Shown here: positions 1 through 64,000 of the stretch, in pieces
Layout of the letters: each line of letters opens with the position of its first letter
Numbering within the stretch: the first letter of the stretch is position 1
Assembly (NCBI GenBank): GCA_028867755.1
Contig: JAGWFT010000002.1
Span: 192,001 to 256,000 of the forward strand
Reading direction: 5' to 3'
Source: Nitrososphaerota archaeon
Lineage (GTDB): Archaea; Thermoproteota; Nitrososphaeria; Nitrososphaerales; Nitrosopumilaceae
Length of the DNA: 64,000 bases
Notes under the pieces: model-generated
Told to the model about the DNA's origin: nothing
The model's input: the letters and a program-made list of their open reading frames with translations, nothing else
Databases searched by the model: none
Made by a program: the position numbers and the translations under genes

Positions 1-140
1 TTTTGATCCAAAAATATGTGCAGTCTAAAATTAATTAGACTGCTTTTGTACAAATGTGGAGTGGCAGTTGATGAATATTCAGTGTAAGACAAAGTATGAC
101 ATGAAATGCCTAATTTGTAAAAAACTTGAAAAAGACCTTT

Positions 141-1718
141 TTAGGCTTGAGCAATATCTCTCCAATTGGTCTCGACTTTTGTGACCCATTGGAATTTCTT
201 TTGCAATGCACTTGTGTAGAGTTTTTCCCACTCTAGTCCAACCGCATCAGACCACGCCTTGACTACTCTTGGGTCAATATAGTTGCGTAAAGACGTGCCC
301 AGGTTGTAATCTCGTGTTTTTTCGGTAAGCTCTATGGTTAGTTTCAATTTTTCTTCTCGTTGTTTTTGTTTTTCTGCCTGCTTTTCTGTCTTGGTAGGAG
401 TTTCCTCGAGTTTTTTTAGTGCATCTCTTTTCTTTTGTAGTGCATCTTCGAAGCTCTTGGGAATTGTTCTTTTGTGGTTGCAGGTTATTGCCGCCTCTAG
501 GTTTGCAAGTTTTGCATGGTAAATTTTGATGTTTTCTGACTTGGAATCTATCTTGCCTACCTTTTTTAGATAACTTTTCACCACATTTGTTGCCAAGTAT
601 GTCCTGAAGACCTTGGCAGTAAGATCTTTTACCACACCACTCAAAAACTCATTTACATGTCTTGATGTAATGTCATCAAATATGAGATCGTCTGATTTTT
701 TCTTTTCAGTGAATTTTTTCAAATTTTCATAAAATACCTTGTCCTGCTCTGTTACAGGAAGTGGCCTTTGCCATCTCACACTGTCTTTTCCAAGAAAGTC
801 AAATTCTATTATGTTTGGTTTTAGCTTGATGTGTTCCACGCGGAGCGTTGTTGCACCTACAGTGTCTGCCTCATCAGGATCCTTTTCGTCTCCTACTCTC
901 ATTGCAGTCTTGTAAATTAGATAACTTACTGTGGCCACCTGTCTCACCTTTTCGTCCTTGTCTGACATTTTTTTGACTATGGCATCAAGCACTTTACTTA
1001 TGTGCTCTGAGAGCTTGGTTGCCTTTTCATATTTCATCTTGTCACGACCTTGCTTTAGGTCAGAGGTGTCAGAAAGCCAAACATACTTTCTTTTCTCTGT
1101 AAGCCTATCTTCCCAGCTTGCAAGCCACATAAAGTCAGACTCGTGAATTATCTGCCACCACTTTCCTGGAGGAACCTTGGCATCTTCTCCAAGGTTTAGT
1201 GTAACGTCTTTTTCGGTGACTCGAGGCTTCCATCTGCCCCTTAGTGGATGGTCGCCACGTCCTATGAATAAGCCTGGCGGTTCTGCCATCCAGTTGGCAA
1301 CCTCTACTTCTTTTCCATCCATCATTGCCTTTCCGTATACTCCCTTCATCTTTTCTTTGATCTCTTTTCTTGTAGTGGCAATCTTCTTTTTCTCTTCTTT
1401 TGTTACCGTAAGCTTGGCATCATTTTCTTTATCAACAACCTTGAAAGAGTCTGAAAAATCAATATCGGAAAATGCAGTCTTCTTGTACTTGTCTGGCAGC
1501 ATCGTGACAAAATCAGAAAGAAAGTTTTTCTGAAAAACAGAATCTTTCACATAAGGCGTGTCTTTTTTCTTTGCCCACTGGTAGGCCATCTCTTCTGCAT
1601 CCAAGCTTAGGGGGACCTTCTCACCCTTGATCCTAATCGTTATCCCCTTTGACTCAAACGGGGGAGGGAATGCAATGCCGTTATGTTGTAATGTCTTCCA
1701 CTTCATTTTTAATATCAC
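141..1718 (-). CDS. topB: DNA topoisomerase IB
   Basis: Eukaryote-like Top1 motifs: EPPGLFIGRGDHP, AMRVGDEK, TVGATTLR, FLGKDS, AKVFRTY, AITCNH and catalytic Tyr in GTSLRNYIDPR. Confidence 0.95.
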   Translation of the reverse strand: MILKMKWKTLQHNGIAFPPPFESKGITIRIKGEKVPLSLDAEEMAYQWAKKKDTPYVKDSVFQKNFLSDFVTMLPDKYKKTAFSDIDFSDSFKVVDKENDAKLTVTKEEKKKIATTRKEIKEKMKGVYGKAMMDGKEVEVANWMAEPPGLFIGRGDHPLRGRWKPRVTEKDVTLNLGEDAKVPPGKWWQIIHESDFMWLASWEDRLTEKRKYVWLSDTSDLKQGRDKMKYEKATKLSEHISKVLDAIVKKMSDKDEKVRQVATVSYLIYKTAMRVGDEKDPDEADTVGATTLRVEHIKLKPNIIEFDFLGKDSVRWQRPLPVTEQDKVFYENLKKFTEKKKSDDLIFDDITSRHVNEFLSGVVKDLTAKVFRTYLATNVVKSYLKKVGKIDSKSENIKIYHAKLANLEAAITCNHKRTIPKSFEDALQKKRDALKKLEETPTKTEKQAEKQKQREEKLKLTIELTEKTRDYNLGTSLRNYIDPRVVKAWSDAVGLEWEKLYTSALQKKFQWVTKVETNWRDIAQA

Positions 1719-1863
1719 CGTATTTTTTACCTAAATCTGTTGACTTTGACAAAAATTGACTCTCTGACTTATATCAATCTATTCAAAAATAATGTAAAAA
1801 ATTCATACATTTTTTCAATGATTGTACCAACAATGATGAAAATACTTTATCCACAGAAAAAAT

Positions 1864-2697
1864 CTAGCTAAAAAGTTCCTTTTTTATATAATTTTCAAAC
1901 TCAATGTCTGTCTTACTCTTCTTTGCCTCAAGGAACATTATTGCGTCATTGCCAACTGGGTACCTAGGTAATGGGTTCTCAGAGCTTATTGCATTGATTA
2001 TGGCTCTTGCCACATCTTGGGCAGGAGTTCCCATCTCAGACATCATGACAAGGCCTTGCATTACTTTTTCTGTAATATCTTTGTAAATGGAATCTGGCTT
2101 GGTTACTTTTTTTAACGATGCAAAAAGGTTAGTCTTGACAACGCCGGGCTCTATTATTACGGTCTTGATGTTAAATGGTGCAAGCTCGTATCTCATGGAC
2201 TCACTAAGACCCTCGAGTGCAAACTTTGAACTGATATAGGCAGGAGTTACAGGAAATCCAATCCTTCCAGCAACTGAGCTGACATTTACTATGATTCCAG
2301 ATTTTTGCATGCGCATTGTTGGCAATACTTCTTGGATTGTCCTTGCTACTCCAAAGAAATTTGTCTCAAACTGGGCTCTCATATCTTTTATTGATAAATC
2401 CTCAAGGCAGCCAACCAGGAAATATCCAGCATTGTTTACAAGTACATCTATCCTTTTTTTGTCCTGAACTATCTTGCCTACTGCATTCTTGATGGTATCT
2501 TCCTTATCCACATCAAGTTCTAAGACTTCGATCTTTAAGTTTTCTTTTTTTGCAATCTCTAAAATCTTGCCGTTCTTTTTTGTGTCGCGCATCGTGGCAT
2601 ATGTATAACATCCATTTCTTGCCAGTGCAAGTGCAGTCTCAAAACCTATGCCGCTTGAGCTCCCAGTTACAATTGCAACTTTATCCATAATTATCAT
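1864..2697 (-). CDS. Short-chain dehydrogenase/reductase (classical SDR)
   Basis: TGSSSGIG Rossmann motif, NNAG, catalytic S...YISSK. Confidence 0.92.
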   Translation of the reverse strand: MIIMDKVAIVTGSSSGIGFETALALARNGCYTYATMRDTKKNGKILEIAKKENLKIEVLELDVDKEDTIKNAVGKIVQDKKRIDVLVNNAGYFLVGCLEDLSIKDMRAQFETNFFGVARTIQEVLPTMRMQKSGIIVNVSSVAGRIGFPVTPAYISSKFALEGLSESMRYELAPFNIKTVIIEPGVVKTNLFASLKKVTKPDSIYKDITEKVMQGLVMMSEMGTPAQDVARAIINAISSENPLPRYPVGNDAIMFLEAKKSKTDIEFENYIKKELFS

Positions 2698-2753
2698 TCT
2701 AAAACCATGTTAATAATTTCTGCCATTTTATGATATCATCACAATAACATCGA

Positions 2754-5264
2754 CTAGACTAGAGGCCTGTCTCCCTCTGAAGGCTCTGAGATCTCTGTTA
2801 CTTCACCGTCCTTGATTCTCTGGAGTATCTCAGCAGATGCGCCCTTGTGAAGATATTCATTGTTGTTGCCACATCTGTACGAGAAGGTACACCGAGGGCA
2901 TCCTGACTCATTTTTGCACGGACACTCTTTTACTATATGCAGGCTGCGGTCAAACGCTTTTTCAAGCCTGTCATACAAGACCTTGCTTGCACCATTGCCG
3001 CCAATTGCAGAGTCGTATACAAAAATTAATCCTGATGTGCCAAGCGAGATTCCGCCAAGGTCTTGTGATACGCCGCCTGTTATCATGTTGCTGCCCTCTA
3101 TGACAACATGCTCAGTTGCATGGTATCCGCTTGCCTCTGTATGCTCTGCATTCTCAGCTTTGCCTATCTCAACTTGCGGTCTTGGTGCCTTGAAGACCAG
3201 ACCCTTTGTGACAAAATCATACTCTAGTGGATTTTCAAGGGTTACCTTTTGTCCCTGCGTTATCTCTTGGCCTAGCTCGATGTTGACATAGCCATATACG
3301 CGCTTTTGTATGTGTAGCTTGCAAAACGCCACCTCAATTCCGTTTGCCTGCCTTTTCTCAAAGATTGTATCAATTGTCGGCCACTCTTCTGTCAATGCCT
3401 TTGTATAGTATGGATAATTTTTTGGAAGAACTTCTAGTTTTGCAGACATGTTTCTAGGATAGCCAAGCTCCTTTACTCGATACCTTGTTCCGGCAAGAAA
3501 ATAAACAGCTGATGGATGCAGCTCTTCTAGTGCAATAGGCAGAACCCTGTCCCCTACTTTGATTCCGTTCAAGAAAATGTCAATTGACTTGCCAATTCCT
3601 CTAATGCTATAGTCTTCTAGGAGATTTTTAATTTGATCAAAGTTTGGAACATACCTATTTTCAACCAGAACGAGATTTCCAACATCAAGGTGTCTTTGAA
3701 TCACGCTCTTGTGCTCTTGCAGCTCATGTTTTGCAATTGGCTTGTCGCATGCCATTGCAAGTACCTGAAACTCTTCAACAAAGGGATTTTTTGGGTCTAT
3801 GTAGATTTGTTCTGTGTCCTCAAAGTAATCCCCTGGGTGATTCTTGTAGTATTGCGATATTGGATCGTTTCCAAGAACCAAGAAAGCAAAACCGTCCTGC
3901 CCTTTTCTTGCGGCCCTGCCAATTCTTTGAACCAGTCGATTCACCGGAATGGTAGAAGATATCACACCATCCACATCTCCAACATCGATTCCAAGCTCAA
4001 GTGTAGGGGTTGCAGATACGGCAAGCAGCTTGTCATTTTTGAACATATTCTCAACTGACCGTCTATAGTTTGCCATCAGCCCTGCCCTGTGAACTTTGAT
4101 GTCTATCTTTTGGCGTCTTGCCTGAAGCGCCAAGAGCTCCGAGTTTAGGTGAGAGTTGTTAAAGACAAGTGTCTTGTGTCTCTTTGACGAGAGTCTCTTT
4201 AGTATGTCGATCATCAAGCCACGTTGGGTGACAAGAGAAGGAAACAGCATGCAAAACTCTATTCTCCCTTTCTTTCCAGAGCCTGTAACCTGTCCCATCT
4301 TGACTCCAAACAAGTCTTGGCAGAATGAGAGCGCATTTTCAAGTGTGGCAGAAGATGCCACAAACTGAACCTTGGGACAGACTCGTTTTAGTCTCTTGAT
4401 GATATAGTGTACATTAGAGCCAAAGATTCCTGAATATACATGGGCCTCATCAACTGCCAAGAACTTGACAGTATTTAGCAATGCAGCAAATCTTGTCCTG
4501 TGCCATAGGTGATAATGCAGCACATCAAAGTTTGTTATTATAATTTCAGGAGGACTGTCAAGAATCTTTCTTCGCTCTACATCTTTAGTATCTCCATCAA
4601 AAACAGCAATTCCGATATTTAGCTTGTCTGCAATGTCCTTTATCTTTGGGTACTGGTCACGTGATAACGACTTGGTCGGATAAACAAAGAGCGCCTGTGT
4701 GATGCGTTGTGGTGTCTTTGAATCCACTATTTTTTGCATTATTGGTATCACAAAGGCCTCTGTCTTGCCAGATGCAGTTGGGGCAGTTATGACAATGTTT
4801 TTTCCAAATATGATGTCATGGATTGCATCTTCCTGAAATTTGTAAAACTTGGAAATGCCTTTTGATTTTAACACCTCAATAATCCTTTCATCTAGTCCCG
4901 AGTCATCAACTGTAGAGCCCATCTCTGGGTCTGGCTCTTCAATTGACTTGAAATGTGACACGTAATGTTTTTTTGAAAATAATATTGATTTTGTCAGCTC
5001 GTCTATCTTGGTTTTTCCAATCATCTTTTTTATCTCCGATTCGCTTTGCAGAAGACCTTCTTTTTCTAGTGCACTCTGGGATTCTTTCTTGGTTGGAATC
5101 TGCCCCGAGTCAAACCTTACAAGAAAGTCAAGATATGCCTCATCTACGTTTCTTGTATCGTCTATTACGTCCTCAATCTTGCACTGTGCACAGCTGAACA
5201 GAATTTTTTGGTTAAATGTCTTTTGTACCTCTATCTTTGATTTACACTTGGGACACGAATGCAC
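2754..5264 (-). CDS. DEAD/DEAH-box SF2 helicase with C-terminal DUF1998-type Cys cluster (Hrq1/SftH/MrfA-like) and N-terminal Zn ribbon
   Basis: APTASGKT, DEAHVYSG, SSAT, TLELGIDVG, QRIGRAAR; C-terminal CPCKNESGCPRC; N-terminal CPKC...CAQC. Confidence 0.88.
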   Translation of the reverse strand: MHSCPKCKSKIEVQKTFNQKILFSCAQCKIEDVIDDTRNVDEAYLDFLVRFDSGQIPTKKESQSALEKEGLLQSESEIKKMIGKTKIDELTKSILFSKKHYVSHFKSIEEPDPEMGSTVDDSGLDERIIEVLKSKGISKFYKFQEDAIHDIIFGKNIVITAPTASGKTEAFVIPIMQKIVDSKTPQRITQALFVYPTKSLSRDQYPKIKDIADKLNIGIAVFDGDTKDVERRKILDSPPEIIITNFDVLHYHLWHRTRFAALLNTVKFLAVDEAHVYSGIFGSNVHYIIKRLKRVCPKVQFVASSATLENALSFCQDLFGVKMGQVTGSGKKGRIEFCMLFPSLVTQRGLMIDILKRLSSKRHKTLVFNNSHLNSELLALQARRQKIDIKVHRAGLMANYRRSVENMFKNDKLLAVSATPTLELGIDVGDVDGVISSTIPVNRLVQRIGRAARKGQDGFAFLVLGNDPISQYYKNHPGDYFEDTEQIYIDPKNPFVEEFQVLAMACDKPIAKHELQEHKSVIQRHLDVGNLVLVENRYVPNFDQIKNLLEDYSIRGIGKSIDIFLNGIKVGDRVLPIALEELHPSAVYFLAGTRYRVKELGYPRNMSAKLEVLPKNYPYYTKALTEEWPTIDTIFEKRQANGIEVAFCKLHIQKRVYGYVNIELGQEITQGQKVTLENPLEYDFVTKGLVFKAPRPQVEIGKAENAEHTEASGYHATEHVVIEGSNMITGGVSQDLGGISLGTSGLIFVYDSAIGGNGASKVLYDRLEKAFDRSLHIVKECPCKNESGCPRCTFSYRCGNNNEYLHKGASAEILQRIKDGEVTEISEPSEGDRPLV

Positions 5265-5297
5265 TAGGTCACGGAAAGATCTTGTCTGATTTAATTT

Positions 5298-6251
5298 TTG
5301 GTTGCAGGTAAAATTCTACCTCAAGTCAAACCTTTAAGCAAGAAAACTCTAGCAGAATCGTTGGCAGTACTTGTAACAGGTGCCACGGGATTTGTCGGAA
5401 CAAGGCTGGTTGACAGGCTGGTAAGAAGAGGAGATTTGGTAACTGCTCTTGTTCGCGTAGGCAAGGTTGCAAATCCACAAACAAAGGTGGTTACAGGAGA
5501 TCTGACTTATCCAGACTTTGATTTTCCAGACGACTCGTATGATACTGTGTACCATCTTGCAGCTGCGTGGCCTGGCGAGAAAGACAAGAAGGTGCAAAGA
5601 AAGGTAAACTATGACGGAACGGTCAACCTGTTTAGCAAGATAAAGGACAAGATCAAGTTTTTTGTGTATATTTCAGGACTGGGTGCTTTTGGGGACCCAA
5701 AAGGAAATCCAATAGATGAGACCTCAAGTGTAAACCCCAATACAGACTATGCCAAGATTAGGCTGGAAGCACAAAAGTATCTTGAAGACAGTTGCAAAGA
5801 AAATGGAATTCCATTTACTGTTGCATATCTTGGCGATGTGTACGGAGACGGGGGCTGGTTCAAATCCATGATGATTGAGAGACTAAAGAAGGGCTCGTTT
5901 AAAATTCCAGGCTCTGGAAAATATTACCGAAGTTTTGTCCACGTCGAAGATGCAGTATCTGCACTTGTATCAATCGTAGAAAAAAATCAGGTAAATCAAT
6001 CATTTGTAGTAACAGACTCTAGTCCAGCCATGTTTTCAGATTTTGCAAGTTTTGTCTGCTCAAAACTTGGAGTAAAAATACCTGGAACAGTTCCGACATT
6101 TCTTGCAAAAACAGTTCTTGGCTCTGACTTTGTAACACTGCTTACAACATCAGTCAAGGCGTCCAACTCCAAGATATCTCAGATATGCAATTTTGCGTAC
6201 CCTTCATATCAAGAGGGAATAAGTGCAGTTATTTCAGAAATGAAATCATGA
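5298..6251 (+). CDS. NAD-dependent epimerase/dehydratase family (extended SDR)
   Basis: VTGATGFVG, HLAA, YAKIR, FVHVEDA. Confidence 0.85.
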   Translation: MVAGKILPQVKPLSKKTLAESLAVLVTGATGFVGTRLVDRLVRRGDLVTALVRVGKVANPQTKVVTGDLTYPDFDFPDDSYDTVYHLAAAWPGEKDKKVQRKVNYDGTVNLFSKIKDKIKFFVYISGLGAFGDPKGNPIDETSSVNPNTDYAKIRLEAQKYLEDSCKENGIPFTVAYLGDVYGDGGWFKSMMIERLKKGSFKIPGSGKYYRSFVHVEDAVSALVSIVEKNQVNQSFVVTDSSPAMFSDFASFVCSKLGVKIPGTVPTFLAKTVLGSDFVTLLTTSVKASNSKISQICNFAYPSYQEGISAVISEMKS

Positions 6252-6285
6252 TTAGAATATAATATGTGGCCCTTCTTAGGTCCGT

Positions 6286-6975
6286 GTGGGCCTTGGAAGC
6301 AGTTGGGGGCAGGTACTTGATGTTCTGGAACAAATAATTCCAGTCTATGACAGGGTCAACTCGTTTATCTCTCTTGGAAAAGATCTAGAGTTTCGAGAGC
6401 GTGGAATACGCGGTAGAGTAAACAAGGGTGACATAGTACTTGATGCAGGTTCTGGGTTTGGCAACATGTCAAAGACTGCCATGAATCTTTGCGAAAATGA
6501 TCTCAAAATAACACTGTATGATCCACTCAGACCAATGTTACAGAACACAGGCAGGTTGTTTGCAAAAACACCAGACCTGACATGTGGCGTGTTTGAACAC
6601 ATTCCATTTAGGGACGAAAACTTTGATGCAGTAATTTGCGGATACTCGTTACGTGACGCAATAAGCCTGCGTATTGCAATATCTGAGATACATCGAGTCC
6701 TAAAAAAGGGAGGAAGATTTGTGATTGTTGATCTAGGCAAGCCAGACAACCCGGTGATAAGGCTAGGTGTATCATTTTATCTACGAGTTGTTTTGCCTGT
6801 GATTGCACTATCGGCAGGTGGAAGACTGGGACTGAAATTTGCAGCACTGTACCACACATACAAACTGTGGCCACAAAATAAAAAACTAGAATTCCTACTT
6901 TTAGAAAAATTTGCAAGAGTTGAATTTGATACTGGGATGATGGGTGGTGCTGTCATAGTTGCCGCTTACAAGTAG
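6286..6975 (+). CDS. Class I SAM methyltransferase, UbiE/MenG-like
   Basis: YDRVNSFISLG, VLDAGSGFG, IPFRDENFDAV, EIHRVLKKGG. Confidence 0.8.
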   Translation: MGLGSSWGQVLDVLEQIIPVYDRVNSFISLGKDLEFRERGIRGRVNKGDIVLDAGSGFGNMSKTAMNLCENDLKITLYDPLRPMLQNTGRLFAKTPDLTCGVFEHIPFRDENFDAVICGYSLRDAISLRIAISEIHRVLKKGGRFVIVDLGKPDNPVIRLGVSFYLRVVLPVIALSAGGRLGLKFAALYHTYKLWPQNKKLEFLLLEKFARVEFDTGMMGGAVIVAAYK

Positions 6976-7014
6976 TCTAAAGCTTTAATTCTGGAAAGCA
7001 CTCAAATCATTTCC

Positions 7015-7371
7015 GTGACAGATTTCTCCCTTACTATAATGGGAAATGACTGGATAATGATAGCATTTGTAGCACTAGTTATGCTGCTTGGAACAAAACG
7101 CATGCCAGAGGCGTCACGAAAAATTGGAAAGATAATGGGGCAATTTAACAAAACAAAAAACATTGTACAAGATGAGATTCAAAAGGCAAAGGGAGACTTT
7201 AGTGTGCCAATACAAGGCCCCGCGGCTTCTGAGAGGCAAAAACTTGAGGTCATGGCAAAAACTCTTGGAATAGATTATGTCAACAAGACCGATGACGATC
7301 TGAGAAATTTGATATCATCAAAGCTTGGGGGGCAAAAGACTAATCAAGGATCTGAACAACCAACGAAATAA
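7015..7371 (+). CDS. tatA: Twin-arginine translocase TatA/TatB family subunit
   Basis: Single N-terminal TM followed by LLGTKRMPEASRKIGK amphipathic helix. Confidence 0.8.
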   Translation: MTDFSLTIMGNDWIMIAFVALVMLLGTKRMPEASRKIGKIMGQFNKTKNIVQDEIQKAKGDFSVPIQGPAASERQKLEVMAKTLGIDYVNKTDDDLRNLISSKLGGQKTNQGSEQPTK

Positions 7372-7426
7372 GACACTGCCAGTCTCAACAAATTTAAATA
7401 CATTCCAATGAGAAATATCGATAAGT

Positions 7427-8674
7427 TTGACCAAGATAGATCCCTGGCAGAATGCACTCAAGCAACTAGCATCAGCTTCAAAAATTTTAAAGCTTGATCC
7501 AGGTATACACGAGATGCTTGCGTCACCAAAAAAAGTTCTGACTGTTTCTCTTCCAGTAAAGATGGATGATGGAAGAATACGAGTTTTCACAGGATTTCGA
7601 TCACAACATAATGATTTTAGAGGCCCGTTCAAGGGAGGAATAAGATATCACCCAGATGTAACAATAGAAGAAGTAAAAGCACTCTCAATGTGGATGACCT
7701 GGAAGTGTTCTATAGTTGATGTTCCTTTTGGCGGTGGAAAGGGAGGAATCATCTGTGATCCTAAAAGACTTTCTGCTGGAGAGAAGGAGAGACTTACAAG
7801 AAGATATGCATATGCTATTTCTGAAATAATTGGACCTGGCAAGGATGTGCCAGCTCCTGATGTTTATACAACAGGAAAAGAGATGGCACAGATAATGGAT
7901 GTCTACAGTGTACTGCATGGACAGGGAGAGCCAGCTGTTATCACAGGCAAACCAATCCCAATAGGCGGCTCTCAGGCAAGAAATGTTGCAACAGGTCTTG
8001 GGGTATCATACTGTGTAAGAGAAGCTGCCAAGAAACTGGGCTTGAGATTAAAGGGCGCCAAAGTCGTAATACAAGGGTATGGCAATGCTGGAACTTTTGC
8101 GGCAGAATACATCGAGAAGATGGGCGCAAAGATAATCGCAGTAAGCGATTCAAAGGGTTCTATCATAAATACAAAGGGTTTGGATACAAAGAAAGTACTA
8201 GACTACAAGAACAAGGCAGGAAGCGTAGTTGGATATCCGGGAAGCAAAAAGATCTCAACAGAGCAGCTTCTTACCACACCGTGTGATGTATTGGTGCCAG
8301 CAGCTCTTGAGAACCAGATTACTCCACAGATTGCAAAAAATGTTGATTGTAAGCTAATTGCAGAGGCAGCAAATGGACCGACAACTCCAGAAGCTGATGA
8401 GGTTTTGTACAAGAATAAGATAATGGTAATCCCAGATATATTGGCAAACTCTGGCGGTGTATGCATTTCATATCTAGAATGGGTGCAGAACCTGCAGAGA
8501 TACTATTGGTCATTTGATGAGGTAGCAGGCAAGATGGAGCACCACATTGTAAAGGGATTCAATGACACGTACGCATTATCCAAAAAGCACAATGTCGACA
8601 TGAGAAAGGCAAGCATGGTACTTGCAGTAGGCAGAGTCTTAGATGCATACGACGCAAGAGGCCTCTGGCCGTAA
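7427..8674 (+). CDS. gdhA: Glutamate dehydrogenase (Glu/Leu/Phe/Val DH family)
   Basis: GPFKGGIRYHP, PFGGGKGG, DVPAPD, ITGKP, GYGNAG, EAANGP, ANSGGV. Confidence 0.95.
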   Translation: MTKIDPWQNALKQLASASKILKLDPGIHEMLASPKKVLTVSLPVKMDDGRIRVFTGFRSQHNDFRGPFKGGIRYHPDVTIEEVKALSMWMTWKCSIVDVPFGGGKGGIICDPKRLSAGEKERLTRRYAYAISEIIGPGKDVPAPDVYTTGKEMAQIMDVYSVLHGQGEPAVITGKPIPIGGSQARNVATGLGVSYCVREAAKKLGLRLKGAKVVIQGYGNAGTFAAEYIEKMGAKIIAVSDSKGSIINTKGLDTKKVLDYKNKAGSVVGYPGSKKISTEQLLTTPCDVLVPAALENQITPQIAKNVDCKLIAEAANGPTTPEADEVLYKNKIMVIPDILANSGGVCISYLEWVQNLQRYYWSFDEVAGKMEHHIVKGFNDTYALSKKHNVDMRKASMVLAVGRVLDAYDARGLWP

Positions 8675-8782
8675 AAAAATTCAAAACCATCACAAGATAC
8701 GCACACATTCCACACGTACATATCATAATGACATTAATTGTTGTTTAATTGCACGAGTGGTAATCTTTACCTTACTTGGTAT

Positions 8783-8817
8783 GGTATTTTTATCCTACTA
8801 GGTAGTAAATTACTACC
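8783..8817. promoter_or_regulatory. Tandem 17-bp GGTA-N9-TAC(C/T) inverted-repeat boxes upstream of pirin (putative HxlR operator)
   Basis: ggtatttttatcctact (8783-8799) and near-perfect palindrome ggtagtaaattactacc (8801-8817), directly before a TATA-like tttaaat at 8821-8827. Confidence 0.65.
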
Positions 8818-8850
8818 AGATTTAAATGTGCGGCTGCCTATTGTGTATAC

Positions 8851-9576
8851 ATGATAGAAACAATCAAGGCAAATGAACACCACAAAAGTGAGATGGATTG
8901 GCTGTCAACCTATTACCATTTCTCGTTTGCAGATTACTTTGACCCAAAGAAGATGAACTACGGGCCACTTCGTGTCTTCAACGATGACACCATACAACCC
9001 TCATCAGGATTTGATTTTCATCCGCACAGGGATATGGAGATCATAACATACGTAATTGACGGCAAACTTGAACATCATGACAACCATGGCAACCAAGGTG
9101 TAATTGGGCCAGGAGAGATTCAGGTGATGACAGCAGGTTCTGGCATACTGCATTCAGAACACAACAATTCAAAAGAAAAACCACTGCATCTTTTGCAAAT
9201 GTGGGTTATTCCAGACAAAAAAGGACTAGAACCATCATGGCAACAAAAGGAGTACTCTAAAGAACAAAGGTTCAACAAGCTATTGCAAGTTGTAACCCCG
9301 CTTGATTCAAGCACAAATGGTGCATTAACAATACATCAAAATGCGTCATTTTATGTCTCAAGCCTAACACCAGGAGCTGAAGTTATGCATGAGATACAAC
9401 CTGGAAGAAAAGTTTATGTGTTTGTCATAGATGGACAAGTTCAGATAAATGGTATCCCTATGCAGACAAGAGATGTTGCAAAAGCAGAAGATGAGCGCAA
9501 ACTATCAATCAGATCAAAAAACCAAGCTGAGTTGATATTGATTGACTTGCCAGAAAAATATGCAGTAAAAAACTAG
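8851..9576 (+). CDS. Pirin family bicupin (YhhW-like)
   Basis: GFDFHPHRDMEIITYV, AGSGILHSEHN, LLQMWV metal-binding cupin motifs. Confidence 0.93.
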   Translation: MIETIKANEHHKSEMDWLSTYYHFSFADYFDPKKMNYGPLRVFNDDTIQPSSGFDFHPHRDMEIITYVIDGKLEHHDNHGNQGVIGPGEIQVMTAGSGILHSEHNNSKEKPLHLLQMWVIPDKKGLEPSWQQKEYSKEQRFNKLLQVVTPLDSSTNGALTIHQNASFYVSSLTPGAEVMHEIQPGRKVYVFVIDGQVQINGIPMQTRDVAKAEDERKLSIRSKNQAELILIDLPEKYAVKN

Positions 9577-9911
9577 TCTTTTTTTTGTTTTGGCTTCCAT
9601 TTGTTTGCCCATTGACCCAACTCTTCAAGGACATCTTCCAGTTCTCTTGCTTGTTTTGTCAGACTGTATTCTACTCTCACAGGTATCTCTTGGTAAATTT
9701 TTTTAATCACAAGGCCATGCCCTTCCAACTCTGTTAGTCTGTCTGATAACACTGTACTGCTTATCCCGGAAACAAGTCTCTTTAATTCATTGAAGCGTAT
9801 GGTGCCATTTGTGCTTAGATTTCTTAGTATTACTAAAGACCATGTTCTACCAAGCACATGCCAAATATCAGAAACGTCACACTGTACCATTTTTTTATTT
9901 ATTGAATCCAA
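9573..9911 (-). CDS. HxlR/DUF24 (MarR-like) winged-helix transcriptional regulator with N-terminal Cys
   Basis: QCDV...LGRTWSLVIL, RFNELKR, ISSTVLSDRLTELE, IPVRVEYSLT. Confidence 0.92.
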   Translation of the reverse strand: MDSINKKMVQCDVSDIWHVLGRTWSLVILRNLSTNGTIRFNELKRLVSGISSTVLSDRLTELEGHGLVIKKIYQEIPVRVEYSLTKQARELEDVLEELGQWANKWKPKQKKD

Positions 9912-9915
9912 CTGT

Positions 9916-9950
9916 GGTATGTTTTGCCTACCTGGTATTAAATACTTACC
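9916..9950. promoter_or_regulatory. Tandem 17-bp GGTA-N9-TACC boxes upstream of the HxlR gene (putative autoregulatory operator)
   Basis: ggtatgttttgcctacc (9916-9932) and ggtattaaatacttacc (9934-9950); same 18-bp spacing as the pair before pirin. Confidence 0.65.
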
Positions 9951-10010
9951 ATATTTTTAGAAATTTAATCTTGATTTTGTACTGACACTCACGTAGAGTT
10001 TCCAATTAAT

Positions 10011-10814
10011 TTATCTGAGGCTTTCTTTGTCGCCATATGATTTTTGGCTTGTCTTGAATACCTTGATGTGATCATAGACTCCAAATGCGAACAATATGTA
10101 TGACCAGAGAAACAAAATATCTATCGGATCTCCCGTGTACACCGAGTTATCAAGTGACAAATACTGAAATCCTGTATCAGCTATTACCTCTACGATGACT
10201 CCAACCAGCATTAAGGACCAAAGAAAGTTCACCTTTCCTCCAAAAAATAACATCACTCCAATAAGAGCTGGCACTAGTACAATTGCGTCTGCAACTGGAT
10301 ACGCTGCGCCTAAATCTATGGACAGCTGATCTTCGCCTGAATTATTGTCAAGTGTCATGTACGTGTTTGGCACAAGCACTGCCACTGCAACCAATGAGGA
10401 AACTATTATCATCTTTCTGGTTATGCCGCCTTTGACAGGTTTTATGTATAATATTGCAAAGATAAAATATGCAGGATATCCTGCCATGTAAAAAACGTCA
10501 GCAAGTGAAGGAAATGGTTTCTGGTGATAGAAAAGCTCCAGTATCGTCCATACAGTTTCTGCGATGAACCACATTGCTGAAAATACAGTAAAAGAGATCC
10601 AAGCTTTTCCATGGCTTCCAGTAATGCCATGTCTTTTTGCAGATATTATGGACAAAACAACTACGGCGCCTGATATTGGCTCAAAGATCCAGTTAGTAAA
10701 GACAATTGCAGTCTCTTTTCCTATAAATTCTGAGACAAGTATTGCAATTCCAGTTGAAACTAGCATGAATAACATGAACCTCTGCTCCCTCAACTTCTGT
10801 ATGGGTGTCATCAA
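10011..10814 (-). CDS. Polytopic membrane protein resembling a stand-alone membrane sensor domain
   Basis: About 7-8 hydrophobic segments; WFIAETVW...PFPSLADVFYMAGYP and YPVAD motifs typical of N-terminal sensor modules; no kinase domain. Confidence 0.6.
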   Translation of the reverse strand: MMTPIQKLREQRFMLFMLVSTGIAILVSEFIGKETAIVFTNWIFEPISGAVVVLSIISAKRHGITGSHGKAWISFTVFSAMWFIAETVWTILELFYHQKPFPSLADVFYMAGYPAYFIFAILYIKPVKGGITRKMIIVSSLVAVAVLVPNTYMTLDNNSGEDQLSIDLGAAYPVADAIVLVPALIGVMLFFGGKVNFLWSLMLVGVIVEVIADTGFQYLSLDNSVYTGDPIDILFLWSYILFAFGVYDHIKVFKTSQKSYGDKESLR

Positions 10815-10819
10815 AACTT

Positions 10820-11128
10820 TCAGACACTAATTCTTGCAATAAATGTGTCTATTCCTTTCTGAGTTTCAAACTCTTCGAGTTGCTTTTTTATTGATTCAAT
10901 TATGGTGGTCGCACAATTACCATAAAGATCTTGTAATGTTTTTTTCAAGTATTCTGGATGTTCATAACAATCAGGAAGATAACATTTGTATTCTTTGCCT
11001 AGTCTTCCTATTACTTCATCATGTGCAGGCTTGCCTATCTTGAAAAGCACAGTCTCTATAGCCAAAGTTACTAGAGCTTTTCGCACATTATAGTCACTTG
11101 AACTCATTCTACCATAACCCCAATCCAT
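10820..11128 (-). CDS. Small thaumarchaeal protein, probable NitrOD5/DUF3227-like output domain
   Basis: L..EY.CYLPDCYEHPEYL...L.DLYG pattern recalled from thaumarchaeal signalling output domains. Confidence 0.5.
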   Translation of the reverse strand: MDWGYGRMSSSDYNVRKALVTLAIETVLFKIGKPAHDEVIGRLGKEYKCYLPDCYEHPEYLKKTLQDLYGNCATTIIESIKKQLEEFETQKGIDTFIARISV

Positions 11129-11286
11129 TCTCCTTTTTATGCTACTTAACTATTTTTAATTCCATTTCTTGGAATTGGCTAAAATATCTCGTTTTTTGAA
11201 TTAATATAAAATAAATTTAATTTTTCAAGTATGTATTATGAAAAAACTTGATAGTGGTGTTGGAAAATAAAAATTAAGATCTGAAT

Positions 11287-11646
11287 TTAAGATGTGCTAA
11301 ACGAGTGACCGCAAGAGCATGACTTGGTCACGTTTGGATTGTTTATCTTAAATCCAGCACCCATTAGGCTCTCAATGTAGTCAATATTTGCACCTTTTAG
11401 ATATTCAGCGCTGTAACTGTCAACAATCATCTTTACGCCATTTTCTTCGATCAAAAGATCATCTTCTTCGGCCTTTTTCTCAAAGCCCATTCCGTAAGAC
11501 AATCCAGAGCATCCTCCACCCTGTACGTAAACTCTCAGAAATTCTGGCTTTTCTGCTTCCTCTTTCATGAAGGCAGATACCTTTTCTGCAGCCTTTGGCG
11601 TGATTGTAACGAGTTTTGCTGCCTGTGTATTGCTCATAAGACACAT
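11287..11646 (-). CDS. erpA: Fe-S cluster A-type carrier (HesB/IscA/ErpA)
   Basis: GGGCSG, GANIDY, NPN, CSCGHSF. Confidence 0.93.
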   Translation of the reverse strand: MCLMSNTQAAKLVTITPKAAEKVSAFMKEEAEKPEFLRVYVQGGGCSGLSYGMGFEKKAEEDDLLIEENGVKMIVDSYSAEYLKGANIDYIESLMGAGFKINNPNVTKSCSCGHSFSTS

Positions 11647-11719
11647 TCATGCTCTAAATTATAATAATCTTTTCATACCGGGCATATTCGGAATTAAATG
11701 GCAAGAACGAGAGTATTTT

Positions 11720-12481
11720 CTATTTCTTTGACTTGTTTACAAATGCAGTCATTCTCTCAGTCCTGTCTGGGTGTGTAAAGCACAGTCCCCATGTGTATAA
11801 TTCCAGTGCAAGACCTGTGTCAATGTCGGCATTTCTACCCTTGTTTATTGCAATTTTTGACATTCTTACTGCCATTGGAGAGTTCTGTGCAATCATTTTT
11901 GCGACATTTGTTGTCTCCTCCATCAGTTTTCCAATCTCTACAACTTTGTTTACAAGGCCCATCTCTTTTGCCTCATCTGACTTTACCATTCTACCAGTAT
12001 AGATCAAATCCTTCGCCTGCGATATTCCGATAATTCTCTGCAGCCTTTGTGTACCGCCCCATCCAGGACAGACACCAATCGTTACCTCTGGCTGGCCCAT
12101 CCTTGCAGTATCGGCAGCTATTCTGATGTCACATGCAAGTGCAAGTTCACATCCGCCACCAAGTGCAAATCCATTTACTGCTGCAATAGTTGGCCTGCTA
12201 CAATTTTCTACTGTATATGTAAGTAGATGGCCAAGCTTTGCATAAGTTTCTGCCTCGATTGGAGTAATTGTTGACATGTATGCAATGTCTGCACCTGCAG
12301 AAAATGCCTTGTCGCCCTCACCTGTAAGAACTACCACCTTTACTGAATCATCTGTCTCTATTTCCTTGAATACCTTGATGATGTCATTTGCAACATCCAT
12401 GTTCATGGCATTGAGCTTGTCTGGTCTGTTTATCTTGATAGTACAAATTCCATCTGATTTTGAGACGATGACAAGAGACAT
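11720..12481 (-). CDS. Enoyl-CoA hydratase; probable 3-hydroxypropionyl-CoA dehydratase/crotonyl-CoA hydratase of the 3HP/4HB cycle
   Basis: [37 protein letters not shown]; adjacent to the ADP-forming synthetase as in N. maritimus Nmar_1308/1309. Confidence 0.85.
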
Positions 12482-12506
12482 GTTGGGACTCCAAACTATG
12501 AGGAAA

Positions 12507-14639
12507 TTAAACCTTGTCTGGTTTATGTTTTCCCCACTGGTGCAGGGCTGAAGCTGCTGCTACCCAGTTTCTAATATCATCATACACTGGGACACTATGT
12601 TTCTCAATTAGTGCTGATACCTTTTGTGTGTAGGGACCGCCGTTTCCCCCCACAAGCAATGGTTTCTTTCCTTGCTTTGAAAATTCTCCGAGGTAGTCAA
12701 TTATTGTCTCTTCTAGCGGGTCGTCTTGGAAGACAAACCACGGCATTACAATATCGATATTAGGATCGTCCATGAACTTTTGAATTGCATATCTGTAATC
12801 ATCTGCATTTGCACCGCCTGTGACATCAGCAGGGTTGCCGTTTCCAATTACATATGTTGGAGGATAGTGTTCTTTCATCTCTTTTAGTGTGGCCTCTGTT
12901 ACCTTGCCAAGCTCTAGTCCAAATTTTTCAAACTGGTCGATTGCACCAATCATTGGGCCTGCTCCGTTACTTACCAGTGCAACACTTGGACCTTTTGCCG
13001 CAGGTTGCCAAGCCAATCCCTTTACTGCAGATGCAAGTTCTTGGTAGCTGTCTACTGATACGATTCCTGCTTGCTTGAATGCACCCATGATAATTGCGTT
13101 AGAACCGCCAAGTGAACCTGTGTGTGATGCTGCCTGCTTTGCTCCAAGTGTAGTTCTTCCGCTCTTCCATATTATGATGGGCTTTTTCTTTTCTTTCATC
13201 ACACGCTTTGCAGTCTCGATGAATTTGCGGCCATCGCCAAATCCTTCAACATATAGTGCAATTACCTTTGTTTGAGGATCATTTGCCAGGTACCATATCA
13301 TGTCAGCTTCGTCTACATCTGACCTGTTTCCATAGCTGACCATTTTAGAAAGTCCAAATGAATCTGCAGTCTCAAGGAAACTGATTCCCATTGTTCCGCT
13401 CTGTGATAGCAGTGCTACTGGGCCTTGTTTTGCACGTACCATTCTTGCCTGTCCCTGGAATGCACAATCAAGTCTGTTTGCTGCATTGAACATGCCTATG
13501 CAGTTTGGACCAATTATTCTGATTTTATTTTGCTCTGAGAGTCTCTTTATCTCAGCTTCAAATCCTGCTCGCTCTCCTCCAAGTTCCTTTCCTCCACCTG
13601 ATACGATGACAACATTGTGAATTCCTTTCTTTGCACATGTTTGAAGAACTGGTGGAGTAATAGACAGATCAACACATACGACAACAAGGTCTACTGGTTC
13701 TTGTATTGATTCAAGATCTGGATAACACTTGAGTCCTAGGATCTCTTCTGCTTTTGGATTAATTGGATATACCTTGCCTTTGTAATCGTGCTTTGCAATG
13801 CTATCAAGAACAGAGTTACCAACCTTTCCAGGTGTGGCAGAAGCTCCAACAAGTGCAACTGATTGTGGAGTGAAAAATGCCTCCATGAATTCAATGTTGG
13901 GCTGGTCTTTGGAAATTGCATTCTTTTTTACCTCTTTTCTTAGAATTATCTTTGCATCAACAACATAGTATGACTTTGGATACACCACAATTGGATTGAA
14001 ATCAACACTGTCAAAATAGTCTGCATTGTCTACTCCTACTTTTCCAATCTGTACTAGTGCCTTTGCAAGCATGTTCAGGTCTACTGGCTTGCTGCCTCTA
14101 TACCCCTGGAGTATCTTGGAGCCCTTTAATTCTGCAAGCATTGATTTTGCATCATCAATGCTAATTGGGAGCATTCTAAATGCAACATCTTTGAATATTT
14201 CAGTCAAGATTCCCCCAAGTCCTACCATTATGACAGGACCAAACTGTGGGTCGTTTTGTAATCCTACAATAAGTTCTATTCCTTGCGGAACCATTTTTTC
14301 AAGCAGGATTCCTTTTAGCTCTACACCTTTCTTCTTGGATAGTCTTGAATACATGTCAGTAAATGCTTTTTTGACCTCTTTTTCATTTTGTAGCCCAACC
14401 TTTACTCCACCGACATCAGTCTTGTGAAGAATCTGTGGCGACACTACTTTCATGACAAGTGGGTATCCAATCTTTTTAGCTGCACGGGTTGCCTCCTTTG
14501 CGTTTTTTACTAGTGCATATCCTGGAACTTTGATTCCATATTTTTTCAAAACTGATTTTGAGAGCTCTTCTGTGATTACCTTATGATCTGTTGATATTGT
14601 CTGTTCAAAAATTTTTGTAACCGTACTCAAAGCGAACAC
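12507..14639 (-). CDS. ADP-forming acyl-CoA synthetase (ATP-grasp then CoA-binding); probable 3-hydroxypropionyl-CoA synthetase
   Basis: [35 protein letters not shown], phospho-His in AASHTGSL. Confidence 0.85.
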
Positions 14640-14715
14640 TCCTTTTTATCTGCACAGAACATGGTCTGAATTCTAGTTTGAAGCATAATAACGAGATCCG
14701 AGTCTTGATGTCATT

Positions 14716-14733
14716 ATATTAAACTTTTGTCAA
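14716..14733 (-). promoter_or_regulatory. BRE/TATA-like promoter of the synthetase-dehydratase-erpA operon
   Basis: Minus strand reads ttgacaaaag-tttaatat: purine-rich BRE followed by a TATA box. Confidence 0.5.
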
Positions 14734-15279
14734 TGTGTGGGAAATAGTTTTAACTCAAATTCTCCTTTAGTCTATATTTTACAATTTTCTTTACTACATC
14801 AAATGGAATCTCCTTATCTATCGGAAATTGGACAGACCCTTTTGCTTGCTTATATGGAGATAACTCTTTTTTGAAAGCAATGATTGCTGATGGAGTGGGA
14901 TAAAACCCAATATGATTCTTGAATGCTGCGAAATGCACCAAGTTGCCATTGAGCTTGAATGTAGGTATTCCATAATTTATCGTCTCTTCAGCTTTAGGTG
15001 CAGATTCACTGATTACATATCTTAGTTTTTTTAAAATATCTTGGACATTTTTTGGAAACGTAGCGATATATTCGTCCATGGTTTTAAATTGTTTTCTGGG
15101 CGTGGTCATGTTATTCTTTTTATAAATTAAAATTTATAAATACGATGTTTTTGTAACGGGAAGAATTCTATACAACTGCTGTATCATTGTTTTTCCTAGT
15201 GATATTACAGCAAGGATGAAGACAATTGAGAATTTAATTGAGTTTAAGAGTGTGTAATACGTCATTAAACTTTTGTCAA
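14719..15279. repeat. 15-bp perfect direct repeat TTAAACTTTTGTCAA flanking the DUF1801 gene
   Basis: Copies at 14719-14733 and 15265-15279. Confidence 0.7.
14750..15109 (-). CDS. DUF1801/YdhG-like protein
   Basis: DEYIATFP, ETINYGIPTF, VHFAAFKNHIGFYP, KGSVQFP. Confidence 0.88.
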   Translation of the reverse strand: MTTPRKQFKTMDEYIATFPKNVQDILKKLRYVISESAPKAEETINYGIPTFKLNGNLVHFAAFKNHIGFYPTPSAIIAFKKELSPYKQAKGSVQFPIDKEIPFDVVKKIVKYRLKENLS

Positions 15280-15401
15280 AATGAGGAAAAAATATATCTT
15301 AAACCAAAAAGATCCTGTCTTGTCATATCACCATGATTTTTCATTTGCAACACCTAAAGGTAACCCCACAACAAAGGTAAATTTGTGTACAGAGAATTTT
15401 A

Positions 15402-16760
15402 TTATCTTATCTGAATTATTCCATTATTAATCAAATACTGTATTGCTTTAATAAATTCACTATCAGATACCTGTCCATCTGCCCACCATTTAGCAGTACT
15501 CTTAACCCATTGTGGAATTTGCTGTGATGTAGAGTTAGTTGCCGTAGCTTGAGGAATCTGAATTATTCCTTTTTGAATAAGATATTGAATTCCTTTCGCA
15601 AAATCAGAATCCCCAACAGACCCCTCTGCCCACCATTTGGCATTGTTCTTAACCCAGGAAGGCATGGTTATACTTGTCTGTGCTGTAGTAAGGGAGGTAG
15701 AGTTTTTCTGTTCAAGAACCGTGTTATTGTTCTGTTCTATGATTGTTTGGTTTTGGTTCTGATCTTGAAGTGTGGAGATAGATGCTAGCCAATCTACTGT
15801 ATCACTTACGGCTTGATTTTCAAAGCCTTGAAAATCATGTACATTACCACTTGTTGCAGTAGTGTAGATCTTCAAGTCTGCCTTTGGACTAGATGTAGCA
15901 TTACCATAGTACCACTGATCCCACTTTAGAAGATTATCATTTTGGTGAACCAGCACTAGGACTGGAACAGACACAGAATGCATTGTTTTAACTGAATCCA
16001 GATTACTGTCAGGTCCAATCCAACTGAGCCATGTTCTAGCAGAGAAAGGAGTGGGTGAAGGTGTGGAAGGTCCTGGTGGAAATATTGAACCAGTATAGAC
16101 GATTTGGTCACCCGAACCCTTGGCAACCAGATCAGTCGCTTGATTTGTGATTTTATTGTATTGTTGCGTACCAAGAGCGTGCGGGGCCGAATGTTTGAAA
16201 ACCGACGCAGCAGCATACAACCCTATTGCCACAATAGATGGGTCTCTGGTTTGAGCTTGGTAGTAGATAACCTCATGAGCACCATCGCTGTGTCCTGCAA
16301 GGAAGATGCTATTGTACCCTTGCTCTTTCATGAATTTCACTGCAGATGCAATATCCTTTACAGAATCTTCGAATACAGAAGTTGGGAAGTTATGAGATCG
16401 TGTCATATCAAGCGAGAGAACAGTAAAGCCTTTCGAAGACAAAAGGTTTGGAATGGAGTTGAAAAACGGCTCATTGATGTTGCCCTGAAAACCCCCATGA
16501 ATCAGAATTATGCCGATCTTCGTGGTTCCAGATGATGGAGTATTTAGCAGACCAGTCATCTGGACTCCGTCTCCACGTGGAAAATTTACTTGCTGGGAAG
16601 AAACACTGATAGCTGCAGAGGACTTTACTAAAGGGTAAGGCGACAGAAAAAGTAAAGATATGACTAGAATTGTCTGGACTGTACGATTTAGTTGTAGCCT
16701 CACTTTGACTCTGTTCAATCTGGGCATGTGAATTATTTTATCTTTCCGTGGATAGAACAC
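15402..16760 (-). CDS. Exported alpha/beta hydrolase with two C-terminal thaumarchaeal P.W.K..A.WW surface domains
   Basis: Signal-like hydrophobic stretch, IHGG, nucleophile GHSDG, QNDN, VHDF; Q/N/T linker; two PxWVKxxAKWWAxG...IQYLI..GII repeats. Confidence 0.8.
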   Translation of the reverse strand: MFYPRKDKIIHMPRLNRVKVRLQLNRTVQTILVISLLFLSPYPLVKSSAAISVSSQQVNFPRGDGVQMTGLLNTPSSGTTKIGIILIHGGFQGNINEPFFNSIPNLLSSKGFTVLSLDMTRSHNFPTSVFEDSVKDIASAVKFMKEQGYNSIFLAGHSDGAHEVIYYQAQTRDPSIVAIGLYAAASVFKHSAPHALGTQQYNKITNQATDLVAKGSGDQIVYTGSIFPPGPSTPSPTPFSARTWLSWIGPDSNLDSVKTMHSVSVPVLVLVHQNDNLLKWDQWYYGNATSSPKADLKIYTTATSGNVHDFQGFENQAVSDTVDWLASISTLQDQNQNQTIIEQNNNTVLEQKNSTSLTTAQTSITMPSWVKNNAKWWAEGSVGDSDFAKGIQYLIQKGIIQIPQATATNSTSQQIPQWVKSTAKWWADGQVSDSEFIKAIQYLINNGIIQIR

Positions 16761-16836
16761 AATGTAATGGGAAAGTATGAGATCTATACAATGTTGGATT
16801 TATAACAAGAGAGTTTAATATGGAATTAAAATTTTA

Positions 16837-17523
16837 TTAAAGCTTAAACTCTGACTTGAAATTTTGGTAAAATGCTTGCATGTTGTTTTGTACGGCATCA
16901 ATGTTTTCAGGAATGCCCTTGAGTATGTCTTCAGGCTTGATGTATGGTACTGTACTTAGCTCTTCTTTTGATTTATCGAGCCACAACTGTATTGTAGATT
17001 GGTCTACCTCAAGATGAAACTGTATCCCTACTGCGCTTCCAATCTTTATTGCTTGATTCTGGTAATCTTTCGAGTGTGCAAGCCTGATCGCATTTTTGGG
17101 CAGAGAAAACGTATCTCCGTGCCAATGAAATACAGTGGCAGGACTTGATATTCCCTGAAACAGTCTTGACTCTGTATGCTCAAACTTGATATCATGGTAG
17201 AACCCAATCTCTTTTCTCTTGCCTTGGTAGACCGTGGCGCCAAACGCCTTGGCAATAAGCTGCGATCCAAGGCATATTCCTAGAACCGGTATATCCTTTT
17301 TGACCGAGTCTTGGATCAAAGCCAACTCTTCTTTCAGGTAAGGGAGGTCATCGTTTGCACTCTCAGGGGCACCAAGTATTACTATAACACGCGGGTTAAT
17401 GGACGGAATTTTTTCTTTCTTGGCAAGAACTGTTGTGATTCCAAAACCGTCTTTTTCAAACAACCTGCCAAGTGTGGCAATCCCTTCATTTCTTGTATTT
17501 TGTATTACCAGTACATCTGACAC
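16837..17523 (-). CDS. Class I glutamine amidotransferase (GMP synthase-like, stand-alone)
   Basis: VLGICLGSQL, FHWHGDTF, QFHLE triad. Confidence 0.9.
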   Translation of the reverse strand: MSDVLVIQNTRNEGIATLGRLFEKDGFGITTVLAKKEKIPSINPRVIVILGAPESANDDLPYLKEELALIQDSVKKDIPVLGICLGSQLIAKAFGATVYQGKRKEIGFYHDIKFEHTESRLFQGISSPATVFHWHGDTFSLPKNAIRLAHSKDYQNQAIKIGSAVGIQFHLEVDQSTIQLWLDKSKEELSTVPYIKPEDILKGIPENIDAVQNNMQAFYQNFKSEFKL

Positions 17524-17572
17524 GAATAAATTTTTGAAAATTGCTTAATATGTTTTAGTTCCAAGTGGTATT

Positions 17573-17983
17573 ATGGACATAGACGAGTCAGAAATATCCG
17601 ATATACGGGATTTTATCGAGTCTCTTAACTCAAAAAAAGACAGCATCGTAGTAGTGGAGGGAAAAAGAGACGAGGATGCTTTGAAGAAACTTGGGTTTTC
17701 TGGTAACGTCTGCCAGTTTCATAACTTCAAGGGACTGGTAAAATTTGTAGACTCGATGCCTTGGTCCAAGACTTTGATCATATTGCTTGACTTGGACAGG
17801 AAAGGGTCGTATCTTACCAAAAGAATAATCACTCATCTTGCACATCGCATGACAGTTGATCTATCTTTTAGGCGCAAGCTTGTCGTAATAACAAAAGGCA
17901 AGGTACGTCATATCGAGGATCTGTCTTTGTACTCTGAGGCATTCAATAAGCACTTATATCTGCCCTTTGGGAACCTTAAGTGA
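17573..17983 (+). CDS. Small TOPRIM-domain protein (RNase M5-like)
   Basis: VVVEGKRDEDAL and LLDLDRKG TOPRIM motifs. Confidence 0.85.
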   Translation: MDIDESEISDIRDFIESLNSKKDSIVVVEGKRDEDALKKLGFSGNVCQFHNFKGLVKFVDSMPWSKTLIILLDLDRKGSYLTKRIITHLAHRMTVDLSFRRKLVVITKGKVRHIEDLSLYSEAFNKHLYLPFGNLK

Positions 17984-18005
17984 TAAAAATTAAGAGGTTA
18001 ATGAA

Positions 18006-19151
18006 TTGCCATATAGTGGAATTGTCAAGTATCACGTTAAGCTCAGCTTTGACGTCGATGGACTCGTTGAAAAAGCAGATATCATAGGAGCAATTTTTGG
18101 CCAAACAGAAGGACTGCTAGGGCCAGAGATGAATCTAAACGAACTCCAGAAGGTGTCAAAGGTAGGACGAATAGAGGTCAACACTACGAGTACGACTAAT
18201 CAAACAAAAGGAGATGCCTTGATTCCTATGAGTACTGATATCAACACTGCTGCACTTATTGCAGCTGCAATAGAAAGTATTGATAAAGTAGGTCCATTCC
18301 AGGCGCACTTTAAACTCGAAGCAATAGAAGATGTTCGCTCTGCAAAAAAGAAAGAGATTGTTGACAGGGCAAAACAGATTGTCCAGAAATGGTCAACAAA
18401 GACAATTAGCGAAGGAGAGGAGATGCTAAAGGATGTTCAAGAGGTAACATCATCTGGAAAACTTGTTACATTTGGAAAAGAAAAACTTGCATGCGGTTCT
18501 GGTGTCTTTGACGCACCATGGGTGATTCTAGTAGAAGGAAGAGCAGATGTGATAAATCTATTACGAGCAGGCTTTGATAACGCACTTGCAATAGAGGGAG
18601 CAAGAATTGACGAGTCTATCAAGTCACTTTGCGAATCAAAGCAAAAAGTTGTAGCATTTCTTGACGGTGACAGAGCAGGAGGCTTTATACTAAAAGAATT
18701 AAAATCACTTGTAAATGTTGATGTGGTGCACCGCGCGCCAGAGGGTGTAGAAGTAGAAGAACTTACTCCAATACAGATTGCTGAGATCCTAAAGGATACG
18801 GCAGAAGAGATGAAAAAAGAGACTGCCAAACCAAAACTCCAGGATCCAAAAGACGAGCCAATTGCAAATATTGTGAAAAAAGTATATGCTGATCTTAACG
18901 AGTCACTTGAGGCAGTAGCGCTAGATGAGGGACTCAATAGTGTATTCAAGGTGCCTGTAAGCGAGATAGTATCAAAACTTTCTCCAGGTTCTGGAATAAA
19001 GTACCTTGTGTTAGACGGTATCATAACACAGAGACTCGTTGACTCGGCAAAACAAGCAGGAATAGAGTGTATCGTAGGACACAGGAGTGCCAACCTTAAA
19101 TCAGCAGATGGGTTGACACTGAAAACATTTACAGAGCTTGGTATTGCATAA
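18006..19151 (+). CDS. dnaG: Archaeal DnaG (bacterial-type primase / exosome-associated)
   Basis: DIIGAIFGQTEGLLG, GRIEV, VEGRADV, FLDGDRAG, DGIITQRLVD; TTG start. Confidence 0.95.
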   Translation: MPYSGIVKYHVKLSFDVDGLVEKADIIGAIFGQTEGLLGPEMNLNELQKVSKVGRIEVNTTSTTNQTKGDALIPMSTDINTAALIAAAIESIDKVGPFQAHFKLEAIEDVRSAKKKEIVDRAKQIVQKWSTKTISEGEEMLKDVQEVTSSGKLVTFGKEKLACGSGVFDAPWVILVEGRADVINLLRAGFDNALAIEGARIDESIKSLCESKQKVVAFLDGDRAGGFILKELKSLVNVDVVHRAPEGVEVEELTPIQIAEILKDTAEEMKKETAKPKLQDPKDEPIANIVKKVYADLNESLEAVALDEGLNSVFKVPVSEIVSKLSPGSGIKYLVLDGIITQRLVDSAKQAGIECIVGHRSANLKSADGLTLKTFTELGIA

Positions 19152-19156
19152 AATCA

Positions 19157-19852
19157 ATGCCGGAACTTAAACTACAACACATACTAACACTTGCAGAATT
19201 ATTCGCCAAGGGTGCTCGTTACAATTTCATTCCAATAACAACCTCGTCTCTTGGAAAAAGCATCCACAAGTCTCAGCAAGCTGCATCAAAACATCTCTTG
19301 GAACTGGAATCAGATGGATATATTGAGAGGTTAAGGACTGGACCCAAAGTATCAGTCAGGATTACGACCAAGGGACATGCAGAAATGTCAAAAATTTTTT
19401 CTGCACTAAAATCAAGTCTTGAAACCTTTCCATCATATGTAGAGTTCAAAGGTGTAATAATTTCCGGGATGGGAGAGGGGGCGTACTATATGTCAATGAA
19501 AGGATATACAAAACAATTCAAGTCAAAGCTTGGATACATTCCATTTCCTGGAACACTAAACGTAAAACTAAAAGACCGTGAGTTTATCGAAGCAAAACGA
19601 TCACTTGATGTACATCCTGCAATAATGGTAAACGGTTTTTCTGATGGCAAGCGAACCTATGGCTGGGTCAAGTGCTATCCTGCAAAGGTTAACAATATTG
19701 TGGATGCTGCACTGATTTTGCTTGAAAGAACACACCACGATGATTCCATAATAGAGCTCATCTCAAAAGAGAACATCAAAAAATCGATAAAACTTTCAAC
19801 AGGTTCTCAGGTTACGATTCGGGTAAATGTAAAACCCAAAACTATACAGTGA
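19157..19852 (+). CDS. ribK: CTP-dependent riboflavin kinase with N-terminal wHTH (RbkR type)
   Basis: SQQAASKHL HTH; SGMGEGAYY, PFPGTLNV, LERTHH. Confidence 0.92.
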   Translation: MPELKLQHILTLAELFAKGARYNFIPITTSSLGKSIHKSQQAASKHLLELESDGYIERLRTGPKVSVRITTKGHAEMSKIFSALKSSLETFPSYVEFKGVIISGMGEGAYYMSMKGYTKQFKSKLGYIPFPGTLNVKLKDREFIEAKRSLDVHPAIMVNGFSDGKRTYGWVKCYPAKVNNIVDAALILLERTHHDDSIIELISKENIKKSIKLSTGSQVTIRVNVKPKTIQ

Positions 19853-19865
19853 TTATACATCAAAC

Positions 19866-20492
19866 TCAGAGACCATAGATAGATTTTCCGTAATCGCTTT
19901 CTATCTTTGAGCTCTTAATGTCAGGTATTGGTGACTGGAGCCTTGCAATTGATACCTCAACTCCTATCTTTTTGCATCCATCTATGATGAATTTCTCTTG
20001 GTGTATCTGGTCATATCCCAGTGCTATGATGTCAGGTCTTACTTTTTCCACAGTCCTGAATATGTCTCCTTCGCGGCCAACTACTGCATAGTCTACTGTT
20101 GATAATGAGCTGACAAGATCCCTTCGCAATTCCATGTTGTGCAGAGGCATTCGTTTTTTCATCTTTTGTGCTGTGGTATCAGTTGCAACCACCACAACTA
20201 GGACATTACCAAGAGCTCTTGCACCCCTTAGTGTGTGTATGTGTCCTGGATGTATGATGTCAAAGACGCCTCCTGCAAGCACAACCCTAATCGAGCCTCG
20301 TCCAAGATCGGTAAGTGTCCTGTCTTTTTCAATAAAGCCATTTTTTTCAAGAGAGTCTAGTCTGCTTGAGATATAGTCATTGCTGACAGATAGTTTCTTT
20401 CTAATTGTCTCTAGAGGATCTTCTCCTGAAAGTGACGAGACATAGCACGCTGAAATTAATTCCTTGTCAAATGCGTCCAAGTGTACCATCAA
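19866..20492 (-). CDS. ribL: Archaeal FAD synthase with N-terminal HTH-like extension
   Basis: GGVFDIIHPGHIH, VRPDIIALGYDQ, KSSKI; about 65-aa helical N-terminal extension ending LTDLG. Confidence 0.85.
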   Translation of the reverse strand: MMVHLDAFDKELISACYVSSLSGEDPLETIRKKLSVSNDYISSRLDSLEKNGFIEKDRTLTDLGRGSIRVVLAGGVFDIIHPGHIHTLRGARALGNVLVVVVATDTTAQKMKKRMPLHNMELRRDLVSSLSTVDYAVVGREGDIFRTVEKVRPDIIALGYDQIHQEKFIIDGCKKIGVEVSIARLQSPIPDIKSSKIESDYGKSIYGL

Positions 20493-20518
20493 GGATCCAG
20501 TTTTACCACTTCATTAAT

Positions 20519-21556
20519 CTATGTCCATGGGTCTATGCCCTTGGACAGGCGCAGTGCATCAATCAACCCCTCTGCATACCCAATGCTAAGTATTGCAAGC
20601 TCTTCTTTTCCTTCACTTTGAAATTTTTCAGCATCATCGATATACAGCTGCGCATTTTCTATGACAGGCTGTAAGTTTCTGTCATCTTTGAACATCTTGA
20701 TTACCTCGTCTAGTGCCCTTCTTGCCTTTGGAACATATTTTGTAATCATCTGATCTGATATTTTTTGAATCTTTGATGAATTGTCAAATGGCTCGTCAAG
20801 ACATTTGGCAAACGCCTTGAGCGCATCTGTTTCTGTAAAATGCATCCTTCCTGGAATGATTATTGTATGCGGAGGTTTTCCAAAATCAATCTTGGCAAGA
20901 CTTGATAGTTTTCCAGCTGTTATGTTCTGAGATTTTGAACCAATTCTTGAAGCTATTATGGCATACATTGAATCATCTATGACACTTCGCTTTTGTTCTT
21001 TTTCTGCAAACAAGAGGCTCGAGATTGCATCTTTTGGATCTAAAAAGAAATTTTCAATGCTACTGTATTCAAGTATCAAAATACTGTGTGCACCCTTTAT
21101 GAGATTCTCGTAGATAGTATAGTATACGGTACTCCAAGACTGCTGCTCTCTCATTACCGTTACAGGGCGTCCAATCTTGTAATACTGCAGCCCACACTCG
21201 CCAACAAGGGATGGGATTGCAGATGCTGCATGCACGGTCTTGGTTCTTATCTTTTCAAGCTCTGCTCTTGTTCGAAGCTCGATATGGGTGGTCGCAATGT
21301 AAGGATCACCATATGCAAGAAGGACGACTGTCTTTTTCTTGGCCTCGGCAAGAATTGTCTTTCCGTCCTCCACTAGCCACCGTGGAGCAACCCGAAACCT
21401 GTTTTTGACAAGTTTTTTTATTTTAGACTGGTCACTTTTTGGTATAGGGCTAGTAAAGTTCTCAAAGAATACCACATCAGCTTTTTTTAAAATCTTAATA
21501 GTATCAGGACTTGTCCCATCGATTCCAGATATTCCAAGACCAATAAACCACAGCAT
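20519..21556 (-). CDS. dph5: Diphthine synthase fused to a DUF357-like C-terminal domain
   Basis: LWFIGLG, GDPYIATTH, GLQYYKIG; tail IENAQLYIDDAEKF...LSIGYAEGLIDALR. Confidence 0.88.
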   Translation of the reverse strand: MLWFIGLGISGIDGTSPDTIKILKKADVVFFENFTSPIPKSDQSKIKKLVKNRFRVAPRWLVEDGKTILAEAKKKTVVLLAYGDPYIATTHIELRTRAELEKIRTKTVHAASAIPSLVGECGLQYYKIGRPVTVMREQQSWSTVYYTIYENLIKGAHSILILEYSSIENFFLDPKDAISSLLFAEKEQKRSVIDDSMYAIIASRIGSKSQNITAGKLSSLAKIDFGKPPHTIIIPGRMHFTETDALKAFAKCLDEPFDNSSKIQKISDQMITKYVPKARRALDEVIKMFKDDRNLQPVIENAQLYIDDAEKFQSEGKEELAILSIGYAEGLIDALRLSKGIDPWT

Positions 21557-21598
21557 AGCAAGAATCTTTTCGTTGTATATTTTGATGTTCGTTTTGTG

Positions 21599-22735
21599 TT
21601 ACTTGCCAGAATCCTTTTGGTTTACGTGCAATCTCTTTAGGTGATACAGCATTTGCTTGAAGACCTCGATGCTTCGAAGATATTCATCTGTTGATACACG
21701 CTCATCAACTGTATGTGATGCATGGGGGTCACCTGGGCCATATGTTACAACTGGAATGTTCAACGAGTTTCCAATGATGTTCATGTCGCCTGTCCCAGTC
21801 TTTCTTATGAGCTGAGGCCTTGACTTTTCAACATCTAGTATTCCAAGTGTTAGTGCCCTAACAAGCGGAGAATTATGCGGCGCCTCAAATGGCTCTGTCT
21901 CGTCTAGAACAGAATAAAACGCATTGACTCCTTGTTTTTTGGCAACCTCTTGGACTGTTGTTGCAATTTTTTCTCCAACCATTTTGCAGTTCATGTCTAC
22001 TGGAATTCTGATATCCATGATAGCATCGCACTCTACTGCAGTTACGTTGTGGCTTGTTCCTCCCTTTATCTCAGTGATCACAGCAGTAAGCATCATACTT
22101 TTTGCTTTGCCATTTTGGTCTCCTTCCAGGGCTTGCTTGATTGCAGAGGTAAAGACATAAGATTCCTCGATTGCATTTTTTGCAAGCCATGGAGCACTGG
22201 CATGTGCACTATCCCCTACATTGATTTTGAGGTTGATGGCAATTCTTCCCTTGTATGCAATGGTGATGTTTCTAATGCTGCTAGGCTCGCCAAAAATTGC
22301 ATAATCGATATCAAGTTTTTGTTTTACTAAGCTCTTAATTCCAGTTGCATTTCCTTCCTCATCTACTACGGCAGCAAAGACTACAGTTCCGTTATCGTTG
22401 TGCGCCGAAGCAGCTGCTAGAAGCATGGCCATTAGTGGTGCCTTTGCATCAGAAGCTCCCCTTCCGTATATGTGACCGTTATCATTTCTAACCTTTATCT
22501 TTCCTGGCACTGTATCCATGTGGCCGCAAAGAAGTATCTTCGGAGAGCCAGAGCCCTTTGTTGCAATAAGGTTTCCTACATCGTCAATGCGAATGTTCTC
22601 AAAGCCCAAGTCATCGCACTTGTCTGCTAGAAATTCGGCAAGCGGCTTTTCAGAAAGTGATGGTGTGTAAAGCCTTAGAGCCTGCTCTAGCATCTTTACT
22701 GAAAATCTTGGTGTGATGGTAATTGAAGAGTCCAA
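21599..22735 (-). CDS. lysK: [LysW]-lysine/ornithine hydrolase (M20 family)
   Basis: LCGHMDTVPG, GRGASDAK, VDEE, GTGDMN, YGPGD, HTVDE; in the lys cluster. Confidence 0.92.
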   Translation of the reverse strand: MDSSITITPRFSVKMLEQALRLYTPSLSEKPLAEFLADKCDDLGFENIRIDDVGNLIATKGSGSPKILLCGHMDTVPGKIKVRNDNGHIYGRGASDAKAPLMAMLLAAASAHNDNGTVVFAAVVDEEGNATGIKSLVKQKLDIDYAIFGEPSSIRNITIAYKGRIAINLKINVGDSAHASAPWLAKNAIEESYVFTSAIKQALEGDQNGKAKSMMLTAVITEIKGGTSHNVTAVECDAIMDIRIPVDMNCKMVGEKIATTVQEVAKKQGVNAFYSVLDETEPFEAPHNSPLVRALTLGILDVEKSRPQLIRKTGTGDMNIIGNSLNIPVVTYGPGDPHASHTVDERVSTDEYLRSIEVFKQMLYHLKRLHVNQKDSGK

Positions 22736-22738
22736 TTC

Positions 22739-23587
22739 TTATTTTCTCGATTGTGTTGCGTAGTCTATCATCAAGGCTGGTATATCTACGCCAGTAACCC
22801 TTACGGTATTTTTGTATTCCGTTGTGTTGTTAACCTCGTGAACTACCAGGCCATTTTCCTTGCTTTCCATTAGATCAACGCCTACTATCTGCCCTTGTAC
22901 AGCATTTTTTGCCTTTATGCAAATGTCTTCGAGTTCCTTTGTCACTTTCATGGGCTCTGCCTTGCCGCCTAGCGCCATGTTTGTCTTCCACTGTCCCTCA
23001 CCAGAATAGCGGTATATTGCAGCAACAACCTTGTCGCCTATCATTATTGCTCTAATGTCGCGGGGAGGTCTGTTGACAAATTCTTCGAGATAATACACTT
23101 GATAAATTGGATACATTGATTCCCGTGTCTCCATTATTCCTTGTGCAGAATCACGGTCATTTAGCAGTGCTATCATCCTTCCCCAGCTTCCAACAGTTGG
23201 TTTTAGAACCATCGGGTATCCCCTTTTTTCTAAAAGTTCTAGTGCAGCTTCTTCAGAGAATGCGACTGCACTAAATGGAGTTGGGATACCGTTCTTTACT
23301 AATAACATGTGGGTGAAGAGCTTGTTTCCAGCAAATATGCTGGTGTTAAGTCCATTGATGACATTGACTCCTTTTCCTTCAAGTGCTGCTGTAGAATGAA
23401 GACTGCGATAATAGCTTACACATCTTTGTATGGCAGTACCATACTCTTCTTTGCTTTTGTCCAAATTGATGAATAAACTCTTGCAATCAACCATCTTTGC
23501 TTCGACGCCCTTTTTCCTTGCGGCATCGAACAGAGCTTTTTCTTCCCACCTGATGGTATCGTAGAGTATCGATAGAACCGAGCTCAC
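22739..23587 (-). CDS. lysX: LysW ligase (RimK/LysX ATP-grasp), copy 1
   Basis: QRCVSYYR, KPTVGSWGR, RDIR, WKTNMALGG, HEVNNTTEY; GTG start overlaps the lysW stop. Confidence 0.92.
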   Translation of the reverse strand: MSSVLSILYDTIRWEEKALFDAARKKGVEAKMVDCKSLFINLDKSKEEYGTAIQRCVSYYRSLHSTAALEGKGVNVINGLNTSIFAGNKLFTHMLLVKNGIPTPFSAVAFSEEAALELLEKRGYPMVLKPTVGSWGRMIALLNDRDSAQGIMETRESMYPIYQVYYLEEFVNRPPRDIRAIMIGDKVVAAIYRYSGEGQWKTNMALGGKAEPMKVTKELEDICIKAKNAVQGQIVGVDLMESKENGLVVHEVNNTTEYKNTVRVTGVDIPALMIDYATQSRK

Positions 23588-23748
23588 TGGCCCCAGTCCT
23601 CACCAACAGTTTGTGCTGGTTTTAACTCAAAGCCTGAGGATCCTTTGGATAACTCAAAACTTGCACCACAGTCTGGGCAAGTCACAATCTCTCCCTCCAT
23701 CGAATCTTTTGGGGGGTTGATATTGGCATCACATTCTGGACATTTCAT
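23584..23748 (-). CDS. lysW: LysW carrier protein, copy 1, C-terminus EDWGQ (not in ORF track)
   Basis: Manual translation: MKCPECDANINPPKDSMEGEIVTCPDCGASFELSKGSSGFELKPAQTVGEDWGQ (54 aa, two CPxC). Confidence 0.93.
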   Translation of the reverse strand: MKCPECDANINPPKDSMEGEIVTCPDCGASFELSKGSSGFELKPAQTVGEDWGQ

Positions 23749-23749
23749 A

Positions 23750-24940
23750 TTATTTACCTGTCTTTACCTTAACTTTGGTGTCATTAATTATCTTTCTTTC
23801 AAGCCTGTCATCAAGCGGTATCTCAAGCAGGTCTCCCATCCTTAGGTCCTTGAGGCCTGCTGCCACCTTCTTTGCGTGTTCTTCATCTTGGTCAAGACCT
23901 AAAAGCGACATGAGATATGCTGCACCATTCTTGCCTGCAAGCTCGCCAAATACTATTTTTCTCCTGTTGCCCACTACCTTTGGTTCAATTGGTTCGTATG
24001 CTGCGGGATTTCGAAGAATTGCAGCCAAGTGAGTTCCTGCCTTGTGTTTGTATGCGGTTGCACCAACAACTGGCTTGGAGTCATATGGTACAATTCCTGT
24101 ATATTGCTCAATTAGTCTTGAGAGGTCCATGAGCATATCAAGCCTGAAATTATTTGGAGATTTGTAAAGATAGGTAAGTGTTACAGCTGTTTCTGCAAGT
24201 GCTGGTATCCCGGTCCTTTCGCCAATACCGTCGATGGTTGTATGTATCTGGTCGGCTCCTGCATCACATCCTGCAAGTGCGTTTGCTAGTGCTAGTCCCA
24301 TGTCATTGTGGCAGTGCACGTCAAGTGGAGTCTTGATTTTCTCGCGAACTGTCTTTACAAGATTGTACATGCCGTTAGGTCTCATTATTCCAACAGTATC
24401 AGGTATGCTGATTCTGTCAACACCTGCATCTGAGATCTCTTTGCAAACCTTGAGGAGAAACTCTGGATCAGCCCTGCTTCCGTCTTCCACTGTAAATCGC
24501 ATCTTAAACCCATGTGACTTGGCATACTCGACTGTCTCGACTGCCCTTTGCAATGCCTCTTCTCTTGTAATTCTAAGCTTGTCTTTCATGTGTATGTCTG
24601 AGATTCCAAGATATGTTGCCATCCACGTGGCATCACACTCTAGTGCAATATCTACATCTTCTTTGAGGGCACGCACGTGAGCTACAATGTCTGCCTTGAG
24701 TCCTTGCTTGATTATTGTCTTGGTGGCCTCTTTGTGATCTGGCGATATTACAGGTGAAATCTCAATTTGGTCAACTCCAAAATAATCAAGCATCCATGCA
24801 ATCTGGATTCTTTGTTTGTTAGAAAACGTAACCCCTGGGTGCTGCTCTCCTTCTCGCAGTGTACTATCCAAGATATGGATCTTCTTTGGTTTTTGTCCAA
24901 TCTCGTTATACTTGTATGCGTAATAATTCGGATCGTCCAT
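23750..24940 (-). CDS. lysS: Homocitrate synthase / isopropylmalate-synthase family (DRE-TIM)
   Basis: DSTLREGEQ, HCHNDMG, GIGERTG, HKAGTH; in the lysine cluster. Confidence 0.8.
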   Translation of the reverse strand: MDDPNYYAYKYNEIGQKPKKIHILDSTLREGEQHPGVTFSNKQRIQIAWMLDYFGVDQIEISPVISPDHKEATKTIIKQGLKADIVAHVRALKEDVDIALECDATWMATYLGISDIHMKDKLRITREEALQRAVETVEYAKSHGFKMRFTVEDGSRADPEFLLKVCKEISDAGVDRISIPDTVGIMRPNGMYNLVKTVREKIKTPLDVHCHNDMGLALANALAGCDAGADQIHTTIDGIGERTGIPALAETAVTLTYLYKSPNNFRLDMLMDLSRLIEQYTGIVPYDSKPVVGATAYKHKAGTHLAAILRNPAAYEPIEPKVVGNRRKIVFGELAGKNGAAYLMSLLGLDQDEEHAKKVAAGLKDLRMGDLLEIPLDDRLERKIINDTKVKVKTGK

Positions 24941-25056
24941 TACTGAATCAGTATCAAAATTTTGGAAATATAAACATATTCGTACAGGTTTCGGCTATTT
25001 TTGTAGCTTTTCCGACGGTTTTCGTGAAATGCAGAAAATTAAAGCCGAACTTCGTT

Positions 25057-25476
25057 TTATGATACAGTTCTTAGTATGATGACAGTGTTTGTGTCAAAAA
25101 CACCGGGTACCTTGCGTAGTGCATCTATGCATGCGTTAATCTCTGTGATGTTGGGAGCTCTGATAACTGTTGCAATGTCATACTGACCTGTTATCTCGTA
25201 AACTGTATGGACTCCTTGGAGTTTTGATAGTCTTGCTGAAACCTTTGATGTGTCTGTTGAGGAATCAACAGATATCAAAATTATTGCACTAGTTGAATTA
25301 CTGTCTCCAGTCTCGATCGTAAATTTTTTTATTGTACCACCGTCGGTTAGGTTTTTTACTCTGCGCCTTACTGCAGACTCTGACAGTCCAAGCTTTTGGC
25401 CTATTTCTACAAAAGATTGTCTTGAATCTTTTTTTAGCATCTCAATTATTGTTTCGTCTGTCTTGTCTCTAGACAT
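25057..25476 (-). CDS. lysM: Lrp/AsnC regulator (LysM-like)
   Basis: DSRQSFVEIGQKLGLSESAVRRRV HTH, YEITGQYD; embedded in the lys operon. Confidence 0.85.
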   Translation of the reverse strand: MSRDKTDETIIEMLKKDSRQSFVEIGQKLGLSESAVRRRVKNLTDGGTIKKFTIETGDSNSTSAIILISVDSSTDTSKVSARLSKLQGVHTVYEITGQYDIATVIRAPNITEINACIDALRKVPGVFDTNTVIILRTVS

Positions 25477-26662
25477 TTCTTCTTTGTACCTCTTTTGTTA
25501 GTATTATATCTAGAGTTTCTAAAGTTTTGTTTATGTCAGACTCTGAAATGACAAGAGGAGGCAACAGTCTCAGTATGTTCTTTCCGGAATAGAGAAGAAG
25601 CAGGTTGTTTGCAATTCCGTCAAACAAGATATCTTTTACCTCAAACTTCATCTCAACTCCAATCATCAATCCCTTGCCACGAATCTCGCGAACTATCTTG
25701 TGTTTTTCTTTTAGTCTTTCCAGTCCCTCTCGGAAGAGCTTACCCATCTTGGCTGCGTTTTCGACCAGTCCATCTTCTGTCAGGGCCTGAATCGTAGCAA
25801 TTCCACCAGCACATGAAAGCGGGTTACCGCCAAAAGTTGATGACTGTTCTCCCTTTCCAATACATGCAAGAATCTCTGGCTTGACCAGAGTTGCACCCAT
25901 GGGCACTCCTCCTGCAATTCCCTTTGCAAGACACATCATATCTGGTGCTGTATCCCAGTGCTGGCTTGCCCACATTTTGCCAGTCCTTCCAAGACCTGCC
26001 TGGATCTCATCGAAGATCAAAACTGTTCCGTTCTCATTGCACAACTTTCTTACCTCTTGCAGAAAACCTTCTGGTGCCACATGGATTCCACTCTCTCCTT
26101 GAATTGGCTCTAGTATGACAAGTGCAGTATCAGGAGTCATTGCAGACTTGAGAGCCTCGATATCACCAAATGGAGTAAAGGAGACATTGCTTAGAAGAGG
26201 CTCAAAGGCCTTGCGATATTTTGGATTAAATGTAAGTGAGAGTGAACCAAATGACTTGCCGTGGTAAGAGCCGTTCATTGCAATCATTCCCTTCTTTCCT
26301 GTGAACTTACGTGCAAATTTTATTGCAGCTTCTACTGCCTCTGTGCCGCTGTTGTTTAGATATACCTGACCAAGACCAGGTAGTGAAATTTTAGCAAGTT
26401 TTTCAAGAAACTCTTCTCGGGTCTTGTTGTAAAGCGAACTGTGGACAGTGATTATTTTGTCAAGCTGTGACTTTAGTGCCTTTACTACACGCGGATTGCA
26501 GTGACCAACAAGGGCAACACCGTATCCTCCCATGCAATCGATGTACTCTTTTCCGTTAAGGTCCCAGACATGGGCCCCAAGTCCTCGCTCTATTGTTACA
26601 GGAAATCTTTGGTAAATATTTCCCATGAATTGGTCTTCTGTCATTTTGATATCACCGTACAA
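25469..26662 (-). CDS. lysJ: [LysW]-aminoadipate semialdehyde/glutamate semialdehyde aminotransferase (class III PLP)
   Basis: SGTEAVEAA, EPIQGESG, FDEIQAGLGRTG, AKGIAGG, STFGGNP; true start probably MTEDQ at 26644. Confidence 0.92.
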   Translation of the reverse strand: MYGDIKMTEDQFMGNIYQRFPVTIERGLGAHVWDLNGKEYIDCMGGYGVALVGHCNPRVVKALKSQLDKIITVHSSLYNKTREEFLEKLAKISLPGLGQVYLNNSGTEAVEAAIKFARKFTGKKGMIAMNGSYHGKSFGSLSLTFNPKYRKAFEPLLSNVSFTPFGDIEALKSAMTPDTALVILEPIQGESGIHVAPEGFLQEVRKLCNENGTVLIFDEIQAGLGRTGKMWASQHWDTAPDMMCLAKGIAGGVPMGATLVKPEILACIGKGEQSSTFGGNPLSCAGGIATIQALTEDGLVENAAKMGKLFREGLERLKEKHKIVREIRGKGLMIGVEMKFEVKDILFDGIANNLLLLYSGKNILRLLPPLVISESDINKTLETLDIILTKEVQRRNV

Positions 26663-27441
26663 TTGTCGTTAGCTATGGCTCGTGATATTGGGTTTTCCCT
26701 CTGGCCGCTTGCAACTAGTGCCTGTTTTACACCCATCTCGATTGCTTCTGTAGCAGCTAGTATTTTCTTTTCCATGCCAAATCCTATCTTTGGAAGAATT
26801 GCCTTGGCCTCGTCAAGTGATAGTTTTGTCACTAGCTTGTCATCCATCAAAAGGCCGTCCACGTTAGTGAGAAACAAAATCTTGTCTGACTGCATCTTGC
26901 CTGCTACATAGGCAGCAGCTCTGTCACCATCTACATTTAGAAAATCAAATTCTTCACTTGTGGCAATAGGTGAGATTACCGGGACGTATCCTTGGTCTAA
27001 GATTACTTTTATGAGGTCAGTGTTTATCTCGCGTATCTTCCCTGTATATCCGCCGTCAATTGCCATCTTTCTTCCTTTTTCATTGATTACAATTAGTTTC
27101 TTTTTTCTCTCTGCCTGGATTATCTTGCCATCAATACCTGAAAGACCAACTGCATTGATTCCATTTTTCTGTAGCATTCCTACAATCATCTTGTTTATCT
27201 TGCCTGACATTACCATGGTGAAAATTTCTGCAGTCTCCTTGTCAGTGTACCTACTCTTGATGCCGCCAGGTGAAACTATGAATTTTTGTTCTTTTCCAAG
27301 AGCTTCTGAGATCCTCGTTACTTCTTTTCCTCCACCATGTACCAAAATTACTTTTTCTTGCTCTGAGACTTTTTTCAAGTCTGATATGGTAGAAGGATGA
27401 AGACCGTCTACAACACTTCCTCCTATCTTGATTGTGATCAT
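26641..27441 (-). CDS. lysZ: [LysW]-aminoadipate/glutamate kinase
   Basis: IKIGGS, VHGGG, GIKSRYTD, NVDGDRAA, GMEKK. Confidence 0.92.
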   Translation of the reverse strand: MITIKIGGSVVDGLHPSTISDLKKVSEQEKVILVHGGGKEVTRISEALGKEQKFIVSPGGIKSRYTDKETAEIFTMVMSGKINKMIVGMLQKNGINAVGLSGIDGKIIQAERKKKLIVINEKGRKMAIDGGYTGKIREINTDLIKVILDQGYVPVISPIATSEEFDFLNVDGDRAAAYVAGKMQSDKILFLTNVDGLLMDDKLVTKLSLDEAKAILPKIGFGMEKKILAATEAIEMGVKQALVASGQRENPISRAIANDNCTVISK

Positions 27442-27445
27442 CTTT

Positions 27446-28498
27446 TCACACAGGAGTTAGCGGGGAATATGCAAGGCCGTCCATCTCGTTGAACCCTGAC
27501 ATCACGTTCATGTTTTGTATGGCTGAGCCTGCTGCACCCTTCATTAGGTTGTCTGATGCTGATAATACCACTAACCTGTTGTTGTCTTCGTCAATATCAA
27601 ACCCAACATCACAAAAGTTCGAGCCTACCACGAACTTTGGATCTGGGAACTTGTAGAATCCTTTCTTGTCACGAATTAGTCTGATGAACTTTTCATTTTG
27701 ATATTGTTCACGATATATCTTCCACAAATCCATTTCTGTTACTGGCTGCGTAAGAAATGTGTGGTTTGTGCACAAGATTCCTCTTACAATGTCTACTGCA
27801 TGTGGACTCATTGATATTTTGATCTTCTTTCCAGCTGCCTGGCTTAGCTCTTGCTCTATCTCTCCTGTATGTCTGTGCTTTGCTGGCTTGTATGGTCTGA
27901 CAACACCTGACCTCATTGCATGATGGGTCCCTGCCTCAGAGCCTGCTCCAGCTCCTGAAGAGCCTATCTTGGAATCTACAATAATGTGTTCAGTGTCTAT
28001 GATTCCTTTCTTTACCAGTGGGTATAGCGCAAGAATTGATGTTACTGCCATGCATCCAGGGCATGATACAAGCTGTGCCTTTTTGATCTCTTCTCTGTGA
28101 AGTTCTGGAACTCCAAATACTGATTTTGGTAGATAGTCTGGATGTGGATGCTGCCAGCCGTACCACTTGTCATAGTCTGGTGCATTGTGCAATCTATAGT
28201 CTGCACTCAAATCAATTACTTTCATTCCCCTGTCGTACAACTCTTTTACAATATCTACCGCTGTTCCATGTGGTACAGATGTAAAGACCAAGTCGCACTT
28301 GTCTGATAACTTGTCATAATTTAGTTCCGAAAAAGTTAGATCAGTAAATCCTTTGAGGCTTGGCTGAATTCTGGAGATATATTCTCCAACATGTTGTCTT
28401 GAAGTTACTGCTGCAATCTCAACTTTGGGATGGCTGACAAGCAGTCTGAGTATTTCTCCTCCAACATATCCTGATGCCCCGATTACTCCTATTCTCAT
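27446..28498 (-). CDS. lysY: [LysW]-phosphate reductase (ArgC-like)
   Basis: GASGYVG, DLSADYRL, CPGCMA, HRHTGEI, DNLMKGAAG. Confidence 0.93.
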   Translation of the reverse strand: MRIGVIGASGYVGGEILRLLVSHPKVEIAAVTSRQHVGEYISRIQPSLKGFTDLTFSELNYDKLSDKCDLVFTSVPHGTAVDIVKELYDRGMKVIDLSADYRLHNAPDYDKWYGWQHPHPDYLPKSVFGVPELHREEIKKAQLVSCPGCMAVTSILALYPLVKKGIIDTEHIIVDSKIGSSGAGAGSEAGTHHAMRSGVVRPYKPAKHRHTGEIEQELSQAAGKKIKISMSPHAVDIVRGILCTNHTFLTQPVTEMDLWKIYREQYQNEKFIRLIRDKKGFYKFPDPKFVVGSNFCDVGFDIDEDNNRLVVLSASDNLMKGAAGSAIQNMNVMSGFNEMDGLAYSPLTPV

Positions 28499-28557
28499 AA
28501 GTGATCTCCTAGCATAACATAGTATAATTTAAACTCTAAAATTTTCTAAATTTCTTT

Positions 28558-29415
28558 TTATCTAACTGCTGAGCTAACTGCATACTCAATCATCTCTTTT
28601 GGAATATTGCGTTTGGCAACCTTTGCCAATCCCTTAAACTCTACAGTATTGTTGACCTCGTGAACTACAAATCCTCTTTTTTCATCTTCCATGATGTCAA
28701 TTCCAAGAATTCCTCCTCCAACTGCTTTTGATGCTTTCATGCAAATATCTTCTAGGTCCTTTGTTATCTCGCATGGCACAGGCTCTCCACCGAGCGCGAT
28801 ATTTGTCTTAAATCCTCCAGACGAGGTCCTGTACATCGCAGCTATGACTTGGTCTCCTACTGCGATTGCCCGGATGTCTCTTGGAGGCCTCTTTATTGCC
28901 TCTTGGAGATAAAATATCCTGTCAAGCGGGCCATCGGTTAGCTCCCTTACTTCGATAATTGCGTCTGCTGTCTCTCTGTCCTTTAGTAGTATCACTCCCC
29001 TTCCCCAGCTTCCTATGATTGGCTTGATAACAAGTGGGTATCCTTGTTTTTCAAGCGTCTCAACTGCCGACTCGGACGAGAACGAAAAATAGGTCTTTGG
29101 TGTGGGAACGTTGTGTTTCTTTAGGAGAAGCGATGTTAACATTTTGTTTCCGCAGTTGTTTGCAACCTCAAACTTGTTGAAGACTGGGATATCGAGAAAT
29201 TCTAGACATGCTGTAATGTGCAGACCACGAAAATAGCTGACACATCTTTCAAGTACCACATCACCAAAATCAAAATCATTTTTCTTGCTTTCAGTACTGA
29301 TGTTAGTTATCTTTGCATCGATCATCTTTGTATCATGTCCAAGCTCTATTGCTTTTTCCTCGAGCATTTTCTCTTCTAGTCTTACTCTATCAAACACGAT
29401 ACGGAGTTTGGGCAT
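28558..29415 (-). CDS. argX: LysW ligase (LysX/ArgX ATP-grasp), copy 2
   Basis: ERCVSYFRG, KPIIGSWGRG, RDIR, FKTNIALGG, HEVNNTVEF; downstream of argG-lysW. The ArgX versus LysX assignment rests on context only. Confidence 0.7.
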   Translation of the reverse strand: MPKLRIVFDRVRLEEKMLEEKAIELGHDTKMIDAKITNISTESKKNDFDFGDVVLERCVSYFRGLHITACLEFLDIPVFNKFEVANNCGNKMLTSLLLKKHNVPTPKTYFSFSSESAVETLEKQGYPLVIKPIIGSWGRGVILLKDRETADAIIEVRELTDGPLDRIFYLQEAIKRPPRDIRAIAVGDQVIAAMYRTSSGGFKTNIALGGEPVPCEITKDLEDICMKASKAVGGGILGIDIMEDEKRGFVVHEVNNTVEFKGLAKVAKRNIPKEMIEYAVSSAVR

Positions 29416-29583
29416 TTACTCTCCCCAATCTTCGCCGACTTTTTCAGCATGTTTTAGTTCGCATACTGCGCCGTTCTTTGAAGCAATCTCAAAATCTGCC
29501 CCGCAATCAGGACAAGATATTATCTCTCCAACACTTGCGTCACCTGGAATTTTTAAATTTGCATCACATTCTGGACAATTCAT
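29416..29583 (-). CDS. lysW: LysW carrier protein, copy 2, canonical EDWGE (not in ORF track)
   Basis: Manual translation: MNCPECDANLKIPGDASVGEIISCPDCGADFEIASKNGAVCELKHAEKVGEDWGE (55 aa). Confidence 0.95.
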   Translation of the reverse strand: MNCPECDANLKIPGDASVGEIISCPDCGADFEIASKNGAVCELKHAEKVGEDWGE

Positions 29584-29594
29584 TCTTTAATTTT

Positions 29595-30782
29595 TCACCC
29601 CTTTTTTAGTAATTTATTAGCTTCTGTTGATTGCAGCCCCCACAATTCTACAAATCCTTTTGCAAGGGTCTGGTCGAAAGTGGAACCTGAACCATATGTT
29701 GCTAAGTCATGACTATACAATGAATAATCTGATTTTCTTCCAACCACTCTAAGACTTCCTTTGAACATTTTGAGCTTTACAGTTCCGCTAACTCTTTTCT
29801 GTGACATATTGATAAACATATCTAAATCTGTTTTCAGAGGATCTTGCCAGAGCCCGGAATATGCGAGCCATGCCCATTCCGAGTCAACCATTGCTTTGAA
29901 TTTTAATTCGTGTTTTGTAAGAACCATTTTTTCTAGATCGGTATGTGCCTCAATAAGACAGAGAGCTGCTGGCGTCTCGTATACCTCTCGAGATTTTATT
30001 CCAACCACTCTGTCCTCTATGTGATCTACTATTCCAACACCTGCCGCTCCGGCCTTTTTGTTGACGTATTGGATTAACTCCATTGGTTTTAGATTCCTGC
30101 CGTCTACTGCCACCGGTATTCCCTGCCTGAACTTTATCTCCAAGTACTGTGGCCTGTCTGGCAAGTTTTTTGTCTTGACCCAGATGAAAGCGTCTTCTGG
30201 TGGCTCTGCAAATGCATCTTCAAGATCACCTCCCTCTATTGCTCTTCCCCAAAGGTTTTGGTCTATGCTAAACCTCTTTGCTGCAGTATCAATCTGTATT
30301 CCATGCTTTTTTGCAAATTTTAATTCAATATCGCGAGTAAGGTTGAGGTCCCTGATGGGGGCAATGATTGGCAAAGTAGAGCCTGATCGCATGGTGACAT
30401 CAAATCGCACCTGATCATTTCCTTTTCCAGTACAGCCATGAGCCAATGCCTCCGCGTTCTCTTTTTTTGCAATCTCTACTACCTTTTGAGCAATTAATGG
30501 TCTTGCAAGAGCCGTTGCAAGACAATATTTTTTTTGGTATAGTGCATTTGCCTTGATTGAAGGTATTATGAAATCCTCTACAAACTCGCTTCTTGCATCA
30601 ACGTTGTAATGCCTTACCACTCCAAGTTTTTTTGCCTTGGCTGTAATTTTTTTCAGATCGTCGCCCTGACCAACATCAACTGTAATAGTGACTACATCTA
30701 GTCCGTGTTTTTCTTGAAGATATTTTACGACAACAGATGTGTCAAGTCCGCCAGAGAAAGCTAAAACTGCCTTTCCTTTCAT
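29595..30782 (-). CDS. argG: Argininosuccinate synthase
   Basis: LAFSGGLDTS, HGCTGKGNDQVRF, SIDQNLWGR, IKSREVYE. Confidence 0.97.
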   Translation of the reverse strand: MKGKAVLAFSGGLDTSVVVKYLQEKHGLDVVTITVDVGQGDDLKKITAKAKKLGVVRHYNVDARSEFVEDFIIPSIKANALYQKKYCLATALARPLIAQKVVEIAKKENAEALAHGCTGKGNDQVRFDVTMRSGSTLPIIAPIRDLNLTRDIELKFAKKHGIQIDTAAKRFSIDQNLWGRAIEGGDLEDAFAEPPEDAFIWVKTKNLPDRPQYLEIKFRQGIPVAVDGRNLKPMELIQYVNKKAGAAGVGIVDHIEDRVVGIKSREVYETPAALCLIEAHTDLEKMVLTKHELKFKAMVDSEWAWLAYSGLWQDPLKTDLDMFINMSQKRVSGTVKLKMFKGSLRVVGRKSDYSLYSHDLATYGSGSTFDQTLAKGFVELWGLQSTEANKLLKKG

Positions 30783-31024
30783 TGAGGTTTTCTGTGATCA
30801 GATTTTAGCATTTATCTTTTATGGTATGCAATCTGATCCGTTCTGTCCTGTCAAAAAACTTGAAAAATTATTTTTTCATCAATGAGAGAAAGCAACTTAG
30901 TCCAAGCTAAAATTCGATTACTATTTAACCGCAATATTATAACGCTGTTATATGAAAATTATTCCCCTTTCGGGCATATATTACGATATGTCGTACAGCA
31001 ACAGTCAAAGAAGAGGGTAGTCAA

Positions 31025-31801
31025 ATGACAAAACTCCAGGCAAAAAACATTGTAAAACATTTTGATCACAACGGTAACTCAGTTCTTGCACTTGATGGAA
31101 TAACTCTTGATGTGCAAGAAGGGGACTTTGTCTGCATTGTGGGACCATCAGGATGTGGCAAGTCTACATTTCTAAATATTGTTGCAGGTCTTGAAAAACC
31201 AGACTCTGGAGATGTATTGCTTAATGGAAATTCTATCTCCACTCCAGGACCTGACAGGACGATGGTCTTTCAAGAAGGTGCGCTCTTTCCATGGCTCAAG
31301 GTTATTGATAACGTAGAGTTTGGACTCAAGATGGCAGGAATTCCAAAGGATGAACGCAGACAAATATCGCAAAGATATCTTGACATGATGCAACTAACCA
31401 AGTTTGCAGACTCGTATACATATCAGCTATCGACTGGAATGAAACAAAGAGTTGCAATAGCAAGAGCACTTGCTATGGATCCGGAAATTTTGTTGATGGA
31501 TGAACCATTTGCAGCTCTTGACTCTCAGACAAGAGATCTCTTACTTGTAGAACTGCAACTCATATGGGAGAGGACAAAAAAGACAATCATCTTTGTAACA
31601 CACAACATCTCTGAATCTGTCATACTGGGAAACCGCGTAGTAGTTTTCAAAAACAGGCCTTCTAAGATAAAAAAAGAGATAGTTATCGATTATAGAAGAC
31701 CACGACTAATGGAGGATGAGAATCTCCAGAAATATTATCATCAGATTGTAGAAGAGCTCAAGAGCGAAGTGATTGCGCAAATAAAGGATGAGAACCAATG
31801 A
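31025..31801 (+). CDS. ABC transporter ATP-binding protein, NitT/TauT (SsuB/TauB-like)
   Basis: GPSGCGKST, LSTGMKQRVAIARAL, LMDEPFAALD, VTHN. Confidence 0.92.
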   Translation: MTKLQAKNIVKHFDHNGNSVLALDGITLDVQEGDFVCIVGPSGCGKSTFLNIVAGLEKPDSGDVLLNGNSISTPGPDRTMVFQEGALFPWLKVIDNVEFGLKMAGIPKDERRQISQRYLDMMQLTKFADSYTYQLSTGMKQRVAIARALAMDPEILLMDEPFAALDSQTRDLLLVELQLIWERTKKTIIFVTHNISESVILGNRVVVFKNRPSKIKKEIVIDYRRPRLMEDENLQKYYHQIVEELKSEVIAQIKDENQ

Positions 31802-32598
31802 ACGAGAAAGTAATCTCTGAGAAAAACTCGCAAGGCCTTCACGACGCAGCAAACGCTGCTTTACTATTGGCAATCTTTGTTGGTGTGTGGCAAGTGGTAT
31901 TCATGCTTGGAATATGGCCTCAGATATCCTTGCCATCTCCTGTCATGGTTGCAGAGTCGTTTGTCAAAATAATCTCAAACTTTTCTCTACCCGAAGGAAT
32001 TGGTATAACGCTGGGAAGACTTGTGTCCGCATTTGCAATCTCCATAGTTCTTGGGACACTCATAGGACTTGCAATGATCCGATTCAGGGGGTTTGGCAAG
32101 ACTCTTAATTCATTTTCTGCAGGTCTGCTATCATTTCCAAGCATCGCGTGGGTTCCGTTTTCAATTCTCTTGATAGGATTCAATGAGTTTGGCATACTGT
32201 TTGTAGTAATAATGAGCTCAATCTTTTCTGTGATGATCTCAACTTATAGCAGCATCAGAAATATTCCGCCGATATACCTTGATGCTGCAAAAAACATGGG
32301 TGCAAAAGGATTTGCCCTGTTCAGATATGTTACGTTGCCTGCAGCAACCCCGTCATTGATAATTGGGTTAAGACAAGGATGGTCATTTGCATGGCATGCA
32401 ATAATTGGAGCCGAAATACTCATGTCAATTGTAGGCCTAGGACACATACTTTCAGTTGGAAGAGAATTTTTGGATATGGGCGAGGTCATTGCCAGCATGA
32501 TTACAATATTTGCAATAGGATTGATAGTTGACAGATTTTTGCTCAACAAGATAGAGGAAAAGATACGAAGAAAGTGGGGACTTGATCACCATCGCTAA
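31798..32598 (+). CDS. ABC transporter permease, NitT/TauT (SsuC/TauC-like)
   Basis: PSIAWVP, DAAKNMGA (EAA-like loop), GLGH; six TM segments. Confidence 0.9.
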   Translation: MNEKVISEKNSQGLHDAANAALLLAIFVGVWQVVFMLGIWPQISLPSPVMVAESFVKIISNFSLPEGIGITLGRLVSAFAISIVLGTLIGLAMIRFRGFGKTLNSFSAGLLSFPSIAWVPFSILLIGFNEFGILFVVIMSSIFSVMISTYSSIRNIPPIYLDAAKNMGAKGFALFRYVTLPAATPSLIIGLRQGWSFAWHAIIGAEILMSIVGLGHILSVGREFLDMGEVIASMITIFAIGLIVDRFLLNKIEEKIRRKWGLDHHR

Positions 32599-32622
32599 AT
32601 GAAAAGATCTGTGTGAACTAAG

Positions 32623-33609
32623 TTGCTAGATGATCTTGTAAAAAATAGAGTAGATGCAAAAAAACCTCGAAAAGAAGGACTGACATATGTAGTTGATAGG
32701 CTTGAAAGCTACAACAAGGAAAACTGGGAGTTGCTTTCATCGTTTGTAGATGTAGTAAAGATAAACGGAGCACTGCCGCTTTTGGCATCAGAACAGAGTC
32801 TTATCAAGAAAATAAAATTCTACCATGATCTTGGAATTCTTGTCTCGACAGGACATATTAGTACGGAATATTCAATTGCTCAGAACTCATTTGAAAGATA
32901 CGCCAAAGAAGCTGCAAAGCTAGAGTTTGATGTGATAGAAATTGGCGAGAACATTGTAGACTTGAGTGCGGAAAGAAAAAAGAAAATTAATGAAACAATA
33001 TTGTCGCTAGAACTAGAATCGCAGTGGAAAGTGGGAAAGCGCGATCCAAGACATCAGCTTACAGTAGAAGATACGTTATCCAAAGTGGAAGAACTGGTAA
33101 GTTTAGGTTCAAAAAAAGTAATAGTAGAGGCAAATCAGGGGTTTGGAGTTGGAATTTACGATGAGAATGGCAACGTGAAATGGGGATCTGTTGCGACTCT
33201 TACCAACAAGTATCCTCCAAACACGTTCATCTTTGAGGCGCCTCTTGAAACACAACAGTTTGCACTGATAGCAGAATTTGGAGAACGTGTTAATCTCTCT
33301 GAGGTATACGTAGATTCCATAATATCGGTAGAATCAGAACGACGTGGAATCCTGTCAAAATCTGCCTTTACTACAGTGAACCTAAGAGAAGAACCAGAGG
33401 GTGGACCTGCTGCAAAATTTATCTACTATATCATAAAGACAAAGTTTCCAATCGAGCAAAGTGACTTGATGAACTTGAGTTATCTTCCAAGAAGAACTGT
33501 ACAAAGCGCTATTGAAGATCTAAAAAATCAGGGTCTAATAATAGAAAGAACCAGTCTCAACGATGCAAGAAAAAGAGTTTACTATCCTATCAAGTCTGAA
33601 TGGCTGTAG
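32623..33609 (+). CDS. ComA (phosphosulfolactate synthase)-fold protein fused to a C-terminal winged helix-turn-helix
   Basis: KPRKEGLTYVVD, VGKR, VIVEA, GIYD, IFEAP, RRG as in ComA; tail LPRRTVQSAIEDLKNQGLIIE...DARKRVY. Confidence 0.78.
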   Translation: MLDDLVKNRVDAKKPRKEGLTYVVDRLESYNKENWELLSSFVDVVKINGALPLLASEQSLIKKIKFYHDLGILVSTGHISTEYSIAQNSFERYAKEAAKLEFDVIEIGENIVDLSAERKKKINETILSLELESQWKVGKRDPRHQLTVEDTLSKVEELVSLGSKKVIVEANQGFGVGIYDENGNVKWGSVATLTNKYPPNTFIFEAPLETQQFALIAEFGERVNLSEVYVDSIISVESERRGILSKSAFTTVNLREEPEGGPAAKFIYYIIKTKFPIEQSDLMNLSYLPRRTVQSAIEDLKNQGLIIERTSLNDARKRVYYPIKSEWL

Positions 33610-33653
33610 AAAAAACAATCTGAAGAACAAAAATGACAAATAAAATTAATTGT

Positions 33654-33683
33654 ATAATTTGCACATTATAATCATAATTTGCA
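33654..33683. repeat. Direct repeat ATAATTTGCA x2 with 20-bp period upstream of the substrate-binding protein gene
   Basis: Copies at 33654-33663 and 33674-33683. Confidence 0.5.
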
Positions 33684-33729
33684 TATTTGAATTCGGTTAT
33701 ATTAGAACAAATTCAAGCACGCGTGTAAG

Positions 33730-34800
33730 ATGAACGTAATAGCAAAATTTGGAATTGCAGGTGTAATAATAGCAGTAGTAATTGCCCTAAGTTTTATCTC
33801 AATTTCTGGCAATACACAAACACATGTAGTATCAGAATCTTCATCTGACACTCTACGCATTGGATATTTCCCAAACATAAGCCATGCACAAGCAGTAATA
33901 GGGCTTGGAAATGGTGATTATCAAAAGGAACTTGGAAATATTCAAGTAGAAACACAGGTGTTCAATGCAGGACCTGCTGCTATCGAAGCACTCTTTGCAA
34001 ATAGAATTGATGTTGCATATGTAGGACCAAACCCTGCAATTAATGGATATATCAAATCAGACGGTCAAGGACTGCGAGTTATTGCTGGTGCCGCAAGTGG
34101 AGGCACAGTTTTTGTTGTACGAAATGATGATGGCATAAACTCAGTAAATGATTTGGGTGGAAAAAAATTTGCTTCTCCTCAACTTGGAAATACACAAGAT
34201 GTAGCACTTAGGTCATTTTTACTCAAAAATGGATACAAAACTTCTGATAATGGTGGAACTGTTCAAGTAATCCCTGCTGCAAATCCTGATATCTTTACTA
34301 TGATGTTAAAGAAAGACATTGACGGTGCATGGGTTCCAGAACCATGGGGGACTAAACTGGAAAAAGAAGCAAACGGAAAGATTCTAGTTGATGAGAGAGA
34401 CTTGTGGCCAAATGGCAAGTTTGCTACTGCTTTGATAGTGGTAAGAACTGACTATTTGCAAAACCATCCTGATATAATCAAGAAATTGTTAGAGGCTCAC
34501 GTCAATGAGACTAATTGGATAAACAACAACAAGGATAAAGCAATATCAGTTTTCAACGATCAACTAGAAAAATTGACAGGCAAACAGCTTCCATCAGACG
34601 AGCTTGAAGAAGCCTTCTCAAGAATGGACTTGACGTATGATCCAATGCAAGATTCACTTTACAAATCAGCAGATGCCGCATTTAACTTGGGATTCTTGGG
34701 TGATACAAAGCCTGATCTAAGCAACATATTTGACCTTAATCTTCTCAATCAAGTGTTAGGCGAAAATAACTTACCTGCAATATCTCAAATATCTGGTTAG
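33730..34800 (+). CDS. ABC substrate-binding protein, SsuA/aliphatic-sulfonate type, N-terminally anchored
   Basis: RIGYFPNISHA, FNAGP, YVGPNPAING, PQLGNTQD, WVPEPW. Confidence 0.88.
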   Translation: MNVIAKFGIAGVIIAVVIALSFISISGNTQTHVVSESSSDTLRIGYFPNISHAQAVIGLGNGDYQKELGNIQVETQVFNAGPAAIEALFANRIDVAYVGPNPAINGYIKSDGQGLRVIAGAASGGTVFVVRNDDGINSVNDLGGKKFASPQLGNTQDVALRSFLLKNGYKTSDNGGTVQVIPAANPDIFTMMLKKDIDGAWVPEPWGTKLEKEANGKILVDERDLWPNGKFATALIVVRTDYLQNHPDIIKKLLEAHVNETNWINNNKDKAISVFNDQLEKLTGKQLPSDELEEAFSRMDLTYDPMQDSLYKSADAAFNLGFLGDTKPDLSNIFDLNLLNQVLGENNLPAISQISG

Positions 34801-35549
34801 AGTTTTTTCAGTACTTCAAGCGCTCCCCTGAAATCATTTGGAGAACTCAAAAGCACATCGCCTGCAATTCTATGAACTTGTTTTACAAATCCTACCATGT
34901 CCTTACTGTATCCCGACCAGTCAAGGTTGAGCATCTGTGCAGATTTTTGGTTGAGCTCTGATGCTAACAACACACATGGTATTATCCTAAATCCTTGTGG
35001 CTTTAGCTTGTCAACTATGTTTGTTACCTGATCAACAGAGCTTATGACCTGTGTGACAAACCCCTTTGGCCGTGCTTCAACTTTTTTGTGGATCTTGTCA
35101 AAATTGGGATTTGATGAAATTGAGAGATAAAGGTCAATTTTTTCTCCAAAGCCCTGCTCGTTGAATTGTTTTACAACTTCGCTTGGAACAAGTCTAGAGT
35201 CCTTGGGGCCAGTAGGCGGCGGGTCGCCTTTGACTACTAGCACCCCATTCAAGTTCAAAAGTATCGCATCACAAATGGTTTGCGTAATTGATGTGTGGTT
35301 CCTGTCCCGCACTCGTACGCTTGCAGAAATCTTGATCTTGTCATTAGAGTTTTTAATGAAGAAACCCGCAGTTATTGGAGATATTCTTGGGATGCCAAGA
35401 ACAGAATCTGTAACATGTATGCCATCGCAGACCTTTCCCACCTCTTCAGATTTTGACTTGAATTTATCAACAGATTCCTGTAATTCACTGTGAGAAAGTA
35501 TTTTGCCCTGTATTACCTTTGGAGGGTTTAACTCATAAATTATCGTCAT
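34797..35549 (-). CDS. metF: Methylenetetrahydrofolate reductase-like (divergent MetF fold)
   Basis: IIYELNPPK, HVTDS, VRVRDRN, VVKGDPP, FVTQV; divergent from the metH genes. Confidence 0.65.
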   Translation of the reverse strand: MTIIYELNPPKVIQGKILSHSELQESVDKFKSKSEEVGKVCDGIHVTDSVLGIPRISPITAGFFIKNSNDKIKISASVRVRDRNHTSITQTICDAILLNLNGVLVVKGDPPPTGPKDSRLVPSEVVKQFNEQGFGEKIDLYLSISSNPNFDKIHKKVEARPKGFVTQVISSVDQVTNIVDKLKPQGFRIIPCVLLASELNQKSAQMLNLDWSGYSKDMVGFVKQVHRIAGDVLLSSPNDFRGALEVLKKL

Positions 35550-35641
35550 AAAAGAGTGTCACGGCTACTTGATTATAACCTTTGAAGGTATTGATACATG
35601 ACAAAATAAAAGAAAATTAATACATTGAAAACCAGCATCAC

Positions 35642-36607
35642 TTGTTGTTGACAAAAACTCCTCTTGCTGAACTGATGAAACAAAAGGTAGTGCTCTTTGA
35701 CGGAGCGATGGGAACTGAGATTCAAAAATTAAATCCGCAAGCAGAAGACTTTCCAGACGGAAAGGATGGCTTTAACGATGGCCTGTCTTTTACAAGACCT
35801 GAATGGATAAAAAATATCCACAGAAATTATCTCAAGGCAGGAGCTGATTGCATAGAGACCAATACGTTTGGCTCAAACAAGCTCAAGCTAGAAGAATATG
35901 GCTATGGCGATAAAACATTAGAGTTTAATAAAAAAATTGCAGAACTTGCAGTTGAAATTACAAAAGAATTTTCTGATAAACCAAGATATGTAGTTGGTTC
36001 AATGGGACCAACAGGATATTTGCCAAGCTCAAACGATCCATCTCTTGGACAAATACCTCTTGAGAAAATTAGGGAGGCGTTTGAGATTCAGGCAGAGGGT
36101 TTGATATTGGGAGGTGTAGATGCATTGTTAATTGAGACAAGCCAGGACATTTTGGAAGTAAAGCTTGCAATAGAGGCATGTCATAGTGCAATAAAAAAGA
36201 CAGGAAAGAAAATTCCAATCGTTGCAAATGTAACCCTTGACAAGTATGGCAAGATGCTGCTTGGGACAAATATCCAAGCGGCATATACCACTGTGTCAGA
36301 CATGGGTGTAGATGCATTTGGACTTAATTGTTCTACTGGACCTGTTGAGATGACACCTAGCGTACAGTGGCTCAACGAACAAGATGAGCTACCATTGCTT
36401 GTTGTCCCAAATGCAGGAATGCCTGAGAACCAGGGAGGACGGGCGGTCTACAAGATGGCGCCTGAAGAGATGGCCAAAGTAATGCGTGATTTTCTCTCTC
36501 AGTATAACAAAGTACGAATTATAGGTGGTTGCTGCGGTACTGGCGTAGACCATATAGCATTTCTAAGAAAAATAATTGATGAAAAGCAATCAGAAAATAA
36601 GCGCTAG
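35642..36607 (+). CDS. metH: Methionine synthase, homocysteine-binding module (split MetH, part 1)
   Basis: DGAMGT, AGADCIETNTFG, IETSQD, GLNCS, PNAG, GGCCGT. Confidence 0.92.
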   Translation: MLLTKTPLAELMKQKVVLFDGAMGTEIQKLNPQAEDFPDGKDGFNDGLSFTRPEWIKNIHRNYLKAGADCIETNTFGSNKLKLEEYGYGDKTLEFNKKIAELAVEITKEFSDKPRYVVGSMGPTGYLPSSNDPSLGQIPLEKIREAFEIQAEGLILGGVDALLIETSQDILEVKLAIEACHSAIKKTGKKIPIVANVTLDKYGKMLLGTNIQAAYTTVSDMGVDAFGLNCSTGPVEMTPSVQWLNEQDELPLLVVPNAGMPENQGGRAVYKMAPEEMAKVMRDFLSQYNKVRIIGGCCGTGVDHIAFLRKIIDEKQSENKR

Positions 36608-36623
36608 GTTTTAGAAAAAGCAG

Positions 36624-39140
36624 TTGAGAGTCATTATGTTGAAAGATCCTCGAGTAAGTTCTGCATTAAAAGCGGTAGACCTTAGGCAAAACCCCCCTCC
36701 TTTGATTATAGGTGAGAGGCTCAATGCACAAGGATCAAAGAAGGCAAAAGAGTGTGTACTAAACGACAATTTTGAGGAACTATCAAAGATTGCAAGAGAT
36801 CAAGTGGAAGATGGGGCGCACTGTCTTGATGTATGTGTTGCCACGACAGAGCGTTCAGACGAACTTGAGTTTATGAAAAAACTTGTAAAGTTGCTAAGCC
36901 TTGAAATTGATGCTCCACTTGTAATAGACTCGACTGAGGCCAAAGTCATTGCATCTGCACTAGAACAAATTCCTGGTAAACCAATCATAAATTCAATTAA
37001 TCTGGAAGGAGATGGTAGCAGATTTCATTCGCTTGCTCCTTTGATGGTAAAGTACGGAGTTCCTGCAATTGCTATGTGTATAGGACCAAAAGGAATGGCA
37101 AAAACTCCACAGGAAAAACTTGAAACTGCAGAACTTCTTCTTGAAACAGGAAAAAGTTATGGGCTGCAAGAGCAGCACTTTATCTTTGATGTTCTAACTT
37201 TTACATTAGCGACAGGTGAGGCAGAATTTCTTGATGCTGGAAAAAATACTCTAGAAGGAATCAGTCTAGTAAAGAAAAGATTTCCAAATTCGTTTACAAC
37301 GCTTGGGTTAAGCAACGTGAGCTTTGGTCTTGCTCCAAGGGCAAGAAAGATACTAAATGCTGTATTTTTGTATCATGCTGTAAAAGCAGGTCTTGACACA
37401 GTCATAATAAACCCAAAAGATGTCATTCCATATCCAGAAATTGATGAGAAGGAAAGACATGTTGCAGAAGATCTGATATTCAACAAGCATCCAAACGCTC
37501 TTGCAGAGTTTATCGCATATTTTGAGGCAACCAAATCAACTGCTCAGCTTGCTGCAAAGAAAGTCGAGGTTGATCCATCATGGCCTGCTGGAAAACGCTC
37601 TAACTTTAGGATAGTCAATAGAATTCGAGACGGGATAGAAAGAGACGTTGTAAGTGCAATATCTGAAAAGATTTCAGGACAACATGACATCTTAGAAAAA
37701 GAAGGCATGATAACCATTGATGCACCAAAAGAGGTTACACATTCTGCTGCAATCCAGACATTAAATGATGATCTACTGCCTGCAATGAAGGAGGTAGGTG
37801 ACAAGTTTGGAGCAGGAGAGCTCATACTGCCATTTGTTCTAAAATCTGCGGAATGCATGAAGGCTGCAGTTGCAGAACTTGAGAAATATTTGCTGAAGGA
37901 GAAAGGTAGCACAAAAGGAAAACTTGTTCTGGGTACAGTTTATGGTGATGTTCATGATATTGGAAAGAATCTAGTCAAAACAATTTTTGAAAACAATGGA
38001 TACACTGTCTATGATCTGGGAAAACAGGTTCCAATGCAAAAGTTTCTTGAAAAAATTGAAGAAGTAAAGGCAGATGCAATTGGATTGTCTGCACTCTTGG
38101 TTTCAACATCAAAGCAGATGCAATTCTTCGTAGAACATGCAAGAAAAAACAATATGCATATTCCAGTATTGTGTGGAGGAGCTGCAATAAACAGTAATTA
38201 TATCAACAGAATTGCAAAAGATGGTGGCATATACGAACCAGGAGTATTTTACTGCAAAACCATGTTTGATGGCCTTAAGACAATGGATAGTCTTGTGTCT
38301 GCAGAAAAACAAAAGTTTGTGCAGCAATGGCAGGAAAGAATTTCGAAATGGACAGAGACCGTAATTGAAAGACATGAAGGACAGGTAACAGAACGCAGCG
38401 AGATAAAGCCTGTTACTCCGCCAACTCCACCTCATACCAATAAGACAATAAGGCTTGAGCCAAAAGACATTGACCTAAATGAGGTATGGGAGTTTTTGGA
38501 CAAGAAATCACTTTTTGTACTTTCTTGGGGACTACGTGGAAAATCTGCCAAAGAATCAGAAGCTGAACATGAAATACTTTTTGAAGAGTGGAAGAAAAAA
38601 GTTCTTGCAGAAAAATTGTTTGAACCACAATCTGTATATGGATACTTTGTATGTCATGGAAAAGATGGAAAGCTAACTGTAGACCATCCAAGTGGGGGAA
38701 AACTTGTGTTTGAGTTTCCGCGCTCGTCTAGGTCCAAGCATCTCTGCCTGGCTGACTATTTTGGTCAAGACGACATAGTTGCTTTTCAAGCAGTGACTGT
38801 GGGAAACAAAGTCTCTGAGATAATTGAAAAATGGAACAAGGAAGACAAGTACACTGATGCCTATTACTTGCATGGGCTTGCAGTTGAAACAGCAGAAGCC
38901 ATGGCAGCATGGATAAACCAAAAAATAAAAGATGAGCTAAAAATTGATGGAAAACGTGGATTGAGATACAGTTGGGGGTATCCCAGTTGTCCAGACGTAT
39001 CACAACACTATATTGTCTGGAAACTACTGGAACCAGAAAAGTCTGGCATGACACTTACAGAATCAGGACAAATAGTTCCAGAACAATCGACTGCGGCTAT
39101 AGTTGTACACCACCCAGAAGCAGAATATTTCGCACTTTGA
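36624..39140 (+). CDS. metH: Methionine synthase pterin/B12-binding/reactivation modules (split MetH, part 2)
   Basis: IGERLN, GLSNVSFG, GDVHDIGKNLV (B12 His), SALLVST, RYSWGYPSCPD. Confidence 0.93.
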   Translation: MRVIMLKDPRVSSALKAVDLRQNPPPLIIGERLNAQGSKKAKECVLNDNFEELSKIARDQVEDGAHCLDVCVATTERSDELEFMKKLVKLLSLEIDAPLVIDSTEAKVIASALEQIPGKPIINSINLEGDGSRFHSLAPLMVKYGVPAIAMCIGPKGMAKTPQEKLETAELLLETGKSYGLQEQHFIFDVLTFTLATGEAEFLDAGKNTLEGISLVKKRFPNSFTTLGLSNVSFGLAPRARKILNAVFLYHAVKAGLDTVIINPKDVIPYPEIDEKERHVAEDLIFNKHPNALAEFIAYFEATKSTAQLAAKKVEVDPSWPAGKRSNFRIVNRIRDGIERDVVSAISEKISGQHDILEKEGMITIDAPKEVTHSAAIQTLNDDLLPAMKEVGDKFGAGELILPFVLKSAECMKAAVAELEKYLLKEKGSTKGKLVLGTVYGDVHDIGKNLVKTIFENNGYTVYDLGKQVPMQKFLEKIEEVKADAIGLSALLVSTSKQMQFFVEHARKNNMHIPVLCGGAAINSNYINRIAKDGGIYEPGVFYCKTMFDGLKTMDSLVSAEKQKFVQQWQERISKWTETVIERHEGQVTERSEIKPVTPPTPPHTNKTIRLEPKDIDLNEVWEFLDKKSLFVLSWGLRGKSAKESEAEHEILFEEWKKKVLAEKLFEPQSVYGYFVCHGKDGKLTVDHPSGGKLVFEFPRSSRSKHLCLADYFGQDDIVAFQAVTVGNKVSEIIEKWNKEDKYTDAYYLHGLAVETAEAMAAWINQKIKDELKIDGKRGLRYSWGYPSCPDVSQHYIVWKLLEPEKSGMTLTESGQIVPEQSTAAIVVHHPEAEYFAL

Positions 39141-39173
39141 TCACAACAGAAAATAATAAACCTGAACATTAGC

Positions 39174-39740
39174 ATGGTATTGGAATTACAAAAAATCAAG
39201 AGTGCTCTGTCAAGTCAACTATATCCAGATGTACACGGAAACAAGAAAACCAAACTCTCTGCCGTATTGATAATAATTTATGGTCCAGAGCCACATGTAA
39301 TCATGACTGAGAGGCCAAAAACCATGGACCATCATGCAGGGGAAATATCGTTTCCTGGAGGGAGGTGGCAAAGCGATGACGCAGACCTATTGGTTACTGC
39401 TCTGAGGGAAACTGGAGAAGAGATGGGCGTAGGAATCTCAAGGAGTCAGGTTATAGGGCAACTCAAACCTGTTACAACACTGAATTCAGGCTTTACAATT
39501 GCTCCATTTGTTACAATTCAGGAAAAAATTCCATCGGTAAAACCCAACTCTGAAATTGAATCTGTCTTGCAAATTCCATTGATTCCACTTTTGAAAACTA
39601 TGGACCAAGACAAAGATCCGGCGCACAACTCTATACAAGAGATGTACACTTTCAAATTTCAAAACCATCTGATATGGGGAGCATCTGCAAGGATGTTAAA
39701 TCAGATTGCTAGCAATTTGTCTGTAAACGGTTTACTGTGA
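39174..39740 (+). CDS. Nudix hydrolase, CoA pyrophosphatase (PCD1/NudL-like)
   Basis: HAGEISFPGG, ALRETGEEMG, IWGASA. Confidence 0.9.
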   Translation: MVLELQKIKSALSSQLYPDVHGNKKTKLSAVLIIIYGPEPHVIMTERPKTMDHHAGEISFPGGRWQSDDADLLVTALRETGEEMGVGISRSQVIGQLKPVTTLNSGFTIAPFVTIQEKIPSVKPNSEIESVLQIPLIPLLKTMDQDKDPAHNSIQEMYTFKFQNHLIWGASARMLNQIASNLSVNGLL

Positions 39741-39788
39741 GCATTTTTCGAGATTCATTTAAAAAGAGGTCCAGATTTTCAAACTTTC

Positions 39789-39947
39789 ATGGCGGCACGC
39801 AAGTCAACTCCAAGGAAGATCCGATTGATGAGTAAAATAAAACAAAATGCAGCAGTTCCGGCTTGGATAATAGTGAAAACAAAACGAAAGGTAAGGACAA
39901 ATCCGAAGAGGAGACAGTGGCGCAAAACAGACGTGAGAGTGGGTTAG
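39789..39947 (+). CDS. rpl39e: 50S ribosomal protein L39e (not in ORF track)
   Basis: Manual translation: MAARKSTPRKIRLMSKIKQNAAVPAWIIVKTKRKVRTNPKRRQWRKTDVRVG; abuts rpl31e. Confidence 0.95.
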   Translation: MAARKSTPRKIRLMSKIKQNAAVPAWIIVKTKRKVRTNPKRRQWRKTDVRVG

Positions 39948-40490
39948 TTGTCAGAGGAATCATTAGAGAGAATTTATACCATTAATTTAGGAAAAGTGCT
40001 GCTTTCTCCAAGCAACCAGAGAGCAAAACGAGCGATAAACATGATACGATCATTTGCTGTAAAGCACATGAAATCCGAAAGTGTAAAAATTGAAGAAGAG
40101 GTTAGCCACTTGGTGTGGGAGCGCGGAATCCGACATCCTCCAAGAAAGATCCGAGTCAAGCTCTCAAAAGATGACGATGGAGCTATCATAGTTTCAAAAT
40201 ATCAAGAAGAGAAAAAGTCAGGCGAAGAAAAACCAAAGAAAGATGAAAAGAAAACTGAAGAGAAGAAAATAGTAGAAGAAAAACCAAAAGAAAAGAAAGA
40301 GGAGAAAAAAGTATCAGAAGAAAAACCAAAGAAAGATGAAAAGAAAACTGAAGAAAAAATAGTAGAAGAAAAGAAGATAGAGGAAAAGCCAAAAAAAGAG
40401 GAAGAGAAGAAAGCAGTAGAAAAACCAAAGGTAAAGAAAGAAGAAAAGAAATCTTCAGAAACTAAATCTGAAAAGAAATCAAAAGAGTAA
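39948..40490 (+). CDS. rpl31e: 50S ribosomal protein L31e with long K/E-rich C-terminal tail
   Basis: ERIYTINL, RAKRAI, WERGIRHPPRKIRV; about 95-aa low-complexity tail. Confidence 0.93.
   Translation: MSEESLERIYTINLGKVLLSPSNQRAKRAINMIRSFAVKHMKSESVKIEEEVSHLVWERGIRHPPRKIRVKLSKDDDGAIIVSKYQEEKKSGEEKPKKDEKKTEEKKIVEEKPKEKKEEKKVSEEKPKKDEKKTEEKIVEEKKIEEKPKKEEEKKAVEKPKVKKEEKKSSETKSEKKSKE
40224..40354 (+). repeat. 38-bp direct repeat (93-bp period) within the L31e tail
   Basis: gaagaaaaaccaaagaaagatgaaaagaaaactgaaga at 40224-40261 and 40317-40354, encoding EEKPKKDEKKTE. Confidence 0.8.
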
Positions 40491-40493
40491 ATT

Positions 40494-41447
40494 TTATTCT
40501 ATTTGGTCTAATTCCAAGTCAATTTTTATGCTGGCATCTGGCTCGCTCCAATCAAGAACATTCTCCTTTGGAATCATTCCAAGAGGATCGTACTTGTCAA
40601 AACGTGTTTCGCCATCTATTGAAGTCAGCAAAACAACCTTTGATCTTTCTCCATTTGCAACAGACAAGCTGACTCGCGTGCTGTCATTGCTAAATATGCC
40701 GCTGACTGTACTCACCATAGAATTCAAAACACCTATTGGAACTTTGTTACCGCCTACTACATAGAGCAATGCACTCTTGATGCTATTTGGTGGTGCATCC
40801 TCGTAAAGCATCTTAATCGAATCTCTAAGTGATGTTTCAACATCTGGTATGTCTTTGCTTGTTGACAAGATGTTTGTTTTAGAAGGCAAGGATGAATTTT
40901 TCAGAGTGGACACAACATGCATCAAAGCACTGTTTGTGATAACATGACAGGCATCAGGAGTAAGATCTGGATTACTGTCAAGTAATGCATCGTTATCAAT
41001 GATTATTGTACAATCTGAATTTGCTTTCAGTCTCTTCAATGAAACTCCTGAGAAGAAAATTCTATCCTTTTCGAACTTGAATGGCATTATTCCAAATGAA
41101 AGTATGCTCTTTCCTAGTTCTTTGCCAATCTGGGATACCACCGGGGCTAAAGCAGCGCCAGACTTGCCTGCTAGGTTAGCTACAATCATGATTGTAGAAT
41201 AGGATTCTAGTCTTTCAGCAATAGAGTTTCTAACGCCAAGTGAGATGCCTCTGATGAGATATGCTGATGGATTGAGAATAGGACTTGTGTTTATCAAGAT
41301 CTTGGATGACTCGTGGTTTAGGTCCTTTGGGTCATGGCTTATTAGAAGACAATCGCATCCAAGTTCTTCCTTTATACTTGTAGCAATTCTGGAACCAGCT
41401 CCACCTAATCCAACAACTAAGATTGAATCTTGCATCTGAAATTCCAT
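40494..41447 (-). CDS. ftsZ: Degenerate FtsZ-family protein (thaumarchaeal FtsZ-like)
   Basis: VVGLGGAG (T1), MPFKFE (T5), IIDNDALL (T6); T4 decayed to AGKSG. Confidence 0.75.
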   Translation of the reverse strand: MEFQMQDSILVVGLGGAGSRIATSIKEELGCDCLLISHDPKDLNHESSKILINTSPILNPSAYLIRGISLGVRNSIAERLESYSTIMIVANLAGKSGAALAPVVSQIGKELGKSILSFGIMPFKFEKDRIFFSGVSLKRLKANSDCTIIIDNDALLDSNPDLTPDACHVITNSALMHVVSTLKNSSLPSKTNILSTSKDIPDVETSLRDSIKMLYEDAPPNSIKSALLYVVGGNKVPIGVLNSMVSTVSGIFSNDSTRVSLSVANGERSKVVLLTSIDGETRFDKYDPLGMIPKENVLDWSEPDASIKIDLELDQIE

Positions 41448-41521
41448 GACTCTTTCTTGCTTACAAAAATGATTAAAAAACTTTGTTGCTTAGTTTTGAT
41501 CCAAAGTTCGATCTAAAAAAT

Positions 41522-42790
41522 TTAGCTCGCAATCTGGCCATAAAGTGCATGTTTTGTGGCCCTTGTTATCTTAATTTGGACTCTCTGGCCCATCTTGACT
41601 TTGTCTTCTATTATTACTGGTTTGTATGCGTAGTTACGGCCCTTTGTGGTATTATCTGAGATCTCATCAAACAAAACCTCGCCTTTCCAGCCAACCCACT
41701 CTTGATTTCTCTCTTGAGCTATCCTGCTTACCATATCAAAAACTGTCTTGCTTCTCTGCATTATCTCAGAAACATCTATCTGGTCCATTGAGGCTGCTTT
41801 TGTTCCAAGTCTTGCGCTATATCTTGAGAGGTTGATGATATCAGGCCTAGTCTCTTCTATTAGGTCAACTGTCTGTTCAAAGTCATCCTCTGTCTCAGTT
41901 GGAAATCCTACAATTATATCAGTAGAAACTGTAAATCTACCGAATTTCTTTCTAAAAAGTTCGTTTGATTTTCTAAATACCTCTTCAGTGTGTCCACGTT
42001 TCATATCCTTGAGTACTTTGTTGCTGCCGCTTTGGACAGGAATGTGGATAAACTTGAAGACTTTGGGGCTTTCAAATGATTCTAGGAGACCTTCACGTAT
42101 TCTTGGCATGTACATTGGGTTCATCATTCCTACACGAATCATGAAATTATGCTCTATCTGTGATACGGCGTTGACTAGATTTGGAAGATCTGTTCCAATG
42201 TCAAAGCCATAACAGCCATTATCAGTAGATGTCAACCACACTTCCTTGCATCCATCCTCAACCTCATATCTTACCTGCCTCACAATGTCTCCCATCCTGA
42301 AGCTTTGGATCTCTCCTTTTGCTATCTTTGTCTGACAAAAAGTACACTCGCTCATGCACCCGCTAGCTATCTCAACTATCCCAATAGCGGAATTTAGGCG
42401 GACCTTTGGTAGTCCTATCTTTGTAATGTCAGAGTCTTCAAGTTCAATTCTTTTTTGACCTCTGAGTGTGGAATCAATTATCGCTAGAGTTTTTCCAAGC
42501 GAGTTTGGTCCAAGTAGACTTGCCTTTGGACTAAACTTTTCTACAGTTGTTGTCTCTGCCTTGGGAAGACAGCCAGCAACAACCAGTGGTTTGCTTCTCA
42601 ATCGTTTTATTCTGTGTACCATCTTGTCTGCGGTTGCATCCTTGACTGAACATGTTACAATAACATTGAGATCTGCATCTGATGGATTTTCTGCCAGTGT
42701 GTGACCGCCATTTACTACAAGCCCGCTGATCATTTCAGAGTCTGCAAAGCTTGCAGAACATCCGTAAGCCTCAACCCAAATCTTTGCCAT
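41522..42790 (-). CDS. mtaB: tRNA t6A37 methylthiotransferase (MtaB/e-MtaB radical SAM)
   Basis: YGCSAS, VTCSVK, CMSECTFC, IPVQSGS, DIIVGFPTETE, C-terminal TRAM domain. Confidence 0.88.
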   Translation of the reverse strand: MAKIWVEAYGCSASFADSEMISGLVVNGGHTLAENPSDADLNVIVTCSVKDATADKMVHRIKRLRSKPLVVAGCLPKAETTTVEKFSPKASLLGPNSLGKTLAIIDSTLRGQKRIELEDSDITKIGLPKVRLNSAIGIVEIASGCMSECTFCQTKIAKGEIQSFRMGDIVRQVRYEVEDGCKEVWLTSTDNGCYGFDIGTDLPNLVNAVSQIEHNFMIRVGMMNPMYMPRIREGLLESFESPKVFKFIHIPVQSGSNKVLKDMKRGHTEEVFRKSNELFRKKFGRFTVSTDIIVGFPTETEDDFEQTVDLIEETRPDIINLSRYSARLGTKAASMDQIDVSEIMQRSKTVFDMVSRIAQERNQEWVGWKGEVLFDEISDNTTKGRNYAYKPVIIEDKVKMGQRVQIKITRATKHALYGQIAS

Positions 42791-42791
42791 G

Positions 42792-44159
42792 CTATCCTAA
42801 TAATGAGTTGACTTCTTTTTCACTCATCAGTCCTTTTGATACTACAAGATGTCGTATGGTCTTTCCAGTCTTCAGAGACTCTTTGTACAAGTCTGCTGAA
42901 ACTAGATAACCAAGCTTTGGTGCAAGTAAGGTGACTATCACAGGACTGTTCTCAATATACTGACGAAGTTTCTGTTTGTTTGCACTAAGCCCTGCAACCA
43001 GATTGCGTGAAAATATTGGTGTAAAGTTCTTGAGCATGTCTGTTGATTCTAGCACTGCCTTTAACATTACAGGAAGCATCACATTGAGTTCAAACTGGCC
43101 TGATTGTACTGCAAGAGCAACTGTTGTGTCATTGCCTATTATGTTAAAGCATATCATGTTCATACATTCTGCAAGTGATGGGTTGACTTTACCTGGCATG
43201 ATAGAAGAGCCAGCATGAACAGCGGGAATTCCTATCTCAGATAGGCCAGCAACAGGACCAGAGGCCATCAATCTGATATCATTTGAAAATCTTCCAAGTT
43301 CAAGCGCTAGGTTTCTCAAAGTGGATGATACGTATGCTACTGCAAACCTGCTCTGCAAACCATATTGCATATCGGACTGTGGTTTAAGAGGAAGTTTTGA
43401 AACCTTTGCAAGCTCTGATATCGCAATAACTCTGTATCCCTTTGGTGTATTTACGCCTGTACCAACAGCAGTTCCGCCTAATGCTACATGTTCTAATTCT
43501 TTTTGTGCAACAAAAATTGCATCGCGTGCTTTTGAAATGGAAGTTGCATATGCAGCAAACTCTCCTCCTAGGGTGACAGGAAGAGCGTCCATCAGATGTG
43601 TTCTACCTATTTTTTGATAACTAGAAAACTCTTTTGCTTTTTTTGTTATAGTCTTTATCAATTCATCAAGTACTGGGATAACCTGTTTTATGTTGAAAAG
43701 TATTGCCACATGCATGGCGGTTGGAAATGTATCATTGCTTGACTGTGACATGTTTACATGATCATTTGGATGCAAGACCTTGTCACTTCCTTTCTTTTCT
43801 CCAAGAATCTCTAAAGCTATATTTGAGATCACCTCGTTTGTATTCATGTTAAATGCAGTACCAGCTCCAGAGTTGATTGGTTCTACGACAAATTGATTAA
43901 GAAATTTTCCTGCCAATATTTTGTCACAGGCCTTTACTATTCCATTGCCGCGTTTTGCATCAATTGCTTTTGTCTTTATGTTGGCAACAGCAGCTGATCG
44001 TTTTATCATAACAAATGCCATTATCAAATTGATGTGGGGTCTAAGACCAGTCACATGGTACTGGTTGATTGCTCTTGATGTAAAAGCACCATAGTATACA
44101 TCATCTGGAATCTTTACCTCTCCTAGAGAATCTCGTTCTATTCTGTATTCCACACACAA
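42792..44159 (-). CDS. Class II fumarase / aspartate ammonia-lyase
   Basis: HPNDHVNMSQSSND, GRTHLMDA, GSSIMPGKVNP, GQFELN. Confidence 0.9.
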   Translation of the reverse strand: MCVEYRIERDSLGEVKIPDDVYYGAFTSRAINQYHVTGLRPHINLIMAFVMIKRSAAVANIKTKAIDAKRGNGIVKACDKILAGKFLNQFVVEPINSGAGTAFNMNTNEVISNIALEILGEKKGSDKVLHPNDHVNMSQSSNDTFPTAMHVAILFNIKQVIPVLDELIKTITKKAKEFSSYQKIGRTHLMDALPVTLGGEFAAYATSISKARDAIFVAQKELEHVALGGTAVGTGVNTPKGYRVIAISELAKVSKLPLKPQSDMQYGLQSRFAVAYVSSTLRNLALELGRFSNDIRLMASGPVAGLSEIGIPAVHAGSSIMPGKVNPSLAECMNMICFNIIGNDTTVALAVQSGQFELNVMLPVMLKAVLESTDMLKNFTPIFSRNLVAGLSANKQKLRQYIENSPVIVTLLAPKLGYLVSADLYKESLKTGKTIRHLVVSKGLMSEKEVNSLLG

Positions 44160-44289
44160 CCTACCATAAAATTCCTAATATTCATTCGCATTTAAAAAAT
44201 TACAAAAACATCTCAAGTAGCAACCAAAAGTTCTACTTATTTTGGTGTTAAAACCCAATAGGTTAATATACTTATAAAAAAGATTCGAG

Positions 44290-45594
44290 ATGATGAATAA
44301 ACGATACAGTATACTGTCTATTGTTGCAGTAGCAGCAGTAACAGGAATTCTGTTCGGTAGCACATATTCAAACACTCAGATAGTAGCTGGTAACGCATTA
44401 GGCGTATCACCAGAGACAATTGACAAAGTCACACCACAGACAATTGATTCTGTCACTGCAAAAGATGTACAGAGCGTCGGTGGTCTGGTATTCAATATGG
44501 TCGGAGCGGACGCAATTCCACTAGATCAAGTTGCAACTGAAAAAGCAAATGGTCGAACCGTTCATGAGGTTACCTTGACCGCACAAAGCGTCGATCTGCC
44601 AATTCCTGGCGGAAAGATGTATCACGCAATGACTTTTAATGGCCAAGTTCCTGGTCCAACAATTAGAGTAACACAAGGCGATGTAATCGAAGTTACACTA
44701 AATGTACCATCAACTGAGCTAACAGGTCACAGCCTTGATATGCACGCTTCTAGAATCTCCGCAGTGCCAAACTTTGGTCCTGTGATGCCAGGCAAGTCAA
44801 ATACATATGCATTCATTGCAAACACTCCAGGTGCCTTCAAGTATCACTGTGAAGGTGTAGGTGTTATCGGTATGGACCAACACGTTCTTTCCGGCATGTA
44901 CGGAATGGCAATCGTTGATCCACTCAATGGATATCACAAACTCCTAATCCAGAGAACTGCGACACAAAACGGCCAAGTTGTACTAAACAATACGTTAGTT
45001 AGCCCAGCCGCATACGAGTTTACTTTGCAATTCAACCAACTCTACATCGATGACAATGGATCCTATAACCAGGATGCAATGTTCAAACACCAAACAACTT
45101 GGACTGTTGTGAACGGCAAACCATTTGGTTATGATCCAGTAGTAACAAAGGTGTGGAAAGGTGCTGGTGGTCAAAATGAAGCTGCCCCGTTAATTCTACC
45201 AGTTGGTCAACACATACGATACTTCGTAGTGAACCAAGGTAACATGCCATTATTCTTCCACATTGTGGGCGGACAAATGGATAGAGTTACACAAGGCAAC
45301 ATGGTACAAGCAATGGGCACTCAGACATGGAACATTGGTGGCTCACAAGATGCAATCATTGATGTAGTCTATGACGAACCAGGAGCGTATGTAGTAGTCA
45401 ATCATGACTACGCTGCAATATTCTCTGGCGCAGCTGCAGTCCAGCTAGCTCAAGCAAGTCCAGCTCCAAATCCATCGGATGCTGTACCTCCGGTTTCGAG
45501 TGTATCTGGAACAAGCATGCCACAGCAAACATTTGTTCACTGTGAATGTACAAACGATCGTGCTGCCCAACTAGGAAACATGACTGGACAGTAA
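44290..45594 (+). CDS. nirK: Copper nitrite reductase NirK (AOA type), N-terminally anchored
   Basis: HSLDMH, YHC, HVLSGM (T1/T2 Cu ligands), FHIVGG, VNHD. Confidence 0.88.
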   Translation: MMNKRYSILSIVAVAAVTGILFGSTYSNTQIVAGNALGVSPETIDKVTPQTIDSVTAKDVQSVGGLVFNMVGADAIPLDQVATEKANGRTVHEVTLTAQSVDLPIPGGKMYHAMTFNGQVPGPTIRVTQGDVIEVTLNVPSTELTGHSLDMHASRISAVPNFGPVMPGKSNTYAFIANTPGAFKYHCEGVGVIGMDQHVLSGMYGMAIVDPLNGYHKLLIQRTATQNGQVVLNNTLVSPAAYEFTLQFNQLYIDDNGSYNQDAMFKHQTTWTVVNGKPFGYDPVVTKVWKGAGGQNEAAPLILPVGQHIRYFVVNQGNMPLFFHIVGGQMDRVTQGNMVQAMGTQTWNIGGSQDAIIDVVYDEPGAYVVVNHDYAAIFSGAAAVQLAQASPAPNPSDAVPPVSSVSGTSMPQQTFVHCECTNDRAAQLGNMTGQ

Positions 45595-45672
45595 GTCCAT
45601 TAACCCAACTTTTTCCTTTTTTATTATAATCCCACACAATGATTATATTCTGTACCTGTCGGTCTTTCTTGC

Positions 45673-46605
45673 ATGAGTATGAATCAGACAGTTCTAATCT
45701 GTGATCAGGTTGATAAAATATTAAATGAGATCTTGCAAAAAAATGGTCTCAAGATTACTTACGAGCCAGAGATTACTCCTGAACAAATCAAGGAGAAGAT
45801 TGGCAATTATGAAATTGTGATAGTGCGAAGCAGGACCAAACTAACAAAGGATCTGATAGAACAAGCGTCCAAATGTAAAATAATTGCGCGAGTGGGAGTA
45901 GGTCTTGACAACATTGATGTTGACGCTGCAAAGACAAAGAACATTCGAGTAATTAATGCAGTGGAAGGCGCGATGAATGCTGTGGCAGAACTTGTCCTAG
46001 GATTGATGCTCTCTCTTGCAAGAGAGATACCAAGGGCGGACAGAGAGATACGAAATGGCAAGTGGCTAAAAAAGGAATTGATGGGCAGTGAACTTTCTGG
46101 AAAATATCTTGGAATAGTTGGACTAGGCAACATTGGAAAAAAACTTGCAAGACATGCAAAGGCTCTGAATATGAATATCATAGGATTTGATGTTATGCCT
46201 ATACCGGACGAATTCTCAAGGGAAGTGGGACTGATCAAGGCAGACTTGGACACTTTATTATCAAGTGCAGATTTCATATCATTTCATGTTCCATTTACTC
46301 CGGAGACATATCATCTTGTAAATGCACAAAGACTGTCAAAGATGAAAAAAACAACACACATCATTAACACATCAAGAGGAGAGATAATCAATGAAGAAGA
46401 TCTTTACAGTGCATTAAAGGAAGGAAAGATTGCAGGAGCAGCCTTGGATGTATTTGAAAAAGAGCCTGCAACAGGAAACAAACTTGCCACTCTTCCAAAT
46501 GTAATCTGCACTCCTCACATAGGAGCCCAGACAAGAGAAGCTCAGGCTTTAGCTGCAAATGTTATAGCAGAAAAGATAATAATGATTCTTCGTGGCGTAA
46601 TCTAG
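45673..46605 (+). CDS. serA: D-3-phosphoglycerate dehydrogenase (no ACT domain)
   Basis: RVGVGLDNID, GLGNIG, INTSRG, LDVFEKEP, TPHIGA. Confidence 0.88.
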   Translation: MSMNQTVLICDQVDKILNEILQKNGLKITYEPEITPEQIKEKIGNYEIVIVRSRTKLTKDLIEQASKCKIIARVGVGLDNIDVDAAKTKNIRVINAVEGAMNAVAELVLGLMLSLAREIPRADREIRNGKWLKKELMGSELSGKYLGIVGLGNIGKKLARHAKALNMNIIGFDVMPIPDEFSREVGLIKADLDTLLSSADFISFHVPFTPETYHLVNAQRLSKMKKTTHIINTSRGEIINEEDLYSALKEGKIAGAALDVFEKEPATGNKLATLPNVICTPHIGAQTREAQALAANVIAEKIIMILRGVI

Positions 46606-46607
46606 AC

Positions 46608-47372
46608 TTGGTACGCCTAGCGCTTGCAGTGCCTGTATTATTTCTGGTATGCTTTTCATTAGTTCCAGTCTTTGCAGATGTGAATACCTTTCCAGTTATT
46701 TTTGGTAGTACATATCAGGTAAATTACAACGCAAATGGAGTCAAGATACAAAGCATTGAGCCAAATCCGAAATATGATGAACTTACCGTGTCAGTTCAGG
46801 TTTCAAGCCCAAACGCATCTCTTGATCTCACAATACCTCGTGCGCTACTTGATTCAAAACAAAACAATAACGACATTCCGTTTATTGCAGTAATTGACGG
46901 GACACTGGAAAATATTGAAGAAAAAAATCCAACTGGCTCCACAAGAACAATCTCCATACAACTCACTCCTGACAATAAGCAAATTGAGATAATTGGTACA
47001 TATCTTGTTACACCTAAACAAAACAATGGCGGTACTACAGTACCATCTAACCCTTCATTACAAACTACTACAACAGAGTCAGACCAAACCGAAAATACCA
47101 CCCATGTACCAACTACGGCACCAACTCAGGTGCCTCCATCTACGACACAATACGTTCCTCCAACAACTCAAACAAACATAACGCAAGAAAATATGGGAAA
47201 CCAAACAAACACAGGACAAAATATTGTTTTCAAGATACCGTATCTTCCTAACATGACAATAAGTCTTAGTCCAATTGATTATGCTGTAATTGGAGCTATA
47301 TTGCTTGTTGTAATAATTGTAATTACAAGTGCTGCAAGAAAAAGGCCAAATAAAATTACAAAGAAACAATAA
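46608..47372 (+). CDS. Exported thaumarchaeal surface protein with Thr/Pro/Gln linker and C-terminal TM anchor
   Basis: Signal peptide; LTIPRALLD...IEIIGT beta domain; TM plus basic tail RKRPNK. Confidence 0.7.
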   Translation: MVRLALAVPVLFLVCFSLVPVFADVNTFPVIFGSTYQVNYNANGVKIQSIEPNPKYDELTVSVQVSSPNASLDLTIPRALLDSKQNNNDIPFIAVIDGTLENIEEKNPTGSTRTISIQLTPDNKQIEIIGTYLVTPKQNNGGTTVPSNPSLQTTTTESDQTENTTHVPTTAPTQVPPSTTQYVPPTTQTNITQENMGNQTNTGQNIVFKIPYLPNMTISLSPIDYAVIGAILLVVIIVITSAARKRPNKITKKQ

Positions 47373-47374
47373 GC

Positions 47375-48001
47375 CTAGATCTTCATTATGTTAGATTCTA
47401 AAAGATATTCTACTGCATGACCAAAATCATAATCTGAGATAGAACCGTTTGACCACCAGAGTGCATCATTTTTGAACCATGATGGGATAACCGTCATATT
47501 TTGCTCGTGATAGTTGTTTGTCTTGATAATTCCTGAATTGACAAGATAGGAAATATTCTCTCCAAATAATTTACTGGATGTCTGATTTTGGGCCCAAGAA
47601 CCTGCGACTGCCTTGAACTGTGGAGGGATTGCAATATTTTCTGTATCTACAATCTGAAAACTTGTGGTTACACTGGCTCCAGCGTATTGAACTTTGATAA
47701 AATATGTGCCAGGAAGAAAAGTAGTTCTATAAAATGGGACTGGTGCAGTGATATTTGAGACAGGCTTTGTAATTATCATGTCGATTGGAGATGATGACTG
47801 GTTTGATTGGTCCACTATCTCCAAAATTGCAGTACCTCCAGTAACATTTGAAACTATAACTGAAAAAGAAAGACTGTCGCCATATTGGTAAGTTGGCTTG
47901 CTTGTGACTATTGAAATCTGTGGTGATGCATATGACGTACTAACTAACCCCAGAAATGCTATTGATGCTATGAAGATCGATACAGCCATAAACTTCTTCA
48001 T
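47375..48001 (-). CDS. Exported protein with Ig-like domain and C-terminal W-W surface domains
   Basis: Signal peptide; TSKPTYQYGD...PGTYFIKVQY; IPSWFKNDALWWSNG repeat. Confidence 0.72.
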   Translation of the reverse strand: MKKFMAVSIFIASIAFLGLVSTSYASPQISIVTSKPTYQYGDSLSFSVIVSNVTGGTAILEIVDQSNQSSSPIDMIITKPVSNITAPVPFYRTTFLPGTYFIKVQYAGASVTTSFQIVDTENIAIPPQFKAVAGSWAQNQTSSKLFGENISYLVNSGIIKTNNYHEQNMTVIPSWFKNDALWWSNGSISDYDFGHAVEYLLESNIMKI

Positions 48002-48152
48002 ATAATCCGCAGCAATCTAATTTCATAATAGGGTTTTGGATTTTTCTAATGTTATCGCATTAGCTATGACTGTATGTACAGTCAAGTGTTGAACGCCAGA
48101 GAACTTTATTACTTAACAGAATATTAAGGGGTAATTTGGTAGTGCGAAGTAT

Positions 48153-48611
48153 ATGCTCAGTCATCAAGAACAAATCTGGCTGAAAATGTGGAAAGAAAAC
48201 TCTCCTGAGCTTAGAGCAAAAGCTGTAGAATGGAGAAAGCAGCACGCCCTGGAAAGAATTGAAAGACCAAGCAGGCTGCAAAAGGCAAGACAACTTGGAT
48301 ACAAGGCAAAGCAGGGAATTGTGGTAGTAAGAATGCGCGTGGGACGAGGTAACATGCGCAAAAAGAGACCTGTTGCTGGAAGAAGACCAAAACATCTTGG
48401 TGTATTGAGAATAAAACCAGCTCTTAGTATGCAGAGAGTTGCAGAACGCAGAGTTTTGGAAAGATTTCCTAACATGAAACTTCTCGGTTCGTATTATCTT
48501 TACCAAGATGGTGTCTATTTGTGGTACGAGATCATATTGGCAGATCCATCTCATAGACGAATATCTGCAGATAAGGAAATGCGCGGCAAAATTGCTGGCT
48601 TGAAGAATTGA
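48153..48611 (+). CDS. rpl15e: 50S ribosomal protein L15e
   Basis: RIERPSRL.KARQLGYKAKQG, RVAERR, LLGSYY, WYEIILADP. Confidence 0.95.
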   Translation: MLSHQEQIWLKMWKENSPELRAKAVEWRKQHALERIERPSRLQKARQLGYKAKQGIVVVRMRVGRGNMRKKRPVAGRRPKHLGVLRIKPALSMQRVAERRVLERFPNMKLLGSYYLYQDGVYLWYEIILADPSHRRISADKEMRGKIAGLKN

Positions 48612-49117
48612 AGATATTTCTTTTCTTAACTTTTGTACTTGTTTTGAGTTTGTCATCGGCGTTATTTTCAACTGAGGCTTTTGGCCAAGCAGTGAGTTTA
48701 AAAAACTTTAACCATCCTGGAATAAAATGGGGTTGGCCCATCAAGGCAGAACAATATGTATTTACGGTGAACACAACCTCGAACTATGATATGCAAAATG
48801 TAACATTTAACAAAGATGCCAAGACACTGACGTTTCTTGGCAACAGTTCTCATACTGGCAACATTGCAGAAATAGAGATACCGACTAACCTTATTGGAGG
48901 AAACTATACTGTTTATCAAGATGGCAATCAAGTCTCGCCTATCATACTGAAGAATGCAAATCTCACTACAGTGATCTTAAAGTTTAACGACACTGGAAAT
49001 GTAAAGACTGACGTAATAGGCACGACATATCTTCCAGAGTTTGCAGATATTGCCCCAATTGTCATGGTAGTTTCTTTTGGAATTTTGTTTCTGACTACGA
49101 AATACCGTAAAATCTAG
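48608..49117 (+). CDS. PEF(G)-CTERM sorted surface protein
   Basis: Signal peptide; C-terminal YLPEF, then TM and basic tail KYRKI. Confidence 0.78.
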   Translation: MKIFLFLTFVLVLSLSSALFSTEAFGQAVSLKNFNHPGIKWGWPIKAEQYVFTVNTTSNYDMQNVTFNKDAKTLTFLGNSSHTGNIAEIEIPTNLIGGNYTVYQDGNQVSPIILKNANLTTVILKFNDTGNVKTDVIGTTYLPEFADIAPIVMVVSFGILFLTTKYRKI

Positions 49118-49806
49118 TAATATCCATTCATGTAGTCTTCCCACATATTTGAACGCGTGGCAAACTTGTTGATCTGGTAAAATATTCCGCCGACTATTCC
49201 TGCTTGATAGCACGCATACAAGTAAACTTGAGAGTGTGTAGGGTCGTTATGTGTCAGGCTTAGGGCAATAATTGTGAAAAAAATGTATGTTCCAACAAAA
49301 GTGAAAACCCTACTTAGAAAGCCATCCATACCTACTATTCTCTTGGTCGCAGCTGCCATCATCGTAATGCTTGATACTATGAGAAACGTTAATCCGCCAT
49401 TTGCCTGGACGAATTCATTTGTCCATTGTAATACCCCTTCTTTCCAAATGGAGTCTTGTGGAGGATGAACTCCCCCATGGAGTGCAAATGAAACTGATGT
49501 GAATATTGAACCCATCATAAAGATGAACAAAAATATCTTGATTATTCCTCTCCTTGTAGGACTTCGAGGTGCTGTAGGTGACATTACTCGTTCTGCCATC
49601 TTGATTCCATAAAGTAGACCAATAAGAAAAGATGGAATGAACATCAAATCGATAATTATTGGAGCCTGTCTGATGGCTTTGTCAATGTCAGCTCCAAATA
49701 CTGTGGAGATTAGTATTGAAAGAGTGGCTGCTCCAACAAACATGCCAATATCTATCCAGCTTCTTTTGTGTCGAAGCTCAAATAAGTCAGGTCCCCATTC
49801 GTCCAA
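49114..49806 (-). CDS. Hypothetical polytopic membrane protein
   Basis: 230-aa ORF with about 6 hydrophobic segments. Confidence 0.65.
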   Translation of the reverse strand: MDEWGPDLFELRHKRSWIDIGMFVGAATLSILISTVFGADIDKAIRQAPIIIDLMFIPSFLIGLLYGIKMAERVMSPTAPRSPTRRGIIKIFLFIFMMGSIFTSVSFALHGGVHPPQDSIWKEGVLQWTNEFVQANGGLTFLIVSSITMMAAATKRIVGMDGFLSRVFTFVGTYIFFTIIALSLTHNDPTHSQVYLYACYQAGIVGGIFYQINKFATRSNMWEDYMNGYY

Positions 49807-49912
49807 ATCTGAGATTTGCTTTATGAAAGTGCATTAAAGAAAGAAATCCAAATGATTTTGCCTATTTTATCAACTCCTTTTACTTTTTATTGGAATTGTA
49901 TTATGCAGTAGC

Positions 49913-50125
49913 ATGCAAATAGGAACGCCAATGATGGGTGTAGGAATAATTATTCTTGCGTTTGGTGTACTTTTCTTTTTGCAAGGAAACTCGATTGTTG
50001 GTCCCCACTCATCTTTCATGTACTCTAATCCTAAATGGATTGTAAATGGCGAGTTGATATCTTCTGTGGGTGTTGGGATTATTGGACTGGGAATTGGAAT
50101 TAGCTTACGACGCCCAAGGTCATAG
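49913..50125 (+). CDS. Small two-TM membrane protein
   Basis: GVLFFLQG..IVGP.SSFMYSNPKWIVNG between two TM segments. Confidence 0.6.
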   Translation: MQIGTPMMGVGIIILAFGVLFFLQGNSIVGPHSSFMYSNPKWIVNGELISSVGVGIIGLGIGISLRRPRS

Positions 50126-50330
50126 TTGACCTAACTTTTTCCATCTTTCTGATCTTCTTTGTGATTAGGTTATCCAGTTGGGTATCAGTGCTTGCTTCTG
50201 CTTCTACCACGATATCATAGTCTCCATAGACAACTCTTGCGTCCTTGACCTTGTCCATATGCTTTATCTTCTCTACTATCTCGCCTTCTGCGCCAAGTTC
50301 GCAGCCAATCAAAATGTATGCTTTTTCCAT
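50100..50330 (-). CDS. Stand-alone Lrp/AsnC ligand-binding (RAM) domain
   Basis: AYILI...VYGDYDIVVEAE...IRKMEKVRSTMTL; no HTH. Confidence 0.85.
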   Translation of the reverse strand: MEKAYILIGCELGAEGEIVEKIKHMDKVKDARVVYGDYDIVVEAEASTDTQLDNLITKKIRKMEKVRSTMTLGVVS

Positions 50331-50486
50331 AGTAGATATCCAATATCATCTTCTTTAAATCCTTCTTGGGCTTTCATGTATTTTTATTCTTGTCAGCCTT
50401 CAGAAATCTAATTTATTTGCTAGATTTTATAGTAGGATAAGGAATTAGTTCTAGAGTTTTTAAATGCCCTGTATCTAACAAACCTT

Positions 50487-50753
50487 ATGGGACTTTTTGG
50501 TAAGACAAAACAAAAAGACAAGAATGTAGAAAAACTAAGCGCCTTATTTGACAAGTTCGACTATCCGCATCTTGAAAAACTGTGTGCCGACGTGATAAAA
50601 ATATCTCCAAGACCACCTGGCGGTGAACATTTGGAGAGAATACAGTATCTAGAGTTTGTCTGGGAACAATACAAGAAAGGGACAGTCAATTTTCAGCAAA
50701 TCGAGGATTTTGCAGTAAGTCAAGAAATAATTCCAAAAGATTTCTTTGAGTAA
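50487..50753 (+). CDS. Hypothetical protein
   Basis: 88-aa ORF with plausible composition after an AT-rich promoter-like region. Confidence 0.6.
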   Translation: MGLFGKTKQKDKNVEKLSALFDKFDYPHLEKLCADVIKISPRPPGGEHLERIQYLEFVWEQYKKGTVNFQQIEDFAVSQEIIPKDFFE

Positions 50754-50760
50754 ATTTTTA

Positions 50761-52251
50761 TCAAGTGGATATTTCTAGAGTCTTGAGAACATTTGTTTTA
50801 AGATCATAGACTCGTATTAGGTGATTGTTGGTGTCTGAAATGTATATCTTGTCTTGATAAATCTCCACATCGCTTGGTTCATAGAGTTCAAGTGAATCAC
50901 AATTTGGATCATCAAGCCTGCAAATTCCAGACATACCCTGCTTTCCAATCAGTGTTGACATCTTTTCGTTTTTCAAATCTATGACTCTTAATGCAGAGTT
51001 GTAAGTGTCTGCAACAAAAATTTGATTTGATATGACGCATAATCCTAGAGGATGTTGTAAGAGTGCCTCGTCAAGGTGACCATCTTTGTATCCAAAGGCA
51101 AAAAGCCCTTGCCCTACAATCGTTCTAACATAGCCAGACTGTAGATCTATCTCGCGAATTGATGAGGTTTCACTGTCTGCAAAGTATAAACTGTTATCAC
51201 GTATTGAAAGACCGCTTGGCTGAGCAAGTTGCGCCTGCATTCTATTCCCATCTATGATGTTCTCATGACCATTTCCAGCAAAAGGTAGAACCATACCTGT
51301 CTTGATGTCATACGTCCATATCTGATGGTTTCCTGCCATTGCAATGAAAATGAGATTGTCTCTTACAGCAACATCCCACGGTGAAGAAAGCGATGTCTCT
51401 TTTCCTTTTCCTCCACTTGATACCCATGATCCTTGTTTTCCTGTACCTGCAACAGTTACTACATTTCTTGCAATCAGGTCTATCTTTCGTATGGCGTGGT
51501 TTTCAGTATCGGCAACAAAGATGAGGTCATCTTTCCAAACTACTCCCTGTGGCCTAAAAAATGAGGTTTTTACAAAACTTCCATCGACCAGTCCTGTCTT
51601 TCCGTTTCCTACGATATGCTCAATTTTACCTGTCATGTCGGTTATTATGATTCTGTTGTGATTTGAATCAGAAATTGCTATCTTGTTATTTGATATTGAT
51701 ATCTTGCCTGGGTAGGAAAGAACTGCCTTGTCTTGTGAAATGTGGTGGGTAATTTTGATTGGCTCTTTGGCAAGACCTCCATTTTTGCCATATTTTTCTA
51801 GCAGAACATCGATGGTATCCTCTATCACTTCTTTTTGGCCCTCACCAGATTGCTTGTAGACTACAATACCGTTTGGATCAATAATTACAATTGTAGGCCA
51901 GCCGCTCACGTCATATTTTTGCCAGATTGTCATTTGTTTATCGACTAAAACAGGATGTGATATTTCATAACGCTTCACGGCCTGTTCTATGTTCTTCCTA
52001 TCCTGCTCGTTGAAGAATTTTGCAGAATGGACTCCTATGAATACAACCGGCCTTTTCTCATATTTTCTTTCAAGCTGGGAAAGAATTGGTAATGTATGCA
52101 TGCAATTTATACAACAATACGTCCAAAAGTCTAAAACCACCACATGTCCTCTGAGTTTTTCAAGTGAGAGGGGCTCGGTTGAATTAATCCAGTCAAAACC
52201 TAATGGAAATTCTGGAGCCATTGTGACTCTGGTATAAAACTTGTCGAACAC
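50761..52251 (-). CDS. Thioredoxin-like plus NHL-repeat protein (NHLRC2/SOQ1-like)
   Basis: DFWTYCCINC, GVHSAKF, WPT; NHL repeats (ISDSNHNRI, VADTENHAIR, FADSETSSIR, ADTYNSALR). Confidence 0.9.
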   Translation of the reverse strand: MFDKFYTRVTMAPEFPLGFDWINSTEPLSLEKLRGHVVVLDFWTYCCINCMHTLPILSQLERKYEKRPVVFIGVHSAKFFNEQDRKNIEQAVKRYEISHPVLVDKQMTIWQKYDVSGWPTIVIIDPNGIVVYKQSGEGQKEVIEDTIDVLLEKYGKNGGLAKEPIKITHHISQDKAVLSYPGKISISNNKIAISDSNHNRIIITDMTGKIEHIVGNGKTGLVDGSFVKTSFFRPQGVVWKDDLIFVADTENHAIRKIDLIARNVVTVAGTGKQGSWVSSGGKGKETSLSSPWDVAVRDNLIFIAMAGNHQIWTYDIKTGMVLPFAGNGHENIIDGNRMQAQLAQPSGLSIRDNSLYFADSETSSIREIDLQSGYVRTIVGQGLFAFGYKDGHLDEALLQHPLGLCVISNQIFVADTYNSALRVIDLKNEKMSTLIGKQGMSGICRLDDPNCDSLELYEPSDVEIYQDKIYISDTNNHLIRVYDLKTNVLKTLEIST

Positions 52252-52301
52252 ATTTGAATGATAGATACATGATAATAAAAATTCTTACTAGTAATTTTTA
52301 T

Positions 52302-52412
52302 CTAATCTTTAGGTACTGAGAAATAAAATGTGGTTCCTTCTCCTTCTTCACTTTCAAACCGGATCTACCAGGATGTAAGTGATTGATGGAATTAGTCGAC
52401 AAAACACCTAAT
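52302..52412 (-). pseudogene. Remnant of a histidine-kinase HATPase C-terminus
   Basis: Minus strand reads ...LHPGR / (1-nt frameshift) IRFESEEGEGTTFYFSVPKD*, matching the HGGRIWxESxxGxGTTFYF pattern. Confidence 0.6.
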
Positions 52413-52482
52413 TCTCAATATAAGAAACAATGTTAAATTGGAGCATGTCCTAGGTTTTCAACTTTTTCACAAACCTTTTTGA

Positions 52483-53337
52483 TCATGTTCTATTTTTTGT
52501 TATGATAAATTTTCCTCCAAGTATCATTTGATTTGAAAATATTGTTTCTTTTTTCTTATCATCACTAAGAATTGTTGAAAAGTTAGAAGTAGTTTTAATT
52601 ACAGTGCCAGAATATTTGTCAGATGAATTTGTTAATTCAATATGATCACCTTCTGCAAAAGGCAACTGCTGGTTAGAGGGAACCTCTTTTGTTATTCTAA
52701 TATTACCTTGAATTATAGCACTGTTTGGAACAACGTATTCCGCACCTTGCTCAGTCATTACTTTTGTGTACATCATGGTTATTTCTTCGATTTTTCCTCG
52801 AACATTGTCGTTTACTATGACTACAGAATCGCCTATCTTGGCAGGAAATGTAGTAAGCATCAATCCGCCTGAAAAAATATTTCCTATTATTGTTGAGGTG
52901 CCGATTCCGAATACAATGGCTGTCACACCTCCACCAACAAGAATCTCCTGTGGGTCGACATCCCATTGATACAATATTGATATGCATGTGATTAAAGCAA
53001 TGAATACAATTACAAAAAATGAAAGCCCTGAAGAAATTCGTGGGTGAATTTTATTTGAAAATTTATGCAAAATACGTCGTGTAATTATGATGATTACAAG
53101 TGAGATAGTAATTGTGATTACACTACCTACTATTTGAATATGAGAGTGTTTTAAGCCAATTATTGGTCCAGCGAAGATCTCAAAGATATACAGAGTGGAC
53201 CATGATCCAATTACTATGATGAATGTTTTTATTGCAAGGCTTGAGAGTTCTTTTCGTAAGGTAGATTGTTGTTTAGAATTGAATAATATTTTTTCATCTT
53301 TACCATAATTTCTCATAGTCTTTACATCTTCTAACAC
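52483..53337 (-). CDS. Small-conductance mechanosensitive channel (MscS-like)
   Basis: TM segments, IGNIFSGG, FPAKIGDSV, GKIEEITMMYT, VVPNSAI. Confidence 0.85.
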   Translation of the reverse strand: MLEDVKTMRNYGKDEKILFNSKQQSTLRKELSSLAIKTFIIVIGSWSTLYIFEIFAGPIIGLKHSHIQIVGSVITITISLVIIIITRRILHKFSNKIHPRISSGLSFFVIVFIALITCISILYQWDVDPQEILVGGGVTAIVFGIGTSTIIGNIFSGGLMLTTFPAKIGDSVVIVNDNVRGKIEEITMMYTKVMTEQGAEYVVPNSAIIQGNIRITKEVPSNQQLPFAEGDHIELTNSSDKYSGTVIKTTSNFSTILSDDKKKETIFSNQMILGGKFIITKNRT

Positions 53338-53516
53338 GTTCTAATAGATAAAAATTTGGAATAAATCCAAGTACACACTGCAAATCCCCCGCATACAATA
53401 ACAATGGTCATCAAACTCTGTTTTAGTCCACTATCTTGTTCTATACTGGATTGCTCCAACATGTCAATGATATGATTACGTAGAACAATTGCATCAACTA
53501 CGTGTCTTTGTTCCAT
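53331..53516 (-). CDS. Possible small hypothetical membrane protein
   Basis: 61-aa ORF with one hydrophobic stretch, overlapping the MscS start. Confidence 0.3.
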   Translation of the reverse strand: MEQRHVVDAIVLRNHIIDMLEQSSIEQDSGLKQSLMTIVIVCGGFAVCTWIYSKFLSIRTC

Positions 53517-53554
53517 ATTTAGAGTTCCAAGTATACTGTCATCTTTTTTAAGAC

Positions 53555-53980
53555 ATGGATGATCACTTGTGTATGGTAGGATTATTTAGCAAAGAAAAAG
53601 CATTTTGTACTGTTTGCAAGAAGGAACTATCCCACAAGCACAAGCCAAAGAAAAGCTGGAATGTAACAGGTTCGCTGTGTGGCAATTGCCATGTAGATTT
53701 GATGAAAGAACATTTTGAAGACGACAATGACAACAAGTGTGTTCTTTGTGGTGCAACACCTGGTTCATTTAATTTATGGAAATCAAAAAAAGAATGGGGA
53801 GTACAAGGGTGGCTATGTAAGCCTTGTTTTGATCAAAAAGAAAAACAAGATGATGAATTGAAAAAATTTTGTTGCCTATGCGGTGCAAAGGTTGGTTTTA
53901 TCAGCTATGCACCAAAAAAAGAGTGGAATCTAAAAGGACAGGTATGTAAAAACTGCTGGAACTCTAGAACAAAAAATTAG
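53555..53980 (+). CDS. Cys-rich protein with three CxxC...W.(V/L).G.(L/V)CxxC repeats
   Basis: CTVC..WNVTGSLCGNC; CVLC..WGVQGWLCKPC; CCLC..WNLKGQVCKNC. Confidence 0.75.
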   Translation: MDDHLCMVGLFSKEKAFCTVCKKELSHKHKPKKSWNVTGSLCGNCHVDLMKEHFEDDNDNKCVLCGATPGSFNLWKSKKEWGVQGWLCKPCFDQKEKQDDELKKFCCLCGAKVGFISYAPKKEWNLKGQVCKNCWNSRTKN

Positions 53981-53997
53981 TTTGTAATTCTGATATG

Positions 53998-55197
53998 TTA
54001 GAAACCTGCTGCAATAGGATCCGATGGTTTCATTACCTCTCGCAATAAAATGGTTGCGTATGAGCCTCTTGAAAGTGTGAAACTCACATGTGGTTGGCTT
54101 GTTACAAAATCTTTGCAGATGATAACTGCATGTCTGAATCCGCCTTCTCCACTTATCTCCTGCATCTCTTTTACAAAAAAATCCTTTGAGCTTATCTGTT
54201 CTTCTTGAAGGATTTTTGATATCTGATAGTCAAACCTGTTTCTCTTTGAATATGAATAGCCAACAAGTGGTATGGCTAGATTTTGATCTGGGTCATTTTG
54301 ATATCTACCAAGATTGTCATCCTTGTCATAGCACACGTCATCTGCTTGTGGTTGAAATAGATTCTCTCCCATTTCATATGCCATGCTGATAACACGATTA
54401 AAAATAAATGATTGATATGCCTCAACAAAAAACCTTCTCAGCGATATGGGTATAATGCGTAATGCCTTTAGAGCATCACCATGCTCTATCATTTCCTTTA
54501 GGACGACTCTCTCAATGTCCATCTGGGGGGGAACATCATTGAAGACCTTTGAATAGTTTGTTCTGTCCTTGAGAAGTTCTCTAATTTTGTTGTTTTCAGG
54601 AAGGTCATATTCTGAGGTATACCCAAGCATGATTTCAATAACTTGGTCAAAATTTCTCTGTATCATTGCCTTTCCTATTAGGTGAGATACTGCCCTCTTG
54701 CTCCCAAATCTTTGGTAGCCGTAAAAGTTTAGAACCTTGTCATACTGGTCAAAGCCTGAAATCTTTGAAAAATCAGCATCCTCTATTTTGATCTTAAAGC
54801 GATTTCCAACCATATCCTTCTTTGTAAGTGGTTTTTGTACAAAACCTATTCTTTCAAGCGTATACCTGTTTGTTGTTATGTTTTCATGTGTATGTGATGT
54901 AGACATGTCGCAAACAAATTGTTCAGTTATAGCATTTGCATCCTTTAACCCAAGAGCTTTTAATCGCAGGCCATATTTTTTTAATATGTCTGAGAGAGCA
55001 TGGTTTGTATCAATTCCAGATTTTTTTAATCTAAAGACAGCATAATTTCCAGATTTTGAAATTTTGTCAAGTGTTTTCTCTCGCAAGACCTCTGACACAA
55101 AGAATTGATCCTGTGTTGTTCGTATCCTTCCTCCAGTACCCTGAGTCTTGGTGCTATAGATAGAAATTCCAATTATGTTATCTAATTTTGGAACCAC
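53998..55197 (-). CDS. truD: tRNA pseudouridine(13) synthase
   Basis: FFVSE, GLKDANAITEQ, GNRFKI, NFYGYQRFG, FTLSRGSYATILLRE. Confidence 0.95.
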   Translation of the reverse strand: MVPKLDNIIGISIYSTKTQGTGGRIRTTQDQFFVSEVLREKTLDKISKSGNYAVFRLKKSGIDTNHALSDILKKYGLRLKALGLKDANAITEQFVCDMSTSHTHENITTNRYTLERIGFVQKPLTKKDMVGNRFKIKIEDADFSKISGFDQYDKVLNFYGYQRFGSKRAVSHLIGKAMIQRNFDQVIEIMLGYTSEYDLPENNKIRELLKDRTNYSKVFNDVPPQMDIERVVLKEMIEHGDALKALRIIPISLRRFFVEAYQSFIFNRVISMAYEMGENLFQPQADDVCYDKDDNLGRYQNDPDQNLAIPLVGYSYSKRNRFDYQISKILQEEQISSKDFFVKEMQEISGEGGFRHAVIICKDFVTSQPHVSFTLSRGSYATILLREVMKPSDPIAAGF

Positions 55198-55200
55198 TTC

Positions 55201-56751
55201 TTACTGTATAGTGACTGTAACAAATTGTGACATTGTTACATCTTGGTATCTTGCAGCAATTACTACCTTGTAGGTCCCTGAAAGAGCAAAGTTGTCAGCC
55301 AAAAGATTTACTGATACTATTTTTTGTTTGTCAAGTGTAATTGTCTTATCACTTGTTGTAACATTAAGGTCTTGCTCGCCTGCAGTCTGCTGTGTCAATA
55401 TCTGAACTTTATCGCTTAGTTGTCCACTTGGGATAAGTGTTACATTCACAGTTGAATTCTGGCCTCTATGCAGTGTAATATCTGAAGATGATACATTTAG
55501 GGCAAGTGGTAGTGGAATAGTTGTATCAAGTACACCAATGTTATTTTCAACCCATTCTGGAAACCATACTTTGTTATTTGCAACTGTAAATTCTAGTACT
55601 TGAGCTACTCCACAGTCTGTTTGGTTGCCACAGTCTGACCAGTTGGGGTTCTTTGATGGTACCAGATATTCTACAAGGGATTCTTTTGTGGGATCAAATA
55701 CTGCCAACGAATTTGCCACCTGTTCGTTGAACCAGAGTTTTCCTTGATTGTCAAATTGATTCCAATATGGCCTTGTAATTGGAGTCTTGATTAATCCTGA
55801 AACATTACCATATGTTGAGAGTTGGGGTAGTGGAGTAATGTATTTTGTAAATTGCTGGGAATGTGGATCGAAGCTGACAAACATACTACTTGCAGTATCC
55901 GTGACCCATACTCTGCCATCTGCCCCAATCGAGAGTCCATTTGGTGCCTGAATTCCAGAAGGAAGTGTATAGTTTGAGTACTGTGATGTTTGAGGATCAT
56001 ATCTTACAAGATCGCCACCTAGTTGGTAGTTCCATATTGTATACCAAATCTTGTTTGAAGAATCGACTCTTATATCGCTTGTAAAGTTAAAGTTTCCAGG
56101 AGAAAGAATATTTGTTGCTTGCAGGTTAGATCCTGTTTGGTCTGTACTGAAGATAGCAACTTTTCTTCCCGTAAAGTCATTTACTATGATATCAGAACCA
56201 TCAGCCCTTAGCATCTGGGGAAATGACTCTGATTGACCTTGGGTCCTTGGAAATATGAAACTTGAATAATTCTTTGCTTGAGTATTGAATTCCCAAATCA
56301 AGTTATGCTGTGAATCGCTAAACCAAATATTTCCATTAGGTGCATAGTAAATTCCCCACATCATTGATTTCTCTCCCTTTTGCCATAATGGGTTGTCAAA
56401 TTCGTGAAATGAACTAGTGGCAGGAACATATTCTGCGATATTTCCTGTATTGGACTCAGTAAACCAGACATTGCCAGATGGATCAGTGGTAACAGCAAGA
56501 GGCTGTGTACACAGAGTTGGGATCTTGTACTCGCTAATGTATTTGGTTGATCCTGTCATGTTATCGCTTTGGCAAAAAGTTGTTCGCTTGTCAGGAGGAT
56601 AATTGTCTTCTGGAGTTCCGGTCAAAACAACTGGTGGGGCAGTCTGTTGTGGGTTACCATGAAAGTAGCCTGCCCCCACTACAGCAATAGTTGAGAGTAT
56701 GAAAACTGACATAAATGCAATAGCTAAAAGCTTTTTTAGGTTCTTCTTCAC
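55201..56751 (-). CDS. Exported Vgb (virginiamycin B lyase)-like beta-propeller protein with C-terminal Ig-like domain
   Basis: Signal/anchor; repeats DPSGNVWFTE, APNGNIWFSD, GADGRVWVTD, DNQGKLWFNE, NNKVWFPE. Confidence 0.78.
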   Translation of the reverse strand: MKKNLKKLLAIAFMSVFILSTIAVVGAGYFHGNPQQTAPPVVLTGTPEDNYPPDKRTTFCQSDNMTGSTKYISEYKIPTLCTQPLAVTTDPSGNVWFTESNTGNIAEYVPATSSFHEFDNPLWQKGEKSMMWGIYYAPNGNIWFSDSQHNLIWEFNTQAKNYSSFIFPRTQGQSESFPQMLRADGSDIIVNDFTGRKVAIFSTDQTGSNLQATNILSPGNFNFTSDIRVDSSNKIWYTIWNYQLGGDLVRYDPQTSQYSNYTLPSGIQAPNGLSIGADGRVWVTDTASSMFVSFDPHSQQFTKYITPLPQLSTYGNVSGLIKTPITRPYWNQFDNQGKLWFNEQVANSLAVFDPTKESLVEYLVPSKNPNWSDCGNQTDCGVAQVLEFTVANNKVWFPEWVENNIGVLDTTIPLPLALNVSSSDITLHRGQNSTVNVTLIPSGQLSDKVQILTQQTAGEQDLNVTTSDKTITLDKQKIVSVNLLADNFALSGTYKVVIAARYQDVTMSQFVTVTIQ

Positions 56752-56885
56752 TGAAAAAGAGGCAGTTTTTACCTCGTTATATCTTATACGAAGATATAGT
56801 TTCTATGAAAGAAGACTGATACTTTGTAGAACAATTCTGAATCTCATTCTATAAGATAGATATTAAACATAAGAGGGAGTACTTT

Positions 56886-57116
56886 GTGTCAAGTGAAGAT
56901 GATCTAGAAAGGCTAAAGCTCTTGAATGTAGTGATGAGTAGAGGAATTCATGCACTATCGCGGGATGATCTTGAGCGCCTTCACTATCTTGTAGAACAAA
57001 AAGACTACAGTCATGACAAAAAAGCACAAAAGTCAAAGAAAAAACTTCTCAAAAAAATTGCAATTGCAATTTATGATCAAGATGAAAAATATGGCAATTC
57101 ATTTAAAATAAGCTAG
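56886..57116 (+). CDS. Hypothetical protein
   Basis: 76-aa helical ORF with GTG start after a GA-rich site. Confidence 0.6.
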   Translation: MSSEDDLERLKLLNVVMSRGIHALSRDDLERLHYLVEQKDYSHDKKAQKSKKKLLKKIAIAIYDQDEKYGNSFKIS

Positions 57117-57131
57117 AAGGAAAGTCAGGCG

Positions 57132-57626
57132 ATGCTAGGCGACTTTATACATGCAATATTCAGTGACGCGTTGTTCATAAAATATGGTCTTCTGGGGCTT
57201 TTTTTCAATGGCATGTTTTCTTCGTTTATTCCAATTCCGACAGAGATCACAACCTCTACACTGCTTTTGGGAGGTGCAAACCCAGTTGATGTCTTTTTGG
57301 TTCTAACAGTTGGTTCTATAATTGGGGGCTACATTGCTTACTATCTTGGGTATAACGGAAGGCTGATTGGGAAATTCCGAAAATCTACTCCAAAATATGA
57401 ACAAAAAAGTGTGAACATAATGACAAAGTATGGTTGGAGCACAGTAATTTTCTTTTCTCCTTGGATTCCAATACTTGGAGATATTGTATCTATCATAGCT
57501 GGGACCAAAAAATACAACATAATAAAATATTCTATTGCCATGACAACTGGTAAGATAGTAAAATCTGTTGCAATAGTATTTTTCAGCATACACTTTCTGC
57601 ACTTGTTATTTCACATTATACATTAG
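57132..57626 (+). CDS. DedA/VTT (YqaA-like) membrane protein
   Basis: FIPIPTE, GSIIGGYIAYYLG, PILGD, GKIVK. Confidence 0.88.
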   Translation: MLGDFIHAIFSDALFIKYGLLGLFFNGMFSSFIPIPTEITTSTLLLGGANPVDVFLVLTVGSIIGGYIAYYLGYNGRLIGKFRKSTPKYEQKSVNIMTKYGWSTVIFFSPWIPILGDIVSIIAGTKKYNIIKYSIAMTTGKIVKSVAIVFFSIHFLHLLFHIIH

Positions 57627-57664
57627 GTCAAAGGTATATTACTTGTATATTAGAACCAAATCCT

Positions 57665-60157
57665 ATGAAAGCAGTTTTACCAATTAACTATGATCTGGAA
57701 TTTGAGCCAGACTTTAACAAATTCAAGTTTAGAGGAAAAGAGAAAATTCTCATAAAAGTATCAAAACCAACACGACAGATAGTATTACATGCGGCAGAAC
57801 TTGAGATCAACGACTGCACTATACTCTGGAACGAAAAAAAGCTAAGGGCCAAGGTAAGACTTGATGAAAAAAATGAAGAACTAATTCTAAGCTTACCCAA
57901 AAAGATATCTGGCAAAGTAACACTTTTGATTAATTTTGTAGGGACACTAAACGACAAGCTGGTCGGTTTTTACAGGAGCAAATATGAGTACAAGGGAAAA
58001 GAGAGATATCTTGCAACTACCCAGTTTGAGGCAGCAGATGCAAGACGAGCTTTTCCATGCTGGGACGAGCCAGAAGACAAGGCAACGTTTTGTGTCTCAC
58101 TTGTAGTAGACAATAATCTAACTGCAATCTCAAACATGCCAGTTGTATCAAAGAAAAGACTTGGCAAGAAGACGCTGTTTAGATTTGATAAAACTCCAGT
58201 CATGTCTACATATCTTCTATATCTTGGAGTAGGTGACTTTGAATTCTTGCAGGGCAAACTTGGTAAGACCCTTGTTCGAATTATCACAACTCGAGGAAAA
58301 AAGCAACAGGGAAAGATGGCTCTGGTGTTTACAAAGCAATTTCTGTCATATTTTCAAAACTACTTTAAGATTTCATATCCATTGCCAAAGCTTGACATGA
58401 TAGCAATTCCAGACTTTGCATCTGGTGCGATGGAAAATTGGGGGGCAATAACATTTAGAGAGACTGTGCTACTCTATGATCCAAAGACATCATCTACTGA
58501 TACCCTGCAGCACATTGCAGAAGTAGTGGCACATGAGATTGCACACCAATGGTTTGGAAACCTTGTCACTATGAGATGGTGGAATGATCTGTGGCTTAAC
58601 GAGAGTTTTGCTACTTTCATGGCAACAAAAGCAGTAGACAAGATTTATCCAGAGTGGGACTTTTGGGACCAATTCCTAATTTCAGAGATAACTGGAGGAC
58701 TAAGTCTTGACTCGTTAAAGTCATCTCATCCAATTGATGTTGATGTAAAAAGCCCAGCAGAGGTCAGGCAAATATTTGATGAAATTAGTTACAATAAAGG
58801 TGGTAGTGTACTTATGATGTTAGAGAACTTCATAGGACAAGAAAATTTCCGAAAGGGAATGCATAGCTATCTCAAAAAACATGCGTACTCAAATGCAACA
58901 ACAGAAGATCTCTGGAATTCATTGGGTGCCGCATCAAGAAAACCAGTACGTCATATGATGAATACGTGGGTAAGGCAGATTGGCTATCCAATAATAGATG
59001 CAACCGAAGTTGGCTCCAAAATAAAATTGTCTCAAAAGAGATTTCTGCTTGAAAACAATGGCAAAACTCGTCCTGGAAACTGGATAATTCCAATCTCAGT
59101 TAGGATGGAAGACAAGGTAGTCACAAAGATGATGATGAAGCACTCTATTACTATTTCATACTCAAGCAGATGGTTTAAGGTAAATGACGGACAAAAGGGA
59201 TTCTATAGAGTAAGATATGACGAAACTGCACTGGAAAGACTAGGTAAACTTGTAGAGGAAAAGAAGATATCCAATCTTGACAGATGGAGCATACATCATG
59301 ACTTGACGGCGTTGGTTCTGTCAAACCAGTATCCGCTCAAGCATTATCTGGACTTTGTAAGATATTATGAGGATGAAGACGATTACGTAGTATTATCTGA
59401 TATCATTGGATTTCTGAACTTTTTGTATGTTTTGTTTTCAGGTGAAAAGTTCTGGGACGAAATAAAAGAATTTAACCAATACTTCATGAATGTTGTATTC
59501 CAAAAGATAGGATGGGATCCAATCAAGGGAGAAAAATCTACATATGCACTATTGAGAAGTAGTCTGATAAGCTCACTTGTAAAACTCGATGATAAAGAAA
59601 TATTGGAAGAAGCCAAATTGAGATTTTCAAATCTTCTCAGAACAGATTTGTTAAACCCAGATCTAAGAAGTGTAGTATATTCTGCTATTGCATGGACTGG
59701 AAACTCAAATACTTATCAACAATTAATCAGTCTATATCGCAAGGCATCAACACAGGAAGAAAAAGTGAGGTTTCTTGGATCACTTTCAAACTTTAAGGAA
59801 GCAAAACTGCTTGACAAGACTTTTGCCTTTGCCCTCTCAAAAGATGTCAGGACACAGAGTCTTTTTGTGCCAATATCAAAGATGGTAGCAAATCCCAATG
59901 GAAAAGACTTGGTATGGCCTTGGATACAAAAGAACTGGAAAGGACTTGTCAAGAGATTTGGTGTAGGCAATCCGTTGCTTAACAAGGTCATTGGAAGTGT
60001 ATCTGTTATGGCAGACCTAAAACATGAAAAAGAAATCCGCAGCTTTTTTACAAAACACCATATTCCAGGAACTGAGATGAAACTTGCTCAGAGTCTTGAA
60101 AGAATCAGAATCCATGCCAAGTTTCTTGAAAATGCAAGAAAAGAATTTGGGCAATAA
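57665..60157 (+). CDS. pepN: M1 family aminopeptidase (tricorn-interacting factor F2/F3-like)
   Basis: TQFEAADARRAFPCWDEP, GAMENWG, HEIAHQWFG...WLNESFA, SYNKG. Confidence 0.95.
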   Translation: MKAVLPINYDLEFEPDFNKFKFRGKEKILIKVSKPTRQIVLHAAELEINDCTILWNEKKLRAKVRLDEKNEELILSLPKKISGKVTLLINFVGTLNDKLVGFYRSKYEYKGKERYLATTQFEAADARRAFPCWDEPEDKATFCVSLVVDNNLTAISNMPVVSKKRLGKKTLFRFDKTPVMSTYLLYLGVGDFEFLQGKLGKTLVRIITTRGKKQQGKMALVFTKQFLSYFQNYFKISYPLPKLDMIAIPDFASGAMENWGAITFRETVLLYDPKTSSTDTLQHIAEVVAHEIAHQWFGNLVTMRWWNDLWLNESFATFMATKAVDKIYPEWDFWDQFLISEITGGLSLDSLKSSHPIDVDVKSPAEVRQIFDEISYNKGGSVLMMLENFIGQENFRKGMHSYLKKHAYSNATTEDLWNSLGAASRKPVRHMMNTWVRQIGYPIIDATEVGSKIKLSQKRFLLENNGKTRPGNWIIPISVRMEDKVVTKMMMKHSITISYSSRWFKVNDGQKGFYRVRYDETALERLGKLVEEKKISNLDRWSIHHDLTALVLSNQYPLKHYLDFVRYYEDEDDYVVLSDIIGFLNFLYVLFSGEKFWDEIKEFNQYFMNVVFQKIGWDPIKGEKSTYALLRSSLISSLVKLDDKEILEEAKLRFSNLLRTDLLNPDLRSVVYSAIAWTGNSNTYQQLISLYRKASTQEEKVRFLGSLSNFKEAKLLDKTFAFALSKDVRTQSLFVPISKMVANPNGKDLVWPWIQKNWKGLVKRFGVGNPLLNKVIGSVSVMADLKHEKEIRSFFTKHHIPGTEMKLAQSLERIRIHAKFLENARKEFGQ

Positions 60158-60282
60158 CTTTCCTTTTTTGAAAAACTCTTAATGTTTAACAATATGATAA
60201 AATCAGCAATAAGAAAAAAATAACAACAAATTACATACTTTTTTGGAACTGTTTTTATAATTTGATACCTTGAAAGTTAGGG

Positions 60283-61563
60283 ATGGTTGACATAAGCATA
60301 GGGTCATTGTTTAGGACAGAATGGATTCTTCCAATCTTTCTTGGCATGATCTTCCTTGCTTCGTTACTTGCAAAAAAAGTACGATTGCCATACACCATTA
60401 TTCTTGTAGGTATAGGAATAGCGGTATCTTTTATTCACATATCAGGCTTTGGCATATTTGATACCTCGAAATTTCATGTAGATCCAAAGCTAATTTTGTA
60501 TTTTATTGTGCCACCTTTAATCTATGAAGCCATGATGAAAATAGATCGAGAACAATTCAAAACAGTACGAATTTCATCATTACTACTTGCTACGCTTGGC
60601 GTGGTGCTTGCAACAATAGTTGGGGGATTTCTGCTATCATACGTTGCAGGTTTGCCTATAATTGTCGCATTTGCATTTTCTGCTTTGATTGCACCAACTG
60701 ATGCTGCAATTGTAATCCAAGTTTTCAACAAAGTCAAGGTGCCAAGAGCATTAACAATGCTCATGGAATCAGAAGCCAGCTTCAATGATGCTACAGGTCT
60801 TGTCATTTTTTCCTCTATTATTGCAATAGCTGCAGCTCAAGGGTCTACATTGGGCTCACCGGAGACCATTGGACAGATAAATGTCAATATTCTAGAGCAG
60901 ATGGGGCATTTTGCTGTTGTATTTTTTGGTGGAATAGCTGTTGGTCTTGGCTTTGCACTGGGCGCAAGGTTCCTCTTCAGGCTTATGGACGAGCCATTTT
61001 CAGAGACTGCTCTTTCTGTTGCTGTATTGTTTGGTTCTGTAGTTGTTGCAAATGCACTACAACTTTCTGGTCTTGTTGCAGCAGCTGCCTCTGGTCTATA
61101 TTTTGGCAATCTGGTTATGAAAGGAAAAGGAATCATGAGCGAAAAAACACTGATGTACAGTTCTCACTTTTGGGAGATGATTGCCTTTTTTGCAAACTCG
61201 GTGGCTTTCTTGTATCTTGGATTGAGCATGGATATACAAAACATGGGAAGAAATCTGCCTCTCATTGCAATGGCATTTGGTGCAGTGCTAGCCGCACGCG
61301 CCGCATCTACATACCCAATACTTGCAGCAACTCACAGATTTACCCATGAAAAATGGCCCAGTGCATGGAGACATGTGGTGATGATAGGAGGTATGAGGGG
61401 CGCATTGTCTGTTGCACTTGTGGCAACTCTTCCAGACAGCAATTTCAAGGATATTTTAGAACCTATAACATTCGGCGTTGTACTCTCGTCTCTGATAGTT
61501 CAATACCCACTGCTAACAAGATACATCAAAAAAGCATTCCCAGAAAGTGCAGTGTCTCAATAA
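60283..61563 (+). CDS. CPA1 Na+(K+)/H+ antiporter (NhaP/NhaG-like)
   Basis: IAPTDAA, ESEASFNDATG, LSGLVA, GGMRGALSVAL. Confidence 0.9.
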   Translation: MVDISIGSLFRTEWILPIFLGMIFLASLLAKKVRLPYTIILVGIGIAVSFIHISGFGIFDTSKFHVDPKLILYFIVPPLIYEAMMKIDREQFKTVRISSLLLATLGVVLATIVGGFLLSYVAGLPIIVAFAFSALIAPTDAAIVIQVFNKVKVPRALTMLMESEASFNDATGLVIFSSIIAIAAAQGSTLGSPETIGQINVNILEQMGHFAVVFFGGIAVGLGFALGARFLFRLMDEPFSETALSVAVLFGSVVVANALQLSGLVAAAASGLYFGNLVMKGKGIMSEKTLMYSSHFWEMIAFFANSVAFLYLGLSMDIQNMGRNLPLIAMAFGAVLAARAASTYPILAATHRFTHEKWPSAWRHVVMIGGMRGALSVALVATLPDSNFKDILEPITFGVVLSSLIVQYPLLTRYIKKAFPESAVSQ

Positions 61564-61604
61564 ATAATCAAATAATATATCGATACTATTCACATAGTAC
61601 TAGA

Positions 61605-62417
61605 TTGACACAAAACACAAACGAGTCTAATGGAATGGTATTGGAAGGCAAGAGTTATGCCCATCTAGGAAAGCACAAGGATGCTGTATCTTTTTTTGAC
61701 AAGGCATTAAAGGGAGATCCACAAAATATGGATGCGTTATATAACAAAGGGTTATCACTTGTTCAACTAAAGAAAAACAAGGACGCTGTGGCGTGTTTTG
61801 AAAAAATACTTGAGAAAGACCCAAACCATGTGTTGGCTTTGAACAACTTGGGAAACTCGTATGCTGAACAACAACAATTTGAACGTGCGATAGGATTCTA
61901 CGAAAAGGCATTAAAAGTAGATCCAAGTTATGTACCAGTTATCTACAACAAAGGTATTGCCGATATAGGAATTGGAAAATACGATGAAGCCCTGCGATGT
62001 TTCAATCAAGCTCTATCTGTTGAACCTGGAAATGTCTCTGCCATGTACTTTAAGGGTCTTGTACTTGGAAAACAGAAAAAACATGATGATGCATTGCTGT
62101 GTTTTGACAAGGTAATAGAAAAAGAACCAGAAAATATCGAAGCGTTGTTTTACAAGGCTACTAGTATTGCAGAGCTTGGAAGACACCAAGATGCAATTAT
62201 ACTATTTGATACAGTCCTAAAAGATAATCCAAAAAATGGTACAGTGATCTATTCCAAGGCAAGGAGTAAAGCAGAGCTTGGTGAAGACCGTGAGGCCCTT
62301 GAATTACTTGCGCAGGCGATATTGTACTATGGAAAGACAATAAAGGGATGGGCAGTCAAGGACTCGGCATTTAATAGACTAAAAGATGATTTACGATTCA
62401 AGGCAGTTGTGAAGTAA
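61605..62417 (+). CDS. TPR-repeat protein
   Basis: About 7 TPRs (ALYNKG, ALNNLG, IYNKG, MYFKG, LFYKA) and terminal D..F..L.DD.RF motif; the ORF-track start at 61353 overlaps the antiporter, so TTG 61605 or ATG 61635 is preferred. Confidence 0.88.
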   Translation: MTQNTNESNGMVLEGKSYAHLGKHKDAVSFFDKALKGDPQNMDALYNKGLSLVQLKKNKDAVACFEKILEKDPNHVLALNNLGNSYAEQQQFERAIGFYEKALKVDPSYVPVIYNKGIADIGIGKYDEALRCFNQALSVEPGNVSAMYFKGLVLGKQKKHDDALLCFDKVIEKEPENIEALFYKATSIAELGRHQDAIILFDTVLKDNPKNGTVIYSKARSKAELGEDREALELLAQAILYYGKTIKGWAVKDSAFNRLKDDLRFKAVVK

Positions 62418-62420
62418 TAC

Positions 62421-62717
62421 ATGTCAGAAGAGTTTCTAAAAGATGTGAAAATACTGCTTGTTTCTGGTAAGGGTGATACAGCAAGGTTACGAGAAATAAT
62501 AGATTTCATAAAACAAAAACATCCAGTATACATGTCAGATTACAAATATGTTCAAAGCCTAATTTCTGTAGAATCCCAAGAAAACAAGACAGAAACCAAA
62601 CCCCCCGAGGGAGTAAAAGTAGACAATCCTGTAGAACTTCTCAGAATAAGACTTGCAGAAGGGAAAATAACAATCGATGAATTCAGAGAGCTAAAAAAAG
62701 CTATAACTGAAATCTAG
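62421..62717 (+). CDS. Hypothetical protein with C-terminal SHOCT-like motif
   Basis: Tail NPVELLRIRLAEGKITIDEFRELKKAI. Confidence 0.7.
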   Translation: MSEEFLKDVKILLVSGKGDTARLREIIDFIKQKHPVYMSDYKYVQSLISVESQENKTETKPPEGVKVDNPVELLRIRLAEGKITIDEFRELKKAITEI

Positions 62718-62896
62718 ATTTCCAAAAAGAATGATTCCTTCCTAAATCTTAAATTCAAAATAGGACATTTATCGCAATATATGTTGCAATCAAGTGCAGT
62801 TATATCATTTTCATGTCTACAACAATCAAGTACAGGCTTTACAATCTTACACTCTCCGCTTAAAGTGGTCTGTTACCTGTAGTATGATGATTAGTA

Positions 62897-64000
62897 TTGT
62901 CCAATCTTAATGCTCCTCTACCACCAGCGCCGGTTCTAATGACCTGTTTTGGCCATTGTGGGATAGGTCTAGGTGCAGAGGCATACAGACGATTGTTAAT
63001 TGATGTAGGAGCTGATCCTCTCAAGCCTACGCTAAAAGGAGAGAAGGAGGAGTCACGAGTTTTGAAAAGATACGGCAGTACAATTTTGAGATTTCCAAAT
63101 TCTTATGGAGGAAACGATATACCACTAATTCCAAGAGCATTATTGGTTGATTTAGACCCACGAGCCGCTAATTTGATACTCCAATCATATCCTGATCTGT
63201 TTGCACTAAGAGACAAACATGTAATTCATGGATCTGGAGGAGCTGCAAGAAACTGGGCAGAAGGAAGAAGCAGATTCATCAATGAAGTAACTAAAAAGTT
63301 TGACTTGCAAAAACAATTGTCAGGGTTGTCACCTGAACCAGTGAGAGGTTTTACGATACCATTTGCAATGGGTGGGGGTACTGGAAGCTCCTTTGCCAGT
63401 GCATTTATGCAATACATCAAGAAAGATACCAAAGAGCATGCAACAATAGCATCGTTTGGGCTGTTGCCCGAATTTGGCTGGGATCCAGTTATCTTTGAAG
63501 CTGCAGCAATTAATATAGTCATGAATCTTGAGCACCAGATAAAATATAGTGACTGTTCTATTCTGTTTTCAAACAAGAAGCTAAGAGAGCTTGCCCACAG
63601 GCATGAGAAAAAGATTGAGAAGATACAGTCCATCATTGATGATCTTCCAAAGGAGCATGAGATTGGCTGGAAAGACTACAAAGGTATGAACCTGATTGCC
63701 GCAAATGCAATATCCATGTTTATTGCATCATTTGCAAGAGAGACAGAATGGGACATGTCAAACTATAGGACATGGCTTGCAACAAAGAAACCAAGATTTG
63801 CAGTAGCATGGGTAATTCCAGTAGTTCCAGAAGAAAGGCAGTGGGGAACAGAGCTAATGTCAGGAGGAAAGGGAAACACTATGGAAGCAATTGTAGATAA
63901 TATTCACAAGAAAGAGGATGCAGTGTTGTTTGACATTGATGAAGGCGATGTCAGAGACAAAGGAGGACAGCGTGATTCCTGTGTCGCGCTGGTAAAAATT
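62897..64000 (+). CDS. Tubulin-like GTPase (artubulin-like), 3' end beyond the window (not in ORF track)
   Basis: Open frame from TTG 62897 to the edge (368 codons): FGHCG (T1), PRALLVDLDP (T2), GAARNWAEG (T3), GGGTGSS (T4), SDCSILFSNKKL (T6), YKGMNLIAANAISMFIASF, WDMSNYRTWL..KPRF. Confidence 0.88.
   Translation, partial: MSNLNAPLPPAPVLMTCFGHCGIGLGAEAYRRLLIDVGADPLKPTLKGEKEESRVLKRYGSTILRFPNSYGGNDIPLIPRALLVDLDPRAANLILQSYPDLFALRDKHVIHGSGGAARNWAEGRSRFINEVTKKFDLQKQLSGLSPEPVRGFTIPFAMGGGTGSSFASAFMQYIKKDTKEHATIASFGLLPEFGWDPVIFEAAAINIVMNLEHQIKYSDCSILFSNKKLRELAHRHEKKIEKIQSIIDDLPKEHEIGWKDYKGMNLIAANAISMFIASFARETEWDMSNYRTWLATKKPRFAVAWVIPVVPEERQWGTELMSGGKGNTMEAIVDNIHKKEDAVLFDIDEGDVRDKGGQRDSCVALVKI

Follow-up and report, generated by a model that had tools for sequence, protein, structure and literature searches.

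A ComA-type barrel joined to a MarR-type winged helix: a candidate transcriptional switch for an ABC importer in soil ammonia-oxidising archaea

Introduction

What does a protein that public records call phosphosulfolactate synthase do when it carries a winged helix at its C-terminus and lies within the genes of an ABC importer? The question is raised by a locus in the window (the whole 64,000-nucleotide stretch of DNA that was analysed), which comes from the 99.95%-complete genome of a soil ammonia-oxidising archaeon (AOA). The fusion family is widespread in these organisms, with 213 loci in species-representative genomes; in the literature searched, no paper meaningfully joins phosphosulfolactate synthase with AOA, none deals with the fusion, and neither a regulator family with a ComA barrel nor a sulfur-status regulator of AOA is described. 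To our knowledge, few AOA transcription regulators have a known target, the regulation of sulfur uptake in AOA is not understood, and no regulator of sulfur status has been proposed for them before.

The answer that we favor, with a probability of roughly 0.6, is that the fusion protein is a one-component transcription regulator, in which a ComA barrel serves as the sensor for a MarR-type winged helix and which controls the adjacent importer; it is most likely an undescribed switch for this importer and not a coenzyme M enzyme.

Results and Discussion

The importer locus

The cluster consists of four genes on the forward strand, in the order ATPase, permease, ComA-winged-helix fusion, and binding protein, so that the fusion gene does lie between SsuBC-like and SsuA-like genes, as the preliminary description had placed it. 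The gene for the ATP-binding subunit, of the NitT/TauT type (31025-31801; PF00005, E 3.7e-32), overlaps the permease gene (31798-32598; PF00528, E 5.7e-17) by 4 nt; the fusion ORF (32623-33609, 328 residues, TTG start) begins 24 nt past the permease stop and is followed by the gene for an SsuA/TauA-family substrate-binding protein (33730-34800). Among the importer subunits, the binding protein alone exceeds the cut-off of a family model (TIGR01728 SsuA_fam, 230 bits against 163.5; it also matches PF13379, NMT1_2), and its nearest solved relative is E. coli TauA (E 1.6e-11). The best NCBIfam matches of the ATPase are SaoA, NtrCD, and TauB, and the permease matches SaoP, SsuC, and TauC, each below its cut-off; neither subunit reaches equivalog level (223 bits against 357 for TauB, 90.5 against 347 for SsuC). 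TauD was not found in the genome and the top match to the SsuD model reaches 72 of the 518 bits required; the barrel is thus the only protein with sulfonate chemistry found there. A genomic survey of nitrifiers reports that they have neither tauABC nor taurine catabolism (PMC10753782).

Between argG and the ATPase gene, a block at 30905-30958 on the forward strand (AGCTAAAATTCGAT..TATTTAACCGC..ATAACGCTGTTATATGAAAA) stays conserved when it is aligned with the syntenic regions of other genera, fusion-less genomes among them; judged by this conservation, it is likely to be the core promoter of an ATPase-permease-fusion operon. Rfam, searched over 30600-33800, gave no RNA match with an E of 1 or less, and a scan for sigma-70-type promoters and terminators was set aside as uninformative in an archaeon.

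A ComA barrel with a remodelled pocket

Residues 1-240 of the fusion protein (32623-33342, forward strand) form a ComA-type TIM barrel, followed by a low-confidence linker (residues 241-254, 33343-33384, forward strand; pLDDT below 50 in the AF2 model). The match to PF02679 covers residues 12-244 (E 3.1e-58; 197.5 bits against a Pfam gathering score of 25.2), and in Foldseek the barrel model superposes on M. jannaschii ComA (PDB 1qwg) with a TMt of 0.82, bearing out the earlier assignment to the ComA fold. The score for the NCBIfam equivalog TIGR03849, 150.2 bits, nevertheless falls well short of the cut-off, 280.

Aligned to 1qwg, KFGWGT is replaced by KINGAL, EVGKK by KVGKR, and EGRESGKG by EANQ-GFG. 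The alignment bears out these three divergences, which the preliminary description had listed, and all are fixed throughout the AOA clade at sites that canonical ComA conserves: the 34 AOA fusions differ by E136K, R171N, S108G, G110N, N227E, and G50A from 87 canonical ComA representatives, in which the residues at these sites are 82-98% conserved in a joint alignment with the fusions. Changes that lie beyond the three motifs are G78S, S108G, G110N, N227E, and R245S. The canonical catalytic-face set (K-x-G-W/F-G-T, E-V/I-S-D-G, S-E-V-G-K-K, E-G/A-R-E-G, and N227) is thus not matched by the fusion protein; the polar residues K46, E106, E169, E205, Q211, and R240 of this face are kept invariant and, as far as the alignment allows a judgment, fit catalysis as well as ligand binding.

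Co-folded as a trimer, the fusion protein yields an ipSAE of 0.77, against 0.00 for the best control (in the calibration, 20 of 30 proteins whose solved form is a pair of one chain attained this mark, and 1 of 23 solved as single chains); because a solved ComA trimer exists (1QWG), the score may reflect that structure, and it shows likeness only. At least 71% of the contacts are common to the runs, with a partner pLDDT of at least 81, and the interface pairs residues 48-57 with residues 230-244 of the adjoining subunit, leaving the winged helices outside.

The genome encodes a single ComA. ComB (PF04029) and ComC (PF02615) have no match either in the window, where their absence had been noted before, or in the whole 99.95%-complete genome, the control searches being positive; the protein thus stands outside the coenzyme M pathway, as had been proposed. 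That it is nonetheless an ordinary phosphosulfolactate synthase, whose C-terminal tail has no regulatory role, would agree with its name in the records and with a PF02679 score well above gathering, but this reading has to contend with the missed equivalog cut-off, the fixed substitutions, the want of a downstream pathway, a tail whose MarR-type fold is highly conserved and whose recognition helix does not vary, and operator-like boxes that co-occur with the fusion gene (both described below); we consider it highly improbable.

A trigger enzyme is a more serious proposition. In this alternative, the barrel would catalyse phosphosulfolactate synthesis or a related reaction, for instance the elimination of sulfite from an imported C3 sulfonate, and the protein would also bind DNA, coupling flux to transcription. 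The strong ComA score, the largely invariant catalytic face, the trimer interface kept in the co-fold model (with the proviso given above), and the place of the barrel as the genome's only protein with sulfonate chemistry all lend it weight, as does the presence of sat and a sulfite reductase, which makes sulfite a real metabolite here. The loss of E136, R171, S108, and N227 from conserved sites and the lack of ComB and ComC to consume the product point the other way, as does the distribution of the importer considered below, and we regard this alternative as rather unlikely.

The tree and the table of sites place the AOA clade inside a clade made up entirely of fusions, the basal members of which retain a fully canonical site, a further point in favor of an enzyme. 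Since these basal relatives are already fused, the fusion predates the changes in the active site; this reverses the order given in the preliminary description, in which the barrel first diverged and then acquired its winged helix.

The winged-helix tail

Residues 255-328, together with the stop codon (33385-33609, forward strand), encode a MarR-type winged helix, delimited by the domain model, Foldseek, and the invariant columns of two alignments. Modelled by AF2 as residues 250-328, the tail has a pLDDT of 88.8, and its top Foldseek matches belong to the MarR family: 3bpv (TMq 0.76, rmsd 1.1 A) and the DNA-bound MepR, FabT, and ZitR, with a further match to 4mnu (E 1.3e-4). The preliminary description had offered this MarR-like wHTH as a refutable point, and it withstands the structural comparison. 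By sequence profile the tail misses the gathering scores of the Pfam winged-helix families (weak matches in residues 277-316; MarR_2, 19.5 bits against 27); in a relative, a paralogue that stands alone exceeds the Pfam MarR threshold, with 26.2 against 24.6. Residues 288-294, LPRRTVQ, make up the recognition helix, and the alignments show no variation in its basic PRRTVQ stretch, at R316, or at further winged-helix positions. The flanking helices through which MarR proteins dimerise are absent, the domain having about 75 residues and nothing past the wing; the Foldseek alignments span 61-75 columns, whereas the targets have lengths of 91-161 residues overall and about 124-161 among the MarR-family matches.

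Winged helices serve as protein-binding modules too, and weak matches to the winged helix of RNA polymerase III Rpc34 turn up both in relatives and in the fold search; the tail could accordingly be a protein-protein or RNA-binding module that docks, for example, to the transcription machinery or the transporter, with the boxes belonging to another factor. Structurally, however, it comes closest to MarR-family regulators bound to DNA, and the invariance of the recognition helix and of R316 also argues against such a role, as do the two comparisons that follow, of gene neighborhoods and of boxes; this possibility is very unlikely.

Linkage to the importer

Genes for the same ATPase, permease, or binding protein lie within 5-8 kb of 8 of 10 fusion copies in species-representative genomes and are linked to the fusion in 60 of 80 further loci, counts that overstate independence because the loci share phylogeny. 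The gene order of the linked loci varies between co-directional, divergent, and convergent, and in each of four distant members (P0125, P0126, P0128, and P0134; 35-43% identity) the fusion gene runs divergently from that of an NMT1_2 binding protein. The cluster has no further conserved regulator gene, which counts against a separate factor acting on the boxes.

In close relatives and in nearly all marine genera sampled, the importer is present without any ComA; its use is therefore independent of the barrel, which weakens the case for a trigger enzyme. Since these relatives retain the importer without the barrel, an obligatory catabolic lyase for the imported compound was also judged less likely.

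Second copies of the fusion in Nitrososphaeraceae genomes (L038, L041) have no importer nearby; they are neighbored by CAP-domain, PNPOx-like, and glyoxalase genes, which are uninformative on function.

TGCRYAT boxes

The regions upstream of the cluster genes are rich in the heptamer TGCRYAT, with 269 occurrences in 31.6 kb where dinucleotide shuffles give 57 +/- 8. The density is 8.5 per kb, about 11 times the 0.78 per kb of the other intergenic gaps of the same loci. At least one box is found upstream of the fusion gene in 64 of 73 cases and upstream of the binding-protein gene in 43 of 50; these loci, too, are phylogenetically related, and it was in part of this same family that the motif was first noticed. 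In six relatives that lack the fusion, the syntenic ATPase-permease-binding-protein operon is present with 0-1 boxes. Relatives that retain LPRRTVQ have TGCR boxes nearby, and two fusions with a different recognition helix (P0139, P0144) have none. The boxes thus track both the presence of the fusion gene and its LPRRTVQ helix, which speaks against a tail that serves only for docking; from this co-occurrence, we infer that the fusion protein binds them.

The boxes occur in two layouts. Ahead of fusion genes they form a palindrome, 26-34 nt before the start codon and just past the TATA box of the gene; in its strict form this has 0-1 copies per genome in five whole genomes, the sole match, within the 5' end of an NHL-repeat ORF in G142, probably being due to chance. 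In the importer promoters, they form up to three in-phase direct repeats just ahead of the TATA box: in 18 non-identical promoters, a box is found at -6 in 18/18, at -15 in 14/18, and at -26 in 10/18, before TTTGA-N5-6-TTATAT.

In the window, the binding-protein promoter follows the same arrangement with two boxes, the middle one of the three being missing. The distal operator-like box TGCACAT (33660-33666, forward strand) occupies the -26 position, and the proximal box TGCATAT (33680-33686, forward strand) the -6 position, where it abuts TTGAAT (33687-33692); a TATA-like TTATAT (33697-33702, forward strand) lies 28 nt before the ATG. The argG/ATPase block at 30905-30958 and the region 30783-31024, which had been put forward as a probe for DNA binding, are free of boxes; those of the window's binding-protein promoter span 33660-33686.

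The evidence from boxes is thinner in the window than in relatives, and the signal emerges from comparison between loci: over the whole stretch TGCRYAT is not enriched, with 39 found against 35 expected, and with a weight matrix of the palindrome the window site ranks tenth in its genome, at 13.8 of 30 bits. This matrix yields no convincing further site for a wider regulon in G000. A composite motif has three copies in the 1.64 Mb of G000: the window copy at 33681, which is intergenic, one at C24:793979, antisense inside a 586-residue ORF, and one at C24:578061. A 13-mer transfer scan ranks GCATATTTGAATT first, but is not decisive alone because AT-rich words are tied with it.

Taken with the linkage and the near box-free relatives, these conserved operator-like boxes point to local control of the importer, in line with the regulation of uptake that had been suggested for this locus. 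New here are the recurrent importer linkage, the TGCRYAT enrichment, the palindrome and direct-repeat layouts, the two window boxes, and the near box-free importers of fusion-less relatives.

A model for the proposed switch

In the regulator that we propose, the ComA barrel would act as the sensor, probably still as a trimer, with one winged helix per subunit on a flexible linker, and the winged helices would read the TGCRYAT boxes. At importer promoters, such as that with the boxes at 33660 and 33680, the in-phase direct repeats lie just upstream of the BRE/TATA region, a position that suggests control of TBP/TFB recruitment, and we consider activation the likelier outcome at these promoters. 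In those relatives whose fusion gene is served by a promoter of its own, the palindrome ATRYGCA-N5-TGCRYAT follows the TATA box and precedes the start codon, a position suggestive of autorepression. The pocket, in which a canonical E has become K136 and a canonical R N171, in which S108 and N227 are lost, and which keeps the six invariant polar residues, would probably bind a small sulfur oxyanion or a C3-sulfonate-like ligand without making phosphosulfolactate, and the binding of this ligand would tune expression of the adjacent NitT/TauT-family importer.

A more specific form of this model can be offered tentatively: a new architecture for an archaeal transcription factor, with a trimeric ComA-derived sensor whose three tethered winged helices would read the three in-phase repeats, two of them reading the palindrome of its own promoter, and which would sense a metabolite of the sulfite or C3-sulfonate type in a pocket where a lysine has taken the place of a conserved glutamate of canonical ComA. 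If true, this would be the first proposed sulfur-status regulator of AOA.

The family offers a concrete and testable set of regulator, operator, and target. The database name phosphosulfolactate synthase could mislead metabolic reconstructions toward coenzyme M or sulfolactate synthesis, and the basal relatives with a canonical site, together with the remodelled AOA clade, provide a natural series that could show an enzyme pocket turning into a sensor.

Comparison with known systems

The fusion protein shares the TIM-barrel family of ComA (M. jannaschii, 1QWG; B. subtilis YitD, 1U83) at about 30% identity, with the same predicted trimer interface and the same six polar residues; it differs in its added linker and winged helix, in the fixed pocket substitutions and the lost GWGT loop, in its sub-equivalog score, in a genome without ComB, ComC, or a coenzyme M context, and in its place within an ABC importer cluster. 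A ComA-fold protein outside coenzyme M synthesis has a precedent in HSA32 of plants, a homologue of ComA whose role is non-enzymatic (bioRxiv 10.1101/2024.10.15.618377), which in contrast has no DNA-binding domain, acts with HSP101, and belongs to an unrelated context. The importer resembles SsuABC/TauABC of the NitT/TauT family in its SsuA-family binding protein, and departs from them in its sub-equivalog ATPase and permease and in a genome that lacks an SsuD or TauD desulfonating oxygenase.

With the MarR/SlyA family (MarR 3BPV, MepR, ZitR, FabT), the tail shares a core of H1-b-H2-H3-wing that superposes at 1.1-2.5 A, a basic recognition helix, and, in one of its predicted site classes, a palindrome with 7-bp half-sites. 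It lacks the N- and C-terminal dimerisation helices; the ComA barrel, a predicted trimer, would provide both oligomerisation and the sensing of ligand, and the second class of predicted site consists of three direct repeats in helical phase. The proposed switch shares its logic with regulators that have enzyme-derived sensors, such as archaeal TrmB, the Nudix-wHTH protein NrtR, MocR/GabR, BirA, and PutA, in which an enzyme fold is reused, or doubles, as the sensor of a DNA-binding domain that governs neighboring uptake or metabolic genes; here, however, the sensor would be a TIM-barrel trimer rather than a dimer.

Gene context and distribution of the fusion

The cluster comprises four genes on one strand (31025-34800, +), coding for an ABC ATPase (31025-31801, +), an ABC permease (31798-32598, +), a 328-residue fusion of a barrel of the ComA type (phosphosulfolactate synthase) to a winged helix (32623-33609, +), which starts at a TTG codon 24 nt past the permease stop, and a substrate-binding protein of the SsuA family (33730-34800, +), which scores 230 bits against TIGR01728 (cut-off 163.5) and has TauA as its closest solved relative. 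Gene map and profile matches bear out the preliminary description, which had placed the fusion between the ATPase/permease and SsuA-family genes. The most likely reading, to which we assign a probability of about 0.6, is that the fusion is a local one-component regulator of this NitT/TauT-type importer, with a ComA-derived sensor.

Ten fusion copies in species-representative genomes were compared; eight lie within 5-8 kb of the same importer genes (ATPase, permease, binding protein, or a combination of these), in varying order and orientation. A further 80 loci, many of which are cut by contig ends, include 60 with one or more of the three importer genes within 5 kb. The layouts at these 80 loci number at least four: co-directional with the fusion either central or last, divergent, or convergent. 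In the fusion clade, four distant proteins (35-43% identity) are each encoded divergently from an NMT1_2 binding protein, and a more remote fusion lies one gene away from a YeeE/YedE-type sulfur transporter. Six fusion-less relatives have a syntenic ATPase-permease-binding-protein operon, with the binding-protein gene directly after the permease gene.

Several further features accompany these loci. In the window, a 250-residue ORF (34797-35549, -) weakly matches MTHFR (E 0.0017) and adjoins a split methionine synthase, in which one gene encodes the homocysteine methyltransferase (35642-36607) and another the remaining domains (36624-39140); these genes (34797-39140) also flank the importer in relatives. 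In two fusion-less genomes of the same genus, a single in-frame stop interrupts the orthologue of the binding-protein gene (TGA in G120:C2:31207-32268, TAG in G102:C8:519173-520216), which could reflect importer decay or an assembly error. Between the binding-protein and permease genes of another relative (G111; L035:5620-5885, minus strand) lie about eight tandem copies of the 15-nt unit GACAAGAAAGCAGCT, which, read in frame, would encode a repeated Lys/Ala/Asp-rich stretch.

The proteins nearest to the fusion belong to ammonia-oxidising archaea (AOA), Nitrosotalea among them, and relatives are encoded at 213 loci across species-representative genomes, mostly from soil AOA such as Nitrososphaera. 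Of 151 genomes sampled evenly across the class, only 8 have the full-length fusion, among them 2 of 9 in the window's own genus (both tallies count the unpublished genome G115 as negative); the gene is thus accessory in the lineage. The genome of the window (1.64 Mb, 99.95% complete) has a single ComA homologue; a search of it gave no match to the coenzyme M pathway partners ComB and ComC, both of which were matched in control genomes, so that the absence of comB and comC noted earlier for the window extends to the whole genome. ATP sulfurylase and a sulfite reductase are encoded; neither TauD nor an SsuD equivalog was found in the genome search.

Domain structure and predicted assembly

Residues 12-244 match PF02679 (ComA; E 3.1e-58), and all winged-helix profile matches at the C-terminal end are sub-threshold. 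The AlphaFold2 model, built from 34 homologues, places a TIM barrel at residues 20-240, with ComA (1qwg) as its top structural match (TMt 0.82), followed by a low-confidence linker (241-254) and a canonical winged helix. Modelled separately, residues 250-328 reach a pLDDT of 88.8, and their top structural matches are the MarR-family regulators 3bpv (TMq 0.76, rmsd 1.1 Å), MepR, FabT, and ZitR, several of these MarR-family matches being structures solved on DNA; at the level of models, this agrees with the MarR-like C-terminal domain proposed from the sequence. The predicted tail has the winged-helix core in common with the MarR family, but lacks the helices through which MarR proteins dimerize.

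When three copies of the fusion are co-folded, the ipSAE is 0.77, and the highest of three controls is 0.00. In the calibration, 20 of 30 proteins with structures solved as same-chain pairs attained this mark, as did 1 of 23 with single-chain structures; the score marks likeness only, and the result may simply reproduce the solved ComA trimer (1QWG). No less than 71% of contacts are common to the runs, with a partner pLDDT of at least 81. The predicted interface packs residues 48-57, the remodelled GWGT loop, against residues 230-244 of the neighboring subunit, leaving the winged helices outside.

Divergence of the barrel

Alignment to M. jannaschii ComA confirms all the motif changes listed in the preliminary description: KFGWGT becomes KINGAL, EVGKK becomes KVGKR, and EGRESGKG becomes EANQ-GFG. 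The barrel was searched against 1.84 billion representatives, and a joint alignment was made of 34 AOA fusions, 87 canonical ComA representatives, and 21 further relatives of fusion length. Of the positions with 75% or higher conservation in canonical ComA, the AOA clade retains most, among others K46, E82, E106, G138, E169, E205, P207, Q211, N224, and R240. Eight substitutions are fixed in it (conservation of the canonical residue in brackets): G50A (82%), G78S (100%), S108G (97%), G110N (86%), E136K (98%), R171N (82%), N227E (98%), and R245S (84%). Residues 108, 110, 136, and 171 lie, in the AlphaFold2 model, at or just past the C-terminal ends of the β-strands, the catalytic face of TIM barrels.

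The main rival reading, which we consider less likely than a regulator, is that the fusion acts as a trigger enzyme and continues to convert a substrate; in its favor are the invariant polar pocket residues and the lack of any other desulfonating enzyme among those searched for in the genome. An obligatory catabolic role fits poorly with the persistence of the importer in close relatives, and in the sampled marine genera, where the barrel is missing.

Maximum-likelihood analysis (quick search) nests the AOA clade, with support 100, within a clade of 20 rows (support 99), of which 17 are of fusion length, one is somewhat shorter (P0160, 304 residues), and two (P0153 and P0206, 278-284 residues) miss N-terminal barrel columns in the alignment and look like partial sequences. 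The basal members P0126, P0125, and P0130 have the canonical residues, with A at position 136 of P0125 as the sole exception; K136 and G171 mark P0128 and P0134 as intermediate; and all five carry the winged helix. Fusion thus preceded the remodelling of the pocket.

Operator-like boxes and promoters

Comparison of the promoters of cluster genes yields a recurrent word, TGCRYAT, found 269 times in 165 upstream regions (31.6 kb, 80 loci), against 57 ± 8 in dinucleotide-preserving shuffles; its density there is 8.5 per kb, and the remaining intergenic gaps of these loci have 0.78 per kb. Upstream of the fusion gene, one or more boxes occur in 64 of 73 cases, and upstream of the binding-protein gene in 43 of 50.

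The boxes occur in two forms. The palindrome ATRYGCA-N5-TGCRYAT, mainly at Nitrososphaera-type loci, lies 26-34 nt ahead of the fusion start codon, immediately downstream of a TATA-like element (AAAAT or GAAAT); in its strict form it has 0-1 copies per genome in five whole genomes. The direct-repeat form has TGCR boxes in helical phase ahead of TTTGA(A/G)-N5-6-TTATAT, at -6 in all of 18 non-identical importer promoters, at -15 in 14, and at -26 in 10; both major AOA families are represented among the 18. In the window, the -26 box TGCACAT (33660-33666) and the -6 box TGCATAT (33680-33686) are followed by TTGAAT and then by TTATAT (33697-33702), 28 nt ahead of the binding-protein ATG. The composite motif has three copies in the 1.64-Mb genome, the third at C24:578061; of the two examined, the window copy is intergenic and the other lies antisense inside an ORF.

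The fusion-less operons of the six relatives have 0-1 boxes; in distant relatives whose recognition helix is still LPRRTVQ, the shared intergenic region holds TGCR boxes, and none were found near two fusions with a different helix. Boxes are thus tied to the fusion and follow its LPRRTVQ helix.

A separate block, AGCTAAAATTCGAT..TATTTAACCGC..ATAACGCTGTTATATGAAAA, in the intergenic region between argG and the ATPase gene (30905-30958), is near-identical in marine genera, which have a 45%-identical importer beside argG and no ComA fusion; it has no match in Rfam, and probably serves either as a deeply conserved bidirectional promoter or as a site for a different factor.

Proposed mode of regulation

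At importer promoters, the boxes abut the BRE/TATA region from upstream, a position suggesting that the bound regulator would act on TBP/TFB recruitment; where the fusion gene has its own promoter, the palindrome between TATA box and start codon suggests autorepression. Three tethered winged helices of a trimer would match three in-phase direct repeats. In the window, a box-free promoter conserved across genera appears to drive the ATPase, permease, and fusion genes as one transcript, and only the binding-protein gene is therefore predicted to be under box control. Fold ancestry, the family of the binding protein, and the sulfur-related contexts of distant fusions suggest a sulfur oxyanion or a C3 sulfonate as a possible ligand.

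Relation to known systems

Enzyme-winged-helix fusions look recurrent in the class, as a second case is found elsewhere in the same genome (G000:C24:1101687-1102703; L130:1188-2204, minus strand), a 338-residue NAD kinase (PF01513 and PF20143) whose C-terminal MarR-like winged helix shares about 31% identity with the ComA-fusion tail, and as weak tail-only matches within open frames of about 330-400 residues occur in about 100 of the 151 sampled genomes. Further, a stand-alone winged-helix paralogue of 102 residues (L033:6115-6860, in G129), 62% identical to the fusion tail and above the Pfam MarR cut-off, is divergent from a second ComA-fusion copy and adjoins a 116-residue protein very rich in Cys and Met.

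We found no description of a ComA-winged-helix fusion in the literature searched. Regulators with enzyme-derived sensors are a known kind, to which the fusion belongs by its predicted architecture; what is new is the proposed ComA-barrel sensor, predicted to be trimeric, together with its predicted set of TGCRYAT operators.

What the first reader, a model, noticed from the sequence alone, without database searches (positions are those of the whole stretch)
62897..64000. Hidden eukaryote-type tubulin homologue at the window edge
The ORF track missed it because the frame runs off the window. The motifs follow tubulin rather than FtsZ/CetZ: FGHCG (cf. GQCG), IPRALLVDLDP (cf. VPRAVLVDLEP), GAARNWAEG (cf. 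GAGNNWAKG), GGGTGS, SDCSILFSNKKL (cf. DNEAL), YKGMNLIAANAISMFIASF (cf. YTNLNRLISQIVSSITASL) and WDMSNYRTWL..KPRF (cf. DLTEFQTNLVPYPR). Artubulins have been reported from Nitrosarchaeum near an ESCRT-III gene. This copy has many substitutions plus insertions (after H1, and a charged HRHEKKIEKIQSIIDDLPKEHE insert before H7), so it may be a distinct archaeal tubulin lineage and the first gene of an uncharacterised cytoskeletal operon.
Basis: partly seen in the sequence, partly recalled or inferred. Interest (0 to 1): 0.9.

Follow-up and report, generated by a model that had tools for sequence, protein, structure and literature searches.

The report
Nitrosotalea artubulin with conserved partner gene
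The open frame at the window edge is a real, intact tubulin-family gene, but it is the Nitrosotalea copy of the already published thaumarchaeal "artubulin", not a new lineage; the less ordinary point is that a small uncharacterised hairpin-protein gene follows it in every artubulin locus examined.

Summary
Window 62897-64000 (+) is the first 368 codons of an intact 464-aa gene that ends 1,291 nt past the window, with no frameshift. It matches Pfam Tubulin (64.8 bits). Its best solved-structure matches are Asgard, gamma, beta, alpha and Odin tubulins. A confident model aligns to tubulins at Z 37.5-39.8, CetZ at about 30, FtsZ at 24 and TubZ/PhuZ at 19-22.

The "distinct lineage" reading is not supported. 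The genome is Candidatus Nitrosotalea. The protein is 85% identical to the N. devanaterra orthologue, about 80% to Nitrosotenuis copies and 76% to a Nitrosarchaeum cluster. It nests inside one artubulin clade (support 100).

Three points beyond the finding:
- A 181-186-aa hairpin-protein gene lies 2-18 nt downstream in 78 of 80 loci and in every deeper lineage checked. The published Snf7 neighbour is an upstream gene seen only in Nitrosarchaeum-type genomes.
- The T7 position of the catalytic alpha-tubulin Glu254 is an invariant Asn.
- One Nitrosotalea genome has deleted the module cleanly.

Binding of the partner, polymerisation and GTPase activity are untested. First-stage notes of this scan on this genome had already flagged the partner gene and the T7 change.

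The parts
62897..64000 (+). Artubulin gene, codons 1-368 of 464. The gene continues beyond the window to G000:C35:256291, which is 1,291 nt past the window end.
   Evidence: intact ORF; PF00091, 64.8 bits; tubulins are the best sequence and structure matches; orthology with artubulins.
62951..62962 (+). T1 loop G19-H-C-G22 (tubulin GQCG); G19, H20 and G22 are invariant in the artubulins aligned.
63371..63391 (+). T4 G-box GGGTGSS (residues 159-165; tubulin GGGTGSG). GGGTG is invariant and the last Gly is replaced by Ser or Ala.
63587..63670 (+). H6-H7 region (residues 231-258) holding the 17-residue artubulin-specific insertion, with invariant S245, I246, D248, L250 and W258 and nearly invariant P251.
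   Evidence: 38 against 21 residues between anchors, the same in all artubulins; invariant columns; short helices, pLDDT about 76-96.
63737..63766 (+). T7 loop/H8 start RETEWDMSNY (residues 281-290). It is 2-3 residues shorter than in tubulins. D286 aligns with alpha-tubulin D251. N289 (63761-63763) aligns with the catalytic alpha-E254 / beta-K254.
   Evidence: columns against alpha-like P0355/P0364 'NVDLTEF' and beta-like P0330 'NADLRKL'; R281 to D286 and S288 to Y290 invariant in 31 artubulins; position 287 is Met or Phe.
62421..62717 (+). Upstream 98-aa gene with a weak SHOCT-like C-terminus. It is a frequent but not universal upstream neighbour (58 of 80 loci) and was co-deleted with the artubulin in genome G030.
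   Evidence: SHOCT E 0.0027, below the cut-off; 58/80; the deletion starts at about its codon 17.

Best explanation
The ORF is the Candidatus Nitrosotalea orthologue of the thaumarchaeal artubulin (Yutin and Koonin 2012), a deep, long-branch member of the tubulin family proper.

Shown: it is a full-length, intact gene under strong purifying selection. It has a tubulin-type GTPase domain, a tubulin-type intermediate domain and two C-terminal helices. It has an artubulin-specific 17-residue H6-H7 insertion and a shortened T7 loop. It is always followed, after 2-18 nt, by a gene for a 181-186-aa protein made of a long helical hairpin and a small alpha/beta domain.

Inferred: it binds GTP, because the nucleotide-contact positions in T1, T4, T6 and H7 are kept. 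It assembles head-to-tail into protofilaments as other family members do. Because the residue that would reach into the next subunit's nucleotide pocket is an invariant Asn instead of the catalytic Glu/Asp, hydrolysis is probably slow or relies on the retained Asp286 or the invariant Glu282/Glu284. That would favour stable rather than dynamically unstable filaments. The co-transcribed hairpin protein most likely acts on the filament as a bundler, stabiliser or membrane/cargo adaptor.

The module is accessory. It is patchily distributed in Nitrososphaerales and has been deleted in one Nitrosotalea genome.
For: Identity and family:
- Pfam Tubulin, 64.8 bits.
- All of the best 60 PDB sequence matches are tubulins, E 1.5e-18 to 1.5e-10.
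- The AlphaFold model has pLDDT 88.1 and pTM 0.91.
- VIA-align gives beta-tubulin Z 39.8 (391 aligned), BtubA 39.6, OdinTubulin 39.4, AtubA/B 38.7, gamma 37.7 and alpha 37.5. CetZ scores 30.0/29.4, FtsZ 24.2 and TubZ/PhuZ 19-22. Only the tubulin alignments run to residue 464.
- An artubulin-only C-terminal profile matches a tubulin C-terminal profile in register: hhalign probability 78.9%, E 1.6e-5, 141 columns.

Orthology:
- 85% identity to N. devanaterra, about 80% to Nitrosotenuis and 76% to the Nitrosarchaeum cluster.
- One artubulin clade, SH-aLRT 100.
- Present in 31 of 34 same-genus genomes.

Selection: dN/dS is 0.018-0.049.

Motifs.

Partner:
- Adjacent in 78 of 80 loci; in the other two the contig ends at the artubulin gene.
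- Also adjacent in Nitrosarchaeum-type loci and in both deep clades.
- dN/dS 0.06-0.15.

Dispensability: found in 78 of 401 genomes of the order; clean deletion in G030.
Against: - No biochemical, localisation or expression data exist for any artubulin in the papers I could search, and none could be obtained here.
- Pfam Tubulin_C did not match. A plain HMM of the C-terminal half finds no tubulin in the PDB.
- The structural model was built from an alignment in which 47 of 78 rows were other tubulin-like proteins, so the tubulin-like C-terminal half may be partly imposed.
- Asn119 is kept, but the first Asn of the T3 'GAGNNW' motif is Arg118. The last G-box Gly is Ser. The T7 catalytic acid is missing. 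The protein could therefore be a poor GTPase or not polymerise at all.
- The partner family also occurs without any artubulin, in genus g9 and in a short form in family f15. The partner is therefore not strictly dedicated to the artubulin.
Confidence: 0.8

Rival explanations
1. It is a distinct, previously unseen archaeal tubulin lineage.
For: It has insertions and substitutions relative to eukaryotic tubulins. No paper I could search discusses a Nitrosotalea tubulin as such.
Against: It is 76-85% identical to artubulins of Nitrosarchaeum-type, Nitrosotenuis and N. devanaterra genomes. It is nested in the artubulin clade with support 100. Every indel is shared with the Nitrosarchaeum-type sequence. 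An artubulin in a second genus was already published in 2013 (PMC3835317).
Confidence: 0.02
2. It is an FtsZ-like, CetZ or TubZ-family protein rather than a tubulin. NCBI names it 'cell division protein FtsZ', and Findeisen et al. 2014 grouped artubulins with TubZ.
For: Source names and PMC4202323. No Pfam Tubulin_C hit. The very long stem branch (1.99 changes per site) leaves its placement among tubulin-like proteins unresolved in my tree and in the 2026 analysis.
Against: All of the best 60 PDB sequence hits are tubulins. Structural Z is 37.5-39.8 for tubulins against 30 (CetZ), 24 (FtsZ) and 19-22 (TubZ/PhuZ), and only the tubulin alignments cover the last two helices. Anchor spacing matches tubulins within 2 residues at five of the ten intervals measured. 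The C-terminal profile aligns to the tubulin H11-H12 region. The genome has a separate thaumarchaeal FtsZ-like gene at window 40494-41447. Santana-Molina et al. 2023 reach the same conclusion.
Confidence: 0.05
3. It is a tubulin-fold protein that no longer polymerises dynamically. It would act as a GTP-binding regulator, a gamma-tubulin-like cap or nucleator, or a stable scaffold, and the hairpin protein would be its effector.
For: The T7 catalytic acid is replaced by an invariant Asn289, as in the non-catalytic beta (Lys) and gamma (Gly) positions. The T7 loop is shortened. The T3 Asn is replaced by Arg118. There is no second artubulin paralogue in this genome to supply a catalytic T7 in trans.
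Against: Asp286 (the alpha-D251 equivalent) and two invariant Glu in the T7 loop remain and could support hydrolysis. Conservation is strong across the whole protein, including the M-loop flanks and the H6-H7 insertion, which lie at filament interfaces in tubulins (established tubulin structure knowledge).
Confidence: 0.13

Closest known systems
Artubulins of Candidatus Nitrosoarchaeum koreensis / N. limnia (Yutin and Koonin 2012, PMC3349469) and of Ca. Nitrosotenuis uzonensis (PMC3835317)
   Same: Same protein family and orthologue. It is 76% identical to a cluster holding Nitrosarchaeum proteins and about 80% to Nitrosotenuis copies. Length is the same (461-464 aa), the motifs are the same (GHCG, GGAARNW, GGGTGSS, RETEWD.SNY), the indels are the same, and the hairpin-protein gene downstream is the same.
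   Different: The genus is different (Nitrosotalea). There is no CdvB/Snf7 gene beside it, as in Nitrosotenuis. Snf7 linkage was seen only in the Nitrosarchaeum-type genomes, where the CdvB paralogue lies upstream on the same strand.
Eukaryotic alpha/beta/gamma-tubulins and their closest prokaryotic relatives (BtubA/B, OdinTubulin, Asgard AtubA/B)
   Same: The overall three-part fold, including the two C-terminal helices (Z 37.5-39.8, 391-403 residues aligned). T1, T2, T4, T6 and H7 nucleotide-contact motifs fall in the same columns.
   Different: Only 17-21% identity. There is a 17-residue H6-H7 insertion, a longer H1-S2 loop and a T7 loop 2-3 residues shorter with Asn at the Glu254 position. 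There is no acidic C-terminal tail. There is a 12-residue Pro-rich N-terminal extension. It is a single gene rather than an A/B pair. Pfam Tubulin_C does not match.
CetZ (archaeal tubulin/FtsZ-like cell-shape proteins)
   Same: An archaeal, accessory tubulin-superfamily paralogue that coexists with an FtsZ-type gene. It is the next-best structural match (Z 30.0 and 29.4).
   Different: The CetZ alignments cover 314-318 residues and stop at residue 439. They lack the last helix and score about 9 Z units lower than tubulins. No CetZ appears among the best 60 PDB sequence matches.
Accessory proteins encoded beside other prokaryotic tubulin-superfamily genes (BtubC with BtubA/B; TubR/TubY with TubZ; ZapA/SepF with FtsZ)
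   Same: A small non-enzymatic protein is encoded next to the filament gene. Here it follows after 4 nt and has a coiled-coil element. This comparison rests on established knowledge of those systems.
   Different: There is no detectable sequence or fold relationship to any of them. The partner has no Pfam family. Foldseek gives nothing better than E 0.13. The hairpin ties with many unrelated hairpins at Z 9-10. Binding to the artubulin is not shown.

Membership tests
Tubulin family proper (alpha-zeta, BtubA/B, Odin/Asgard tubulins) | Tubulin/FtsZ GTPase domain (Pfam PF00091) above the curated threshold | tested here: met
   64.8 bits against a cut-off of 33, residues 16-232.
Tubulin family proper (alpha-zeta, BtubA/B, Odin/Asgard tubulins) | G-box GGGTGSG and the T1/T2/T6/H7 nucleotide-contact residues in register | tested here: met
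   GGGTGSS, GHCG, DLDP, N226 and Y261...N265 fall in the same columns as alpha- and beta-like representatives. Deviations: Q to H in T1, N to R118 in T3, and the last G to S in T4.
Tubulin family proper (alpha-zeta, BtubA/B, Odin/Asgard tubulins) | Closer to tubulins than to FtsZ, CetZ or TubZ in sequence and structure | tested here: met
   All of the best 60 PDB sequence hits are tubulins. Z is 37.5-39.8 against 30, 24 and 19-22. Caveat: the alignment used for the model contained tubulins.
Tubulin family proper (alpha-zeta, BtubA/B, Odin/Asgard tubulins) | Tubulin C-terminal domain recognised by Pfam Tubulin_C (PF03953) | tested here: not met
   No hit at E up to 1 or 0.1. An HMM of the C-terminal half finds no tubulin in the PDB.
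Tubulin family proper (alpha-zeta, BtubA/B, Odin/Asgard tubulins) | Tubulin-type intermediate domain plus the two C-terminal surface helices (H11, H12) | tested here: met
   The model has helices 417-442 and 448-463, aligned to tubulin chains through residue 464. An artubulin-only profile aligns in register with the tubulin H11-H12 region, probability 78.9%, E 1.6e-5. Support is moderate, not decisive.
Tubulin family proper (alpha-zeta, BtubA/B, Odin/Asgard tubulins) | GTP-dependent assembly into protofilaments | not testable with these tools
   Needs purified protein or imaging in cells. No such data were found in the papers searched.
Artubulin (thaumarchaeal tubulin, Yutin and Koonin 2012) | Orthology with the Nitrosarchaeum proteins | tested here: met
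   76% identity over the full length to cluster P0083, whose named members are Nitrosarchaeum sp. proteins. One clade, support 100. I did not have the N. koreense/limnia accessions themselves.
Artubulin (thaumarchaeal tubulin, Yutin and Koonin 2012) | Family-specific characters: RETEWD.SNY T7, GGAARNW T3, the 17-residue H6-H7 insertion, length of about 450-464 aa | tested here: met
   These are invariant across 31 sequences down to 52% identity, and anchor spacing is identical.
Artubulin (thaumarchaeal tubulin, Yutin and Koonin 2012) | Adjacent Snf7/CdvB gene (as reported for Nitrosarchaeum) | tested here: not met
   This genome's two PF03357 matches are on contig C24. The linkage is present only in the Nitrosarchaeum-type genomes examined, so it does not define the family.
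FtsZ / CetZ | FtsZ-type C-terminal domain and best similarity to FtsZ/CetZ | tested here: not met
   No FtsZ_C hit among the Pfam results. CetZ and FtsZ score 8-16 Z units below tubulins with shorter alignments. A separate FtsZ-like gene exists at window 40494-41447.
ESCRT-III / Snf7 (considered for the downstream partner) | Sequence membership (Pfam PF03357, or similarity to the genome's own CdvB) | tested here: not met
   No Snf7 hit for the partner or three orthologues at E up to 0.1. A genome-wide PF03357 search does not find it. hhalign against the genome's own CdvB gives probability 0.5%.
ESCRT-III / Snf7 (considered for the downstream partner) | ESCRT-III core fold (alpha1-alpha2 hairpin plus packed helices 3-5) | tested here: inconclusive
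   The hairpin (residues 4-94) aligns to the CHMP4B hairpin at Z 9.8 (rmsd 2.2, 76 residues) and the Snf7 core at Z 9.1. It ties with SMC, p85, seryl-tRNA synthetase and prefoldin hairpins. The rest of the model is alpha/beta and of low confidence.

The most novel reading that the evidence does not exclude
The artubulin and the hairpin protein are an ancestral, obligate two-component filament system of Nitrososphaerales. The partner, not Snf7, would be the functional companion: it would anchor, bundle or cap artubulin filaments, or supply in trans what the acid-less T7 loop lacks. This would be a tubulin-plus-adaptor module that predates or parallels the eukaryotic tubulin-MAP arrangement.
Probability: 0.3. 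Interest if true: 0.7.

Novelty: new member of a known kind. Interest (0 to 1): 0.4.

Why it matters
Artubulins are one of very few prokaryotic lineages that sit with tubulins proper. Their placement is still disputed: basal to eukaryotic tubulins, sister to Odin tubulins, or TubZ-like. In the literature I could search, nothing has been reported on their structure, assembly or cellular role.

This window adds no new lineage. The survey around it sharpens what should be tested:
- The family is broad and deep in Nitrososphaerales: 22 of 82 genera sampled and three well-supported subclades.
- Its only constant neighbour is an unclassified hairpin protein, not the Snf7 gene on which the published functional hypothesis (cooperation with ESCRT-III in division) was built.
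- Its T7 loop lacks the catalytic acid in every member.
- It is dispensable in at least one close relative.

Cultured carriers exist, for example N. devanaterra, so these points can be tested directly.

Tried and rejected
- **Complex prediction of artubulin with the partner:** no verdict (score 0.00, below the mark), so it is neither for nor against binding.
- **Partner annotation:**
  - Pfam found nothing significant.
  - Foldseek against the PDB found nothing better than E 0.13.
  - The ESM Atlas feature search gave no usable hit.
  - The homologue search returned only 'hypothetical protein' from Thaumarchaeota.
  - VIA-align gave only generic hairpin ties.
- **Snf7 identity of the partner:** rejected on sequence.
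- **Snf7/Vps4 or a second tubulin next to the gene in this genome:** not found. The only other PF00091 gene is the FtsZ-like one 21 kb upstream.
- **Rooted placement of artubulins among tubulins:** not achievable here. I had one distant FtsZ-like outgroup and no named CetZ or TubZ sequences, and the relevant nodes collapsed.
- **HMM of the C-terminal half against PDB sequences:** no tubulin hit.
- **Sigma-70 promoter scan:** not run, because it does not apply to archaea. A 'CTTAAAG' element 33-39 nt upstream of the TTG start was seen by eye only.
- **TPR gene two genes upstream as a BtubC-like partner:** considered and set aside. It is linked in Nitrosotalea-type loci only (50 of 80) and survives the deletion in G030.
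Full report
**1. The observation**

An ORF opens at window 62897 (TTG, directly after an in-frame TGA) and runs off the window end. The window is G000:C35:192001-256000.
- On the same contig the frame continues to a stop at C35:256291. The gene is 464 codons, intact and unframeshifted.
- The TTG start is preferred to the ATG 14 codons later. The intervening 'APLPPAPV' stretch is nearly invariant in orthologues that begin with ATG at the equivalent position.

**2. Family**

- Pfam Tubulin/FtsZ GTPase domain: E 1.7e-17, 64.8 bits, cut-off 33.
- Against PDB sequences, all of the best 60 distinct matches are tubulins: Asgard AtubA/B 1.5e-18 to 3e-16, gamma-tubulin about 1e-12, OdinTubulin 6e-12, and beta and alpha about 1e-10 to 1e-11.
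- An exhaustive scan of 1.84 billion representatives found only 14 proteins below 1e-10. These were artubulin pieces, one 54%-identity artubulin representative and a few tubulin-like proteins at about 27% identity. The family is therefore isolated on a long branch.
- An AlphaFold2 model has mean pLDDT 88.1 and pTM 0.91.
- Aligned against about 48,000 PDB cluster representatives, it gives the following:

| Match | Z | Residues aligned |
|---|---|---|
| beta-tubulin | 39.8 | 391 |
| BtubA | 39.6 | 396 |
| OdinTubulin | 39.4 | 402 |
| AtubA/B | 38.7 | 400 |
| gamma-tubulin | 37.7 | 403 |
| alpha-tubulin | 37.5 | 393 |
| CetZ | 30.0, 29.4 | 314-318 |
| FtsZ | 24.2 | 297 |
| TubZ/PhuZ | 19-22 | 267-335 |

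- Only the tubulin alignments extend to residue 464, so only they cover the last two helices.
- Caveat: 47 of the 78 alignment rows used for folding were other tubulin-like proteins, which could bias the C-terminal half.
- As a sequence-only control, I compared an artubulin-only profile of residues 296-464 with a profile of the equivalent part of 20 tubulin-like representatives. hhalign gave probability 78.9%, E 1.6e-5, with 141 columns in register. The artubulin 'W..YKEEY.KWGL..EEFKQ' lies on the tubulin 'AFL..Y..EG....EF..A' H11-H12 segment.
- Pfam Tubulin_C does not match, and a plain HMM of this half finds no tubulin in the PDB. Santana-Molina et al. 2023 reported the same negative result.

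**3. It is an artubulin, not a new lineage**

- Named records place the genome in Candidatus Nitrosotalea. The closest loci are Nitrosotalea MAGs at 91-94%, and the cultured N. devanaterra (LN890280) carries an orthologue at 85%.
- Nitrosotenuis copies are about 80% identical. A cluster whose named members are Nitrosarchaeum sp. proteins is 76% identical.
- Artubulins were described from Nitrosoarchaeum in 2012 (PMC3349469). One was reported from Nitrosotenuis uzonensis in 2013 at about 79% identity to those (PMC3835317).
- In a maximum-likelihood tree of 79 rows, the 31 artubulins form one clade (SH-aLRT 100) on a stem of 1.99 changes per site.
- The window's protein lies in a three-row clade with its two closest relatives (support 99), inside a 13-row clade (support 99).
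- The clade's position among other tubulin-like proteins collapses. The 2026 Asgard-tubulin study likewise reports that the position of artubulins is never fully resolved.
Spacing between ten anchor residues is identical in Nitrosotalea, Nitrosarchaeum-type and deep-clade artubulins. That includes the 17-residue H6-H7 insertion (38 against 21 residues) and the longer H1-S2 loop.
- Public sources call these proteins 'cell division protein FtsZ' (NCBI) or 'tubulin gamma' (JGI).

**4. Functional residues**

- Across 31 artubulins down to 52% identity, G19, H20 and G22 of the T1 loop, D85-L-D-P-R89 (T2), G114-G-A-A-R-N-W-A121 (T3), G159-G-G-T-G163 (T4), N226 (T6), and Y261 and N265 (H7) are invariant. 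They lie in the columns of the corresponding tubulin residues. GTP binding is therefore likely (inference).
- The T7 loop reads R-E-T-E-W-D286-M-S-N289-Y and is 2-3 residues shorter than in tubulins.
- D286 aligns with alpha-tubulin D251. N289 aligns with the catalytic alpha-E254, which is K in beta-like rows. R281 to D286 and S288 to Y290 are invariant; position 287 is Met or Phe.
- From established tubulin and FtsZ enzymology, the T7 acid of one subunit activates hydrolysis in the next. An Asn there predicts slow hydrolysis, unless D286 or the invariant E282/E284 substitute. This is inference.
- The protein ends directly after the last helix and has no acidic tail.

**5. Neighbourhood**

- The ORF listed as 193 aa (L002:2266-2847) really starts at its Met11. 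That start is conserved in all orthologues. The result is a 183-aa gene beginning 4 nt after the artubulin stop, 296 nt beyond the window end.
- A homologue lies 2-18 nt downstream on the same strand in 78 of 80 artubulin loci from named genomes. In the two exceptions the contig ends at the artubulin gene.
- The same holds in Nitrosarchaeum-type metagenome loci and in both deep clades. There the artubulins are 52-59% identical and the partners only 26-31% identical, but homologous over their full length (hhalign 99.8% and 99.2%).
- Every other neighbour varies.
- The partner has no Pfam family. Every source calls it 'hypothetical protein'.
- Its model (pLDDT 66) is a confident helical hairpin (helices 4-52 and 60-94) followed by a low-confidence alpha/beta part and a terminal helix.
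- On sequence it is not ESCRT-III. Pfam Snf7 does not hit it, and hhalign against this genome's CdvB gives 0.5%.
- The hairpin's structural similarity to CHMP4B/Snf7 hairpins (Z 9.1-9.8) ties with many unrelated hairpins and is inconclusive.
- In three genomes of genus g26, which I take to be Nitrosarchaeum, the gene order on one strand is CdvB paralogue (206 aa, 40-43% identical to this genome's CdvB), then artubulin, then partner. I take the published Snf7 neighbour to be this upstream gene. It is real but lineage-specific.
- In this genome the two Snf7 matches are on another contig.

**6. Distribution and dispensability**

- In 401 genomes sampled across the order, the artubulin was found in 78, covering 22 of 82 genera. 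Counts by genus were g1 (Nitrosotalea) 9/10, g23 11/11, g26 7/12 and g24 2/47. It was not found in any of 111 genomes of family f15.
- Within the genus, 31 of 34 genomes had it.
- One 99%-complete Nitrosotalea genome (G030) lacks it. In otherwise perfect synteny, a single deletion runs from about codon 17 of the upstream 98-aa gene to about residue 150 of the partner.
- A profile of the partner finds it in 134 of 401 genomes. In genus g9 (7/7) it is full-length with no artubulin hit. In the three g9 loci examined it sits directly downstream of a radical-SAM-like gene. The only PF00091 gene of the one complete g9 genome lies 190 kb away. Family f15 (44/111) has a short 130-150-aa form lacking the first helix. 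The partner family is therefore older or wider than its association with the artubulin.
- Both genes are under strong purifying selection: dN/dS 0.018-0.049 for the artubulin and 0.063-0.154 for the partner. dS is saturated for most pairs.

**7. Verdict**

- 'Distinct lineage' is wrong. This is a new member, in a further genus, of a published family.
- 'First gene of an uncharacterised cytoskeletal operon' is partly right. It heads a conserved two-gene module whose second gene is unclassified.
- First-stage notes of this scan on the same genome had flagged the partner gene and the T7 change. I tested both here.

**Unpublished genomes**

The tallies include G010, G011, G017, G026 and G032. Those include G010. 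No statement in this report rests on these genomes alone.

Noticed in passing
window 40494-41447 (-): The genome's second Tubulin/FtsZ-family gene (317 aa; PF00091, 61.5 bits). Its G-box reads 'NLAGKSGAALAP' rather than GGGTGTG, so this thaumarchaeal FtsZ-like protein may not bind GTP in the usual way.
   Followed up: partly
L129 (G030:C12:33000-47000), about 6856-7027: A Nitrosotalea genome without an artubulin shows one clean deletion that removes most of the 98-aa upstream gene, the whole artubulin and about 150 residues of the partner. All flanking genes remain in order.
   Followed up: yes
L124:6090-7766 (also L125, L126): In genus g9 a full-length partner homologue sits 10 nt downstream of a 338-aa radical-SAM-like gene, with no tubulin nearby. 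A 46-51% identical radical-SAM-like gene also lies just past the partner in two artubulin loci (L033:8425-9339 and L014).
   Followed up: partly
L127:7142-7558 (-) (G128, a complete 2.83-Mb genome of family f15): A 138-aa short form of the partner family lacks the first hairpin helix and sits among housekeeping-type genes. Similar short forms occur in 44 of 111 f15 genomes, none of which has an artubulin.
   Followed up: partly
G054:C69:1315-3235 and G054:C7:11181-13110; G037:C2:8598-9137: One genome (G054) carries two complete artubulin+partner modules. Another (G037) has a second partner copy with no artubulin hit beside it.
   Followed up: no
L080 (BMAH01000059.1): A contig deposited as 'Gammaproteobacteria bacterium BBSC-SA02' carries an artubulin (80% identical) and its partner. 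It is most likely a thaumarchaeal contig mis-binned or mislabelled, not a bacterial artubulin.
   Followed up: no
window 61353-62417 (+): A TPR-repeat protein lies two genes upstream of the artubulin in Nitrosotalea-type loci (50 of 80). This recalls the TPR protein BtubC beside BtubA/B, but the linkage is not family-wide and the gene survives the G030 deletion. The listed 354-aa ORF overlaps the end of the Na+/H+ exchanger gene, so its true start is probably later.
   Followed up: partly
P0224, P0314, P0336 (representatives): Three other long-branch tubulin-like proteins of 425-459 aa. One cluster is named from a Bathyarchaeota MAG. They share some artubulin-like loop features (Lys at the T3 position in P0224 and P0336; a 'D.V.DP' T5 loop in P0224 and P0314). 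They may represent further archaeal tubulin-like lineages.
   Followed up: no
window 62897-62938 (residues 1-14): All artubulins carry a roughly 12-residue Pro-rich N-terminal extension ('APL(P/A)P(A/N)PV', nearly invariant) ahead of strand S1, which tubulins lack. It is disordered in the model (pLDDT below 50) and could be a short binding motif.
   Followed up: no
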